Below are positions 1-61,171 of a stretch of DNA of 61,171 bases, in pieces. This DNA is from Myxococcota bacterium (GTDB taxonomy: Bacteria; Myxococcota; Myxococcia; Myxococcales; Myxococcaceae), in NCBI GenBank assembly GCA_049322255.1, contig JBMORE010000170.1, positions 1 to 61,171 of the forward strand. Reading direction: 5' to 3'. The stretch's first letter is position 1. The number at the start of each line of letters is the position of its first letter. A program made the position numbers and the translations under genes. The notes beneath the pieces were generated by a model. It worked only from the letters and a program-made list of their open reading frames with translations. It searched no databases and was not told the origin of the DNA.

Positions 1-402
1 CACGCATGGGTCGCCGCGCTTTCGATGTTGCTTCTGCCCGCAGCGGCGCTGGCCGACCACGAGGAAGACTTCCTCGACGACTTCCGCCGGCAAGGTCACG
101 TACACACCTCGAGCTGCAACCATGTCGCCAGCCCGGTTCCTCCGGGGCAGCCCACCCAGTACGGTCGCTACGAGCTGCAGACCAACCAGAAGTGGGTCCC
201 CGGGCGTTATGAGCAGGTCTGGGTGCCGCGTGTCTGCCGCAAGGGCCATCATCGCCGGCCACACCACGGCGGGCGCTGCTGGGGCGGTCACTACGAGCAG
301 CAGTGGCGCGAGGGCTACTTCCAAACGGTGCAGGAGTGGGTTTGGGTGCCCACTTCCCGGCCGGAGCCCCGCTTCGGCCTGTATGTGAGCGGCGCGTTAT
401 AG
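1..402 (+). CDS. Secreted hypothetical protein with WVPG/YEQxW (YXWGXW-like) repeats; 5' end lies outside the window
   Basis: Frame open from base 1 (HAWVAALSMLLLPAAALA|DHEE, signal-peptide-like); KWVPGRYEQVWVP, GHYEQQW, EWVWVP repeats; stop at 400-402. Confidence 0.7.
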   Translation, partial: HAWVAALSMLLLPAAALADHEEDFLDDFRRQGHVHTSSCNHVASPVPPGQPTQYGRYELQTNQKWVPGRYEQVWVPRVCRKGHHRRPHHGGRCWGGHYEQQWREGYFQTVQEWVWVPTSRPEPRFGLYVSGAL

Positions 403-422
403 GCCCCCTTCCGGCGCGCCCG

Positions 423-459
423 GCGCCTCGGCCCTGTTGCGGCCGGGGCGCTTTTTTTT
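423..459 (+). terminator. Rho-independent terminator
   Basis: Stem GCGCCTCGGCC (423-433) pairs with GGCCGGGGCGC (441-451, one G-U), followed by T8. Confidence 0.85.
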
Positions 460-516
460 CCGCGAGCTGGTCGAGTCGAAGCCCTGGCCGGGCGGGCGAG
501 GTAGAGTAGGCGGCGG

Positions 517-2484
517 TTGCCCGTGGCGCTCGCCCGCAAAAAGAAGGTGGTGGTAGTGCCGGCGCGCTCCGCGTTGCGTGAAGGGGTGGGTCGCGCCCTC
601 GACGCTTTCGGCGCCGAAGCGGTGGACGCCTCCGGTGGCGCGGAGGCCGAGCTGGCGGTAGTGGACTTCACCGACCCCGACGGGCCGGCCGCCTTCGAGG
701 CTTTGCGCTCCCGGCCGGGTGGGCTTGCCTGGCCGGTGATCGGCATCTTGCCGCCGTCGGTGGCCGCGGTGCCCGAGCTGGCCGACTTCGTCTCCCCCGG
801 AGCCATCTCCACCGAGCTGCCCGCGCGGTTGGCGGTGGTGGCCTCCCGTCACGCCACGCTGGCCGAGGCCGCCCAGCGCGAGCGAGACCAGTCGTTGTTG
901 CTCCGGCTCACCGCCGACTACGCCGAGGCCACGGACGTCGCCGAGCTGCTTCATGACGTCACCCGCCGCCTGGCGGAGGAGATGGGCATCATCCGCGCCT
1001 CCCTGGTGGTGGTGGACGAGGCCCAGGGTGCGGGGTTCGTGGTCGCGGCCAGCGACGACGCGTTGGTGAAAGACTTGCGCATCGAGCTGGCCCGCTACCC
1101 GGAGATTCGCGAGGTGGTGCGCACCGGCAAGCCGGTCATCATCGAGGACGCCCCCACCCACCCGCTGCTCGAAGGGGTGCAGGGGGCGGTGGCGGCGCGC
1201 GGCATCCAGAACATCGCCGCGGTGCCCCTCTCGGCGGGAGGAAAGGTGTTGGGGGTGCTCCTGCTTCGGGCCTCGGACAAGCGGAGCGCCTTCTCCCGCC
1301 GGGAAATCGATTTTCTTTCCACCGTGGCCCACGCCACCGCGGTGGCCCTGCGCAACGCCCGCAAGCTGGAGAGCATGCGCGGGCAGAGCGCGCAGGAGAA
1401 GTCGGCCCGCATCGCCGCAGAGGAGCGCGCCGCCGCGCTGCGCCGCTACGAGGCGTACTTCGCCCACCTCTCCGACGGCATCGCCATTCTCGACGAGAAG
1501 GCCTGTGTCCGCTCGATCAACCCCGCCGGTCTGCGCATGCTCGACGTGGCGGCGGAGGAAGCGGAGGGCCGGCACATCAACGCCCTCACCAACCCCACCG
1601 ACGACGGCCTGTTGCTCGACGTCTTGTGGTCGGTTTCCCGCGGGGAGCTGCGCCGGGAGGTGGACTTACAAGCGCGCACCCTGGCCGGCCGCCGGCTCAC
1701 TCTCTCAGTGTCCGCCGCGCCGCTGTCGGCGGAAGGGGGGGCGGCCATCCTCTCCTTCCGCGACGTCACCCACGCGCGCCAGCTGGCCGACGAGCTGCGT
1801 CAAACCAAGGAGTTCCTCGAGCGGCTCATCGACAGCTCGGTGGACGCCATCATCGCCTCCGACATGAAGGGCAAGGTGGTGCTCTTCAACAAGGGGGCCG
1901 AAGCCATTTGCGGCTACACCGCCGAGGAGGCGCTCACCCGTCTCCACGTGAAGGACTTGTACCCCGACGGCCAAGCCCGCGAAGTGATGGCCAAGCTGCG
2001 CAGCGACGACTTGGGAGGCAAAGGCCGTCTCACCGTTTCCCGGCAGAAAATCATCACCAAGAAGGGCGACTTGGTGCCGGTGAACATGACCGCCAGCATT
2101 CTCTACGAGGGAGGACGGGAGGTGGCCACGGTGGGCATCTTCACCGACCTGCGCGACCGCATGCAGCTGGAGCGCAAGCTCTCCGACGCCGAGACGCGGC
2201 TGGAGGAGTCGGAGAAGAACGCGGTCATCGTGGCGCTGGCCGGCACCGCCGCCCACGAGCTCAACCAGCCGCTCACCTCGGTGATGGGCTATGCCGAGCT
2301 CTTGAAACGCAAGCTCAAGGAAGAAGACTTCGCCTACCGGCCGGTGGACATCATCTACCGGGAAGCAGAACGAATGGCGGAAATCGTCCGGAAGATTGGC
2401 AAAATCACCCGGTACGAGACGAAGGCGTACGTGGGGGCGTCGAAGATTCTGGATTTGGAGAAGGCGACCTCCCATGAAGAATGA
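517..2484 (+). CDS. GAF-PAS-PAS-HisKA protein lacking the HATPase domain
   Basis: GAF (VPLSAGGKVLGVLLL), two PAS (SDGIAILD, SVDAIIASD...FNKGAE), H-box AHELNQPL; ends about 70 aa later without N/G1/F/G2 boxes; start codon uncertain. Confidence 0.85.
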   Translation: MPVALARKKKVVVVPARSALREGVGRALDAFGAEAVDASGGAEAELAVVDFTDPDGPAAFEALRSRPGGLAWPVIGILPPSVAAVPELADFVSPGAISTELPARLAVVASRHATLAEAAQRERDQSLLLRLTADYAEATDVAELLHDVTRRLAEEMGIIRASLVVVDEAQGAGFVVAASDDALVKDLRIELARYPEIREVVRTGKPVIIEDAPTHPLLEGVQGAVAARGIQNIAAVPLSAGGKVLGVLLLRASDKRSAFSRREIDFLSTVAHATAVALRNARKLESMRGQSAQEKSARIAAEERAAALRRYEAYFAHLSDGIAILDEKACVRSINPAGLRMLDVAAEEAEGRHINALTNPTDDGLLLDVLWSVSRGELRREVDLQARTLAGRRLTLSVSAAPLSAEGGAAILSFRDVTHARQLADELRQTKEFLERLIDSSVDAIIASDMKGKVVLFNKGAEAICGYTAEEALTRLHVKDLYPDGQAREVMAKLRSDDLGGKGRLTVSRQKIITKKGDLVPVNMTASILYEGGREVATVGIFTDLRDRMQLERKLSDAETRLEESEKNAVIVALAGTAAHELNQPLTSVMGYAELLKRKLKEEDFAYRPVDIIYREAERMAEIVRKIGKITRYETKAYVGASKILDLEKATSHEE

Positions 2485-4408
2485 GCGGCGCAGCTCGGCG
2501 AAGAAAAAACCGGCGAGGCAGGCCCCCACCGCCGATGCCTTCGAGGCGTTCTTCGCCGCGGTGGAAACTCCCGCGGCGCTGTGCGACCCCGAGCTGACGT
2601 TGCTCACCGCCAACCCCGCCTTCGAGGCTTTGTGCGGGGTGAAGGGCGCGGCGGGTCGCAAGCTGCCCGAGCTGCTTCAAGGGGCGGAACCGGCCCCTCC
2701 CGACGGAGCCACCCGGGACATGGAGGTGGTCTGCCACAGCGGGCAGGCGGTGACGGTGACGCTCACCCGCAAGGCGGGGACGGTGGCGGTCTTCGCGCGA
2801 AACCTCTCCGAGACCGCGGCGGGCGATTCGCTGGCGGCGGCGGGAAGGGCGCTGCTCGAGCACTCCCGGGTGGAGCAGGCGTTGCTCGAGCTGGGGCGCA
2901 AAGTGGCGGGCGCCACTTCTGAAGAAGAGCTCATCGCCGTGGTGGCCAAGGGAGTGCAAGGCCTCTTTCCCGGGCGCAACTTCTGCGTGCGCATCTGCGA
3001 CCAGCGCACCTCGGCCCTCACCTCGCTCTATGCCGAGGGGCAGCTGCGCGAGGGGGCGCGGGACGTCATCGTTTTGCGGCGCAGCGCGGCGGAGAAGACG
3101 CACCTTCCTGTAAAAGACCTGCCGCCCGAGCGGGTACGCGTCACCGACGAGGAGGTGCCGTTGATGTTCGTCGGCAGCGTACGCTCCATCTGCGCGCCGC
3201 TGGTGGCCTCGGGGCAGCTGTTCGGGGCCATCAACGTGGAGTACCCGCAAGGGCTCACCGCCGACTTGGTGGCCGATGACCGCATTCTCATTCAGCTCGC
3301 CAACCAAGTGGCGGTGGGGGTGCGCAACGCCAAGCTCATTGACGAGCTCACCTTCGTACGCAAATACCTGGAGGAGCTGCTCGAACACGCCAACGCGCTC
3401 ATCCTGGTAGTCAACCGGGAGCGGCGAGTGGTGGTGTTCAACCGCGCCCTGGCCCGACTCACCGGGTGGAGCAAGGAGGAGGTCTTAGGGCAGAACGTGC
3501 TTCAGTTCATTCCCCCCAGTGAGCAGATGCGGGTGATGCGCGTCATTGCCGCTTCCCTCAAGGGGGAGCGTGCCCACTTCGAGACGCGGGTCTTCGGCAA
3601 GCAGGGCCGCGAGGTGCGGGTGTCCTTGGCCACCTCCAGCGTGCTCACTCGTCAAGGGGAGGTGGAGGGAGTCATCGCCATCGGGCAAGACCTGACCCAG
3701 ATGAAGGAGCTGGAGGGCCGGGTCATTCAAGCGGAGAAGATGGCGTCGCTGGGCCAGCTCGCCGCCTCGGTGGTGCACGAAATCAACAACCCGATGACCG
3801 CGGTGCTCACCTACGCCGACGCGCTGTACACGCGCTCGTTGGGGCAGCCCACCTCCGGTGCGGGCGAAACGGAGAAGCTCAAGAAAATCGTCGACAACTC
3901 CGAGCGGGTGTTGCGCTTCACCCGCGACCTGGTGAGCTACGCCCGGCCCGCGCAGGACTTGCCCGAGGAGCTGGAGTTGCAAGCGGTGCTCGACACCGCG
4001 GTGGGGTTTTGCGACCACGTCTTGCGCAAGCACGGGGTGGAGGTGGTGCGTCGCTACGAGGCGGTGCCGCGGGTGGCGGCGGTGAAGGGCAACCTGGTGC
4101 AGGTGTTCGTCAACCTCGTCACCAACGCTTGTCACGCGATGCAGCCGGGCGGGCGCGTCGTCTTGGCCACCCGCCGGGAGGAGGATGAGGTGGTGGTGGG
4201 GGTGACCGACAACGGCACCGGCATCGACCCGGCGCACCGCGAGCGCATCTTCGAGCCGTTCTTCACCACCAAGCCCGACGGCAAAGGCACCGGGCTGGGG
4301 CTGTCCATCGTGGCCAACATCGTGGAGAAGCACGGGGGCCGCATCGAGGTGGAAAGCGAGGTGGGCCAAGGCACCACCTTCGTCATTCGCCTGCCGGTGC
4401 AGGAGTAG
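2474..4408 (+). CDS. PAS/GAF/PAS sensor histidine kinase
   Basis: H-box VHEINNPM, NLVTNACHAM, DNGTGI, FEPFFTTK, GTGLGLSI; ATG 2474 overlaps the upstream stop. Confidence 0.92.
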   Translation: MKNERRSSAKKKPARQAPTADAFEAFFAAVETPAALCDPELTLLTANPAFEALCGVKGAAGRKLPELLQGAEPAPPDGATRDMEVVCHSGQAVTVTLTRKAGTVAVFARNLSETAAGDSLAAAGRALLEHSRVEQALLELGRKVAGATSEEELIAVVAKGVQGLFPGRNFCVRICDQRTSALTSLYAEGQLREGARDVIVLRRSAAEKTHLPVKDLPPERVRVTDEEVPLMFVGSVRSICAPLVASGQLFGAINVEYPQGLTADLVADDRILIQLANQVAVGVRNAKLIDELTFVRKYLEELLEHANALILVVNRERRVVVFNRALARLTGWSKEEVLGQNVLQFIPPSEQMRVMRVIAASLKGERAHFETRVFGKQGREVRVSLATSSVLTRQGEVEGVIAIGQDLTQMKELEGRVIQAEKMASLGQLAASVVHEINNPMTAVLTYADALYTRSLGQPTSGAGETEKLKKIVDNSERVLRFTRDLVSYARPAQDLPEELELQAVLDTAVGFCDHVLRKHGVEVVRRYEAVPRVAAVKGNLVQVFVNLVTNACHAMQPGGRVVLATRREEDEVVVGVTDNGTGIDPAHRERIFEPFFTTKPDGKGTGLGLSIVANIVEKHGGRIEVESEVGQGTTFVIRLPVQE

Positions 4409-4415
4409 GCTACCG

Positions 4416-4449
4416 CCCCTCGCCCCTACCTCTCCCAGCGGGAGAGGGC
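4416..4449. repeat. BoxC/REP-like palindromic repeat
   Basis: CCCCTCGCCCCTACCTCTCCCAGCGGGAGAGGGC between convergent genes. Confidence 0.7.
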
Positions 4450-4454
4450 GCCGT

Positions 4455-5264
4455 TCAATCCTCGTCGAGCTCGGCGAGGAACTCCTCCTTGGTGAGCAGC
4501 CCCTTGCGCGCCATCAGACGCATCAGGGCCCAGAATTTGCGCTCGAGCTTTTCCACCTCGCCGTCCTCGCCAGCTTCCCCGAAGAGGTAGTCGAGGTCCT
4601 TGGCCACCGAGGACGCCGGCTTTGCGGCACTTCGACGTTGGCGACGCTGCGCCTCACGCTTCTGGATGAGCTCGGCCAGCGCAGTGCGCTCGGATTTCTC
4701 CTCGGGGGGTAGCTCTTCCCCGACGATGATGTCACCTTCCTCGGGCTTGGCTTCGGTGTCCACCACCCGCACCCCGCCGCCACGCGCCACCAGGGTCATC
4801 TTCCCCTCGGGCGCATCGTCGGGGGCCACCTTGTGGTAGTAGCGCAAGATGGCGGCGCGAATCGCCGAGAGGGGCGCCAGGCTGGGCACCACCTTGAGGC
4901 CGGTGGTGAACTCGATTTCCTCGATGGCCGGTACATTGAGTGGGTCGCTCATCGCCACGCAAAGCTGCCGCCGCCCCCTTGTGCCCTCCAGCTTGTAAGG
5001 GAAGAGGTCGTTCGATTCGCAAAAGCGGGCGCGCAAGGTGTGCACCGCGCTCCAGTCAGGGCTCGTCTTCCTCAGGTCGACCAGCGGGATGCCCAGCGCC
5101 TCGGAGAGGACTTGGGCCAGCTGCTCTTCAGTGACGAAACCCTTGTGAATCAGCGCCACCCCCAGGCGCTGCCGGGTGGTGCGGTGGTGGGCGAGGCCCT
5201 CCTCGAGCTGGTCGGCGGTGATGACCTGACGTTCGAGGAGCAGCTCGCCAATTCGCTTGCGCAT
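4455..5264 (-). CDS. MshEN (GspE N-terminal) domain protein without an ATPase domain; putative c-di-GMP receptor
   Basis: Tandem RIGELLLERQVIT...QL / RLGVALIHKGFVTEEQL motifs, VAMSDPLN; AAAGGAG RBS before ATG 5264. Confidence 0.85.
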   Translation of the reverse strand: MRKRIGELLLERQVITADQLEEGLAHHRTTRQRLGVALIHKGFVTEEQLAQVLSEALGIPLVDLRKTSPDWSAVHTLRARFCESNDLFPYKLEGTRGRRQLCVAMSDPLNVPAIEEIEFTTGLKVVPSLAPLSAIRAAILRYYHKVAPDDAPEGKMTLVARGGGVRVVDTEAKPEEGDIIVGEELPPEEKSERTALAELIQKREAQRRQRRSAAKPASSVAKDLDYLFGEAGEDGEVEKLERKFWALMRLMARKGLLTKEEFLAELDED

Positions 5265-5475
5265 GCAGGCTGGCTCCTTTAGCACGCGACTGTCCGAAAC
5301 GGCTTCAGTTTGCGCGGAGCTCGAACAAGCGTCGCTTGCCTTGACACCTTTTTTTTCACCACTGTAGAGTCCGCCGACTTTTTCCAAATCCTGATCCGAC
5401 CCGCTTTAGGAGCGCCGTCGACATTCAGGTGCCGCGACTGATAACGGTCCGAGCCGAACCGGAGGCGACACGAAC

Positions 5476-6219
5476 ATGAACCTGGGGCAAGTAGACCTGT
5501 TGGCCAAGACGTTGCTCGCGCAGCATGGTGGGTCGGGTGACGGCTCCTTTTTCGATGAGGTCGCGCGCCGCTGGGTGGCGGGTGACTGGGGCATGTACCC
5601 CATCGCGCTGTGCCTGGTGATTGCACTGGCAATCATGGTGGAGCGGACCATCGTGTTGTTCTTCTCTGCCTCCATCAACAAGGAGGGCTTCCTCCGCGGG
5701 CTGAAGAAGCACATCTACTCGGGCGATTTGGACAAGGCCATCAACTACGTCGCCGGCCAGAAGCCCACCCCGCTCACCAACGTCATCAAGGCGGGGCTGA
5801 TGAACGTGCCCAAGGGCGAGGAGGAAGTGCAGGCGGCGCTCGACGAGGCCTCGCTGCGGGAGACTCCGCGCCTGGAGGCCCGTACCGGCTACCTGGCGAT
5901 GCTCGGCAACGCGGCGATGCTCGCCGGCCTGCTCGGCACCGTGTCGGGTCTGATTCGCTGCTTCGAAGCGGTGGCTACGGTGAACCCGGCGGACAAGGCC
6001 ACCATTCTCGCCGCCGGTATCTCGGAAGCGATGAACTGCACCGGCTTTGGGCTGCTCACCGCCATTCCCGCGCTGGTGGCGTTCTCCATCTTGATGGGCC
6101 GCACCCAGTCGCTCATCAACGACATCAACGAGACCTCGGTCTCGGTGCTCAACCTCATCGTCTCCAACCGCGACAAGTTCAAGGGCGCCACCATCTCGGC
6201 CTCGCGCGACGACGAGTAG
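5476..6219 (+). CDS. aglR: Gliding motor subunit AglR (MotA/TolQ/ExbB family)
   Basis: LAMLGNAAMLAGLLGTVSGLI and GISEAMNCTGFGL; followed by two ExbD-like genes; resembles M. xanthus AglR as recalled. Confidence 0.9.
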   Translation: MNLGQVDLLAKTLLAQHGGSGDGSFFDEVARRWVAGDWGMYPIALCLVIALAIMVERTIVLFFSASINKEGFLRGLKKHIYSGDLDKAINYVAGQKPTPLTNVIKAGLMNVPKGEEEVQAALDEASLRETPRLEARTGYLAMLGNAAMLAGLLGTVSGLIRCFEAVATVNPADKATILAAGISEAMNCTGFGLLTAIPALVAFSILMGRTQSLINDINETSVSVLNLIVSNRDKFKGATISASRDDE

Positions 6220-6339
6220 GGCTGGCTCGAACGGTTTTGGATCCGCGGGGTGCGGCACAAACAGGCCCTGCGGCGGAACCGGCCGAGGCAAGAGGCTGTC
6301 GAGTGCAATTGGGGTAGGCGTTAGAAAAGGAGTGAGTCC

Positions 6340-6825
6340 ATGGCCGGCGGTATGGATCTCGGGCAGGGTGGCAAGGGTGGCAAAAAGCCGCTCGACACTG
6401 CCATCAACCTGGTGCCGTTCATCGACCTGATGGCGGTGACCATCAGCTTCCTCATCATGACCGCGGTGTGGACGCAGATTGGTCGCCTTCAAGTCTCGCA
6501 GGCCGGCGGCCCCTCCGACCCCAACAAGCAGGAGGAGGAGCAGAAGACAGTTCCTTTGAACTTGCTCATCACCGACAAGGAGCTGCGCCTCACCGCCGGA
6601 GGCAGTGCCTTCGACCCCATTCCCTTCACCCGAGACAGCAAGGGCAAGCTCGACCTGGCCAAGCTGACGGCGAAAATCAAAGAGCTGAAGACCCAGCTGC
6701 CCGACCAGAGCGCCATCACTCTGCAGACAGAAGACGCGGTGCGCTACGAAGACCTGGTGCGGATCATCGACGAGTGCATCGGCTCGGGGCTGCCCAACGT
6801 CTCGGTATCTCCGGCGATGGGCTAA
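6340..6825 (+). CDS. aglQ: Gliding motor subunit AglQ (TolR/ExbD family)
   Basis: INLVPFIDLMAV with Asp29, equivalent to the essential AglQ D28. Confidence 0.9.
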   Translation: MAGGMDLGQGGKGGKKPLDTAINLVPFIDLMAVTISFLIMTAVWTQIGRLQVSQAGGPSDPNKQEEEQKTVPLNLLITDKELRLTAGGSAFDPIPFTRDSKGKLDLAKLTAKIKELKTQLPDQSAITLQTEDAVRYEDLVRIIDECIGSGLPNVSVSPAMG

Positions 6826-6859
6826 AAGCCCTTTGCGAGAAAGGTTCTAGGAAGAAACC

Positions 6860-7438
6860 ATGCCCATCAAGGTTCCCGGCAAGCGGTTCGGCAAGCGCCT
6901 CGAGCACTCCAAGGTGTTCGGCCACGGCGGCGCCCACAAGAAGAGCGGCTACGCCGACCTGCTCATCACCCCGCTGGTCGACATGTTCGTCATCATCGTG
7001 CTCTTCCTCATCGCCAACTTCTCGGCGACCGGCGAGGTGCTGATGATGACCAAGGACGTGCAGCTGCCCGAGGCGGTCAACGTCAAAGAAATCGAGCTGG
7101 TGCCGGTGGTGATGATTTCCAACGAGCAGGTCATCGTCTCCGGCAACGTCATCGGCCGGGTGGAGGACCTCTCCCGGGAGGACTACCTCAACATCCCCGC
7201 GTTGGAAGAGAAGCTGCGCGACTTGAAGAAGCAGTACGAAGACCTGCACGCGGTGGCCAAGGACGGCTCGGGCTTCAAGGGCGATGTCAACATCCAGGCC
7301 AACAAGGACGTGCAGTTCAAAATCATCAAGCGGGTGATGTTCAGCTGCGCCACTGCGGGCTACTCGAACATCAACTTCGCGGTGCTCAGCAAGGGTGAAG
7401 CGGGAGCTGAGACGCCCGCCGCCGCGGCCACGCCGTAG
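6860..7438 (+). CDS. aglS: Gliding motor subunit AglS (TolR/ExbD family)
   Basis: LITPLVDMFVIIV with Asp41, the same position as AglS D41. Confidence 0.9.
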   Translation: MPIKVPGKRFGKRLEHSKVFGHGGAHKKSGYADLLITPLVDMFVIIVLFLIANFSATGEVLMMTKDVQLPEAVNVKEIELVPVVMISNEQVIVSGNVIGRVEDLSREDYLNIPALEEKLRDLKKQYEDLHAVAKDGSGFKGDVNIQANKDVQFKIIKRVMFSCATAGYSNINFAVLSKGEAGAETPAAAATP

Positions 7439-7478
7439 CAGCTGGGGCTGTCAGTCAGCGAATGAACCACTGAGAAGC

Positions 7479-7600
7479 CGGGAGCGTTTGCGGGAACGAG
7501 GTCGGTGATCGGGCACGTCGCACGCGACCGGACACGTGACCCGCCATCGTGAGCCGTACACGTCCCCGATGCCCGCAAACGCTCCCGCTCCCGCTCCCGG
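7479..7600. repeat. Long intergenic inverted repeat with tandem GCTCCC hexamers
   Basis: Perfect 16-bp IR 7479-7494/7572-7587; inner 11-bp IR 7508-7518/7560-7570 (1 mismatch); (GCTCCC)3 at 7581-7598. Confidence 0.8.
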
Positions 7601-7633
7601 TTGTTTCGGGTACGAGGCTTGGCTACGAGGCCT

Positions 7634-7855
7634 TTAGCTCGCACGCAGGAAGGCGCGCTCTTTCACTTCGCCCCGGTGGTAGGCGGTGCCCGCGGCGATG
7701 AGGTGGCAGACCCAGCCCAAGAGCCCGCCAGAGCCAATCCAAAAGCCGGGGGTGATGATGAGCCAGAACAGACCGCGCAAGATGTCCCCGTTGTAGATTT
7801 GTCCCACCCCAGGGACGACGAAAGACAACAGGGCAGCCACGCCAGGTCGGGACAT
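7634..7855 (-). CDS. Small TM2-like membrane protein (73 aa)
   Basis: AALLSFVVPGVGQIYNG motif; GAGGAGG RBS. Confidence 0.8.
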   Translation of the reverse strand: MSRPGVAALLSFVVPGVGQIYNGDILRGLFWLIITPGFWIGSGGLLGWVCHLIAAGTAYHRGEVKERAFLRAS

Positions 7856-8044
7856 TTGTTGGTGCAACCTCCTCGAAACAGTCTCTACGGAACGGGCGGA
7901 GGTTGATTGCATTCGTCTCGGTGCGTCAAAGCATTCGCGGGGCGCACTGAATGCGCGGGTGGCCAAGGGCGTTGACGTCCACAAGTGAGGAAGTCGGTTT
8001 TTTTGCGCTGGGCGTGGAGAAAAAGAGTGCCTAGTTTCCTGGCG

Positions 8045-8707
8045 ATGAAATGGGCCGCAGGTCAGCGAGCGCTGTTCGCCCTCCTCGCCGCGGGGCTTTG
8101 TCTGCCGGCCGCCGCCGACGAGCCCAGCTGGGAGGTGGTGGCCACCGGCGCCATCACCGTCAAGTCGCGGGCCCGCCCGGGCTCGAACATCAAGGAGATT
8201 TGGGCCGAGGGCGAAATCAACGCTCCGGTGGCCGACATCCAGGCGGCGCTGATGAACCCCGACCGCTTCCCCACCTTCATGCCCTACGTGAAGGAAGCGC
8301 GGGAGGTGGGGCGGCCCGAAGCCGACGGCAGCCGTTACGTCTACACCCGGCTCGATTTGCCCTTGGTGGCGCCGCGCGACTACGTGCTCAAGGTGAAGCT
8401 GGTGGAGGGCGTCGACGGCGAGGGCAAGGGCACCTTTCGCAACCACTGGGTGGCGGCCTCCAACTACCTACCCAAGCGCGCGAACATCGTGCGGCTCCAG
8501 GTGAACGAGGGCAGCTGGGTGGTGCGCCCCGTGGGGGACGGCGCGAAAAGCTGGGCGGTGTACAAGTTCACCGTCGACCCCGGAGGGTGGATTCCCGCCT
8601 TCGCCGCCGACATGGGCAACAAAAGCGGCGTCACCGACACCTTCAAGGCGGTGGAGAAGGAAGCCTCGCGGCGGTGCCAGGAGCGCAAGGCGAACGGCGC
8701 CCGCTAA
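8045..8707 (+). CDS. Secreted [11 protein letters not shown] domain protein
   Basis: Signal peptide; LDLPLVAPRDYV and DPGGWIPAF motifs. Confidence 0.8.
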   Translation: MKWAAGQRALFALLAAGLCLPAAADEPSWEVVATGAITVKSRARPGSNIKEIWAEGEINAPVADIQAALMNPDRFPTFMPYVKEAREVGRPEADGSRYVYTRLDLPLVAPRDYVLKVKLVEGVDGEGKGTFRNHWVAASNYLPKRANIVRLQVNEGSWVVRPVGDGAKSWAVYKFTVDPGGWIPAFAADMGNKSGVTDTFKAVEKEASRRCQERKANGAR

Positions 8708-8726
8708 ACGCTCGCCCGCGGCTAGG

Positions 8727-10622
8727 ATGAAGCCGATGCGACTGGTGAAGCTGGGGCTTTCCAGCCTCGATACGACAGTGGGCGCCTTCGCCGCCAACGT
8801 GAATCAGGCGATTGCCGTCGCCCAGCGCATGGCGAACGAGCAGGTGACGGTGGGAGCCTTCCAGGAGCAGCTGGTGGGCGGCTACCCGCCGGAGGACTTG
8901 GTGCAGTGGCAGGGCTTCGTCGAGCGCCAGTGGAGCGAGCTGTTGCGCTTCGCCGAACAGACGCGCGCGCTGCCCACGGTGTTCGTGCTCGGGGTGGCCG
9001 TCTCACACCAAGGGCTTCGCTACAACTGCGCGGCGGTGGTGGCGGGGGGCAAGGTGCGCGGGCTGGTGCCCAAGGAGAAGCTGCCCACCTACAGCGTCTT
9101 CTACGAAGGGCGGGTGTTCTCCCGCGGCTACCCGGGAATGAACGAGCTCCACCGCGGGGTGCCGCTGGGCGATTGGCTGTTCCGCTTCGACTTCGGCACC
9201 CTGGCGGCCGAGGTGTGCGAGGACATTTGGAGCGCCGACGGGCCGATTCGGCGGCGGGCCTACTCGGGGGCGGAGCTGGTGGTGAACCTCTCCGCCTCTC
9301 CTTTTCGCGTCGGGGTGGTGCAGACGCGGCGGGAGATGCTCGCCACCCGTGCGTCGGACCATCAGTGCACCCTCGCCTACGCCAACGCGGTGGGTGGCAA
9401 CGACGGGTTGGTCTTCGATGGCGGTGGTTACGTCAACCAAAACGGTAAGTGGGTGCTGGAGGCGCCCCGCTTTGTGCAGGGCTTTTCCACCGCCGTCGTC
9501 GACCTGGATCGCACCGCGCGCCTGCGCTCGGAGAACACCACCTGGCGGGTGGACCAAGAGGCGTACGCCGCCGTCCAAGGGAAGGTGCCCACGCTCGAGG
9601 TATCGCCCTCGGAATTCACCTCCGCGCGTTCGGGGTTGACCTATCCGGTGCCCACGCACCGAAGCTTTTTTCTCCCGCCGCCCCTTTTGTCGCGTCCCCC
9701 CCGCGAAGAGCTGTGTGAAGACATTCTCGACGCGCTCGCCTTGGGGGTGGGCGACTACTTCGAGAAGAACCACTTTCGGAGCATCGGCATCGCCCTCTCC
9801 GGCGGGCGCGACTCCTTGCTCACCCTGCTCATCGCCCACCGCTACGCGAAGAAGGCCCGGCCGGAAAACCCCGGCTCGCTCATCTACGCCTTCTACATGC
9901 CCAGCCGATATTCCTCGAAGCAGACCCAAGAGGCGGCCGAGACCATTGCTCGCGAGCTGGGGGTCGTTTTCCAGGTGGTGTCCATCGACGAAGCGTTCGA
10001 GCGGGAGCTTTCCGCGGCGCGCAAGATGCTGGGAGAGCAACCGGTGAGTCCCGTCACCGAGCAGAACATTCAGGCCCGCCTGCGCGCGGCCCGCATGTGG
10101 AACTGGGCCAACTCCTCGGGCGGGCTTTTCTTACAGACGGGAAACATGAGCGAGAAAGCGGTGGGCTACACCACCATCGGAGGGGACTTGATGGGGGCGC
10201 TGGCGGTCATCGCCAACGTGCCCAAGACGGTGGTGATGTTTTTGCTCGAGTACTTGCACGAGAAGCACGGCTACCAGGGCATTGCGCTGGCCACCGCGCG
10301 GCCCGCAGGCCCGGAGCTCGCTTTCGACCAAGTGGGAGAAGAAGAGCTGATGCCCTTCCCCATCCTCGACGCCTGCTTTCACCTCTTCGCCGGAGAGAAG
10401 CTTTTGCCTTCCGAGCTGGTCGAGGTGCTGGTCACCCTGTTCCCCGAGCTGCCCCGCGAAAAGCTCGCCGGGTACGTGGACAAGTTCGTGCGGCTCTTCA
10501 TGCAGTCCATCTACAAGTGGGTGCAGTCGCCGCTGTCTTTGCACATCGGCAACCTGGACTTGGACCGCGAGCGGGCGCTGCAGCTGCCGGTGGTGACGGA
10601 CGCCGATTGGAGAAGAAGCTAG
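8727..10622 (+). CDS. nadE: Glutamine-dependent NAD+ synthetase
   Basis: Nitrilase domain (QE, PKEKLPTY, VCEDIW) plus SGGRDS, QNIQARLR, TGNMSE. Confidence 0.95.
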   Translation: MKPMRLVKLGLSSLDTTVGAFAANVNQAIAVAQRMANEQVTVGAFQEQLVGGYPPEDLVQWQGFVERQWSELLRFAEQTRALPTVFVLGVAVSHQGLRYNCAAVVAGGKVRGLVPKEKLPTYSVFYEGRVFSRGYPGMNELHRGVPLGDWLFRFDFGTLAAEVCEDIWSADGPIRRRAYSGAELVVNLSASPFRVGVVQTRREMLATRASDHQCTLAYANAVGGNDGLVFDGGGYVNQNGKWVLEAPRFVQGFSTAVVDLDRTARLRSENTTWRVDQEAYAAVQGKVPTLEVSPSEFTSARSGLTYPVPTHRSFFLPPPLLSRPPREELCEDILDALALGVGDYFEKNHFRSIGIALSGGRDSLLTLLIAHRYAKKARPENPGSLIYAFYMPSRYSSKQTQEAAETIARELGVVFQVVSIDEAFERELSAARKMLGEQPVSPVTEQNIQARLRAARMWNWANSSGGLFLQTGNMSEKAVGYTTIGGDLMGALAVIANVPKTVVMFLLEYLHEKHGYQGIALATARPAGPELAFDQVGEEELMPFPILDACFHLFAGEKLLPSELVEVLVTLFPELPREKLAGYVDKFVRLFMQSIYKWVQSPLSLHIGNLDLDRERALQLPVVTDADWRRS

Positions 10623-10665
10623 GGTATACTTTTGCGCGAAAGCTCAAAGCGAAGGAGGCGTTGCG

Positions 10666-11100
10666 ATGGCTTGGAATTCAGTGGGGGGAAAAGTCGCCGC
10701 CGGGGCCGCTTCTCCCAAAAAAACTCAGGATCCCGTGGGGGAGTTTCGTGCGTTGGTGGAGCAGCACCGTTCGGCCACGAGCGATCGGCGCTTCAATGCA
10801 TATACGACCATGGTGCTGATGGATGCAGCTGTTCGCGCCATCGGAAACGCTCGCTCCCCTCAAGAGGCGCGTGAAATTGGAACGATGTTCCGCCAAGAGG
10901 TGATGAACGCGGTCAACTTCGACGTCCATGCCTCCCTTTCGCTGGACGACCACCCGATTCACCAGGCGCTGTGCGAATTTTTACCCTCCAAGGCTTGGTC
11001 CCCCACCCGGCCGGACCCCAGCTGGGCCGACTACGTCGACGCCTTCACCAAGTTCCAATTCGCTCGCGGTGCCGCCTTGGCCCCCAGCGAGCCGAAGTAG
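10666..11100 (+). CDS. Hypothetical protein
   Basis: 144-aa ORF with AGGAGG RBS that fills the intergenic space. Confidence 0.65.
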   Translation: MAWNSVGGKVAAGAASPKKTQDPVGEFRALVEQHRSATSDRRFNAYTTMVLMDAAVRAIGNARSPQEAREIGTMFRQEVMNAVNFDVHASLSLDDHPIHQALCEFLPSKAWSPTRPDPSWADYVDAFTKFQFARGAALAPSEPK

Positions 11101-11103
11101 GCT

Positions 11104-11607
11104 TTAGCGGCTGGCCACCCCGTCACGGCCTCCCTGCTTCACTCGCAAGCATGCCGCCTCCGCCGCCTCGAGCAAGTTGAGCGAAGGCTCGCTGGCGCGC
11201 AAGGCCGCCACCCCCACGGAGACGGTGAGGCGGAAGTCTCCGAAGGCCGAGGCGTGCCTCGTCTGTGGCGCCGCCTGGCGAATGCGCTCGGCGAGGTGGC
11301 GCGCGCTGTCCAGCCCGATGCCGGGCAGCACCACCGCGAGCTCGTCGCCTCCTACTCGCCCGATGGGCCCCTTGCCGTCGACGACCTCAGATACCTTGGC
11401 CGCCAAGTGTCCCAGCGCCACGTCGAGCGCATCGCGCCCGTGGAGGTCGTTGAGCTCCTGCAAGTCATCGACGTCGAGCACCAGCACCGAGAGCGCGCGC
11501 CGCTGCTGTTTGGCCGCTCGCACCGCCAACGTCAGCTCCGTCTCCAGCCGCCCGCGTTTGAAGGCGCCGGTGAGCAAATCGACGTCGGCGGAGAGCTCGT
11601 CCTTCAT
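11104..11607 (-). CDS. Stand-alone GGDEF domain protein (GGDEL variant)
   Basis: DLLTG, LDVDDLQELNDLHG, GRVGGDEL, LTVSVGVA, KQGGRD. Confidence 0.9.
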   Translation of the reverse strand: MKDELSADVDLLTGAFKRGRLETELTLAVRAAKQQRRALSVLVLDVDDLQELNDLHGRDALDVALGHLAAKVSEVVDGKGPIGRVGGDELAVVLPGIGLDSARHLAERIRQAAPQTRHASAFGDFRLTVSVGVAALRASEPSLNLLEAAEAACLRVKQGGRDGVASR

Positions 11608-12224
11608 ATTCCGCTGGCTCGCTGTGTCTTGGCGTGCGCTTTGTCCCAGCCGTCGTAATAGCGCACGGCCTCCTCGCCGATGCGCTGCAGGTGCTGGCTG
11701 TTCATGTACGCCGACAGGGGTGCGGCGGCCAGCGGCACCGCCTTGCCCAGGGTGCCAAGCCCGCTTCTTTCCAAAAGCTTGCCGGCGAGCCTACCCATCA
11801 CCTTCGGTCCCGAGCGCTGCAAGGGGCCGATGCCGTGGGCGTAGCCGTACAAGTCGAGCAGCTCGGCGCGCGCCCGCTCTGATTTTAGATTCACCTTGTA
11901 GAGGGTAGCGACGTCCACCAGAAGCACCAGCTCCAGCCACGCGGTGACCAGGAGGTCGGCCGGCACGCTGAAGAGCCCGAAGACGCCGCTCACCCCGCCC
12001 ACCATGCTGGCAAGCCCCTTCTTGCCGTCGATGAGCCGCTGGGCCAACTCGCGCACGTCGGCCGAGGGGTAGCGGCGGGAGAGCTCGTCGACCCGCTCGC
12101 GGGAACGGGAGATTTCCCTCGTCACCAGCGCCGAGAGGCGGGCGTGCGCCAGGATGCGCAGGTGCCGCGGGGAGAGTTTTTTGAGCAGCTGGAGCCGCTC
12201 GGTGAGGGCGTCGTAAAAGGCCAT
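11604..12224 (-). CDS. EcsC family protein
   Basis: GGVSGVFGLFSVPADL...VATLY and LGKAVPLAAAP motifs. Confidence 0.75.
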   Translation of the reverse strand: MAFYDALTERLQLLKKLSPRHLRILAHARLSALVTREISRSRERVDELSRRYPSADVRELAQRLIDGKKGLASMVGGVSGVFGLFSVPADLLVTAWLELVLLVDVATLYKVNLKSERARAELLDLYGYAHGIGPLQRSGPKVMGRLAGKLLERSGLGTLGKAVPLAAAPLSAYMNSQHLQRIGEEAVRYYDGWDKAHAKTQRASGI

Positions 12225-12225
12225 G

Positions 12226-12660
12226 TCAGTACCCATTATCGGCGAGGTAGAGGTCGACCAGCGCCCCTTCCTCGAACCACACCTGGTACTGAACTTTGGT
12301 GAACCAGCGTGATTCCGGACGGGCCTCGCGAATCTCGAGGAGCACCTGGTTGGTGCCGGTGTCCACCACCGCCGCGCGCGCCAGGCACGCCGCACCCGGC
12401 TGCTGGCCGAAGCCGCCCTCCAGGCAGACCTCGTCACCGGGAGCGAGCTTGCGGGCGTACGTCTGCGCCAAGCCCTTCGCTTCATCGCAGTGTGGCCGTA
12501 CCGAGGAGGTGCCGTGGGCCATACACCGGTCTTGGCGCGGTGCCTTCACCTGTTCGGGCAGGGAGTCGAAGAGCGTTCCTCCGCCCCGTTCATGCCGCAC
12601 CCGGTCATCGTGGATGCAGGCGGCGGCGAAGAGCGCTCCGAGGAGGAGCGCCCACTTCAT
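12226..12660 (-). CDS. Hypothetical lipoprotein
   Basis: Lipobox FAAAC; coupled to neighbouring genes. Confidence 0.75.
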   Translation of the reverse strand: MKWALLLGALFAAACIHDDRVRHERGGGTLFDSLPEQVKAPRQDRCMAHGTSSVRPHCDEAKGLAQTYARKLAPGDEVCLEGGFGQQPGAACLARAAVVDTGTNQVLLEIREARPESRWFTKVQYQVWFEEGALVDLYLADNGY

Positions 12661-12992
12661 GGCGCCCCCTTCGACGAGGAACGGAGGAAGGAGGACAGGC
12701 GGGCCTCATCAGACGGCTGCATGTCGAGGAAACGAACACCCATGCCGAACGATTTCTGATCCGGCACGTTCACCACCTCGCCTTGGCAGACAACAGGAGC
12801 GTCGCCCGGCAGTCGCACGGTGATGGTGACCTGCGCTCCCACCGGCAAGGGAATGGCCTTGTCGAAGAAGGCGCCTCCCAGGGAGAGGTCCTGAGTGGAG
12901 TAGAGCAAAAAACCGCGCTCGCCGTGCAGCTCCACCGGTACCGCGACGGCCACTCGCTCTGCCTGGCGCCGTTCGAGGGAGGACGGATCCAA
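12657..12992 (-). CDS. Single-domain PilZ protein
   Basis: RQAER (RxxxR) and DLSLGG (DxSxxG). Confidence 0.88.
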   Translation of the reverse strand: MDPSSLERRQAERVAVAVPVELHGERGFLLYSTQDLSLGGAFFDKAIPLPVGAQVTITVRLPGDAPVVCQGEVVNVPDQKSFGMGVRFLDMQPSDEARLSSFLRSSSKGAP

Positions 12993-12995
12993 AGC

Positions 12996-13451
12996 CTAAG
13001 CGCTACGGGCGGCGAGGAATTTGTGAATGCGTCGCACCGCCTCCACCGAGGGGTTACGGAACGCCAGCCGCATTCCGCCGCGCGCGTCGTACGTACCCAC
13101 CACCTCCGCGTCCACCTCGATGGGCGTGCCCACTTCGTCGGGCAGCTGGAGCACCAGCTTGACCTTGGTGCCCAGCTCGTGCGCGTAGCCCTGGCGGGCG
13201 GAAAGCCCGAAGGTGGACAGGTCGGTGGTGATGCGGAAGTAGCGCGAGGTGCCCACCCGCTCTTCCCACTCGAGCTCCACCGCCACCCGGGGTGTGGCCC
13301 GTCTTTCCCGCTGGCGGTCGAGAGTGCGCTTTTTCAGGTCCTCGAACAAACGCAGAAGCGTGCTCTCAGGCAACCGCTCTGATGGCTCCGGGGTTTGGCG
13401 TGGCCGGGGAGCGATGACTGGTAAAGGCGCGAAATCACCCGTGGAGGTCAT
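12996..13451 (-). CDS. PilZ domain protein with an N-terminal extension
   Basis: RATPR and DLSTFG. Confidence 0.82.
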   Translation of the reverse strand: MTSTGDFAPLPVIAPRPRQTPEPSERLPESTLLRLFEDLKKRTLDRQRERRATPRVAVELEWEERVGTSRYFRITTDLSTFGLSARQGYAHELGTKVKLVLQLPDEVGTPIEVDAEVVGTYDARGGMRLAFRNPSVEAVRRIHKFLAARSA

Positions 13452-13501
13452 GTGTGTGCCGTCCTCACCTGGGATTATCGCTGGGGGTTGGAAAGGGTTG
13501 T

Positions 13502-14329
13502 TTAGCGACGGAAGCTCAGGTTTTGGCTGAAGTTGACGGGAATGGCCACGCCCCCGGAGTGGATCTGCCCGTTGAAGGCCACCTGGCCGGCTCCGGAGCG
13601 CAGGGCGGTCGCTGCCTTTGCCGCGGAGAGAAAGTTGATGTTCACCGGCAAGGTGACCGAACGGGTGCCCTTGCCCGGCAGCGCGCCCAGGTTGCCGGAG
13701 GAGACCGAGCCGACGGTGGCTCCGGCGATGCTCACGCTGCCGCCCAGGCCCTGAACGGGGAGCTCAAAGGAGTTGCGGTTGGTGACGGTGAGAGGCACCT
13801 CCACGGTGGCGCCGGAGAGGGTGAGTTGGGTGATGCGCGGCGGGGCGAGGGCGACCTGGGGAATCTTGGGCACCTCGAACTGGTCCTCGCGCTCGAGGGG
13901 AAATTTGAGAATACCGATGGGGGTGTTGATGCCCACGTGCCCTTGCGCGCGGTAGGTGGCGTAGTCCTTGGTGAGGAAGGTCTGCACCACCGGGGCGATG
14001 TCGGCGAACTTGATGTTCGCGGGGAAGACCAGCCGGGCGCTGCCTCTTGCGGGGATTTGCAGCCCGTTGGGCGGCTGGCCGGCCACCACCTGCTTGCCGT
14101 CGACGAAGAGGGCGTAGTCGACCTCGGCGAGCGACAACCCGAAGGAGTTGGGATTGTCCAACGCGTAGGTGAGTTGGAGCGTCAGACCCGACAGGGCGAC
14201 GTCCGCCAGTTGTGCCGAATGGAAACGCAAGGTGGGCTTTTGAAAGGCGCTGGCAAAGAACTTGGAGAGCGCCGCGCACCCGCTCGAGGCGAGGACGGCG
14301 AAAGTGAGAAGGAGAAGGGACTTTTTCAT
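13502..14329 (-). CDS. LEA type 2 / WHy tandem-domain lipoprotein
   Basis: Lipobox SSGC; two NPN/NRNSF WHy motifs. Confidence 0.85.
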   Translation of the reverse strand: MKKSLLLLTFAVLASSGCAALSKFFASAFQKPTLRFHSAQLADVALSGLTLQLTYALDNPNSFGLSLAEVDYALFVDGKQVVAGQPPNGLQIPARGSARLVFPANIKFADIAPVVQTFLTKDYATYRAQGHVGINTPIGILKFPLEREDQFEVPKIPQVALAPPRITQLTLSGATVEVPLTVTNRNSFELPVQGLGGSVSIAGATVGSVSSGNLGALPGKGTRSVTLPVNINFLSAAKAATALRSGAGQVAFNGQIHSGGVAIPVNFSQNLSFRR

Positions 14330-14407
14330 GGCGAAGTTGACGGTGCCGAACGGCCGGTAGAGCCGAAAATTCAGTGGGGGTGGTCGCGGGGCCGCCGCAG
14401 GCGCATC

Positions 14408-14662
14408 ATGAAGGCGATGGGCCTGATGCGCCAGGACGAGATTGGCCGTTGCGCGTTGATTGACGTGCTCGAGGAGGCAGTCTTACGCGCGCGGCCGGTG
14501 GCGGTGACCTTGCGGGGAGGCACGTCGTTCATCGACCGAGTGGTGGACGTGGTGACAGAGCGGGGCGACGATTTCGCCGTCTTCGCCACCCACGAGCGGG
14601 TGCGTGTGGGTGACATCGCCGGACTGACCCGTGCCCCAGCGGCGCCCCAGCGTCCCTGTTAG
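14408..14662 (+). CDS. Small protein, possibly Rof (Rho-binding antiterminator)-like
   Basis: IGRCALIDVLEEAVLRARPVAVTLRGG pattern; start could be 14408, 14417 or 14426. Confidence 0.55.
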   Translation: MKAMGLMRQDEIGRCALIDVLEEAVLRARPVAVTLRGGTSFIDRVVDVVTERGDDFAVFATHERVRVGDIAGLTRAPAAPQRPC

Positions 14663-14672
14663 CTTCGTGCGC

Positions 14673-15734
14673 ATGACGCCCCCCGCCGCCCGTCTGCCTC
14701 CGGCGCCTTCCCACGTCACCAACGAAGATGGACATCCGCGCTTCGGCACCTACATGGGGAGCATCGACGAGGTCGACCTCTCCCGCCTCGCTGGGCCTTA
14801 CCACCTGTCGCTCCCGCAGCGTCTGCTCAAGCACAAGCGCTGGCTCTTCACCTTCATGTCCACCCCCGAGGTCATCGCCGTCTGTGCGATATCCGACCTC
14901 ACCTACACCGCCAACGCCTTCACCGTGGTGGTGGACTTGAAGGACAAGAAAGTGGTGGCCGACGAGAGCTTCATGGGGCTTCCGGGTCCGTGGGCGGAGG
15001 TGGGCAACCGCCCCTCCGAAGGCCTGCGCGCCCGCTTTCGCGCCCCCGGCGCCCGCTTCGGCGTGGTGCGCCCCGAAGGCAGCGAGCGGGTTCACCTGGG
15101 CGTCGAACGCACCCGACGCTTGCCTTTTTCGAAGCCGAGCCTTTCCTGGAAGGGAGACTTGCTCGCGGTGGGAGGGCCGCCGCCGCTCACCGTCGTCTCT
15201 CCGGTCCTCCAAGACGGAGTGGTGAACGTCACCCAGAAGTGGGCCGGGCTGCTCGCCTTCGGGGAGCTTTCCACCCAAGGGCGTCGCTACCGACTCGACG
15301 GCGGGGTGGGCGGGATGGACTACACCCAGGGCTACCTCGCACGCCGCACCAGCTGGCGCTGGGCCTTCGCCAACGGCCGCCTGGACGATGGGACTCCCAT
15401 CGGCCTCAACCTGGTCGAGGGCTTCAACGACACCCCTGAGGCGAACGAGAACGCGGTGTGGATGGGCAAGGAGCTTTTTCCCGTGGGCCGTGCGTGTTTT
15501 GCGTACGACCCGCGCGAAGTCCTCGACGAGTGGAGGGTGGCGACCGTCGACGGGGCGCTCGACCTCGCCTTCCGCCCCTACGGCGCACACCGTGAGGAGC
15601 GCGACTACAAGGTGGTGAAAAGCTACTTCGCCCAACCGGTGGGAGTCTTCGAAGGGCGAATCCGCGTCGGCGGCCGCGAATTGCGGGTCAGCGAACTGCC
15701 AGGGGTGACGGAGGACCAGGACATTCTCTGGTAG
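14673..15734 (+). CDS. DUF2804 family protein
   Basis: KRW, DYTQGYLARRTSWRWA, GLNLVEGFN, ENAVW, FAQPVGVFEG, GVTEDQDILW. Confidence 0.8.
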   Translation: MTPPAARLPPAPSHVTNEDGHPRFGTYMGSIDEVDLSRLAGPYHLSLPQRLLKHKRWLFTFMSTPEVIAVCAISDLTYTANAFTVVVDLKDKKVVADESFMGLPGPWAEVGNRPSEGLRARFRAPGARFGVVRPEGSERVHLGVERTRRLPFSKPSLSWKGDLLAVGGPPPLTVVSPVLQDGVVNVTQKWAGLLAFGELSTQGRRYRLDGGVGGMDYTQGYLARRTSWRWAFANGRLDDGTPIGLNLVEGFNDTPEANENAVWMGKELFPVGRACFAYDPREVLDEWRVATVDGALDLAFRPYGAHREERDYKVVKSYFAQPVGVFEGRIRVGGRELRVSELPGVTEDQDILW

Positions 15735-15835
15735 GCGCCTGGCGCACACTCCTGCTGGGTGCAGATCGCCTCACGTCACGTTCTTGCCCCACCCCCGGGC
15801 GCACGTAAACAGGCTCAAGCTCCGGGAGTTTCGGT

Positions 15836-15851
15836 TGGTCACGGCGTTGCA
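15836..15851 (+). promoter_or_regulatory. Candidate sigma54 (-24/-12) promoter
   Basis: TGGTCACGGCGTTGCA (GG-N10-GC, TTGCA) 35 bp upstream of ATG 15887. Confidence 0.55.
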
Positions 15852-15886
15852 AAACGAACGACCGAACCTTCGCCCGGAGAGATTCC

Positions 15887-16387
15887 ATGATCCGCCGCTT
15901 GATGCTGCTCGCCGTGCTGCTGAATGGCTGTACGGAGCTCAATTCCTCCAACGTCGAACAAGGTTCCGAGGCGCTTCGGCCCGCTGGCGGGTCCAAAACC
16001 TCGTCGAGCTACGCGCTGCGCACCACCGCTCAGAAATCCACCAAGCCAACCTGGCAAAGCAGCTTTCCAATCAACTCTACCTACGACGTTCATTTCGCCT
16101 TCGAAGTGCCCTCGTCCGTCAAAGGACACCATGTGGCCACCGTGTTCGTTTTCATGCCCAACCTGTCCACCTACCAGCGGTTTGATCTTCCTTTTGCCAC
16201 CGACGTCGCAGCCTCCAGCGGAGAGCAGCAGGCGCAGAAGCTCTCCACGGGGTACCGGGTCTGGGCTTCGATGCCGGTCGCGGGTACCATCATCGAGCAG
16301 TATTCGCTCACCGGAGACTGGCGCGCCGACGCGTATTTGGACGGCGCGAGCACCGTCGCCGCCAAGGCCTCCTTCTCGCTGCAGTAA
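15887..16387 (+). CDS. Hypothetical lipoprotein
   Basis: Lipobox LNGC; GGAG RBS. Confidence 0.75.
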   Translation: MIRRLMLLAVLLNGCTELNSSNVEQGSEALRPAGGSKTSSSYALRTTAQKSTKPTWQSSFPINSTYDVHFAFEVPSSVKGHHVATVFVFMPNLSTYQRFDLPFATDVAASSGEQQAQKLSTGYRVWASMPVAGTIIEQYSLTGDWRADAYLDGASTVAAKASFSLQ

Positions 16388-16490
16388 ACGAGGGCCTCAG
16401 TGCATGTCAGATAAAACCATACCGACGGGGGTTTAGGCAGAATCTTGGCATCCTTGGGAATCTGGTTCAGAATGCCCGCCAAAGGGGAGT

Positions 16491-17808
16491 GTGGGTTTGC
16501 ACCTAGGGCGACCAACGTTGGTGGTGGTCGATGACGACGTTGGAGCGCGCGATGAAATCGTACGCTCCGCCGATGGCTGGAGCGTGTTGCACGCGGCCTC
16601 GGCTGACGAAGCCGAGTCGTTGATCAGCCAAAAGTCGATTCAGCTGATCTTCGCCGGTTCATTGGGTGGCTCGGCCGGAGTCGACCTGCTCCGACGCATT
16701 CGGCGAAACCAGCCCCAGGTGCGTCGGGTGCTGTTGTGGTCAGACACCGACCCCGACACCCTGTTCGCAGCAATCAACGCCGCCGAGGTCTTTCGCATCG
16801 TTCGCAAGCCCAGCTCTCAGGAGGAGATTCGAGCGGTTCTTCAGGCGGCCCTGGCGCACGCAAGCGAAATCGAAGCGGAGGTCGACCGACGGACCGAAAC
16901 CGTGACGCGCGGAAAACGCGAGTGGGAGGACACCTTCGACGCGATCCGCATGCCCATCACCATCGTCGGGCCCGACTTCTCGGTGGTTCGCGCCAACCGG
17001 GCCTGCGCCGACTTACGTGGTGAAGACATCAGACAGATTCCCGGTCAAAAGTGCTACGCGGCGTTGTTCGCCCGCTCCGAACCGTGCGAGCCCTGCGCCA
17101 TCCGAAAGCTCGACCAGGAGGGGGGGAGCAGCACGCAGGCGGAAATCAACGCATTGGGTCGCGACTTTCGCGCCGTCGCGTACCGGATGAAATCGAAGGA
17201 TTCGGTGGTGTGCTCCTACCAGGACATCACCGAGGAAAAGCGCCGAGTCGCCCACCAGGCGCACACTGAAAAGATGGTGGCGCTGGGTCAGCTCGCGGGC
17301 AGCGTGGCTCACGAAATCAACAACCCCATCGCCACGATNNNNNNNNNNNNNNNNNNNNNNNNNNNNNNNNNNNNNNNNNNNNNNNNNNNNNNNNNNNNNN
17401 NNNNNNNNNNNNNNNNNNNNNNNNNNNNNNNNNNNNNNTTTGCCTCGCATTCACGCCAACGGTGGCCAACTTCAGCAAGTGCTGTTGAACCTTCTGCAGA
17501 ATTCGTTGCAGGCGCTTCCTTCAGAGGCGGGCAAGATTTCCCTCACCGCCGGGGCCCTCGACGCAGAGCGGGTCTTCTTTCGGGTGTCGGATACCGGCAC
17601 GGGAATCAAGCCGGAGCACCTCCCGCGTATTTTCGAGCCCACCTTCACCACCAAACCAGCGGGGAAAGGAACCGGCTTCGGAATGGCGGTCGCCGATGCT
17701 ATTGTCCGCGAGCATGGCGGGTCGATTCACGTCGACAGCGAGGTCGGGCGTGGCACGCACATCGAGGTGCGGCTTCCGTGCAAATCAACGTCGTTTGAGC
17801 AGAAATAG
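16491..17808 (+). CDS. Hybrid sensor kinase (REC-like, PAS, HisKA, HATPase) interrupted by an assembly gap
   Basis: VVVDDD, WEDTFDAI, AHEINNP before the gap; QVLLNLLQNS, DTGTGI, GTGFGM after it. Confidence 0.85.
17339..17438. other. Assembly gap (100 N)
   Basis: N run. Confidence 1.
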
Positions 17809-17811
17809 GGA

Positions 17812-19239
17812 ATGAGCCCCAAGCCCAAGGTGCTCGTCGTCGACGACGAGGAAGCGCTGCTCAAAGCGTTGTCCATGGCGCTCACCCGCGCGGGTTGCGA
17901 GGTCGTCAGCCTCACCGATCCGATCGAGGCGTCGATCGCCGCCAAGGAGCGCGGCTTCGAGGTCGCCCTGCTCGACATCGCGTTGCCCAACCTGACGGGA
18001 ATCGACCTCCTCAAGGAAATCAAGAACACGAGGCCGGAGCTCGAGGTCATCATGATGACCGGCGACGCCACCGCCTCGACCGCCCTCGCCGCGGTGAAAG
18101 CGGGTGCCTACGACTACCTGACCAAGCCGTTCGAGAGCCTCGAGCATGTCGTCTTGACCGTGACCAAGGCGTGCGAGCGCAAGCGCATGCTCGATCGCAA
18201 CCGCATGCTCGAGGGCATGCTCGAGGCCAAGGAGCACTTCGAGGACTTCATCGGCCAAAGCCCCGCGATGACCTCGGTGTTCAAGCTCATCGAGGCGGTC
18301 GCCGCCTCCTCGGCGACGGTTCTCATTCGCGGGCAGAGCGGAACCGGCAAGGAGCTGGTGGCCCGGGCCATTCACCGCCTGAGCGCCCGTAAGAACAAGT
18401 CGTTTTTGGCCATCAACTGCTCAGCGCTCACCGACACCCTGCTGGAGAGCGAGCTTTTCGGTCACGTGAAGGGGGCTTTCACCGGAGCCGTGTCCAACGC
18501 CCAGGGGCTGTTCGCCGCCGCCGACGGAGGAACGCTGTTTCTCGACGAGATCGGCGACATCTCTCCTCAAACCCAGGTTCGGCTGCTTCGGGTGCTGCAA
18601 GAGGGAGAGGTGCGTCCGGTTGGCTCCCGAGAAGTCGTGCACGTCGATACCCGGGTCATTGCCGCGACCAACGTGAACCTCGAGGATGCCAAGGCGGAAG
18701 GCCGGTTCAGGGAAGACCTCTACTACCGCCTCAACGTCATCGTCATCGAGCTGCCGCCGCTCAAAGATCGGCTCGATGACATCCCGCTGCTCGCGCACCA
18801 CTTCGTCCGCAAGCACGCCGCCAAGATGGGCAAAGAGATCAGCGGGCTGAGCAACGACTTTCTGCAGGCCCTCATGAGCTACGCGTGGCCGGGAAACGTG
18901 CGCGAGCTGGAGAACGTCATCGAGCGCGCGGTGGTCTTCACCCCCGGCGGCTCCCTCTCTTCCGAGGTGCTGCCCGCCTCGTTCAAGTCCAGCGGCGTCG
19001 ACGACAGCCGCACCAGCCTGTCCCACCTGCCCTATGCGCGCGCCAAGGAGCTGGCCATGCGTGCGTTCGAACGGCGCTACCTCTCCACCCTCATGAACGA
19101 GTGTAAGGGGGTCATCTCGGCTGCCGCCCGCAAGGCCCAGCTGGACCGCTCGAATTTTCGCCGTCTGCTCAAGCAGCACGACATGGCGGGAAACCCCGAG
19201 TCCGAGAAGAACGAGGCGGAGGAGCTGCCACCCGGCTAA
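17812..19239 (+). CDS. NtrC-family sigma54 enhancer-binding response regulator
   Basis: [39 protein letters not shown]-terminal HTH. Confidence 0.95.
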
Positions 19240-19610
19240 GTCGGCCGCTCCGCGCGTCCCGGGTGGCCGTAGTGTCCGAGAAGGCCTCGCAGCTCGTCGA
19301 TCGTCCACGGCTTTTTGAGCACGCGCGAAAATCCCAGCTCGCGAATCTTTTGTGATTGCTCCGGCGTCAGGTAGCTCGCGGTGATCAGCACCCGGGGAGT
19401 GCCTGGCCAGGCCTTCTCGATGGCTGGAGCGCAGCCGATGGCGTCCATACCTCCCAGGTTGAAATCCACCAAGAGAAGGTCGGGTTTGCCGCCGAAGGCC
19501 AGAAGCTGGCCTAAGTCCTGTGCTGCGCGGGCCTCACAGTCCAGCGCGGTAATCTGCCTGGCCAGAGCGCGACAGAGGAAGAGCTCGTCATCCAAGACGT
19601 AGATCATCAT
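19236..19610 (-). CDS. Single-domain response regulator
   Basis: YVLDDE, LLVDFNL, LITA, KKPW. Confidence 0.85.
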   Translation of the reverse strand: MMIYVLDDELFLCRALARQITALDCEARAAQDLGQLLAFGGKPDLLLVDFNLGGMDAIGCAPAIEKAWPGTPRVLITASYLTPEQSQKIRELGFSRVLKKPWTIDELRGLLGHYGHPGRAERPT

Positions 19611-19648
19611 GTCGAGCCCTGTTCGTAGCTCTTTTGGGGCCAGTGAAG

Positions 19649-20335
19649 TCAAGGAAGGCTTTCGAGAACGACGGCGAGCTCTGTTGCCCACTGACCATCG
19701 GGTTCCGCCTGCAGATAGCGCTCGTAATGTGTACGCGCGGAGGAGGGCTGGCGACGCTCTTGCGCCAGGAAACCCGCGAAGAGGTTCGACATGGGGTGCG
19801 CGGGGTCGAGGTGCAGCGCTCGCCCAATCGCCTTCTTGGCCTCTTTGGTACGGCGAAGCTCGTAGGAGCTCAGCGCCAGGCCGAAGTGCGCGTCTGCGCT
19901 CTTGGGGGCCTTGGCGATGGCGCGCTGGAAGAGCTTGCGAGCGACGGAGAAGCGACTTTTCTCGAGCGCGGCGAACCCCCGGCGCAAAAGGGACGTCGTC
20001 GCACCGACGCCCCGTACCTTCGGCGCCACGAAGCGGCCCTGGAACATCGAGAGTCGCGGCGCCGCGTTCTCGATGCGGCTGGGCGCCTCCGAAGGGCTCG
20101 GCGTAGGCGCGCTCGGCGCAGGGGCGCTCTTCTGCGCCCGGGGAGGGGGAGGGGCGTCCACCGTCGTCGCGTTTCCAATTCCGGTGGCCAGCAGGGTTCC
20201 CCCGATGGCCGTGCCCGCGACCGCGAATGCCAACACGCGCCATTTGCTCACCCGAAAAGTCGCCGGGGCCACCTCGGGGACGACATCGGGTTCCACGGCA
20301 GGAGCCAAAAACCACGCGGGTCGGGACCAAGTCAT
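19649..20335 (-). CDS. Membrane-anchored TPR protein
   Basis: TM segment, Pro/Ala linker, TPR helices (ADAHFGLA, YERYLQAEPDG). Confidence 0.8.
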   Translation of the reverse strand: MTWSRPAWFLAPAVEPDVVPEVAPATFRVSKWRVLAFAVAGTAIGGTLLATGIGNATTVDAPPPPRAQKSAPAPSAPTPSPSEAPSRIENAAPRLSMFQGRFVAPKVRGVGATTSLLRRGFAALEKSRFSVARKLFQRAIAKAPKSADAHFGLALSSYELRRTKEAKKAIGRALHLDPAHPMSNLFAGFLAQERRQPSSARTHYERYLQAEPDGQWATELAVVLESLP

Positions 20336-20348
20336 GGAAGCCTCACGC

Positions 20349-20879
20349 CTACGCTTGTCCCAGCGGGAGCGCGTCGAGAACGATGGCGCCCGATGCATCA
20401 CGCGCGACCGAGAGGGTTTCCGGGTGCTCCCGGTCGAATTGCTCGAGAAGCCGCTGTTGCTGGCGCATCACCGCCAGGAGGCGACGGTTCTGCCGCTCGA
20501 GGTCGAGCTTCTCGAAAGCGAGGAAGACGGTGACCTTCAGCTCGGCGTCGTCCCACGGCTTGGTGAGGAACCGGTAAATCTCACCCTGGTTGATGGCCTT
20601 GATCGCGGTTTCGACGTCCGCCTGGCCGGTGAGCATGATGCGAATGAGGTCGGGGTGGCGGTCGTGGACGAGCTTCAGGAACTCGAGCCCCGTCATCTGG
20701 GGCATCAACTGATCCGAGATGACCAGATCGATGGGCGTCGTCCGAAGCAGCTCCAGCGCGGCTTGCGGATCGTGCGCGAACACCACCTCGTAACCCTCTC
20801 TGCGCAGGCTGCGAGCGAGGGCGATGCAGATGGACACCTCATCATCGACGACCAGGATTCTACGGGGCGTTTTCTCCAT
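20349..20879 (-). CDS. Response regulator (REC plus short coiled tail)
   Basis: ILVVDDE, ISDQLMP, LTG, FLTKPW; AAAGGAG RBS. Confidence 0.88.
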   Translation of the reverse strand: MEKTPRRILVVDDEVSICIALARSLRREGYEVVFAHDPQAALELLRTTPIDLVISDQLMPQMTGLEFLKLVHDRHPDLIRIMLTGQADVETAIKAINQGEIYRFLTKPWDDAELKVTVFLAFEKLDLERQNRRLLAVMRQQQRLLEQFDREHPETLSVARDASGAIVLDALPLGQA

Positions 20880-20985
20880 GACGGCTCCTTTCACGACCAG
20901 GTGTTTCAAGTCTTGGACCAGCGGGCCGCCCTTGTGATTTAGCGAGGTTGGGAGGCTCGCCCCTGGGACAAGGGGCCGGGTGAAG

Positions 20986-22065
20986 TCACGGCGAACCCAG
21001 GCGCTCGAACGAGAGGATTCGCCCCTCGCGATCACCACGGAACGCGACGTGTAGGACTTCACCTACCTCTGGAACCGGCTGCCCATCGACCCATTGCTCG
21101 AGGTGGCCGAAACGCCCTCCGGGGACGGTGACGCGCATACGCTTCGTGCACGCCGCCTCGGGACAGGTCAAGAGCTCGAGCTCGATTTCGGTGGAGAGGA
21201 GCGTCGTGCCTCGCGCGGGGGGGAGGAGCGTCGAGGCAACGACGCGGGCAGTTCCCACCAGCGGTGACTCCGCCTCGGCCCGCGCCCCCAGCGGCACCAA
21301 CAGGCTCACCATGACCATCGCCAAGACCGACCGGCGCACCCGGAGGAGCGGTACGAGCGTCAACAAGAGCCATGCGGCCAAGCCGGTCGCACCCGCGGAG
21401 CACCCGACGGTCTGCTCCCACTCCTCCGGGCTGGTTTCCGTCGCCGCGCCCTGTGACGGATACAGAACCTCGAGGCCCGAGACGTCGTCGGCGGTCAGCC
21501 GTCGTTTCCCGATGTCTCCCGGCGTCGCGGTTGGATACATGATGGACTCGCGATCATCGAGATTGTGCGCAAGGCCCACGGCGTGACCCAGCTCGTGGGT
21601 GAAGGTGCCCTGAACGTCATATTCCGACGCAGCCCCATGGGGCTTTTGGATGACGCGGAATTTCTTTTTCGGGTTGAAGGCAATGTCCGCGTCGACGATG
21701 GAGTGCGAGCGGGTGTCCACCGTCACCACGGTGACCGCGAGAAGGTCGTCGTCAAAGGCCCAGTGCTCGGCGAGCAGAACGTCGTTCTGATTGGCTTCGG
21801 GTACGTCGAAGTCGTACCCCACTCCGCGGGTCTTTCCCTCGCGCATCGACAGGGACAGGCTGGGCGTTCCCAGGTCGAGTGTCTCCGCCGCGGTGCGAAT
21901 CGCCTCGAGGCTAGCGTCGTCTCCCATCCGCGCGGCGAGCTGGCGCTCGATGACGAGCTCCACGTTCTTCTTCCAGCGCACGACCTCTCCGGTCGAATCG
22001 CGCTTGAGCTCGAAGGCCGAGGCGGTGCAGGCCAACAGCAGGGCGGCGACGAAGAAAGGCCTCAT
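20986..22065 (-). CDS. Matrixin-family metalloprotease with an internal MYXO-CTERM-like signal and an extra C-terminal domain
   Basis: Signal peptide, HELGHAVGLAH, SIMYP Met-turn, VGCSAG...WLLLTLVPLLRVRR. Confidence 0.85.
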   Translation of the reverse strand: MRPFFVAALLLACTASAFELKRDSTGEVVRWKKNVELVIERQLAARMGDDASLEAIRTAAETLDLGTPSLSLSMREGKTRGVGYDFDVPEANQNDVLLAEHWAFDDDLLAVTVVTVDTRSHSIVDADIAFNPKKKFRVIQKPHGAASEYDVQGTFTHELGHAVGLAHNLDDRESIMYPTATPGDIGKRRLTADDVSGLEVLYPSQGAATETSPEEWEQTVGCSAGATGLAAWLLLTLVPLLRVRRSVLAMVMVSLLVPLGARAEAESPLVGTARVVASTLLPPARGTTLLSTEIELELLTCPEAACTKRMRVTVPGGRFGHLEQWVDGQPVPEVGEVLHVAFRGDREGRILSFERLGSP

Positions 22066-22742
22066 GGCGTCTTCTGGGCGTAAGCGTCACGGGGAAAGAC
22101 GCGGGACAGCTCGACCTCGAACGTCCAGCGCCCGCGCTGATAGTGAAAGCGAAGCCCGTTTCCGTCCTGGATGACGTGGCCCGGACCCCAGTATTGGTAG
22201 GCGCCCTCGAGCACCAGGGCGTCCCCGTGCAGGTGCCAGCGCCCGTGAACGGTCCCGAGCCGGTAGGTGCCATCCTCTTCGAGCTCGAGCTCGCTGAAGT
22301 GTGCACGGTCGGTCTCCAGACCTGAAACGACGTGTCGGGCGATGAGGTAGCGGCCCACCAGGGAGGTGCGCGGGGAGGGCTGCGCGTGAAGGGCGACGCC
22401 ACCGGTTGGAGCGATTTCCACCCAGCGCGCGTCCTCGGCAATCGCTCGAATCGAAAACCGGTATTCGGCTCCTTTTTGGTCGCGCACGAGGTACGACCGC
22501 CCGATGACCACCGGAACACTGCTGGACATCTGCTGCCCGGCGTTCTCCAGCTGCACGCCGTAGGAGGCCTCGATACGCAAGGGGAAGAAGCGAAGCTCGC
22601 TGCCCTCGATGCCCTGAAGGCTCAAGTCGGCGAGCGAAACGCCCGCCGGCCCAGTGAAGTGCAACACCTTCCCGTAAGCGGGTACGGAAGAGAGGAGAGC
22701 CAGCGAAGCGAGCAGTTGCCACAGACGTGCGAGTGCTTTCAT
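22062..22742 (-). CDS. Secreted hypothetical protein
   Basis: Signal peptide MKALARLWQLLASLALLSSVPAYG; ATGA overlap with the matrixin gene. Confidence 0.7.
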   Translation of the reverse strand: MKALARLWQLLASLALLSSVPAYGKVLHFTGPAGVSLADLSLQGIEGSELRFFPLRIEASYGVQLENAGQQMSSSVPVVIGRSYLVRDQKGAEYRFSIRAIAEDARWVEIAPTGGVALHAQPSPRTSLVGRYLIARHVVSGLETDRAHFSELELEEDGTYRLGTVHGRWHLHGDALVLEGAYQYWGPGHVIQDGNGLRFHYQRGRWTFEVELSRVFPRDAYAQKTP

Positions 22743-22845
22743 GCCCCGCGTCCAGTGCATGCGAAAGGCCAGGCCTAAGTGCTTGAAGAAAGGAGCGGGG
22801 GGGTGGGGCGGTCCTCGTGGCTGGGGCTGAAAAGACCGAGCTATT

Positions 22846-24360
22846 GTGGTGCTCGCCGTGCCCTTCGAGCCCGGACAGCAGGTTGGCCGCTTTCGCGTCA
22901 TGCGCCTCATCGCGCAGGGCGGCATGGCCGAGGTCTACGGCGCCGAGCAGGAGCTCACCGTGGGCATTTTCCGGCCCGCCGCGCTCAAGGTCATTCGCCC
23001 CGAGTACTCGGAGTCGCCCGACTTCCGCGAGATGTTCCTCGACGAAGCGCGCACCGCGTGCACCCTCTCCCACCCCAACATCGTGCACATCTACGAGGTG
23101 GGCGAGTTCGAGGGGTTGCTCTACATGGCGATGGAGCTGGTGTCGGGAGAAACCCTGTCCACCGTGGCCCGCGCGCTGCGCAAGAAGGGCGAGCGCTTCA
23201 CCGACGAGGCGCTGCTCGCGGTGGGCGTCTTCACCTGCGCGGCGCTCGAGGCGGTGCACGCGCTCACGCTGCCCGGGGAAGGGCACCTCAACCTGGTGCA
23301 CCGCGACGTCTCGCCCCACAACCTCCTGCTGTCCGCGAGCGGCTCGCTCAAGTTGATCGACTTCGGCATCGCCAAAGCAGCCACCAATCGAAACCTCACC
23401 ATGCCCGGGGTGACCAAAGGCAAGGCGGGCTACTTTTCTCCTGAGCAGGCGATGGGTAAGTCGCTCGACGGTCGCAGCGATCTCTTCTCGCTCGGAGTCA
23501 CCCTCTACAAGCTCGCCTTTGGCGCCACCCCCTTCGACGACCACGCCACCCCGGTGGAGCGCAACCATGCGCTGGTGCGCGGCCAGTGGAACCCGCTGGA
23601 GAAGGTGTGCGGAGGCCTGCCCAAGGGGCTGTACGAGGTGGTGAACCGCGCGCTGATGCTTCGACCAGACGAGCGCTATCCCAGTGCCAAGGCGATGCGC
23701 GAGGCCTTGGAGCAGGTGGCGCTGGAGTCGGGCATCCCCGTCGGCCCCAGCTCGCTCTCCGGGTATGTGGACGACAAGGGCGAGCTCACCGGCTCACCCA
23801 GCCAGAGGCGGGTCGCGCTCCAGTACGCCACGCAGATGCGTTCGGAGGAGGTGACGGTACCCGAGGCCAACCGGCGTTCGAAGCGCGAGAAGCGTCGCTT
23901 CGCCGCCGTCAGCGTGTCCGTCGCCCTGGCCGCGGTGGCCGTGGGCGCGGGCCTGGTGTTTCTGTTGGCGAAAGAGCCTCCCCCACCGCCTCCTCCTGCG
24001 CCCGTCGCGACTGTCCCGCTTGCCGTGCCGACGCAGACCGAGCTTTCCCCCATCGACATCGAGATTGTTCCCTCCAAGCCCAAGGCGTCGCGGCCAGCGA
24101 AACCTCCGGTGGCGGCGGCGCCAGCCCTTCCCGTTCCCGCGGGAGAGGGCCGGTTGCGCATCGGAGCCGTTCCCGACGGCACGGTGACGGTGGGCCCCGA
24201 GAAGTGGGGGACGACGCCGGTGGACCGCAAGGTTTCTTCCGGCCGGTACGTGGTGAGCATCGTGGGCGCGAACGGAAAGAGAGGCCAGTGCCAGGCGACG
24301 GTGATGCCCGACCGCACGACCATCCTCATCTACAACTTCGACACCGGCACCTGCAAATAA
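22846..24360 (+). CDS. Membrane Ser/Thr protein kinase with a PEGA-like C-terminus
   Basis: AQGGMAEVY, ALK, HRDVSPHN, DFG, SPE, TM, GTTPV. Confidence 0.93.
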   Translation: MVLAVPFEPGQQVGRFRVMRLIAQGGMAEVYGAEQELTVGIFRPAALKVIRPEYSESPDFREMFLDEARTACTLSHPNIVHIYEVGEFEGLLYMAMELVSGETLSTVARALRKKGERFTDEALLAVGVFTCAALEAVHALTLPGEGHLNLVHRDVSPHNLLLSASGSLKLIDFGIAKAATNRNLTMPGVTKGKAGYFSPEQAMGKSLDGRSDLFSLGVTLYKLAFGATPFDDHATPVERNHALVRGQWNPLEKVCGGLPKGLYEVVNRALMLRPDERYPSAKAMREALEQVALESGIPVGPSSLSGYVDDKGELTGSPSQRRVALQYATQMRSEEVTVPEANRRSKREKRRFAAVSVSVALAAVAVGAGLVFLLAKEPPPPPPPAPVATVPLAVPTQTELSPIDIEIVPSKPKASRPAKPPVAAAPALPVPAGEGRLRIGAVPDGTVTVGPEKWGTTPVDRKVSSGRYVVSIVGANGKRGQCQATVMPDRTTILIYNFDTGTCK

Positions 24361-24395
24361 CCCTCTCCCTCTGGGAGAGGGCAAGGGTGAGGGGC
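24361..24395. repeat. BoxC/REP-like palindromic repeat
   Basis: CCCTCTCCCTCTGGGAGAGGGCAAGGGTGAGGGGC between convergent genes. Confidence 0.8.
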
Positions 24396-24399
24396 GCAT

Positions 24400-25194
24400 T
24401 CACTGAGGCGCCGGCGGCGGTGGCGAAAGAAAAAAAACCACCACCCCCGCGGCCACCACTGCTGCCCCTCCCCCGGCCCAGACCCAGGGACTTTCGTACC
24501 AGGAGCTGGAGCCGACCACCGCCAGCTGCATCGGCTCTTGCGCGCTGGCGGCGGTGGTCAGCGTGTTTCCCTCCTCGTCGAGCGCTTCGGCGAAGTACCA
24601 GGCGGTGAAGGAGGCCGTGTCCTTTGGAGGAGGAATGCGCCCTTCGCACGTTTCTTGGGCGCAGGTCATCACCGCGGCGTAGTAGGGCCCGGTGGGAGAA
24701 AGCCCGTGGCGCAAGAGCACCTTCTTCACCACGCCGGTAGGGTCGAGCAGGCGGGCGCGGATCCGCTCCGGCGCGTGCTCATCGGCGGAAGGGAAAAGCG
24801 TCAACTGCACCCGCTTCGCCCGCCGCTGCCGCGCCGCCTCCAGGAAGGCCGCCTGCTTCGCTGGCGCCGAGGCCGGCAAGGAGAGCGCTGGATCCGCCTG
24901 CAGCGCTTCGGCGGCCCGTGCCTGCGCGGTCACCTCGTCGCCCAGCACCAAGTGAATGAAACCCAGCTCCAAGAGCGCCTGCGCGCGTTCGGAAGGAGGA
25001 CGGTCGGAAAGGCCCAGGTAGCGCTGGTACTCGACAATCGCTTCTTCGTAGCGCAGCTCGCCCGCGAGCCGGCGCGCGTCAGCCAAGCTCACCGGTGTAG
25101 CTGCCACCAGGGACATCGACGTCGGCGAAGCGGCCAACGGACGAGGTGCATCGGCAGTGCCGAGGGAGGCTGCGAGCATGAGACAAATCAGCAT
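24400..25194 (-). CDS. TPR-like protein with a C-terminal membrane anchor
   Basis: LRYEEAIVEY...ALLELGFIHL; WYESPWVWAGGG tail. Confidence 0.75.
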   Translation of the reverse strand: MLICLMLAASLGTADAPRPLAASPTSMSLVAATPVSLADARRLAGELRYEEAIVEYQRYLGLSDRPPSERAQALLELGFIHLVLGDEVTAQARAAEALQADPALSLPASAPAKQAAFLEAARQRRAKRVQLTLFPSADEHAPERIRARLLDPTGVVKKVLLRHGLSPTGPYYAAVMTCAQETCEGRIPPPKDTASFTAWYFAEALDEEGNTLTTAASAQEPMQLAVVGSSSWYESPWVWAGGGAAVVAAGVVVFFLSPPPPAPQ

Positions 25195-25286
25195 CGGGCG
25201 GGCAAGCAGCGTACTCCAGTTTGTACGCTTCGAAGCTTGCCGGGAAATAGTTCCCGGAATGAGCTGTGCAAGCGACTGTTGCGGGC

Positions 25287-29319
<4,033 letters not shown>

Positions 29320-29342
29320 CGATGAGTGAGGCGCTGCGCCCT

Positions 29343-29912
29343 CTATAGGGGCCCTGCGTTACCGGTGGAGTCGCTGCCGGAGTTCTCGTCGCCCATTTGA
29401 GGGCGATCGATCAGCGCCTCCACCATGCGCAGCCGACCACCCTGTCTCAAGCTCTGGTCTACGCAGTAGGAGCGCACGATGGCGTGAAGATCTTGATCTG
29501 CTTTTGGATCGTTGTCGCCGTCTGGATTGTCGAGGAGGTAGACGAAGACCCGCAGGTTGGGGGCAGAGTCGGAAACGCCCCCGAGAATGCACCTGGTGCA
29601 GTTCGTCGGGGGGTTGATGTTCGCCAGCACGTCGGTCTGCACCTCTGTTTCGGTGGCGAAGACGGCGGGCCAATCTTCTGTGTTTCTCGTCGTGCCGACC
29701 CATTGGGCTCCCCTGCGCAGGCCTTCTTCGGCGCAGAGCAGCGATTCTTTTTCACGCCGGTCGTCGCCGGCTGCCCGCATGGCGCTGGAGGCGTACGAGA
29801 GCATGATGCCGCCCAGAACAAGCAAGACCAGCACCACGAACATCGCTAGGAGGAGCGCCGCGCCTCGAGGCTGGCCAGCGGAACGGCGCAAGCTCGTTCG
29901 TCGCTTCGTCAT
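29343..29912 (-). CDS. pilX: PilX-like minor pilin
   Basis: Basic leader RG|AALLLAMFVV lacking Glu5; AEEGL motif. Confidence 0.75.
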   Translation of the reverse strand: MTKRRTSLRRSAGQPRGAALLLAMFVVLVLLVLGGIMLSYASSAMRAAGDDRREKESLLCAEEGLRRGAQWVGTTRNTEDWPAVFATETEVQTDVLANINPPTNCTRCILGGVSDSAPNLRVFVYLLDNPDGDNDPKADQDLHAIVRSYCVDQSLRQGGRLRMVEALIDRPQMGDENSGSDSTGNAGPL

Positions 29913-31315
29913 AACGTCGTCCTGGAAAGGTTTCGCAAGGATGCCTCACCCTGGAAGATTCGGTACCGGGCGTTGTCGACGATGTCGACCACCGTAGGAA
30001 AGGTTTCGTCCTCCAGAGGGCTCAACGAATTCTCGCCCGCGAGCTGAAACCCACCCCCCGAGCACCCTGCGGCTGCCTGGGCGCGGCCCAGCACCGTGAT
30101 GCGCACGCTCTTGAGCCGCTTCAGCTGATCTTTGAAGGCGTTCTGATCGAGGTAGTTGGGGTTGGGCATGCAGTTGTTCCAAGGAGCGGCTCCGCCGATG
30201 GGCGCGGGACACGGAGCGGCCCTCCAATCCCAGTCGTTGCGAGCTCCTGGATCATCCGCGGTGTGGCCGCTCTGATTGGTGTCCGTGGTGACCCCATCAT
30301 TCATGAGTTGGTCGTCGTTCGCGTCGAAACCGAAGGCGAACTGGATGTTGAGGAGGTCCTTGGCGATCATTTCTCCGGGAGGGGCAGCCCCGAGAGCGCC
30401 GCCTGGTGCCATGGTGATTGGATCCACCCGGTGGCGCTGTAGAAACCAAAGGTAGGTGTCGTCACCGGCGATTTTTGGGGTGGTGGCGGTTCCGACGGAA
30501 AAGCGCTGCGAGCGTACCAAGGAAACCAAAGAGCCGGCCTGGTACCCATCGTCGAGGGTGGTTGGGTCGTCTCCCGGCACGAGATTGGGTGTCAGGCCGT
30601 CGACGCAGCTCGAGCCGGCAAAGGAATCGCCCAAGGTGACGAGGCCTTCGTCCGCTGCGACGACCGAGAACGAAGTCACGCAGACGAGGCTTGTCTCCTG
30701 GCCGTTGGAGATGAACAACCAATCGTCTCGTTGCGGGGTCCAGGCGCCAGCGCCGGCCCCGATGCGAACGAAAATGTTGTTGCCCGTCGACTGGTCAGCG
30801 GGCCGGGTGAGCATGGTTCGTCTTTCTCTGTCGCCGCGGACGATGACGATGTTGTCGGGTTGAAGGCCGACATCCGGCAGGCAGCAAGAGCCCCACAGCC
30901 GCCCGAGCCCTCCTGCGCAAGCAGGACCCGCTGCAGCCCCCGGGACGACTTGGGCTGGACGCAACACACTGGCGGGCCAAACGGTGGCGAACGGCGCGGG
31001 CCAGCTCTGCGTGTGAACGACGCCGAAGTTGGAAAGGGGGTTCGCCCGAATGACGGGAAGGAACGTCACGTTTCCGTTCACGTTCGCTCGGAACACTCCG
31101 TTCGGCGCGCCGAAGCCAGCAAGACGCAGCTCGTTGGTCAGCACGCGCATGGCGAGTGCCGAGGAGGCGTTCAGGCTGGTGGTGCGCCGGTTCGCCTCGT
31201 GCTGGGAAGTGAAATACACCAGCGCCGACGCTGCGGCCGCCAGCACCAAGACCAGGATGGCGGAGCTCACCAGGACCTCGAGCAGCGTGAAACCGCCCCG
31301 ACGACGCATGGTCAC
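29909..31315 (-). CDS. pilW: PilW-like minor pilin (large, 468 aa)
   Basis: RRRGG|FTLLEVLV, ELRLAGFG, IQFAFGFD, VRITVLGR, C-terminal LRNL. Confidence 0.8.
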   Translation of the reverse strand: MTMRRRGGFTLLEVLVSSAILVLVLAAAASALVYFTSQHEANRRTTSLNASSALAMRVLTNELRLAGFGAPNGVFRANVNGNVTFLPVIRANPLSNFGVVHTQSWPAPFATVWPASVLRPAQVVPGAAAGPACAGGLGRLWGSCCLPDVGLQPDNIVIVRGDRERRTMLTRPADQSTGNNIFVRIGAGAGAWTPQRDDWLFISNGQETSLVCVTSFSVVAADEGLVTLGDSFAGSSCVDGLTPNLVPGDDPTTLDDGYQAGSLVSLVRSQRFSVGTATTPKIAGDDTYLWFLQRHRVDPITMAPGGALGAAPPGEMIAKDLLNIQFAFGFDANDDQLMNDGVTTDTNQSGHTADDPGARNDWDWRAAPCPAPIGGAAPWNNCMPNPNYLDQNAFKDQLKRLKSVRITVLGRAQAAAGCSGGGFQLAGENSLSPLEDETFPTVVDIVDNARYRIFQGEASLRNLSRTTL

Positions 31316-33321
31316 TCCCTCCGGTCCACCACGAGACAGACCCCGCGCAAGCGGCCAGCGCGCCTATCCACCACTTGGCAGGGGTCGGCCCACTCTTCGA
31401 TGGTGAGAGGTGCTGGCAAATCGGGGTTGAAGGGGGGGCCGTCGTAGCTCACCCGAATGAACGCGCGGTGAAGGTTGCAGCGCGTGTCACCAGGCGGCCC
31501 CCCTGGATTCGGAGGACAGTTGGCCGGGCAGGAGCACCAACTGGCTGGGCCAGAGCACTGGTTGCAGAGGTCGGGGCTGACTCGCACCTGCATCATGAAC
31601 TGCCTTGATCTGAGCTCTGTGCCACAGGGAATCGGCACGACGCTCTTTTCCGACTCCTGGAAGCAGGTGTCGGCGAAGTTGGCACCAGTCTGAAAGTCTC
31701 TCAAGTTCTCGATCACCGTTCGCTCGGCGAGGCGGTTGGCGAGGGCGCTCGCCGCGTGGAGGCCTCGCACCCGCTCGTTGGTCTTGGACGCGCTCAGAAC
31801 GGCGGCCACCGTGCCGAGAATACCGATGGCGAGAACGGACCCGGCGGCCATCAGCTCGATGAGAGTGAACCCTCCCACTGCCCGCCGCCGTCGGCGCCCC
31901 GAATTTCGCCTTCGGTGGGCGAAGGTCGCGGCAAGCCCGAGCCAGGCCAGTCCTGGGCCGCCTGCTCCACACCCACACGGGGGGGGCTCGGGCACAGACC
32001 CGGCCTCGGTCACCTCGATGCCGCTCGCCACCGTCAGCGTTCCCTCCGACGTCTGCGCAGAAACCTCCCGCCTTCCCAATTCGGCAGTGGGCTCGACGTC
32101 GAGGAGGAGCTCGAGCTGGCTGGAGTCGATGGCCGTGGCGCTCACGACGGAGACACCCGCGCCGGTGATGGACACCGAAGCTCCCTGGGGAAACGTGGCA
32201 TCGATGGCCGAAAGCCGAATCGTGCCCTGAGCGCCGCGCGATACGATTCGAGGCGCGGCCCGTAGGCTAGGGGAGAAGACATCGAGCGCGCCCACTGCCG
32301 CATCGACACCGCTCGACACTTTGAGGACGACGTCTCGATCGGCCGGCGCCGCGGCGGTGGCCGTGATGACACTCGTCAACTCGGTGTCGCTCACCACTTG
32401 CACCTGCTCCACCTTGACCTCGGGGTCGAGCGCCAGGACACGGGTGGGGCTCGCGGTGAAGCGTGTGCCGGAAGAGGTGAGCCGCACCACGGTCGGCTCG
32501 CCCGGCTTGACCTTCGCCGGCTCGAGGGTGAGGGGTTTGGAAGCGCGCACGGTGAGACCACCCACGAGGGTGACCTCCTCATATCCGTCTCGCTCGGTGA
32601 TGACGGTGGCGGAATAAGTGCCCGGCACGATGGTGTGGCTGACCGACAAGACGGCATCGGCCCTCGCCGGATCGGTCGGAGCCGAAGAAACCGTGGCAAC
32701 GATGCCCGAGAGAGGAAAGGAGAACCGCGTGCCCTGACCGAAGTGTGTGTTGGCGCCGATGGCGGTGAGGCCGACGCCCTCGGCTCCCGAATCGACTTCG
32801 CTGGGAGAGAGGGAGACGAGCCGCGTCTTCGGGCTCTGCTTCACCAAGAGGCCCTTGGGAAGGGTGTAGGTGGCGTTGAAGACGTTGGTTCCCTTGGGGC
32901 TGATGGTGAAGATGACGGTGCGTGGCCCGGGCATCGCCTCGAGCGCGGCGGAGACCACCATCTCGGCACGGTCGTAGCTTTCGCCCTGCGGCGAAACGAC
33001 ACGGACCGGTCCTGCGCTGACCAGGCCGTCGCCGGCCACCACCGCCGAGACGTTGTAGCGGCTTTCGGTAGAGGTCGTCGTCTCGAGCTCGAAGCCTGGG
33101 TGGTGAGACCGAATCAGGATCGTCGCCGAACCCTCCTGCTCGACCGCTCCCGCGACGGCTGGGTTCGTCCCCATGACGGTGAGACAAATCTCCTCAGCTG
33201 CATCTTCCACGGGGCCGACGCACCCTGTACCGGGGTGCGCCTGACCGAAGGCCACCGAGCCCCCCAACGTGCTCGCTACGGCAACTGCCAGGGCGAACGG
33301 GATGGCAGCATCTCGTTTCAT
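31312..33321 (-). CDS. Fusion protein: signal peptide, Ig-like repeats, MYXO-CTERM-like signal, PilV-like prepilin
   Basis: Uninterrupted frame; PPPCGCGAGGPGLAWLGLAATFAHRRRNSGRRRRRAVGG|FTLIELMAAGSVLAIGILG; coupled to both neighbours. Confidence 0.8.
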   Translation of the reverse strand: MKRDAAIPFALAVAVASTLGGSVAFGQAHPGTGCVGPVEDAAEEICLTVMGTNPAVAGAVEQEGSATILIRSHHPGFELETTTSTESRYNVSAVVAGDGLVSAGPVRVVSPQGESYDRAEMVVSAALEAMPGPRTVIFTISPKGTNVFNATYTLPKGLLVKQSPKTRLVSLSPSEVDSGAEGVGLTAIGANTHFGQGTRFSFPLSGIVATVSSAPTDPARADAVLSVSHTIVPGTYSATVITERDGYEEVTLVGGLTVRASKPLTLEPAKVKPGEPTVVRLTSSGTRFTASPTRVLALDPEVKVEQVQVVSDTELTSVITATAAAPADRDVVLKVSSGVDAAVGALDVFSPSLRAAPRIVSRGAQGTIRLSAIDATFPQGASVSITGAGVSVVSATAIDSSQLELLLDVEPTAELGRREVSAQTSEGTLTVASGIEVTEAGSVPEPPPCGCGAGGPGLAWLGLAATFAHRRRNSGRRRRRAVGGFTLIELMAAGSVLAIGILGTVAAVLSASKTNERVRGLHAASALANRLAERTVIENLRDFQTGANFADTCFQESEKSVVPIPCGTELRSRQFMMQVRVSPDLCNQCSGPASWCSCPANCPPNPGGPPGDTRCNLHRAFIRVSYDGPPFNPDLPAPLTIEEWADPCQVVDRRAGRLRGVCLVVDRRE

Positions 33322-36300
33322 TAGGGGATCCACGATTCAATCCAGTAGATGAACCGAGAGAAAGCACCACTCGTTTTCCCGGGAGTGCTGTCCTCGGTGG
33401 GAGCAGAAGGACCTTCGAGCCTGGTGATGCCGTCCGTCGACGCGGCGTACACACCGCTTTCGCCGACGGCGACCGACGCCGCCACCTGACCGACGTCGAC
33501 GGGGTAGGTCACTTGAGGCACGGTCACGTCGCAAACGTCCTTCTTGTACACGTGGCCTGACTCCCCCTTCACCGCATCGGCCGCTTTCACCGCCGCCGTA
33601 TTGCCGGTGCTTGTCACCAGGTACGCCTTGCATCCACGAATCACCGGCGCGGCAAAGACCCGTTCACCCCACGTACTTCCGACGGGGTAGAAGTAGCCCT
33701 TCCACGTCTCCTCCCAGTACTGCACCGGGTTGGTCGTGTACGCGGCGGTCGACATCTTCCAGATGCGCCCCGCCCCCTTGTCGACGGGGTCGTAGACACC
33801 ATCTCCGTCGTTGTCCATCGAGGTGGTGGCCAGATCGCGCGTGTCGTCGGCGTTGACTATCACTTGGTAGGAGATTCCCGGAGCCCAGTCGACTCCGCTA
33901 CCGGTCACCGCGAGCACGCCCAGCCTACTCATGTTCTGGCCGGACTGCGGTCGGAACGCAGCGAGCGAAACCCCCACCGGATCGGGGAACCAGTACCAGT
34001 CCATGTCGAAGAGCGGAATGGGAAAGGCGGGCTTGCCGCTCTTGATTCTGAACCAGCGGTTGACGGGTCGCTCCGAGTCAGTGAGTTGTGCTTCCCACAC
34101 CCGCCCCTCGAGATCGGGAATGAATACGGTGTCGGTGATGCCATCTTGATCTCGGTCGAGGAGCGTCGGCCGGGGCGGAATGTCGCCCAGGTTTGGCCGG
34201 CGTGGGCTCATCCACCAGTATTTTTGCATGCCGTACCACGAGCTGGTCGAGTCGACGGTCGAGTTGTAATAGCGGAAGAAGTGCCACCACTTGTCGGTGC
34301 AGTTGTACAGGGGTAGCCCTGTTTTGATGTCCAGAGCGAGCGTCAGGAAGCCCTGCGGGTGACCCCAGGGCGGGGGCGGGGCCGTGCCGGTGACGAAAGG
34401 CTCGCCTGGATCCTGGATGCCGTCCTCATCTGTGTCGAGGTAGGAGCGGTTTTGCGCGGTGAAGATGACCGCCGAGACAGGTCTTAGGCCGATGCGCATC
34501 TCGGCAATCACTGCACCGGCCGACTCGCCCAGCACGTGCGCCGCGTTGGGCTGGGTGACGTCATAGGTCTTCTTGGCGCTGTCGGAGTGGTCTACGTCGG
34601 TCAGCTTACAGGTATTGAACGTGGGGTCCTGCGGGTCGCCCTTCTCCCAGAGCACCTCGACCTTGTCCCACGACGTCGGGTCGGTCACGTCGAGCGCGAA
34701 GATGCGGTTCCCGCCCTCCCGGAGGGTGCCGACCAGTACGGTGCGCCACTGTCGTTTGCCCGTTCCGTCAAAGTCCTCGAACACGTCCGAAACCGCCAAG
34801 ACGCCATCGACCAGGGCCGAGTTGGTGCGGAGCCTGGTGAGCTGGCTGTTGGGCAAAAACGACCAGAGCACGGTGCCCGGCGCAGGGGGGGAGAAGCCAG
34901 GGTGACTGTCGCCCCCCGAGACATAGACGGCATGCACCTGGCCGTCGAGCGCGCCAAAGTAGGCGATGGTGGGCCGGGTGCCCTTGGCGGCGCCCGGAGG
35001 GTTGCGGTAGCCAGCCACGGCGCTGGGAGGGACGAGCACTGGCGTCGAGCGGTCGATGCCTCCCAGGCGCGGCCTGATGTTGTCGTACGGGTCTCCGTTG
35101 TAGGCGCCGGTCGCTTCGCAGAAGGAGGGGACATTGGGAGGGGCGACCGTCGTATTCCATCGGCAGCCCGCGCGCGCCCGGAGCACCTGCTCGATCAATG
35201 CCCTGGCGTCGGCGGCACTGCCCACCCCGACCAACTTCTTGAGCTGTCCTGGGGGGATGACCGCCTTGCTGCCGATGTCGTACAGCAGCTCCTTTTCGAA
35301 GGGGCCGGCTTTCTCTGGATTGGAGGGTGCTCCATCGGCCTTACACGTCGCCGAGCCGGCCGACTCCGGGCAATAAAAATGGGTGAACACGGCGCGCTCG
35401 TACCAGGGCTTGGGCTTGGCGACCCAGGTGATGGTGATGCCTTCGAAATCTTTGCGGCTCAACAGCGGGATGGGGCCGGTCGGATATTCGCGGAAGTTCC
35501 CAGGCACCGAGGGGAAGACCCAGTTGTTGGCGTCGGCGGCGGAGGTGAAGGTGTCGGTGGTGGTGATGTCGAGGAGGGCGTTCGATTGGCGGAAGGTGCC
35601 TTGGTACAGCTCTTCTCCTTTGACGATGGGGTTTCCGTCGTGAAGCACCGGCGAGGAGCGGGCCAGCTCGGTCTCCCTGATTTGGAAGCCCAGCCCGAAG
35701 AGGCTGCTCATCACCAAGCGGATACCGTCGGTCTTCCCATCGTAGGTGTCGCCCTCGAGGTAGACGACGATGCCCGCTTCCGGGTTGGCGGGGTCCTTGT
35801 AGATGGTGAACCAATCGTTCTCTTCCGCCGGCAAGCCGGTGCAGCCCGTGGAGTTCTTGCAGCCGAAGATGAGCCGGGTCACGCCCGCCTTGTATCCACC
35901 CGCGGCTGGGTCGTAGCTGTAAACGGCAGGACGCGCTGCTCCGTAACGGTTGGCACCGACGGTATACGGTGCCCAGCTCTTGGTGTTGCCGCCCGTGCCG
36001 AGGAAATAGAAGTCGCCGACCTGCAGCAGCAGGTTCCTGAACTGGGTCGGGTTGTAGGTGGTTTTTATGTTGCAAGGAGTGCTGCAGATATTTCCACCGC
36101 AGCCTGAGGCCAGGTTACAGCACCCGACGCAGCTCCCCGAGGTTCCTGAGGGCGAACCGAGCCCCGGGTTTCTCTGCAACCCGTTTTGGCTCATGAAGCT
36201 GGTGATGAGGTTGGGGTAGGTGACCGAGCGGACGGGGGGGCTCTCGAAGCTCGGCACCCCCGCGCACTCCGAAATCACCGCTCCGCCCGCCTTGTTGAAA

Positions 36301-37454
36301 TTGACGATTTCCTCGAAGTAGCGCGCCCCGTTGGGCTTGCCCGTCACACCGTTCATGCCGGTCGGCGAGCTCCAGTGGGGAAACCAGGCTTCGGTGTAAT
36401 AGAGGCGCCCATCCGTCAGCCTCCACTGGGAAAGGACCTTGTCGTCGTAGGCCGCATCGACCATCGCGTCCGAGCCGGCGTTGTCCCCGAACACGTCGTA
36501 GACCTGCCCAGGCCCCGCGTGGGTGCGTCCGCCAAAGACCCCGTTGATGAATCCGCCTTTCACCATGAAGGGTTGGGGCTTCACAGTTCCGGTGCTGACA
36601 TACCGGCCCATCGCCGGGCCGATGGTGCAGGTCGCGCTCGCGCAGGAGGCGAGCTCGCGAATCCGGCAACACGAGTCGCTGTCCAAGTCGACGAGCGTCG
36701 CCGATGCGAAGTCGAGACCCGACTGGTCCATGTACGCGGACATTTTCGTGTAGTCGGTGCCTGACGCATTGACCATGACCGGTCGCATCGACTCGTTCAT
36801 GATTTTGGCGACGTCACCATTGAAGGAGACCTGGGCTTGGTAAATTCGAACGTTGGCAAAGAAGGTGGCGTAGTTGCCTCCGCTCGCGCGGGTCGGCGGC
36901 ACCCGGGCCAACTGCTGAAGCACACGCAGTGCCCTGGCGGCTTCATTGGCATGAATGACGAATGGGCCGCCCTTGAACGACACGGTCCCAGTGGTTTGGG
37001 GGGCAATCGGATTGATGTTGTAGTACCAAGTGCCGGTGTACGGAGCAGCGCCCCGGTTGAGTTGGGCCACCGGCCACCACCAGGGACTGTTGATTTGGAG
37101 GTCGACTCCGTCGATCGACGTCTTGGCGGAGTTCACTATCCAGCTGACGGTGATACCGTGCCGGAGCAAGAACCAGAGCGTTCCATAGGTCATCGTCGCC
37201 GAGTTGGGCGGAGCGCCAATGGCCGGGTTTCCTGGTTTTGGGGTGAAGGTGGCCGCCGTCGGAGTGGTGTAGCCGCCGGACCACTCCGGGTTCTCGCACG
37301 GGGCAGCCGGCGAGGTGTTCTGGCCTGGCTGCCAGCAGTTGTCCATCGGGATGATGAGAGAACCTGCCGGGAAGGTTCGAATCTTCGCCCAGGCGGTGAC
37401 AGGAGCGGTGAAGGCGCCCGCCAACAAGAGCGCTGCGGTCATCCTGAGCTTCAT
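33321..37454 (-). CDS. pilY1: PilY1-like pilus tip adhesin (1377 aa)
   Basis: Signal peptide; PilC/PilY1 propeller motifs (YFGALDGQVHAV, LWSFLP, WRTVLVG...GG..IFALDVTDP, DRDQDGITD, DLEGRVW). Confidence 0.85.
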   Translation of the reverse strand: MKLRMTAALLLAGAFTAPVTAWAKIRTFPAGSLIIPMDNCWQPGQNTSPAAPCENPEWSGGYTTPTAATFTPKPGNPAIGAPPNSATMTYGTLWFLLRHGITVSWIVNSAKTSIDGVDLQINSPWWWPVAQLNRGAAPYTGTWYYNINPIAPQTTGTVSFKGGPFVIHANEAARALRVLQQLARVPPTRASGGNYATFFANVRIYQAQVSFNGDVAKIMNESMRPVMVNASGTDYTKMSAYMDQSGLDFASATLVDLDSDSCCRIRELASCASATCTIGPAMGRYVSTGTVKPQPFMVKGGFINGVFGGRTHAGPGQVYDVFGDNAGSDAMVDAAYDDKVLSQWRLTDGRLYYTEAWFPHWSSPTGMNGVTGKPNGARYFEEIVNFNKAGGAVISECAGVPSFESPPVRSVTYPNLITSFMSQNGLQRNPGLGSPSGTSGSCVGCCNLASGCGGNICSTPCNIKTTYNPTQFRNLLLQVGDFYFLGTGGNTKSWAPYTVGANRYGAARPAVYSYDPAAGGYKAGVTRLIFGCKNSTGCTGLPAEENDWFTIYKDPANPEAGIVVYLEGDTYDGKTDGIRLVMSSLFGLGFQIRETELARSSPVLHDGNPIVKGEELYQGTFRQSNALLDITTTDTFTSAADANNWVFPSVPGNFREYPTGPIPLLSRKDFEGITITWVAKPKPWYERAVFTHFYCPESAGSATCKADGAPSNPEKAGPFEKELLYDIGSKAVIPPGQLKKLVGVGSAADARALIEQVLRARAGCRWNTTVAPPNVPSFCEATGAYNGDPYDNIRPRLGGIDRSTPVLVPPSAVAGYRNPPGAAKGTRPTIAYFGALDGQVHAVYVSGGDSHPGFSPPAPGTVLWSFLPNSQLTRLRTNSALVDGVLAVSDVFEDFDGTGKRQWRTVLVGTLREGGNRIFALDVTDPTSWDKVEVLWEKGDPQDPTFNTCKLTDVDHSDSAKKTYDVTQPNAAHVLGESAGAVIAEMRIGLRPVSAVIFTAQNRSYLDTDEDGIQDPGEPFVTGTAPPPPWGHPQGFLTLALDIKTGLPLYNCTDKWWHFFRYYNSTVDSTSSWYGMQKYWWMSPRRPNLGDIPPRPTLLDRDQDGITDTVFIPDLEGRVWEAQLTDSERPVNRWFRIKSGKPAFPIPLFDMDWYWFPDPVGVSLAAFRPQSGQNMSRLGVLAVTGSGVDWAPGISYQVIVNADDTRDLATTSMDNDGDGVYDPVDKGAGRIWKMSTAAYTTNPVQYWEETWKGYFYPVGSTWGERVFAAPVIRGCKAYLVTSTGNTAAVKAADAVKGESGHVYKKDVCDVTVPQVTYPVDVGQVAASVAVGESGVYAASTDGITRLEGPSAPTEDSTPGKTSGAFSRFIYWIESWIP

Positions 37455-37484
37455 GGGAAAATCCTCCGAGAGCTGAGCGGGAAC

Positions 37485-37501
37485 AGCACCTTCCAGGCCA
37501 G
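37485..37501 (-). promoter_or_regulatory. Candidate sigma54 promoter of the pilY1 operon
   Basis: Minus-strand CTGGCCTGGAAGGTGCT (GG-N10-GC) upstream of the GGAGGA RBS. Confidence 0.5.
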
Positions 37502-37627
37502 CTTCCGGAGTCGATTTTTCACTGTCGCGACCTGCGCTTAGCCTCGACCAGCCATCGTCTCGCTACGCAACCGGTGCGAGCATCGCAAAGATTGCAAGTG
37601 AGTAAAGGTACGCCCGAGGTTCAGCAC

Positions 37628-38347
37628 CTACGACTTCACCGCGTACTTCACGATGGCGTACAGCGCCCGGAAGCCATCCTTCCAGCCGATTTTTTTCCCC
37701 TCTTCATAGGTGCGGCCGAAGTAGCGGATGGGCACCTCGTACACCCGGTATCCCCCCCGGGCGACTTTGGCGGTGATTTCGGGCTCGATGCCGAAGCGGT
37801 CTTCCTCGAGAGCGAGGTTCTTCACCACCTCGGCGCGGAAGGCCTTGTAGCAGGTCTCCATGTCGGTGAGGTTCAACCCGCTGGTCATGTTGGAAAGGGT
37901 GGTCAGCCCCCGGTTCACCACCGAGTGCCAAAAGTAGAGCACCCGCCGCGTCTCTCCGATGAAGCGGCTGCCGAACACCACGTCGGCGTGGCCCTGCACG
38001 ATGGGCTCGATGACCCGCGGAATGTCGTGGGGGTCGTACTCCAAGTCGGCGTCTTGCACGATGACGATGTCTCCGCTCGCCTCGGCAAACCCGCGCCGCA
38101 ACGCCGCTCCTTTGCCCTGGTTCTTCTCCTGGAGCAGCACCTTCACGCGGTTCTCGTTGTGGGGCGTACCGTTCAAAAGCTCGACGCCCTGGGCGGACAG
38201 CTCTTGCAAGAGCTCCCGGCTGCCGTCCGTGGAGCAGTCGTCGATGATGACCAGCTCTTTGGGAAAGTCGACCTCCACGACCCGGCGCAAGAGCTCCGCG
38301 AGCGTACGCATTTCGTTGTAGACGGGGATGACGACGGAGACGAGCAC
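37628..38347 (-). CDS. GT2 glycosyltransferase (polyprenol-phosphate glycosyltransferase-like)
   Basis: VIPVYNE, DDCSTDG, GKGAA, QDADLEY, TDMETCYK. Confidence 0.92.
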   Translation of the reverse strand: MLVSVVIPVYNEMRTLAELLRRVVEVDFPKELVIIDDCSTDGSRELLQELSAQGVELLNGTPHNENRVKVLLQEKNQGKGAALRRGFAEASGDIVIVQDADLEYDPHDIPRVIEPIVQGHADVVFGSRFIGETRRVLYFWHSVVNRGLTTLSNMTSGLNLTDMETCYKAFRAEVVKNLALEEDRFGIEPEITAKVARGGYRVYEVPIRYFGRTYEEGKKIGWKDGFRALYAIVKYAVKS

Positions 38348-38389
38348 GGCCGGTCCTTAGCACCGGGCGTGCTAGGGTTTCCATAGCTC

Positions 38390-40599
<2,210 letters not shown>

Positions 40600-40603
<4 letters not shown>

Positions 40604-40634
40604 CATCACGCCATCATCAACAAATGATGTTGGT
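40600..40634 (+). promoter_or_regulatory. vapBC promoter and operator
   Basis: TTGACA 40600-40605, 17 bp, AATGAT; IR CATCAT/ATGATG at 40612-40629. Confidence 0.55.
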
Positions 40635-40868
40635 ATGCACCGCACCACGATAAATCTTGATGAGGCTATCTACCGGAAGGTACTGAACCTAGCGAAACGA
40701 CAAGGAAAATCGCTTGCCCGGACGATTGAGCAGCTCCTGCGCGAATCGCTTCCAGGCGAGCACGCGGTAGGGCGCATTTCGGCCCCCCTTCATCGGGAGA
40801 ACGGTCCACTCCCCGGGGTGGATATCGCCGACCGTGACCGGCTCTACGAGCTGATGGATGGGCGTTGA
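40635..40868 (+). CDS. vapB: VapB-type ribbon-helix-helix antitoxin
   Basis: MHRTTINLDE...; C-terminal GVDIADRDRLYELMD; directly precedes a PIN gene. Confidence 0.85.
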   Translation: MHRTTINLDEAIYRKVLNLAKRQGKSLARTIEQLLRESLPGEHAVGRISAPLHRENGPLPGVDIADRDRLYELMDGR

Positions 40869-41306
40869 GTGTTCGCGGTCGATACCAATGTCTTGGTGTA
40901 CGCCCATTTCGACCTCTATCCGCAGCACCAACGTGCGCGGCGATTCGTCGAAGTGCATCTGCTCGGGGACGATGATTGGTGCATGGGGTGGCAGGTCTAT
41001 TACGAGTACCTGCGAATCGTGACGCACCCCAAGATTCACAAAGCTCCACTGACGCTCGCCCAGGCGATAGGAGATCTCGATGTCTACGTCCGTTCGCCAC
41101 GCTGTCAGATGTTGAGCCATACGCCCCAGCACCGGCAGATTCTCGAGGCGGTCACCCGGAGGGTGGAGGCAGTTTCCGGAAATCTCGTGCATGACTGCCA
41201 CTACGCGGCCCTTCTGCACGAGCACGGGATTCAGACCATCTACACGGCCGATGCCGATTTCCGGCGCTTTGACTTTCTGGAGGTCATCGACCCCACAGCG
41301 GCATAG
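40869..41306 (+). CDS. vapC: VapC PIN-domain toxin
   Basis: VDTNVLVYA, EYLR, HDCHYAA, TADADF. Confidence 0.92.
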   Translation: MFAVDTNVLVYAHFDLYPQHQRARRFVEVHLLGDDDWCMGWQVYYEYLRIVTHPKIHKAPLTLAQAIGDLDVYVRSPRCQMLSHTPQHRQILEAVTRRVEAVSGNLVHDCHYAALLHEHGIQTIYTADADFRRFDFLEVIDPTAA

Positions 41307-41333
41307 GCAGGCCCTGTGCTACACCCTCGCCTC

Positions 41334-42812
41334 ATGCAAAAGCACAACAACTTCATCGGGGGCGAGTGGCTGGCGCCCTCCACCGGCGAGTGGGCGCCCA
41401 ACAAAAACCCGGCCAACACCGACGATGTGGTGGGGCACTATCCGGTCTCGGGGAAGAAAGACGCCGAAGAGGCGGTGCGCGCCGCGAAGGAAGCCTTCCC
41501 CGCGTGGGCGAGCACTCCCGGCCCCGCGCGCGGGCGCATCTTGTGGAAGGCGGTGGAGCTCTTCAAAGCGCGCCTCGACGAGCTGGCCCGTACCTTGTGC
41601 CGCGAGGAGGGCAAGACGGTCGCCGAGGCCAAGGGGGAGATTCAAAAAGGCATCAACCTGCTCGAGTTCTACGCCGGCGAGGGCTTTCGGCTGCACGGCA
41701 AGACGTTGCCCTCCGAGCTGCGCCAGACGCTCACCTTCACCTTGCGCCAGCCGCTGGGGGTGGTGGCGCTCATCACCCCCTGGAATTTTCCCTTCGCCAT
41801 TCCGGTGTGGAAGAGCGCTCCGGCGCTGGTGACGGGAAACACGGTGGTGCTCAAGCCGGCGTCGAACACCCCGGGCACCGCCACCCTCATCGCCCACATT
41901 TTCGCCGACGCCGGTTTGCCCAAGGGCGTCTTCAACTTGGTCACCGGCCCTGGGGGCGCGGTGGGCAACACCCTGGTCGACCACCCCCACGTTCAGGCGG
42001 TGTCCTTCACCGGCTCCAACGCCATCGGGTTGGCGCTCAACGAGCGCGCCGCCAAGCGGGGCATCAAAGTCACCGCGGAGATGGGCGGGAAAAACCCGGT
42101 GGTGGTGATGGACGACGCCGACTTGGATTTGGCGGTCACCGGCATCCTCCAGGGGGCATACGGCTCCACCGGGCAGCGTTGCACTGCCACCTCGCGGGTG
42201 GTGGTGCAAAAAGGCGTGGCCAAGGAAGTCGTCGCGCGGCTGGTGGCGGGGGCGAAGAAGCTCGAGGTGGGCAATGGGCTGACGGAGGGGGTGGACATGG
42301 GCCCGGCGGTGGACCAAGGGCAGCTCAAGACCGACCTCGACTACATCCAAATCGCGCAGGACGAGGGAGCGACGCTGGCCGCGGGGGGCAAGCGGCTTGT
42401 CGGCGGTGCCTATGACAAGGGTTACTTCGTCGAGCCCACCGTCTTCACCGGGGTGCGGCCGGGCATGCGTATTCACCAGGAGGAGGTCTTCGGCCCGGTC
42501 ATCGCCGTGGTGGAGGTCGCCGACTTCGAGGAGGCGCTCGCCGCCGCCAACGGGGTGGAGTTCGGGCTGTCGGCGTCCATCTACACGCGCGACGCCAACG
42601 TGGCGATGAAGTTCGTGGAGAAGAGCGAGGTGGGGATGGTGCACGTCAACAACCCCACCGTGGGCGGGGAAGCGCAGCTGCCCTTCGGCGGGTGGAAGAG
42701 CACCGGCGTGGGGGAGCGCGAGATGGCCGAGGAGGGCGCCGAGTTCTTCACCCAGCTCAAGACGGTGTTCTTCGACTACACCGGCGCCGCGCGCAGCTCG
42801 AAGATTTATTAG
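41334..42812 (+). CDS. Aldehyde dehydrogenase
   Basis: ITPWNFP, FTGS, EMGGKNP, GQRCTA, EEVFGPV, PFGG. Confidence 0.95.
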   Translation: MQKHNNFIGGEWLAPSTGEWAPNKNPANTDDVVGHYPVSGKKDAEEAVRAAKEAFPAWASTPGPARGRILWKAVELFKARLDELARTLCREEGKTVAEAKGEIQKGINLLEFYAGEGFRLHGKTLPSELRQTLTFTLRQPLGVVALITPWNFPFAIPVWKSAPALVTGNTVVLKPASNTPGTATLIAHIFADAGLPKGVFNLVTGPGGAVGNTLVDHPHVQAVSFTGSNAIGLALNERAAKRGIKVTAEMGGKNPVVVMDDADLDLAVTGILQGAYGSTGQRCTATSRVVVQKGVAKEVVARLVAGAKKLEVGNGLTEGVDMGPAVDQGQLKTDLDYIQIAQDEGATLAAGGKRLVGGAYDKGYFVEPTVFTGVRPGMRIHQEEVFGPVIAVVEVADFEEALAAANGVEFGLSASIYTRDANVAMKFVEKSEVGMVHVNNPTVGGEAQLPFGGWKSTGVGEREMAEEGAEFFTQLKTVFFDYTGAARSSKIY

Positions 42813-43507
42813 CGCTCACGGGCGCGAATGCCCTCGAGGATGATGCCAATCAACGCCTCGGGAATCTGCAGCGGGTTGCCCACCTCTTCCTCGGCGAGCA
42901 CCGCGAGGAGCAGCCGCTCCGAGGCGCCCACCACCGCCAGCGCGCTCACCGCAGGGTGAATGGGGCGGAAGAGCTTGCGCGCGTGCACCACCTGGGTGAG
43001 CGCCACTGCCTCGAGGGCCACCTTCGCCGCCAGCGCCCGCACCGGCCGCCGCGCACCCACCGCCGGGCCGCGGCACTCTTGGAGGTAGAGCCGCAAGACG
43101 TCGGGGTGCTCCAGCACCAACACCGCCAGCGCGGCTCCCACCTCGCGGTAGGCGGCGAACATCTCCTCGCGGCCCTTGGCGGTTGCCAAGCCCTCGCCGC
43201 AGCGCGCGAAGGCGCCCTCCATCTCGCGCTTCGCCGGCTCGAGCAGCGCCGCCACCAGCGCCTCCTTGTCCGCGAAGTAGCGGTAGAAGCCGCCCTTGGC
43301 CATCTTCGCCGCCGAGGTGAGGTCGTCGATGGACACCCCCTCGATGCCCCGCTCGAGGAAGAGTCTCATCGCCGCCGCCTTCAGTGCCCGCTGTTTTTCC
43401 TGGCGATTGAGGTCGCGCACCCCGCCTGGGCGTCCCGGACGCCGTCGCCCTGCGGGGCGGCTGGACAACGGGCGGGCGGAGGTCGAATAATGTGACCGAT
43501 TGGTCAT
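42809..43507 (-). CDS. TetR/AcrR family regulator
   Basis: HTH GIEGVSIDDL...KGGFYRYFADKE. Confidence 0.9.
   Translation of the reverse strand: MTNRSHYSTSARPLSSRPAGRRRPGRPGGVRDLNRQEKQRALKAAAMRLFLERGIEGVSIDDLTSAAKMAKGGFYRYFADKEALVAALLEPAKREMEGAFARCGEGLATAKGREEMFAAYREVGAALAVLVLEHPDVLRLYLQECRGPAVGARRPVRALAAKVALEAVALTQVVHARKLFRPIHPAVSALAVVGASERLLLAVLAEEEVGNPLQIPEALIGIILEGIRARER
43493..43506. promoter_or_regulatory. Probable TetR operator
   Basis: TGACC-GATT-GGTCA palindrome between divergent genes. Confidence 0.6.
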
Positions 43508-43515
43508 AATTTCAC

Positions 43516-43548
43516 CCCTCTCCCGGCGGGAGAGGGCAAGGGTGAGGG
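43516..43548. repeat. BoxC/REP-like palindromic repeat
   Basis: CCCTCTCCCGGCGGGAGAGGGCAAGGGTGAGGG. Confidence 0.8.
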
Positions 43549-43554
43549 ACTCCG

Positions 43555-44052
43555 ATGCTCGGCATACCTCTGGCGCTGGCGTACACCAACATGGGCGAGT
43601 GGCTCATTCACAAGTACGTGCTGCACGGCCTGGGAAAGAACCCCAAGAGCTTCTGGGCCTTTCACTGGCACGACCACCACCGCGAGTCGCGTCAGAACGA
43701 GATGTTCGATCCACAGTACGAGCGCACGCTCCTCTCCTGGTCACCGCAGTCGAAGGAGGCCCTCTCGCTCTTGATGCTCGCGCTGGCGCACGTTCCGCTC
43801 TTTCCGCTGGCGCCTTTCTTCACCGGCACCGTGCTCTACCGGATGTACCGCTACTACGTCATCCACAAGCGCTCCCATCTGGACAGGGAGTGGGCCAAAG
43901 CGCACCTGAGTTGGCACTACGACCACCACATGGGCAAGGACCAAAACGCCAACTGGTGCGTCACCCACCCGTGGTTCGACCAACTGATGGGCACCCGCAA
44001 GGTGTACCGCTACTCCCAAGGTCGCGCCGAAGAGGTGCCTGCGCCGACCTGA
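43555..44052 (+). CDS. Sterol desaturase / fatty acid hydroxylase family protein
   Basis: His boxes HKYVLH, HWHDHH, HKRSH, HYDHH. Confidence 0.85.
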   Translation: MLGIPLALAYTNMGEWLIHKYVLHGLGKNPKSFWAFHWHDHHRESRQNEMFDPQYERTLLSWSPQSKEALSLLMLALAHVPLFPLAPFFTGTVLYRMYRYYVIHKRSHLDREWAKAHLSWHYDHHMGKDQNANWCVTHPWFDQLMGTRKVYRYSQGRAEEVPAPT

Positions 44053-44138
44053 CCCAAGGCACCCGCACGTCCGCCGCGTCGAGCGACGGCCGCGCAGGCG
44101 TGGCGACCCGGCCGTGGCGCCGTCCCTAGCTTTGGAAC

Positions 44139-44699
44139 GTGAGCTTGCTCACGTCCGTGGCCGCGGTTCTGTTCTTGGCGGGCGCCCACCCGGGAGGCGC
44201 TGGGTGGGCGCTCTCCCCTGGGGCCTCGTTCGAGCTCTTGGCGGGAGAGACGGTGTTGCGCGCGCGCTTCGACGCCAGCGGGCTGACAGGAGAGGGGGTG
44301 GCGCTTCGTCATACAGACGAGGCGCTAAGGGGCAGGGTGCTCGGCCGGGAGGTCGCCATTCGGTGGAAGGGCAGGCAGCTCGTGGGGAGAGTGGGCGGTG
44401 AGGCCACCCGGCTTCACATCGACCTTGGGCGAGGCGTGGCGAGGGCGCGAGGGGTTTTCGCCGGGCACGAAAGCGAGCTCTTGTGGGGCCCTCGGGGCAT
44501 CAAGGGGCGAATCGGCGGCTGCACCTACACCCTCGAGGCGGCGTCACAAAGCTATCTGGGAGTGCGGGTGTGCGCGGGCCCGGTGCAGCCCATCCCCACC
44601 GCGCTGGTGCTGCCGCGAGACTTCGAGGCGCTCTCCGAGGTGGAGCAGTTGGCGCTGCTGGCGGTGGTCCTCTCCGCGGCGCCGGTGCCGGTGAGGTGA
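44139..44699 (+). CDS. Secreted hypothetical protein
   Basis: Signal-like N-terminus; GRIGGCTYTL...YLGVRVC. Confidence 0.65.
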   Translation: MSLLTSVAAVLFLAGAHPGGAGWALSPGASFELLAGETVLRARFDASGLTGEGVALRHTDEALRGRVLGREVAIRWKGRQLVGRVGGEATRLHIDLGRGVARARGVFAGHESELLWGPRGIKGRIGGCTYTLEAASQSYLGVRVCAGPVQPIPTALVLPRDFEALSEVEQLALLAVVLSAAPVPVR

Positions 44700-44719
44700 G
44701 CAAAAGGAAGGAGGCCTCG

Positions 44720-45205
44720 ATGAAGGCGCGCTGGAGGGTGCTCGTCGCCGCGGGAACGTTGGCCGTCACGGCCTTCGCCGAGGAGTTTCAATTCGACCTG
44801 CCCGACAATACGCCGGCGATGCGCCAGAACCCGCCTGGCGAAGCGGTCCCTTCCGTGGAGACGCCGCCGGCCAAGCCGCACCAAGTGTCCGGAGAGGTGC
44901 TCTACACAGACGGGGACACCTTGTGGCTGGCGGACGAGGGGAGGGTGATTCCCCTCACCTTGCGGCCGGAGACGGACATCGAGGACACCGAGCTCCTCCC
45001 CGGAGACGAAGTGCGCGCCACCTACGTCATCGAGGAGGGGGCCCGCAAGGTGGCCACCCAGGTCGAGCCGGTAGAGCCGCCTCCGCAGCCGCTCGAGGAG
45101 AGCCAACGCCTGCCGGTGCTGGTGCCGGACGAGGGGGAGTCGAAGGGGCCGGCCAGCCCCCTTCCCCCTCTCCCTGTGGGAGAGGGAAAGGGTGAGGGAC
45201 ATTGA
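44720..45205 (+). CDS. Secreted hypothetical protein (OB-fold-like)
   Basis: AGGAGG RBS, signal peptide TAFA|E, LLPGDEVRATY. Confidence 0.65.
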   Translation: MKARWRVLVAAGTLAVTAFAEEFQFDLPDNTPAMRQNPPGEAVPSVETPPAKPHQVSGEVLYTDGDTLWLADEGRVIPLTLRPETDIEDTELLPGDEVRATYVIEEGARKVATQVEPVEPPPQPLEESQRLPVLVPDEGESKGPASPLPPLPVGEGKGEGH

Positions 45206-45254
45206 GCTCGCGAGCTGGACACCTCTCACCCCGCCCTCTCCCAAAGGGAGAGGG
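45166..45254. repeat. Inverted pair of BoxC/REP-like repeats
   Basis: 45166-45198 and 45222-45254 in opposite orientation around AGCTCGCGAGCT. Confidence 0.8.
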
Positions 45255-45256
45255 AT

Positions 45257-45499
45257 TCAGTACGCCGGCGCGTCGCTGGCGGGGAAGGACTCCATCGAGG
45301 CCTCGGTCACCACGTCGCGCTCACCGCCGGCCAGGCGCGTCTCTCCCGGGGCGATGTCCCAGCGGCCGTGGCTTGCTTCCGCGCTCGGCACGGGCGGCAT
45401 CCGTTCGTGTGCCCGGGCGCTCACCTGGCGGGCGACGAGGAAGACGCGGCCGAGAACGACGCAGCCGGCACCCACCGCAACCAGACGCAGAAAGCGCAT
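45257..45499 (-). CDS. Small protein with an ESFPASDxP motif
   Basis: N-terminal TM; C-terminal DVVTEASMESFPASDAPAY. Confidence 0.65.
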   Translation of the reverse strand: MRFLRLVAVGAGCVVLGRVFLVARQVSARAHERMPPVPSAEASHGRWDIAPGETRLAGGERDVVTEASMESFPASDAPAY

Positions 45500-45547
45500 A
45501 CGTGGCAAAGATGTGCATTCGAGCCTCTTGGGCGTAGGGTGCGTTGG

Positions 45548-46357
45548 GTGGACATCGACCTCGTCCAGCTGGACAAGGACCACCCCGGCTTTCGCGACGG
45601 GGCCTATCGACGGCGGCGAAACGACATCGCCCGCATCGCCCTGGCGCACCGGTTGGGCGCTTCGCCGCCGTCGATTGTCTACACCCCCGAGGAGCACGAG
45701 GTGTGGCGCATCGCCCTGGAGAAGCTCGCTCCGTTGCACGCGCGCTACGCCTGCGAGGCCTTCACCTCCTTTTGGCCGAAGCTGGGCTTCTCGCCCGAAC
45801 GCGTACCGCAGTTTGCGCAAGTCAACGCCTCTCTGGCCTCGCTCTCCGGGTTTCGCCTCTCGCCAGTGGCGGGCCTGGTGACGCCGTCGGCCTTCATGAG
45901 CCACCTGGCGCAAGACACCTTCCTCGCCACCCAATACATGCGCCACCACAGCGCGCCGCTCTACACCCCGGAGCCGGACGTCATCCACGAGCTGGTGGGC
46001 CACGCGGCGCTGCTCGCCCACCCCGCTTTCGCCGCCACCAACCGCCGCTTCGGCTTGGCCACGCTGGCCGCCAACGAGGCCACGGTGGAAGCGCTCATTC
46101 GCGTCTACTGGTACGCGCTGGAGTTCGGAGTGGTGAAGGGCCGCCGTGGGCTGGAGGTGGTGGGCGCCGGGCTCCTCTCGTCGTTCGGAGAGCTGGGCCG
46201 CTTCGAGAAAGAAGCCGAGCTGCGCCCCTTCGACCTGACGGAGGTGGCGCGCACCCCCTTCGACCCCACCGACTACCAGCGGGTGCTCTTCGTGGCCGAG
46301 GGCGCCGAGGCGCTGTTGTCGACCCTCGATGCCTGGCTGGAAGAAATCGCCCGGTAG
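45548..46357 (+). CDS. phhA: Phenylalanine 4-monooxygenase
   Basis: DHPGF, TQYMRH, YTPEPDVIHELVGH, EFGV, GAGLLSSFGE. Confidence 0.9.
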   Translation: MDIDLVQLDKDHPGFRDGAYRRRRNDIARIALAHRLGASPPSIVYTPEEHEVWRIALEKLAPLHARYACEAFTSFWPKLGFSPERVPQFAQVNASLASLSGFRLSPVAGLVTPSAFMSHLAQDTFLATQYMRHHSAPLYTPEPDVIHELVGHAALLAHPAFAATNRRFGLATLAANEATVEALIRVYWYALEFGVVKGRRGLEVVGAGLLSSFGELGRFEKEAELRPFDLTEVARTPFDPTDYQRVLFVAEGAEALLSTLDAWLEEIAR

Positions 46358-46363
46358 GTTCCG

Positions 46364-46552
46364 CTACGTCCAAAGGATGGGCACAGCATAGGGCTCCAGC
46401 CGGCGGTCGTGGGTCACCAGGGTCAGGCCCTCCAGCTGGGCTTGAGCGACGAGCATTCGGTCGAACGGGTCATGGTGGTGTTTGGGCAGTAAAGCCGCGG
46501 CCTCGGCGTGGCTCATCGTGATGGCGAGCTTCTCCAGCCCAGACTCATCCAC
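46364..46552 (-). pseudogene. C-terminal remnant of a PIN/VapC toxin
   Basis: HHHDPFDRMLVAQAQLEGLTLVTHD present; no N-terminal LDT motif upstream in frame; no antitoxin. Confidence 0.75.
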
Positions 46553-46659
46553 CTTCTCTTTCGAGCCACCCGGTTTCCGCCGCTTCTTTCCACCCCGGAG
46601 CGGTACGAAAGCCCGGTAGCCAGTTTGGTGCCGCCGCGCGGATCCGGTAGGGTGTTTTC

Positions 46660-47544
46660 ATGCCCCAGGTCAATCGCCCTTCGTCGACCACGATTCCGCA
46701 GGCCGCCGGCTCGACGAACAGCTACACCGTGCGCAGCGGCGACACGCTCGCCGCCATCGCCTCCCGTCACGGAACCACGGCGGCCGCCCTGGTGGAGGCG
46801 AACAAGGCGCGCTATCCCTCGCTGGAAAGCAACCCCGGCGCCATCCAGGTCGGCTGGAGCTTGAGCCTGCCCACCGGCAGCCCGAAAGCCACATCGCCAG
46901 CGGCGGCGAATCAGGGTTGGCGGCCGCGCTCCAACAACGACGTGCTCATGGTGGGGATGAACGAGGGAGTGCAATACGAGGCGACCGAGCTGCGCAAAAG
47001 GGGCGTCAACGTCGACGTGATTACCGACGCCCGTGAGAACGACAAGGTTTCGGTCAACGGCCGCACCTATGACCTCNNNNNNNNNNNNNNNNNNNNNNNN
47101 NNNNNNNNNNNNNNNNNNNNNNNNNNNNNNNNNNNNNNNNNNNNNNNNNNNNNNNNNNNNNNNNNNNNNNNNNNNNGGCGAGCTGCGCGAGTTCTACAAT
47201 TACCTGCAGCGCCTCATTCAGCACCCCGAGCTGCCCGCTGCCGAGCGCCCGGGGCTCCAGGCCCAGCGCGACACCACCATTCGGCTCATCTTCTACGGCT
47301 CGCACATCGCGCCCAAGTTCGCCGCGCAGCACCAGGCGGCCATCTCCGCCGGCTTTCAGGCAGCGGGGCTGGAGGTGCCCAACTTCGCCACCTTGAGCCG
47401 CGGCGAGGCGATGGCGAAGATTGAGCAGTTCAACCAGGCGGTGGGCAGGATGTCCAACCCACCGCCCGCGGTGACCCGGCTGGCCCCGCTGCTCAACGAC
47501 GGCCTGCGCGACTTGAAGCCCGGCGTCATCCCCGAAACCTGGGT

Positions 47545-47548
<4 letters not shown>
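46660..47548 (+). CDS. LysM domain protein interrupted by an assembly gap
   Basis: [13 protein letters not shown]...[10 protein letters not shown]; coding-like frame resumes after the gap and stops at 47548. Confidence 0.7.
47077..47176. other. Assembly gap (100 N)
   Basis: N run. Confidence 1.
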
Positions 47549-48810
<1,262 letters not shown>

Positions 48811-48851
48811 GACAACCTCCTCCTTTTTGGGGTGCGACGGTGAAGACTTCT

Positions 48852-50456
48852 TCAAGACTCCTGAATGAGCAGCTCGTAAGCGGGCAAGGTGAGGAACTCT
48901 TCGAAGCGCTCGGAGGTGACCAGCTGGGTGAAAAGCTGCGCCGCCTTCGGGTAGCGCCCGCTCTCGAAGCGCGTTTGGCCCACCTCGGCGCGGATTTTGG
49001 ACAGCTCTTCCTGCAAGGTGGTGCGGAAGAGCTGGGCGGTGACTTTGCGCCCGTCCTCGAGGAGGGCGCCGTGGCGAATCCACTGCCACAGCTGGGCGCG
49101 GGAGATTTCGGCGGTGGCCGCGTCCTCCATCAGGTGGAAGAGGGGCACGCAGCCTTGCCCGGAGAGCCAGGCCTCGAGGTACTGCACGCCCACGTTGACG
49201 TTCTGGCGTAAGCCCGCCTCGGTGCGGGTGCCTTGAGGCACTTGGAGCAAGTCGACGGCGGCGACGTGCACCTCCGGGCGCTGGCGGTCGAGCTGGTTTT
49301 TGCCCTTCATGTGGGCGTCGAAGACTTCTTTGGCCAAGGCCACCAAGCCGGGGTGAGCGACCCAGGTGCCGTCGTGGCCGTCCTGCACCTCGCGCAGCTT
49401 GTCGGCGCGGACCTTCTCCAGCGCCTCCCGGTTGGCCGCTTCGTCGTGCTTGATGGGAATCTGCGCCGCCATGCCGCCCATCGCGTGGGCTCCGCGGCGG
49501 TGGCAGGTCTTCACCACCAAGGAGGTGTAGGCGCGCAAGAAGGGCTGGGTCATCGTCACCTGCGCGCGGTCGGGCAAGACGAAGGCCGGGTCTTGGCGCA
49601 GCTTCTTGATGAAGCTGAAGATGTAGTCCCAGCGGCCGCAGTTGAGCCCCGCCGAGTGGTCGCGTAGCTCATAGAGAATCTCGTCCATTTCGAAGGCCGC
49701 CGGGAGCGTCTCGATGAGCACGGTGGCCTTGATGGTGCCCTTGGGTACATCCAGCCGTTGTTGGGCGCGCAGGAAGACGTCGTTCCACAGCCGCGCCTCG
49801 AGGTGGCTCTCGAGCTTGGGGAGATAGAAGTAGGGCCCGGTCTTCTTGGCCAAGAGGGCGCGGGCGTTGTGGAAGAAGAAGAGCCCGAAGTCGAAGAGCG
49901 CCGCGGGCACGCTGCGGCCGTCGACCTCCAGGTGTTTTTCCCACAGGTGCCAGCCGCGCGGGCGCACCATCAAGGTGGCGGTCTTTTCCTGGAGCCGGTA
50001 GTGCTTGCCCCCCGCCTGGAGCGCGATGGTGCCGCGCACCGCGTCGAGGAGGTTCTTCTGCCCCTGGACGTTGTTGTCCCAGGTGGGGGCGTTGGAGTCC
50101 TCGAAGTCGGCCATGAAGACGTTGGCGCCCGAGTTGAGGGCGTTGATGATCATCTTCCGGTCCACCGGGCCGGTGATTTCCACCCGGCGGTCGGCGAGGT
50201 CGGCGGGCCCCGGCGCCACCCTCCACTCTCCCTCGCGTACGTTTTGGGTCTGGGGGAGAAAGTCGGGCCGCTCGCCGGCGTCGAAGCGCTCCTGGCGAAG
50301 CCTTCGTGCCTCCAGTAGCTCGCCGACCCGGGGAGCAAAGGTGCGTACCAAGTCGGCCACGAAGGCCAGCGCCTGCTCGCTCAAGACCTCCTCGTCGCCT
50401 GCTCGCCGCGCGCCCTTCGCCACCACCCCGGGGACCCGCTCCTCGCCTTGGCGCAT
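48852..50456 (-). CDS. aceB: Malate synthase A
   Basis: [42 protein letters not shown]. Confidence 0.97.
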
Positions 50457-50744
50457 GAAACGCTCCTCTCACGCAAAAAGTGATGAGAGTATTGATGCGA
50501 TGCGATGTAAAATCAATAAGACTTTGAATACACTGACGAAAAACACCTCCACGGGCCTCCGATGACCGCGAAATTGCAGGGCATTTAGTAAATTTGTCGA
50601 TTGCCTCTTCGGCCGGTGAGTAAACGGGCCGGGGAGCGACCGCACGAATTTGCACGACGCGACTTGATCTCCCTGTGCAGGGTCGTCACCATGCGCGGCT
50701 TTCGAGGAAGCCCTGGCCCGTTTCCTCGTCCATCGGAGGACCGC

Positions 50745-53700
50745 ATGACCCGTGCTTCGCTCCCGCTGGTGTTGGTGGCGCTCGTTTCCCTCGTGGGCTG
50801 TGACTGCGGGCGCAAGCCGGAGGTGACGCAAAGCTACGCGGAGCTGGGGGTGGTTTGGCGAGACAAGAGCGGGGCGGAGCGAACGGACAGGGACGCCACC
50901 TTCGATTTCGGCGCGGCGCTGGTGGGCGAGCGGGTGCCCAAGAAGTTGGTCATCAAGAACTTGGGAACCGGTCCACTCACCTTGCTTTCCCTTGAGCAGG
51001 TCGAGGGAGACGAGGTGGCCATCGGCGTACCCTCGGCCACCGCCTCCTTCGAGGTGCGCTTCACCGCGGGGCAAACCATCGGCGCGCTCGAGGAAGTGGA
51101 GCTGGACATGTTCTTCACCCCGGTGGAGCCCTCCAAGTCCCACCTGGCGCACCTGGTGCTCAGAGGCGGCGGCACCGACCCGGAGGCGAGCACCGCCACA
51201 ATCACCCTCCTGGGCAGCTCGGCGGCGGCGGGGTGCCAGCTGCCCAAAGAAATCGACTTCGGGCGGGTGTTGCTCAACGAGACGGCGCAGGCGGCCTACG
51301 ACATTCACAACCTCACCGCGGTGCCCACCTCGGGGACGGCGAGCGAGATTTATTCTGCCAACGCCGACTTTTTGGCCTTCGGGTTCGCCAACGGCTCTCC
51401 GGGAGAGGGCCCGTTTTCGCTCCCCGGCGGCGGCACCACCACCTTCACCTTCGAGTTCCGCCCCACCGAGGCGCGCGCGTACACCGCGTCCATTCGGCTG
51501 CGCGCGGCCAGCGCCTGCCCGGAGGTGGAAGTCACCCTGAAGGGCGAGGGCACCGACACCCTCTTGTCGTGGACGCCGAGCACCCTGCACTTCGGACCGG
51601 TGAGCCCGGGCACCCCCGTCCAGCGCACCCTCACCTTCTTCAACGTGGGCAAGACACCGGTGACGCTCTCGAACCTCGCCACCACCCTGGCCAGTGACTT
51701 CGGAGTGCAGGCGGGCGCCAGCGGCGACCCCACCACCCTGGTGGTGCCGGGCGGCGGGGTGCCCACCGAGCTGGTGGTGGTGTGCAACGCCTCGCAGCTG
51801 GGCCCGCGGGAGGCGCAGCTTACCTTCACCACCAACCTTTCCGGGCAGCCCTCCGGCGCGGTGCCGCTCAAGGCGTACGGGGGCGGGCCGAAAATCACCG
51901 TCATCCCCCGGCCGACCCTGGCCTTCGGGAAGGTGGGCTACTTCGCCAACGCCAACCCGGCGCCACAGGTGGTGCGCAAGCTGACGGTGATGAACACCGG
52001 TACCAAACCCAACCCGCCGGACGTGAGCGTGAACCTCCACCTGGGCTCGGTGGACGCGACGACCGGCCTGCCCGGCCAGCTGCCTTACGTCACGGTGACG
52101 CCGCTCAACGGCAACACCGCGGCAGGGGAATTCACCGTGGGCGTGCCGCAGGCCTACGACCCCAGCGTGGGTCTCGAGGCCACCCCGGGCAAGAACCTGG
52201 TGGATTTGGTGGTGACCCTCACCCCCGCCTCGGTGGGCGCCAAAGAGGCGGAGCTGACCGTCTTCTCCAACGACCCCACGGAGCCGGCGGTGAAGATTCG
52301 CCTCACCGCGGATGCGCAAGTGCTGCCGCCCTGCAACTACGCCCTCTCCCCGGCGCAGCTCAACTTCGGTCTGGTGACCCCGCCCAACTTCAAAGAGCTG
52401 CCTTTGACCATCACCAACTTGAGCCAGGCGGCGGGCGACGTCTGTTACCTCACCGGGTTGGAAATCGCCGCGGGGAGCGACCCGGCCTACAGCATCGTGG
52501 GAGGCCCGGTGGCGGCCAAAGACTTGATGCCCGGCGAGGCGTGGCAGGTGCGGGTGCGGGTGGCGCCGCAGGGCGCGCAGCCCAGCACGACGGTCAACCT
52601 CCTGGGCAACCTCACCTTCAACATCTCGTCGCCCACGAAGCCGCAAGGGGTGGTGCCGCTCTCCACCGCGGTGGGACCGGTGTGTCTGACCATCGCTCCC
52701 GACACCCTCGACTTCGGCACGGTGAAGAAAGACTGCAACTCCCCGGCGCGGACCTTCACCCTCTACAACACGTGCTCGCAGAATGTGACCATCGGCTCCT
52801 TCACCGTGCAAGCCGGAGCCGGTCAACCCGCGGGCGGCCCCAACTGTCCGGGCACTTCCCCTTGTCCCGAGTTCCACCTGGTGTCGACCCCGCCCATTCC
52901 CTCCGGTGGGCTGACGATGCAGCCCGGCTCGGCGCCGTTGACCTTCACCGCCAAATACCGGCCCATCGACGTGGGCTCGGACTCGGGAGCGATTGCCATC
53001 AACGCCATCCAGGGCGGGCAGAACGTGAGCTACCTGGTGACGCTGCAGGGCACCGGCGACCTGCTAGGGCTACACACCGACGTCTTCGTGCAGGACGCCG
53101 CGCCCAAGGCCGACATCCTCTTCACCATCGACAACTCCTGCTCGATGGGTGACGAGCAGCAGTCGTTGGCGAGCAACTTCGCCAGCTTCATCGCCTACGC
53201 CAACTCCACCAACGCCGACTACCACCTGGGGGTCACCACCACCGACGACTCCGAGCCCCTCCCCGGACCCTTCCCCCTGCCTTCAGGAGACCGGGGACGG
53301 TTGCGCGGTGACGCGAGTAACCCCAAGGTGCTCACCCGGAGTACGCCCAACGTGGCGCAGCTGTTTCAGCAGAAGGTGAACGTGGGCACCATGGGCAGCG
53401 CCAGCGAAAGAGGTTTCTCTCCTTCGCTCAAGGCGGTCACTCCGCCCCTGGTGAGCAACGAGAACGCGGGGTTCTTGCGCTACGACGCCTACCTGGCGGT
53501 GGTGGTGGTGACCGACGAGGCGGAGCAATCGCCGGAGGCGGTGACCTGGTACTACAACCAATTCTTGAACGTGAAGGGCTTCAACCGCGCCAACCTCTTC
53601 ACCTTCAACGTCATCGGCCCGTTCGACAGCACCAATTGCCCCGGCGACGACGGGCGCTACGCCACGATGGTGAGCCTTACCGGCGGCTTGCAGGACAACG

Positions 53701-53954
53701 TCTGCACCCCCAGCTGGTCCAACACCCTGCAGCAACTGGGGAAGACCGCCTTCGGGTACCGCACCCAGTTCTTCTTGAACAACACCCCCGACACCACCGG
53801 AGGCAAGAGCATCGAAGTGAAGATTGACGGGGTCGCCGTGCCTTCCACCGACTGGAGCTACGACCCGGTGGCCAACGCCATCGTCTTCGATGCGGCCAAG
53901 ACGCCGGGGCCGGGACAGACGCTGTCGGTCACCTACTACGTCGCCTGCCTGTGA
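50745..53954 (+). CDS. Large lipoprotein with tandem Ig-like (choice-of-anchor D/ASH-like) repeats and a C-terminal VWA domain
   Basis: Lipobox LVGC; repeated (L/I)xFG.V modules; MIDAS DILFTIDNSCSM, VVTDE. Confidence 0.85.
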   Translation: MTRASLPLVLVALVSLVGCDCGRKPEVTQSYAELGVVWRDKSGAERTDRDATFDFGAALVGERVPKKLVIKNLGTGPLTLLSLEQVEGDEVAIGVPSATASFEVRFTAGQTIGALEEVELDMFFTPVEPSKSHLAHLVLRGGGTDPEASTATITLLGSSAAAGCQLPKEIDFGRVLLNETAQAAYDIHNLTAVPTSGTASEIYSANADFLAFGFANGSPGEGPFSLPGGGTTTFTFEFRPTEARAYTASIRLRAASACPEVEVTLKGEGTDTLLSWTPSTLHFGPVSPGTPVQRTLTFFNVGKTPVTLSNLATTLASDFGVQAGASGDPTTLVVPGGGVPTELVVVCNASQLGPREAQLTFTTNLSGQPSGAVPLKAYGGGPKITVIPRPTLAFGKVGYFANANPAPQVVRKLTVMNTGTKPNPPDVSVNLHLGSVDATTGLPGQLPYVTVTPLNGNTAAGEFTVGVPQAYDPSVGLEATPGKNLVDLVVTLTPASVGAKEAELTVFSNDPTEPAVKIRLTADAQVLPPCNYALSPAQLNFGLVTPPNFKELPLTITNLSQAAGDVCYLTGLEIAAGSDPAYSIVGGPVAAKDLMPGEAWQVRVRVAPQGAQPSTTVNLLGNLTFNISSPTKPQGVVPLSTAVGPVCLTIAPDTLDFGTVKKDCNSPARTFTLYNTCSQNVTIGSFTVQAGAGQPAGGPNCPGTSPCPEFHLVSTPPIPSGGLTMQPGSAPLTFTAKYRPIDVGSDSGAIAINAIQGGQNVSYLVTLQGTGDLLGLHTDVFVQDAAPKADILFTIDNSCSMGDEQQSLASNFASFIAYANSTNADYHLGVTTTDDSEPLPGPFPLPSGDRGRLRGDASNPKVLTRSTPNVAQLFQQKVNVGTMGSASERGFSPSLKAVTPPLVSNENAGFLRYDAYLAVVVVTDEAEQSPEAVTWYYNQFLNVKGFNRANLFTFNVIGPFDSTNCPGDDGRYATMVSLTGGLQDNVCTPSWSNTLQQLGKTAFGYRTQFFLNNTPDTTGGKSIEVKIDGVAVPSTDWSYDPVANAIVFDAAKTPGPGQTLSVTYYVACL

Positions 53955-54202
53955 GACGCTTCGCCGCCGTCGTCGTGCTGGCGCTCCTGGCTGCGTGCGG
54001 CGGGGAGGGGGCGTGCGTCATCGACTCCCCCACCGGCAACCCCGGCTGGGAGGCCTGCCACGACGGGTGGAGCGCCGAAGAGTGCGCCGAGCGCGGCAGC
54101 GAAGCGGTGTTTCATGGGGGCAGCTGCGAGGGGCTGGGCTACACCCAGCAGTGCCCGGGAGAGACCGGCTCCAAGCGCCTTCCCAGCTACTCCTGCCGCT
54201 GA
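53951..54202 (+). CDS. Small Cys-rich lipoprotein
   Basis: Lipobox LAAC; six further Cys; GTGA overlap with the upstream gene. Confidence 0.7.
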   Translation: MRRFAAVVVLALLAACGGEGACVIDSPTGNPGWEACHDGWSAEECAERGSEAVFHGGSCEGLGYTQQCPGETGSKRLPSYSCR

Positions 54203-54272
54203 CCGCGGAGGGCGGCTGTGTTACGGCCAGGGCTGTCGGGGGTTGGCTTCGTGGCGGGAGTCATGCACCCGG

Positions 54273-54326
54273 TTGCGAGCGGAGATTCGATTATTAATAA
54301 TGGTGTTAGCATTGCCGTTTACACCA
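54273..54326 (+). promoter_or_regulatory. TA promoter and operator
   Basis: TTGCGA-17-AATAAT; perfect palindrome ATTATTAATAAT 54290-54301; IR TGGTGT/ACACCA 54301-54326. Confidence 0.55.
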
Positions 54327-54338
54327 CAGGAGGACGAA

Positions 54339-54629
54339 GTGACGTCGATCGCCATCTCCGAATTCGAGCACCGCGTTGCGAAGTGGGCGGAGTATCTCAA
54401 GAAGACGAAGGAGCCGCTCGAGGTGATGCGGCGCGGAAAGACCGATCTCGTCGTGCTGGACAAGGAAACGTTCGACCAGTGGAAGGCGGACCGTGAGCGG
54501 TTGCAAGCGCTCGAGGTCAAGCTTCTCGTCGATGAGGGTGAGCGAGCCTTCGCGCGTGGCCGGGTCATGGCTCATGAGGATGTGGGCAAACGCCTTGGTT
54601 TCAGCCGCCGACGTCACAAGAAGACGTGA
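54339..54629 (+). CDS. Phd/YefM-type antitoxin
   Basis: AGGAGG RBS with GTG start; KTKEPLEVMRRGKTDLVVL. Confidence 0.8.
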   Translation: MTSIAISEFEHRVAKWAEYLKKTKEPLEVMRRGKTDLVVLDKETFDQWKADRERLQALEVKLLVDEGERAFARGRVMAHEDVGKRLGFSRRRHKKT

Positions 54630-54949
54630 TTCGGGTTCTGTGGTCCGAGCCAGCCGTCGACCAGCTCGCGCAGATTCGCCAGGCGAGCCTCCGCTTGCGC
54701 GTCTACCAAGCAGTGGGCGGGTTGGTTCGATTTCCGCGTCGTGGACGAGCTCCGCCTGAGGTCGTGACCCATCCGGACCTCCAGCTTCCCGCCGACCTGC
54801 GAGAAATCGTCTTCCCACGAATTTTACGGGTGTTTTACCGGTACGACGAGCGTAACGGCACGGTTCATGTGCTCGGCATCGCGTTTCGCGGCCAAGACGT
54901 TGGCGCCGATTGGTTGGTGCAGCTCAAGGGGCTCACCGAGAACCGGTAG
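54626..54949 (+). CDS. RelE/ParE family toxin
   Basis: VLWSEPAVDQLAQI, FPRRGR, LREIV...RVFYR; GTGA overlap. Confidence 0.85.
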   Translation: MIRVLWSEPAVDQLAQIRQASLRLRVYQAVGGLVRFPRRGRAPPEVVTHPDLQLPADLREIVFPRILRVFYRYDERNGTVHVLGIAFRGQDVGADWLVQLKGLTENR

Positions 54950-55243
54950 ATGCTGCGCTCCCTTTGAGGGGCTTTGACGAGAGAATGAACCCAAGCCCGA
55001 AGACGGAAAGACCGACCAGCGCAAGACGACGGATCTCGAGCAACCCCTACGAGAGAGGCGCTCGCCGACGCACGCAATTCGGCCGCGGACGTCGGTGCGA
55101 CGGTCTTGGTCGTCGATGCGATGGCGAGCTACTGGTGTGGCGACAAGCACCCTCAGGCGCTCTTTGCCCGCGCCTTTCGCTGCAGTTAGCACACGCGCGT
55201 AAGCCGCTGGGGCTTGCCCCGGGGAGGATCACCGCAGATGCCG

Positions 55244-55807
55244 CTACCCGCGGAGGGCGGCGAATTGCAGCGCGTTGAGTAGCCCAGGCGAGGCGGGCTT
55301 GAGTGGAGCAGCCATCAACTCGGCGAAGTTGATGACCACGTTGGGCGACTCGTTGAACGCGGGAGCGGGGCCGGGAAGGGCGGGACCCGGGGGCGCGGGG
55401 GGCAGGTCGTCGAGCGAGGCGACGAAGTCGTTGGGAGCCACCACCGACTGGCCGGCCCAGGCGACGCGCGCTGCCGACGGCGAGGCAGGCTGAAGCGTGG
55501 GGCCGGCGGCGGCGGGCGAAAAGTCGGCGCCATCGCGCCAGTAGGCCAAGAGCGTCTGGGAAATCTCGTTCGCCCGCTGGGCACGGTAGGAGGTTCCCTC
55601 CAAGTGGGCGGCCAGCTTCGCCTTGTACTCCTCGCGCAAAAGCCAGGAGAAGGGGGCGTGGGGGGCTTCGAAGGTATCGGCGAATCGGTGGCGAACCACC
55701 GGCTCGACCCGCCGCGCCTGGGGCCTGGGGTCGGGAGCGGTCGCTGGGCGCAGCGCCTGCTGCACGTGCTCGACGGTGCTCTGAAAGAGTCGGCGCAGGG
55801 GGTTCAC
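55244..55807 (-). CDS. Hypothetical protein
   Basis: 187-aa Pro/Ala-rich ORF that fills the gap. Confidence 0.55.
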   Translation of the reverse strand: MNPLRRLFQSTVEHVQQALRPATAPDPRPQARRVEPVVRHRFADTFEAPHAPFSWLLREEYKAKLAAHLEGTSYRAQRANEISQTLLAYWRDGADFSPAAAGPTLQPASPSAARVAWAGQSVVAPNDFVASLDDLPPAPPGPALPGPAPAFNESPNVVINFAELMAAPLKPASPGLLNALQFAALRG

Positions 55808-55965
55808 GAGAAGATTGTCGAACCAGGGCCTCCGGCAGTTGCGCGGGAAGAAAAAGCAGGCGTTACCGGCGGTTGGCCGACAGCTGTGGGAGGGTTTGTC
55901 AGCCGTGTCCCGCTTGAGTTAAGCAGCCCGCTTCACTGCGACCGTTGCCGCAAGGGAGGATGCCG

Positions 55966-56781
55966 ATGAGGACGCTGCGTTGGTTCATTTCGGGCATGAC
56001 GCTGGGTCTGCTCATCGCGGTGGCGCCCTCGTGCGGCGCGGCAAAGCCGGCCTGTGACTCGGCCAACTGCTCCACCGGTTGCTGCGACGAAACGGGCGAG
56101 TGTCGGCCTGGAAACACCCAAGCGCAGTGTGGCTCCGCCGGTCGGGCGTGTGCCGCCTGTCCCCTCACTGACTCTTGTCAGCTCGGCTTGTGCACGCCCA
56201 TCAGCGGTGGGGGCGGCGGCGGAGGAGGAGGTGGCGGCGGAGGTGGCGGCGGAGGAGGTGGTCAAGACGGCGGGCGCTCCGACGGGGGCAGCGACGCGGG
56301 AACCGGCTCGGACGCCGGAACGCGAGACGCGGGAGCTTCCGACGGCGGCGGGGTGGTGGGCGTGGTGTGTGGGGCCAACACCTGCTCAGTGGGCCAGCTT
56401 TGCTGTGCGCAGCAGACCGATGGCGGGTTGAGCCACAGCTGCCAGTCCAGCTGCCCCGATGGTGGGGTGGCGCTCGCCTGCGACGGTCCTGAAGATTGCG
56501 GCAGCGGCACCCCGGTGTGTTGCGGGACGGTGCGGGTGGGCAACGGCACGGCGCCGTTGTGTCCCATCGACGGAGCATCGGCCGCCTGCGCGGCAAGCTG
56601 TGCACCCGCCTTTCCTGCCTCATGCAACACCACCGGCGAGATTGTCCTCTGCCAGTCGTCGGCGCACTGCGCGGCCTACCCGACCTACAACCAGTGCTGC
56701 CGCTTCTCTCAGGGCAACGGCACCATCTCCATCTGCTCCACGGTGACGATGGCGTTCTTCTCTGGAAACTGCCTGCCGTAG
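55966..56781 (+). CDS. Cys-rich lipoprotein with a Gly19 linker and DAG repeats
   Basis: APSC lipobox-like site, CxxxNCxxGCCD module, CDGPEDC. Confidence 0.8.
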   Translation: MRTLRWFISGMTLGLLIAVAPSCGAAKPACDSANCSTGCCDETGECRPGNTQAQCGSAGRACAACPLTDSCQLGLCTPISGGGGGGGGGGGGGGGGGGGQDGGRSDGGSDAGTGSDAGTRDAGASDGGGVVGVVCGANTCSVGQLCCAQQTDGGLSHSCQSSCPDGGVALACDGPEDCGSGTPVCCGTVRVGNGTAPLCPIDGASAACAASCAPAFPASCNTTGEIVLCQSSAHCAAYPTYNQCCRFSQGNGTISICSTVTMAFFSGNCLP

Positions 56782-56785
56782 CCGG

Positions 56786-57604
56786 TCAATCGAGGAACAA
56801 GTCGGGCAACAGCTCGGCGCCCTTCTTCACCGCGTACTTGTCGAAGTCGGTTTGTCCGGCGGCGTGCAGCACTTCTTCGTCGATGAAGAAGTGGCCGGTA
56901 CACTTGCGGCTGTCCTGAGTGAGTATCCAGTGCGCGGCGTCGGCCACGATGTCGGCGGTGCGACACTGCGCCAGCGCCTCCTCGCCTCCGAGCATCTCCA
57001 GCGCCGCGGTGGCGATGGCCGTCTTCGGCCACAGGGCGTTGAAGGCGATGCCCTCCTCGCGAAACTCCTCCGCCATGCCCAGGACGCACATGCTCATCCC
57101 GTACTTGGAGAGGGTGTAGGCGACGTGGGAGGCAAACCAGCGCGGCTTCATGTTCAGCGGAGGCGAGAGGTTGAGCACATGCGGGTTCTTCGCCTTCTTC
57201 AAAAAAGGCAAGCAGGCCTGGGTAGTGGCGAAGGTGCCGCGCACGTTCACCTGGTGCATCAAGTCGAACCGCTTCAGCGGTGTCTCCAGCGTGCCGGTGA
57301 GGCTGATGGCGCTGGCGTTGTTGACGCAGATGTCGATGCCTCCAAAAACGTCCACCGCCCTTTGCACCGCGGCGTGAAGCTGCTCCTCGGAGCGAGTGTC
57401 CACCGCGAGGGCGAGCGCTTTGCCGCCGGCGGCCTCCATTTCCTTCGCCGCGGAATGAATGGTGCCCGGCAGCTTGGGGTGGGGCTCGGAAGTCTTGGCG
57501 GCGATGACGATGTGGGCGCCCTCTCGAGCGGCGCGCAGCCCAATCGCCTTGCCGATGCCGCGGCTGGCCCCGGTGATGAAGAGAGTCTTGCCCTTCAAGG
57601 ACAT
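56786..57604 (-). CDS. SDR oxidoreductase (HSDL2-like)
   Basis: TGASRGIG, PHPKLPGTI, NNAS, YTLSK. Confidence 0.92.
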   Translation of the reverse strand: MSLKGKTLFITGASRGIGKAIGLRAAREGAHIVIAAKTSEPHPKLPGTIHSAAKEMEAAGGKALALAVDTRSEEQLHAAVQRAVDVFGGIDICVNNASAISLTGTLETPLKRFDLMHQVNVRGTFATTQACLPFLKKAKNPHVLNLSPPLNMKPRWFASHVAYTLSKYGMSMCVLGMAEEFREEGIAFNALWPKTAIATAALEMLGGEEALAQCRTADIVADAAHWILTQDSRKCTGHFFIDEEVLHAAGQTDFDKYAVKKGAELLPDLFLD

Positions 57605-57613
57605 GGGCTTTGG

Positions 57614-58039
57614 CTATCCCGCCTTCTTGGCCAGGTCCACGTAGCGCCGGCCCTCGGGTAGCCCCGTCTCCACCGGCAGCCCCTCGTCGGCCCACCCCGG
57701 CTCCACCACCTGGCCGGACATGTCTCGCGCCCCGCCGAAGCCGGCTCGCTGGTCCACCACCTCGCGGTACCCTGCTCGTTCGAGCAGTTGCGCCGCCCGC
57801 ATCGAGCGCCCGCCCGACTGGCAGCCGATGACCAGCTTGGCGTTTTTGGGCACCGTCGCCTCCACCACCTTCACGAAGTCGGGGTTGGGCCCCATGCCGG
57901 AAGCGCCCAGGTGGAGCAGCGGAATGTTGAGCGCGCCCGCGGGATGGCCGGATTCGAACTCGGGCTCCGAGCGCACGTCGAGGTACGTCCACCCCGCGTC
58001 CAGCAGGGCTTTGGCTTCCTTGGCGGAGATTCGCTTCAT
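57614..58039 (-). CDS. Rhodanese-like protein
   Basis: LDVRSEPEFESGHP, CQSGGRS. Confidence 0.9.
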   Translation of the reverse strand: MKRISAKEAKALLDAGWTYLDVRSEPEFESGHPAGALNIPLLHLGASGMGPNPDFVKVVEATVPKNAKLVIGCQSGGRSMRAAQLLERAGYREVVDQRAGFGGARDMSGQVVEPGWADEGLPVETGLPEGRRYVDLAKKAG

Positions 58040-58115
58040 GAGGGGAGGCACCCTACAACCAGAGCGGCGAGGAGGGAATTGACCTTTCCCGGGGCCGGGT
58101 GTTGTGGAAGGGGTG

Positions 58116-58733
58116 ATGGCTACCCAACCGCTCCTGCGCCTGGTGAAGGGCGAAGAAGCCACCGTGAGCGACGACGCACTGTGTCGGGCGTTCCTCACCG
58201 GCGATGGCGCGGCCTTTGGAGAGCTGGTTTCCCGTCACCAGCGGCTGGTGTACGTCCTGGTGCGCCGGTACTGCGCCCGTCCCGAGGACGCCTTCGACCT
58301 CACCCAGCGCGCCTTCCTCCAGGCGTTCGAGGCGGCACGGCGCTCGCTGCCCAGGCTGGGGAGGAGAGGGCCGGTACCGTTCCGCGCCTGGCTGGTGCGC
58401 ATCAGCCTCAACCTGGGAAAGAACCACCTGCGGCAGACGCGGCGCTGGGCGGAGGCGCCGTTGGAGGCCCTGGTGCACGAAGCTTCGCCCACGCCGGTCC
58501 CTTCGGAGACGGTGGAGCGCGCCCAACAGGAGCGCCTTACCCGCGCCACGGTGCTGGAGCTGCCCCCTCGCCAGCGCGAGGTGTTCACCTTGCGAATCGA
58601 CGGCGACCTCTCCTTCGCCGAGGTGGCCCAGACGTTGGGCATCGAGGAGAGCGCCGCCAAGGCGAGCTTCCATTGTGCGGTGAGGCGGCTCAGGGAGCTT
58701 TTCGCCGCTTCCAAAGAGGAGAAGAAGCGATGA
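58116..58733 (+). CDS. ECF RNA polymerase sigma factor
   Basis: DAFDLTQRAF, FRAWLVRI, LPPRQREVF, LSFAEVA. Confidence 0.92.
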   Translation: MATQPLLRLVKGEEATVSDDALCRAFLTGDGAAFGELVSRHQRLVYVLVRRYCARPEDAFDLTQRAFLQAFEAARRSLPRLGRRGPVPFRAWLVRISLNLGKNHLRQTRRWAEAPLEALVHEASPTPVPSETVERAQQERLTRATVLELPPRQREVFTLRIDGDLSFAEVAQTLGIEESAAKASFHCAVRRLRELFAASKEEKKR

Positions 58734-59233
58734 CTTGCGATGACTGTGAAGCGGTGCTCATCGACCGCGGCGCGGGAGAGAAGTTGGAGGAGGCGGCGCT
58801 GCGCGTGCACCTGTCGGCCTGCGCTCGCTGCCGTGCCTTCGACGAGGCGGTGCAAGAGGCGCTTTCTCTCGCTGAGCTGCCGCCTCTGTCTGAAGCAGAG
58901 GAGAAGAAGCTCGAGGGGCTGGCCGGCTCGACGTTGGCCGTCTGGCGCGCCGCGGAGCGACGCCCGCACCCGGTACGCCGGTGGGTCGCGCTCGCCACTG
59001 CCGCCTGTGTCGGAGGGCTGGTCACCGCCGCGGTCTTGAGCCAACGCAGTCCACGCGTGGGTCGCTCGCTCGCGCCCGAGGTGCGCACCTCCCTGGGCAC
59101 CGAGGAGCTCTCTTGGGAGCTGGCCGAGCTGCCCTTGCTCGAGGAGAGCTCGCCGATGGAGGTCGAGCTCGCCCTCTACGAAGTGCCCTGGACGCTGTCT
59201 GATGACTCGCTGTTGGAAGGAGACGTGAAATGA
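58730..59233 (+). CDS. Zinc-finger (ZAS) anti-sigma factor
   Basis: HLSACARC and a TM helix; ATGA overlap. Confidence 0.85.
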   Translation: MTCDDCEAVLIDRGAGEKLEEAALRVHLSACARCRAFDEAVQEALSLAELPPLSEAEEKKLEGLAGSTLAVWRAAERRPHPVRRWVALATAACVGGLVTAAVLSQRSPRVGRSLAPEVRTSLGTEELSWELAELPLLEESSPMEVELALYEVPWTLSDDSLLEGDVK

Positions 59234-59718
59234 AAGCCCTGCTCGTTGCCCTGATGTTCTCGCCGCTGGTTGCCCTCGCCCAGCCCCGGTCCCGCCCGCC
59301 ACCTTCCGAGGAGAAGCGGGAGCAGATGGCCGACCGCATGCGGATGATGATGGTGGTGGGGCTGGCCGAGGCGCTCGAGCTCTCGGAAGGCGAGGCGCTC
59401 AAGCTGGGAGAGAAGATTCGCAGCTTCGAGAGCCGCCGCCGCCCGCTGCGCGAGACGATGTTCGAGTCGATGCGTACTCTGCACCAGGCCTCGCAAGGGG
59501 ACAGCGCCGCGCTGGCCCAGGTGGACTCGTCCACCCAGAAGCTTTTGGACGCGCGCATTCGCATGGCCGAGCTCGACCGGGAGATGTTCAACGAGCTGGC
59601 TCGCGGGCTTTCGGCGGAGAAGAAAGCCAAGCTCGCCACCTTCCTCGCCCGCTTCCAACAAGAGGTGAAGGCCGGCTTTGGCAAAGGCAAAGGAATGCGC
59701 GGGCACCGCGAGCGCTGA
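59230..59718 (+). CDS. Periplasmic helical protein (Spy/CpxP-like)
   Basis: Signal peptide, helical, LSAEKKAKL; third gene of the ECF unit. Confidence 0.7.
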   Translation: MKALLVALMFSPLVALAQPRSRPPPSEEKREQMADRMRMMMVVGLAEALELSEGEALKLGEKIRSFESRRRPLRETMFESMRTLHQASQGDSAALAQVDSSTQKLLDARIRMAELDREMFNELARGLSAEKKAKLATFLARFQQEVKAGFGKGKGMRGHRER

Positions 59719-59804
59719 CCTCGCAATCACTTCGAATCTGTTTCCGCAGTGTAAGGTCTGCCTCCCTGAGTGTCACAGGACCTCATCAGACTCGGGGTGG
59801 ACCG

Positions 59805-61171
59805 ATGACGAAGCGGATGTGTTTGGCGATTCGCCGTTTGGCGGGCCTGATGGTTCTGGCAGGCCTTTTGTCCCTCGCGGCACCCGCGAGTGCGGCGAAC
59901 TACCCGCTCGAGATCACCCAGCCGCAGCCCAACCTCTCGACGGTCAATCGGTTCTACAAGGCCTACCCAGGTCTCATGTACCGGGTTCGCCTCGCCGTCA
60001 TCGGAGGTCTTTATCCCTATCGCTTCAGCCTCGGCACGGCTCCCGCGGGAATGGAAATCGACCCCAATGACGGGACGATCACTTGGGCCAACCCGACCGA
60101 GAGCGGCTCACCCCACCAAGTACAAGCGACCGTCCTCGACAGCGAGGGGAGCAGTCAGTCCGTCTCCTGGACGATCACGGTGACCACGCAGGGCTTCCGG
60201 TTTGTCGATGCGATCAACGGTCGTACCGTGGCCGAAGGAGGGACGGGAACGTTCGCGAATCCCTGGAAGACGATCGTCGACTGGTACGAAGGGAACGTTT
60301 ACGAATCGAAGAGGGCCCAGTCCTACGTCAACGAGTTCTTGTATTGGCGCGAAGGCGTCTACTCGCTCGCCAATGTCTACACGGAGGATGGCACCCCTGG
60401 ACAAGATCCTGGTCGCCTTCCGGTGCTCTCCGCCTACAAGCCTGTGGTTTGGCTGGCTTACCCGGGTGAGAAACCGATTGTGGACCATGGGTACACCGGG
60501 GCCCTGGACACAGGCCCGTTCATCATCTTCTACGCCAGCAGCGCGAACGTCTATGTCGACGGGCTCGAGTTTCGCAACATGAAGTGCAAGGGAATCGAGC
60601 TGGCCCCCGACGGAAACAATCAGGTGTTCGCGAACCTCGACATGCACGACATGCACTACGGCGAAGATGGGAAGAACTGCGCGTTCATCATGACCGGGAG
60701 CGGAGGAGGTGGAGCGACGCCGTCCGATCACATGGTGATCCAGAGCTCCACCTTCCACCACATGAACCTCGCCAGCGCAGGAGCGATGATCAAGATTTAC
60801 TCGAAGAACAAGCTGCTCATCGAGGACAACACCCTGCACACGGTCACGGGCACGACCGACTCCGAGGGAATCGCCCTCAAGGGTGGGACGATGACGCGCG
60901 TCACCGTTCGACACAACGTGGTTCACGACGTGCCGAGGAAGAGCATCGGCGGAAACATGCACACGCTCGTGGACTCGGAGCTCCTCTACAACTGCATCTA
61001 CGACGCCGCGAACGAGGGGCTTGACATCAATCAGGACGGTTTGGCGACCAACCTCTACATCTACCGCAACACCGTGCTCGGCCGTGTGCAGGTGCGAAAC
61101 ACCGACAGCGCCGATGGCCCTTTCCGTTTCTACAACAACATCTTCGTCAACGACGACCCTGGGACCCCGCC
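59805..61171 (+). CDS. Secreted protein with a putative Ig domain and a right-handed beta-helix; 3' end lies outside the window
   Basis: Hand translation MTKRMCLAIRR...APASA|ANYPLEI...APAGMEIDPNDGTITW...GTFANPWKTI; absent from the ORF track because it runs off the window. Confidence 0.8.
   Translation, partial: MTKRMCLAIRRLAGLMVLAGLLSLAAPASAANYPLEITQPQPNLSTVNRFYKAYPGLMYRVRLAVIGGLYPYRFSLGTAPAGMEIDPNDGTITWANPTESGSPHQVQATVLDSEGSSQSVSWTITVTTQGFRFVDAINGRTVAEGGTGTFANPWKTIVDWYEGNVYESKRAQSYVNEFLYWREGVYSLANVYTEDGTPGQDPGRLPVLSAYKPVVWLAYPGEKPIVDHGYTGALDTGPFIIFYASSANVYVDGLEFRNMKCKGIELAPDGNNQVFANLDMHDMHYGEDGKNCAFIMTGSGGGGATPSDHMVIQSSTFHHMNLASAGAMIKIYSKNKLLIEDNTLHTVTGTTDSEGIALKGGTMTRVTVRHNVVHDVPRKSIGGNMHTLVDSELLYNCIYDAANEGLDINQDGLATNLYIYRNTVLGRVQVRNTDSADGPFRFYNNIFVNDDPGTP

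Follow-up and report, generated by a model that had tools for sequence, protein, structure and literature searches.

An in-frame fusion of an Ig-domain protein carrying an internal MYXO-CTERM-like segment to a PilV-class prepilin in a Myxococcota bacterium

Results

A single reading frame encodes an Ig-domain protein and a prepilin

The analyzed window (61,171 nucleotides of a Myxococcota genome, contig JBMORE010000170.1) harbors an open reading frame in which an Ig-domain protein with a MYXO-CTERM-like segment continues without a stop into a type IV prepilin. Translation of positions 31312 to 33321 (minus strand) yielded 669 aa in one frame, confirming that the fusion, here called P0001, is real. 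Considering the single frame, the domain order, the conservation in a distant relative and the presence of pilD, mrtX, T4aP and T2SS genes, we propose (with a probability of roughly 0.6) that the 669-residue precursor is cut by signal peptidase, PilD and MrtX to give a mature tip pilin and a lipid-anchored surface protein. The preliminary description of this locus held in part: the fusion is real and old, but the tag is weak and a single PilD cut is an incomplete story. The parts of the fusion are as follows.

31312..33321, minus strand: whole fused ORF P0001, 669 aa (translation without stop; colinear homolog P0003)
33244..33321, minus strand: predicted Sec/type I signal peptide, residues 1-26 (hydropathy peak and alignment, by inspection)
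32827..33243, minus strand: N-terminal beta-sandwich, residues 27-165, with a conserved Cys pair (structure model, mixed confidence)
32005..32826, minus strand: three IPT/TIG-type Ig domains, residues 166-439 (AlphaFold model, structure alignment)
31918..31977, minus strand: MYXO-CTERM-like segment, Cys449-Gly-Cys451 followed by a short stretch of weak hydrophobicity up to residue 468 (sequence; conserved Cys pair; position homologous to terminal tags; HMMs negative in P0001)
31870..31917, minus strand: basic loop of residues 469-484 with 8 Arg and without acidic residues, Gly-1 being the last (predicted cytoplasmic)
31876..31878, minus strand: candidate internal start GTG, 3 codons before Phe+1 (codon scan of the junction)
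31312..31869, minus strand: PilV-class pilin, 185 aa from Phe+1, with Glu+5 (TIGR02523 best NCBIfam match, below cut-off; tree clade)

The first Cys of the tag (Cys449, 31975-31977) and Phe+1 (Phe485, 31867-31869) were found exactly where they had been placed earlier, and both overlaps described for the gene, TAATG with pilY1 and GTGA with pilW, were present in the sequence. Approximately 200 residues follow the MYXO-CTERM-like segment, which is thus not C-terminal. The prepilin signal lies at residues 484-510 and not at the N-terminus, and it has no convincing start of its own. GC3 was of coding type in both halves (0.79 and 0.79), and no promoter-like site, terminator or notable repeat was detected at the junction.

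The fusion is present in a second assembly and in a distant homolog

Positions 30800 to 33800 are spanned, with no other letters and no gaps, by a Logan contig from run X1, a separately built assembly with a mean word depth of 40.5 which may derive from the same sample; runs X2 and X3 gave no coverage here. A search of 1.84 billion representatives revealed P0003 (673 aa; E value, 9.8e-107), known as a protein from a single 23-kb contig, which is colinear with P0001 and 37% identical end to end. Both predicted mature chains start with QAH. P0003 retains the Cys-Gly-Cys, the hydrophobic stretch, the basic loop (9 basic residues versus 8 Arg in P0001) and the Gly-Phe-x-x-x-Glu, all in one frame, and the frame is kept despite a six-residue difference in the Cys-to-Phe distance (36 in P0001 versus 42 in P0003). 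The loop and the pilin helix are 50% identical and the globular parts 32 to 47%, the N-terminal beta-sandwich being the best-kept large part (47%).

These data bear on an assembly error or a recent accidental fusion, in which the junction would stem from a two-base loss in a four-base stop/start overlap like that of pilW/pilX. The operon does use such overlaps, and such a loss is compatible with the final bases of the Arg triplet. However, the separate contig showed no difference or break at approximately 40-fold depth, and the entire junction recurs in P0003 at 37% identity, which makes a recent accident improbable and the fusion old. A recent nonfunctional fusion with two-gene relatives was not seen either: no split form was found among the 150 matches listed. 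We regard an error or accident as extremely improbable, and the two-base-loss origin was dropped because P0003 shares the fusion.

Another way in which the join could be incidental is translation of the pilin from its own internal start, with the long ORF also being translated. As stated previously, the GTG three codons upstream of Phe+1 is the sole ATG, GTG or TTG between the Cys motif and Phe+1 (a CTG is located at codon -27), and PilD chiefly requires Gly-1 (PMC6497953). A further GTG, at codon -54, is preceded by GGAGG, and P0003 has a Val, conceivably encoded by GTG, 15 residues before Gly-Phe. However, anti-Shine-Dalgarno pairing at the junction GTG was poor (-5.0 kcal/mol versus -9.5 for pilY1 and -10.0 for pilW), and this GTG has no stop overlap for coupling, unlike the fusion ATG (-3.1) and pilX (-4.0). 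Its leader would lack basic residues, whereas all seven related pilV genes encode an Arg-rich leader. Moreover, the candidate starts of P0001 and P0003 are at nonequivalent positions, and the frame would have stayed open through 63% divergence without anything to maintain it. An internal start is therefore quite unlikely.

The Ig half resembles stand-alone proteins with a terminal tag

Instead of the four similar Ig/IPT repeats proposed at first, the AlphaFold model of P0001 showed three IPT/TIG domains (residues 166-261, 262-348 and 350-439) and a distinct N-terminal beta-sandwich. The three are tandem Ig-like beta-sandwiches of approximately 85 to 95 residues, with pLDDT mostly above 90, and VIA-align comparison with IPT/TIG domains gave Z scores of 8 to 10 and rmsd values of 2 to 3 Å over approximately 80 residues. 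Pfam detected no IPT/TIG domain in P0001 and PF09099 weakly in P0003, and relatives match PF09099/PF01833. A PDB sequence search returned three weak IPT-containing matches, and a single-sequence fold had a low pLDDT of 33.9.

Among the 149 non-self matches listed, 22 end with a Cys-hydrophobic-Arg C-terminus; of 22 such relatives scanned, 6 passed a MYXO-CTERM cut-off and 10 more scored below it. In a quick tree of the Ig domains alone (45 of 97 rows), both fusions clustered with 15 terminally tagged relatives, and 28 untagged ones fell outside this group (SH-aLRT, 96). By this tree, the Ig half of the fusion groups with stand-alone proteins ending in MYXO-CTERM. In a phylum sample, the Ig part alone was matched in 15 of 400 other genomes, and none of the 13 loci read had an adjoining prepilin gene.

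The internal tag is conserved but weak

The segment at residues 449-468 had been described as a MYXO-CTERM with a transmembrane helix. Motif, position and homology favor this assignment; HMMs give no support in P0001, and the stretch is weakly hydrophobic. The tag matched neither TIGR03901 nor TIGR03382, was missed by a custom HMM of 38 tags from the same genome, and scored -0.6 bits, also a miss, with an HMM of the relatives' tags. The P0003 tag reached 17.5 bits with TIGR03901 (cut-off, 20), a model known to miss lineage-specific members. In hydrophobicity, the P0001 tag is the second lowest of 42 tags (13-residue Kyte-Doolittle value, 1.34): its stretch comprises 18 uncharged residues including one Pro, the 19-residue mean is at most 1.23 in both fusions, and the helix at residues 460-471 sits in a low-confidence part of the model. 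On the other hand, Cys449 and Cys451, corresponding to the generic GCGC motif, are both kept in P0003. The hydrophobic stretch is followed by an Arg cluster (Arg470-472 and Arg476-480), a signal peptide is predicted at the N-terminus, and the genome encodes a myxosortase and a T2SS. The basic loop 469-484 is predicted to be tag tail and prepilin leader in one. Altogether, among four findings that could have spoken against the preliminary description, a break at the junction, a split form and an internal start were absent or unlikely, and the tag with its membrane segment was recovered in part.

The weakness of the tag would fit a different fate of the Ig module. If the tag had decayed to a topogenic helix, PilD would free the pilin without any MrtX cut, and the Ig module would stay in the inner membrane facing the periplasm, where it perhaps acts on PilY1 or the pilus machine, or would be extracted uncut. 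The failure of all four HMMs and the low hydrophobicity are in line with this, and in an mrtX mutant MYXO-CTERM proteins remain in uncleaved form and are found in part at the surface (PMC11980579). However, both Cys residues are invariant between the fusions, while the linker just before them has no identical residue in seven, cleavage of TraA by MrtX requires Cys residues, and the P0003 tag is recognized. We consider loss of the MrtX cut unlikely.

The pilin half belongs to the PilV class and is the only one found in the genome

As proposed, the pilin is Cys-rich and approximately 185 aa long: 185 aa from Phe+1, with 10 Cys, of which 8 are invariant between P0001 and P0003. The layout is that of a class III signal, in which a hydrophilic leader precedes 20 to 25 hydrophobic residues with Glu+5; P0001 has a basic segment (residues 469-484), Gly484, Phe485, Glu489 and a hydrophobic helix (19-residue Kyte-Doolittle value, 2.17). 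Class III leaders vary in length and end with Gly or Ala, the peptidase acts at the cytoplasmic face, and the leader must be removed before assembly; substrate recognition by prepilin peptidases is described as poorly understood (PMC10191384). In P0001 the motif scored below the cut-offs (PF07963, 17.1 versus 21.2; TIGR02532, 13.3 versus 16.3), and Ala-Ala-Gly-Ser is located early in its pilin helix; P0003 scored above them (26.2 and 20.5, respectively).

TIGR02523 was the best match for the fusion pilin, yet at 23 to 26 bits versus a cut-off of 52.2. In a tree based on 82 columns, the fusion was placed in a clade of PilV-slot pilins and GspI comprising 20 of 51 rows (support, 98/88). The gene sits in the pilV slot, in one cluster with pilY1, pilW and pilX. 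The neighboring genes are the following.

33321..37454, minus strand: pilY1, 1377 aa, sole copy found in the genome (PF05567, 37.9 bits)
29909..31315, minus strand: pilW-class prepilin (PF07963, 29.6 bits; homology to pilW-slot genes)
29343..29912, minus strand: pilX-class prepilin without Glu+5 (weak GspK match; pilX-slot alignment, 23-28% identity)

The stop of pilY1 overlaps the ATG of the fusion, and for pilW the ATG at 31309, with a strong ribosome-binding site, is the more likely start. In seven of the eight related pilY1 clusters fetched, the gene directly after pilY1 is a separate pilV that has a Met start and a basic leader of its own.

The genome is 99.6% complete and has seven prepilin-motif matches: pilA, four T2SS pseudopilins, pilW and the fusion. 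No PilV-class tip pilin was found in the genome besides that of the fusion. Since no fimU was found in the genome or the cluster, the tip complex is reduced in any case; the lack of a PF12019 match says nothing on fimU, because this model missed even the genome's own GspH-slot gene. By inspection, pilB, pilT, pilC, pilM and pilN appear intact, PilD is present with both domains, and the MrtX core passes NF040593 (182.3 versus 180). T4aP and T2SS genes and three secretins are present, with a secretin and pseudopilins on contig C148.

The subthreshold motif and the missing fimU would also suit a pilin part that PilD always leaves uncut. The fusion, whole or trimmed by MrtX, would then remain membrane bound and hold a pilin head next to the Ig module, while pili would be primed without free PilV or be absent; the literature searched shows no PilD cut behind an upstream membrane helix. 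However, Gly-1, Phe+1, Thr, Leu and Glu+5 are common to both fusions, P0003 scores above the cut-offs, the overlap-coupled genes pilW, pilX and pilY1 are intact, and PilV is essential in M. xanthus, where pilus extension depends on pilV3 (PMC7541494). A permanently uncut pilin is very unlikely.

Two members of the fusion family are known

The fusion was absent from 367 other genomes of the class and from the 400-genome phylum sample. GTDB scans confirmed no fusion and gave seven weak pilin-only matches, and a scan of 1 of 64 parts of a metagenome collection gave at least six weak matches, again to the pilin only. Word-index protein searches recovered the query alone, which means little because they missed the P0001-P0003 pair, too. 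In a search for relatives with P0001, weak matches came from 11 of 60 other genomes and fell on ordinary prepilins or on short segments. A DNA pattern combining Cys-Gly-Cys, Arg-Arg and the prepilin motif, blind to tags without Cys-Gly-Cys, matched 18 of 208 family genomes, in frame in the genome's own copy only. All scores in Atlas searches were below 0.9. Known members of the fusion are P0001 and P0003 only.

Discussion

Under the preferred reading, the Ig module would be exported via Sec until the hydrophobic stretch of the tag stops transfer. The 8-Arg loop would remain cytoplasmic and the pilin helix would reinsert N-in/C-out, with the Cys-rich head in the periplasm. PilD would cleave after Gly484 on the cytoplasmic face and methylate Phe485, and mature PilV would join PilW, PilX and PilY1 in priming of the type IVa pilus. 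As in the published pathway, the tag Cys would be lipidated, MrtX would cut after the Cys, and the T2SS would move the Ig module to the surface, leaving a peptide of approximately 33 residues in the membrane. A single PilD cut with two products at 1:1, as suggested initially, does not allow for this MrtX cut, and the ratio would hold for synthesis alone. One might speculate that the Ig module, made at minor-pilin level along with the tip complex, serves as an adhesin or a spacer and binds through its N-terminal domain. The gene could have originated by insertion of a MYXO-CTERM Ig gene between pilY1 and pilV and its fusion to pilV, with the Arg tail of the inserted gene replacing the pilin leader.

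The closest known counterpart is MXAN_5598 of Myxococcus xanthus, for which gene fusion and processing were both proposed (Guo, Haft, Wall, mBio 2025, PMC11980579). Like P0001, it has an adhesin-like exported region and an internal MYXO-CTERM followed in frame by a second protein. In MXAN_5598, however, this second protein is a barrel of the outer membrane with an OmpA domain, whereas the type IV prepilin of P0001 would need a cut by PilD at the cytoplasmic face instead of one by a periplasmic signal peptidase. With terminal MYXO-CTERM proteins (TraA; TIGR03901), P0001 shares the signal peptide, Cys-Gly-Cys, hydrophobic stretch and Arg cluster, and their hosts, like this genome, have MrtX and a T2SS (PMC11980579; Haft, bioRxiv 10.1101/2023.06.07.544157). 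It differs from them in the position of its tag, 200 residues before the C-terminus, in the low hydrophobicity of this tag and in its failure to reach any HMM cut-off.

The PilV core minor pilins of M. xanthus clusters 1 to 3 resemble the pilin half in their position between pilY1 and pilW, the Gly-Phe-x-x-x-Glu, the hydrophobic helix, the class and the mature size of 185 aa (PMC7541494; PMC13190605). Reviews place the class III signal at the N-terminus by definition (PMC10191384). In P0001, by contrast, it lies inside the chain, at residue 484, where a signal peptide, four domains and a membrane segment precede it, and in the cluster of P0001 no fimU was found. In Haloferax volcanii, an ArtA substrate with a nonterminal tripartite tag is reportedly processed, according to the title of a 2017 article by Abdul Halim et al. 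As in P0001, the sorting tag is off the C-terminus, but the case is archaeal, involves another sorting enzyme, and the title names no pilin. An internal MYXO-CTERM is thus already in print (MXAN_5598), and an internal prepilin site was not found in the literature searched, mainly freely available articles; published supplements may list further internal tags.

Although its weight is limited by rarity (two members), the gene is a compact natural test, since a sole-copy pilin of a class essential in M. xanthus has its predicted cleavage site behind a membrane segment, and the test is portable to a model with pilD, mrtX and pilV mutants. If the proposed processing is true, PilD needs only a cytoplasmic loop and no free N-terminus, and pilin finders restricted to N-termini overlook tip pilins. 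Internal MYXO-CTERM fusions would also extend from Sec-type partners to pilins. In a broader sense, for which the odds seem about even, a prepilin peptidase may act as polyprotein processor, cutting at a class III site that lies inside the chain and follows a membrane helix, so that an essential tip pilin would arise from the C-terminal part of a surface protein. Taken with the Sec-signal hinges, the Arg tail of MYXO-CTERM may serve myxobacteria as a general joint for any export signal, and the Ig protein, made alongside the pilin, may be a surface partner dedicated to the pilus.

Conserved hinges of MYXO-CTERM and Sec signal in the same genome lend support to a double role of the Arg tail, as tail of the tag and leader of the export signal after it. 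In this genome, three other ORFs have an internal MYXO-CTERM with a Sec-type signal behind it. Two of them were tested and both are widely conserved: including the genome's own copy, tag and signal were unbroken at 23 of 30 loci in the first family and at 23 of 25 in the second.

An uninterrupted frame joins Ig domains, tag and pilin

Translation of window positions 31312-33321 (minus strand) gave a single in-frame ORF of 669 residues without a break (fusion protein P0001). The first Cys of the MYXO-CTERM-like tag (Cys449, 31975-31977), the Phe+1 of the prepilin site (Phe485, 31867-31869) and the overlaps with pilY1 upstream and pilW downstream were all found where the preliminary description had placed them. 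GC3 is 0.79 in both halves of the gene and 0.75-0.82 in its neighbours. The following parts of P0001 were recognised:

Residues 1-26: predicted Sec signal peptide (hydropathy and inspection)
After the third IPT/TIG domain: tag, starting with Cys-Gly-Cys and continuing with an 18-residue uncharged stretch (sequence)
Between tag and pilin, up to Gly484 (Gly-1): 16-residue loop that contains 8 Arg and lacks acidic residues
From Phe485: pilin, carrying Glu+5 and 10 Cys, whose helix is strongly hydrophobic

In the AlphaFold model, which rests on 37 sequences, residues 160-440 form three confidently modelled tandem beta-sandwiches, similar to IPT/TIG domains (Z 8-10, rmsd 2-3 Å, about 80 residues aligned). 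Of the roughly four alike Ig/IPT repeats proposed earlier, three are thus of IPT/TIG type; the fourth is an N-terminal sandwich modelled with less certainty.

A Logan contig of sequencing run X1 spans 30800-33800 unbroken, with 0 differing letters, 0 gaps and a mean word depth of 40.5. Since the window may itself derive from X1, this contig is a second assembly and not a second sample.

The fusion is conserved and rare

A phmmer search with P0001 against 1.84 billion protein representatives returned 243 proteins with E ≤ 0.001. Among the best 150, one was a colinear match (P0003, 673 aa, E 9.8e-107, residues 11-669) and none represented a split, two-gene form. P0003 is 37% identical to P0001 and has its parts in identical order, with a near-identical last motif. 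The Ig domains are 32-47% identical, the pre-Cys linker 0/7, the tag 45%, the loop plus pilin helix 50% and the pilin head 35%; eight pilin Cys are common to both. The Cys-to-Phe distance is 42 residues in P0003 versus 36 in P0001, indicating a junction indel that preserved the reading frame.

P0003, a singleton, comes from one 23-kb contig and is known here from its protein sequence. Word-index protein searches with P0001 found no relative, and none of the following yielded a further fusion: 367 other genomes of the class, a 400-genome phylum sample, 207 other family genomes (by DNA pattern) and two GTDB scans. Together with P0003, this indicates that the fusion is old and rare. We conclude that it is real, conserved and rare. 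An artefact or accident is extremely improbable, given the identical second assembly and a second fusion at 37% identity. A two-base loss from a stop/start overlap may have been the origin of the fusion; a recent accident of this kind is not supported, the fusion being old.

P0003 carries a lipobox-like motif in its signal peptide (residues 11-14), which is missing in P0001. The predicted mature start is common to both proteins, making type I cleavage more likely than lipobox-type cleavage.

The fused pilin occupies the pilV slot

In a tree of 51 prepilin N-termini and 82 columns, few for that number of rows, the P0001 pilin fell into a 20-row clade with pilV-slot pilins and the GspI-slot pseudopilin of the same genome (support 98/88). 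HMM support for P0001 was weak on the prepilin and MYXO-CTERM sides alike: its prepilin motif scored 17.1 bits (PF07963 cut-off 21.2) and its pilin 23.1 bits (TIGR02523 cut-off 52.2). The internal prepilin motif of P0003 scored above the PF07963 and TIGR02532 cut-offs. That PilD, the prepilin peptidase, makes no cut is distinctly improbable.

The genome (G000; 4.85 Mb, completeness 99.6%) has seven prepilin-motif matches, namely pilA, four T2SS pseudopilins, pilW and the fusion gene, and one pilY1 copy. Its PilD has both domains, and inspection identified pilB, pilT, pilC, pilM and pilN. A fimU gene was detected neither in the genome nor in its single minor-pilin cluster (29343-37454, minus strand); it is likewise missing from related pilY1-pilV-pilW-pilX clusters in seven fetched relatives, whereas M. 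xanthus clusters contain it. Eight clusters whose PilY1 is most similar were fetched; seven of them have this gene order with a stand-alone pilV, whose product has its own Met and an Arg-rich leader, the Gly-1 codon lying 30-31 bases past the pilY1 stop. The Ig module is therefore an insertion in the pilV slot. The fused pilin is the sole PilV candidate of the genome; in M. xanthus lacking the other clusters, pilV3 is reported to be indispensable for pilus extension (PMC7541494).

Three secretins were counted, the third (G000:C53:119148-119621) besides a PilQ-like one on contig C25 and a GspD-like one on C148.

Translation of the pilin from its own internal start is improbable. As originally noted, the junction contains a single common start codon, GTG at codon -3, which would give a leader without basic residues. 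Its anti-Shine-Dalgarno pairing is weak (-5.0 kcal/mol; pilY1, -9.5; pilW, -10.0). Pairing is also weak for the fusion ATG and pilX (-3.1 and -4.0 kcal/mol), yet both lie within stop/start overlaps. P0003 has neither Met nor Val at this position; at the protein level, a Val is seen 15 residues before its Gly-Phe. A GTG at codon -54 of P0001 is preceded by GGAGG but lies before the tag, so that an internal cut would still be required.

The tag resembles a weakened MYXO-CTERM

The MYXO-CTERM assignment held for the Cys motif, the Arg cluster and homology. It failed with four HMMs (TIGR03901, TIGR03382, one built from 38 tags of the genome and one from the relatives' tags), and the hydrophobicity of the tag is the second lowest of 42. 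The P0003 tag reached 17.5 bits (TIGR03901 cut-off 20). A Cys-hydrophobic-Arg C-terminus is present in 22 of the 149 listed non-self matches; among the stand-alone relatives scanned (n=22), 6 pass the MYXO-CTERM cut-off, 10 stay below it and 6 give no match. Their tag follows the last Ig repeat, a position equivalent to that in P0001. In a quick Ig-repeat tree, built without the tag from the best 45 of 97 rows and with uneven composition, the two fusions grouped with 15 terminally tagged relatives against 28 untagged ones (SH-aLRT 96). Both tag Cys are retained in P0001 and P0003, and processing of TraA by the myxosortase MrtX is described as dependent on its tag Cys residues (PMC11980579).

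We read the P0001 tag as a probable descendant, weakened, of MYXO-CTERM. A cut by PilD only, with the tag left unprocessed, would fit the HMM failures and low hydrophobicity but is unlikely, as both Cys are kept and the P0003 tag does give an HMM match. The main soft point of the MYXO-CTERM reading is membrane spanning by the tag unaided. By the positive-inside rule (PMC10191384), the 8-9 basic residues behind it and the strong pilin helix would favour an out-in-out topology.

Of 18 genomes sampled from one family of another class, 13 encode stand-alone Ig-repeat proteins (fetched loci L123-L135) that measure about 620-690 aa and end in a MYXO-CTERM. Their genes usually adjoin one recurrent, oppositely oriented gene, and the proteins belong to no named family.

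Similar hinges occur in the same genome

In three other ORFs of the genome, an internal tag leads directly into a cluster of Arg, then a hydrophobic run and a site of signal-peptidase type:

Window 20986-22065 (-): matrixin-type metalloprotease, partial NF041905 match
L096:910-7041 = G000:C54:37409-43540 (-): 2044-aa protein
L097 = G000:C30:22590-26984 (-): exported domain duplicated in tandem, with tag-plus-signal hinge and terminal tag

In the metalloprotease, the internal MYXO-CTERM and an Arg cluster are followed by another Sec-type signal and a small domain in which a Cys pair is conserved; the 2044-aa protein has two related halves, separated by an internal MYXO-CTERM and Sec-type signal, and a second, C-terminal tag. 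Counting the genome itself and kin that are not independent, the metalloprotease hinge is unbroken in 23/30 fetched loci and broken in 1, the tag being terminal and the second domain missing in 6, and the hinge of the 2044-aa protein is unbroken in 23/25 (1 terminal, 1 cut by a contig end). The P0001 hinge thus has precedent in this genome. An internal MYXO-CTERM with proposed processing is also published for MXAN_5598 (PMC11980579).

P0001 would work like internal-MYXO-CTERM fusions and like a PilV prepilin, but lies outside the positional criteria of both. The literature searched in full text (mostly open papers, without supplements) gave no account of a MYXO-CTERM-pilin fusion or of a prepilin site processed within a larger precursor; this one feature, the internal prepilin site, is cheap to test.

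A proposed model with two cuts

The genome encodes an MrtX core above cut-off and gave 39 and 29 matches to the two MYXO-CTERM models at E up to 1, markers by which it is probably myxobacterial. With the frame, the parts, their conservation and the genes for both enzymes observed, we put the probability that the precursor receives both a PilD and an MrtX cut at about 60%. Sec would export the Ig module, the tag would halt transfer, and the Arg loop would remain cytoplasmic with the pilin helix inserted N-in. PilD would cut after Gly484, followed by methylation; the tag Cys would be lipidated and MrtX would cut after it. The order could be free: PilD acting first would leave an ordinary MYXO-CTERM precursor, and MrtX first a prepilin with a membrane-bound leader. 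Ig module and pilin would be synthesised 1:1 at minor-pilin level, the former being displayed via the T2SS and PilV entering the PilY1 priming complex. Speculatively, the best fit for the Ig module is an adhesin or spacer with an N-terminal binding domain.

Both fused pilin heads share a CxxC...CxC cluster (P0001 residues 586-598; window 31525-31570, minus strand). Disulfides are expected there, given the periplasmic location; a metal site is a possible alternative.
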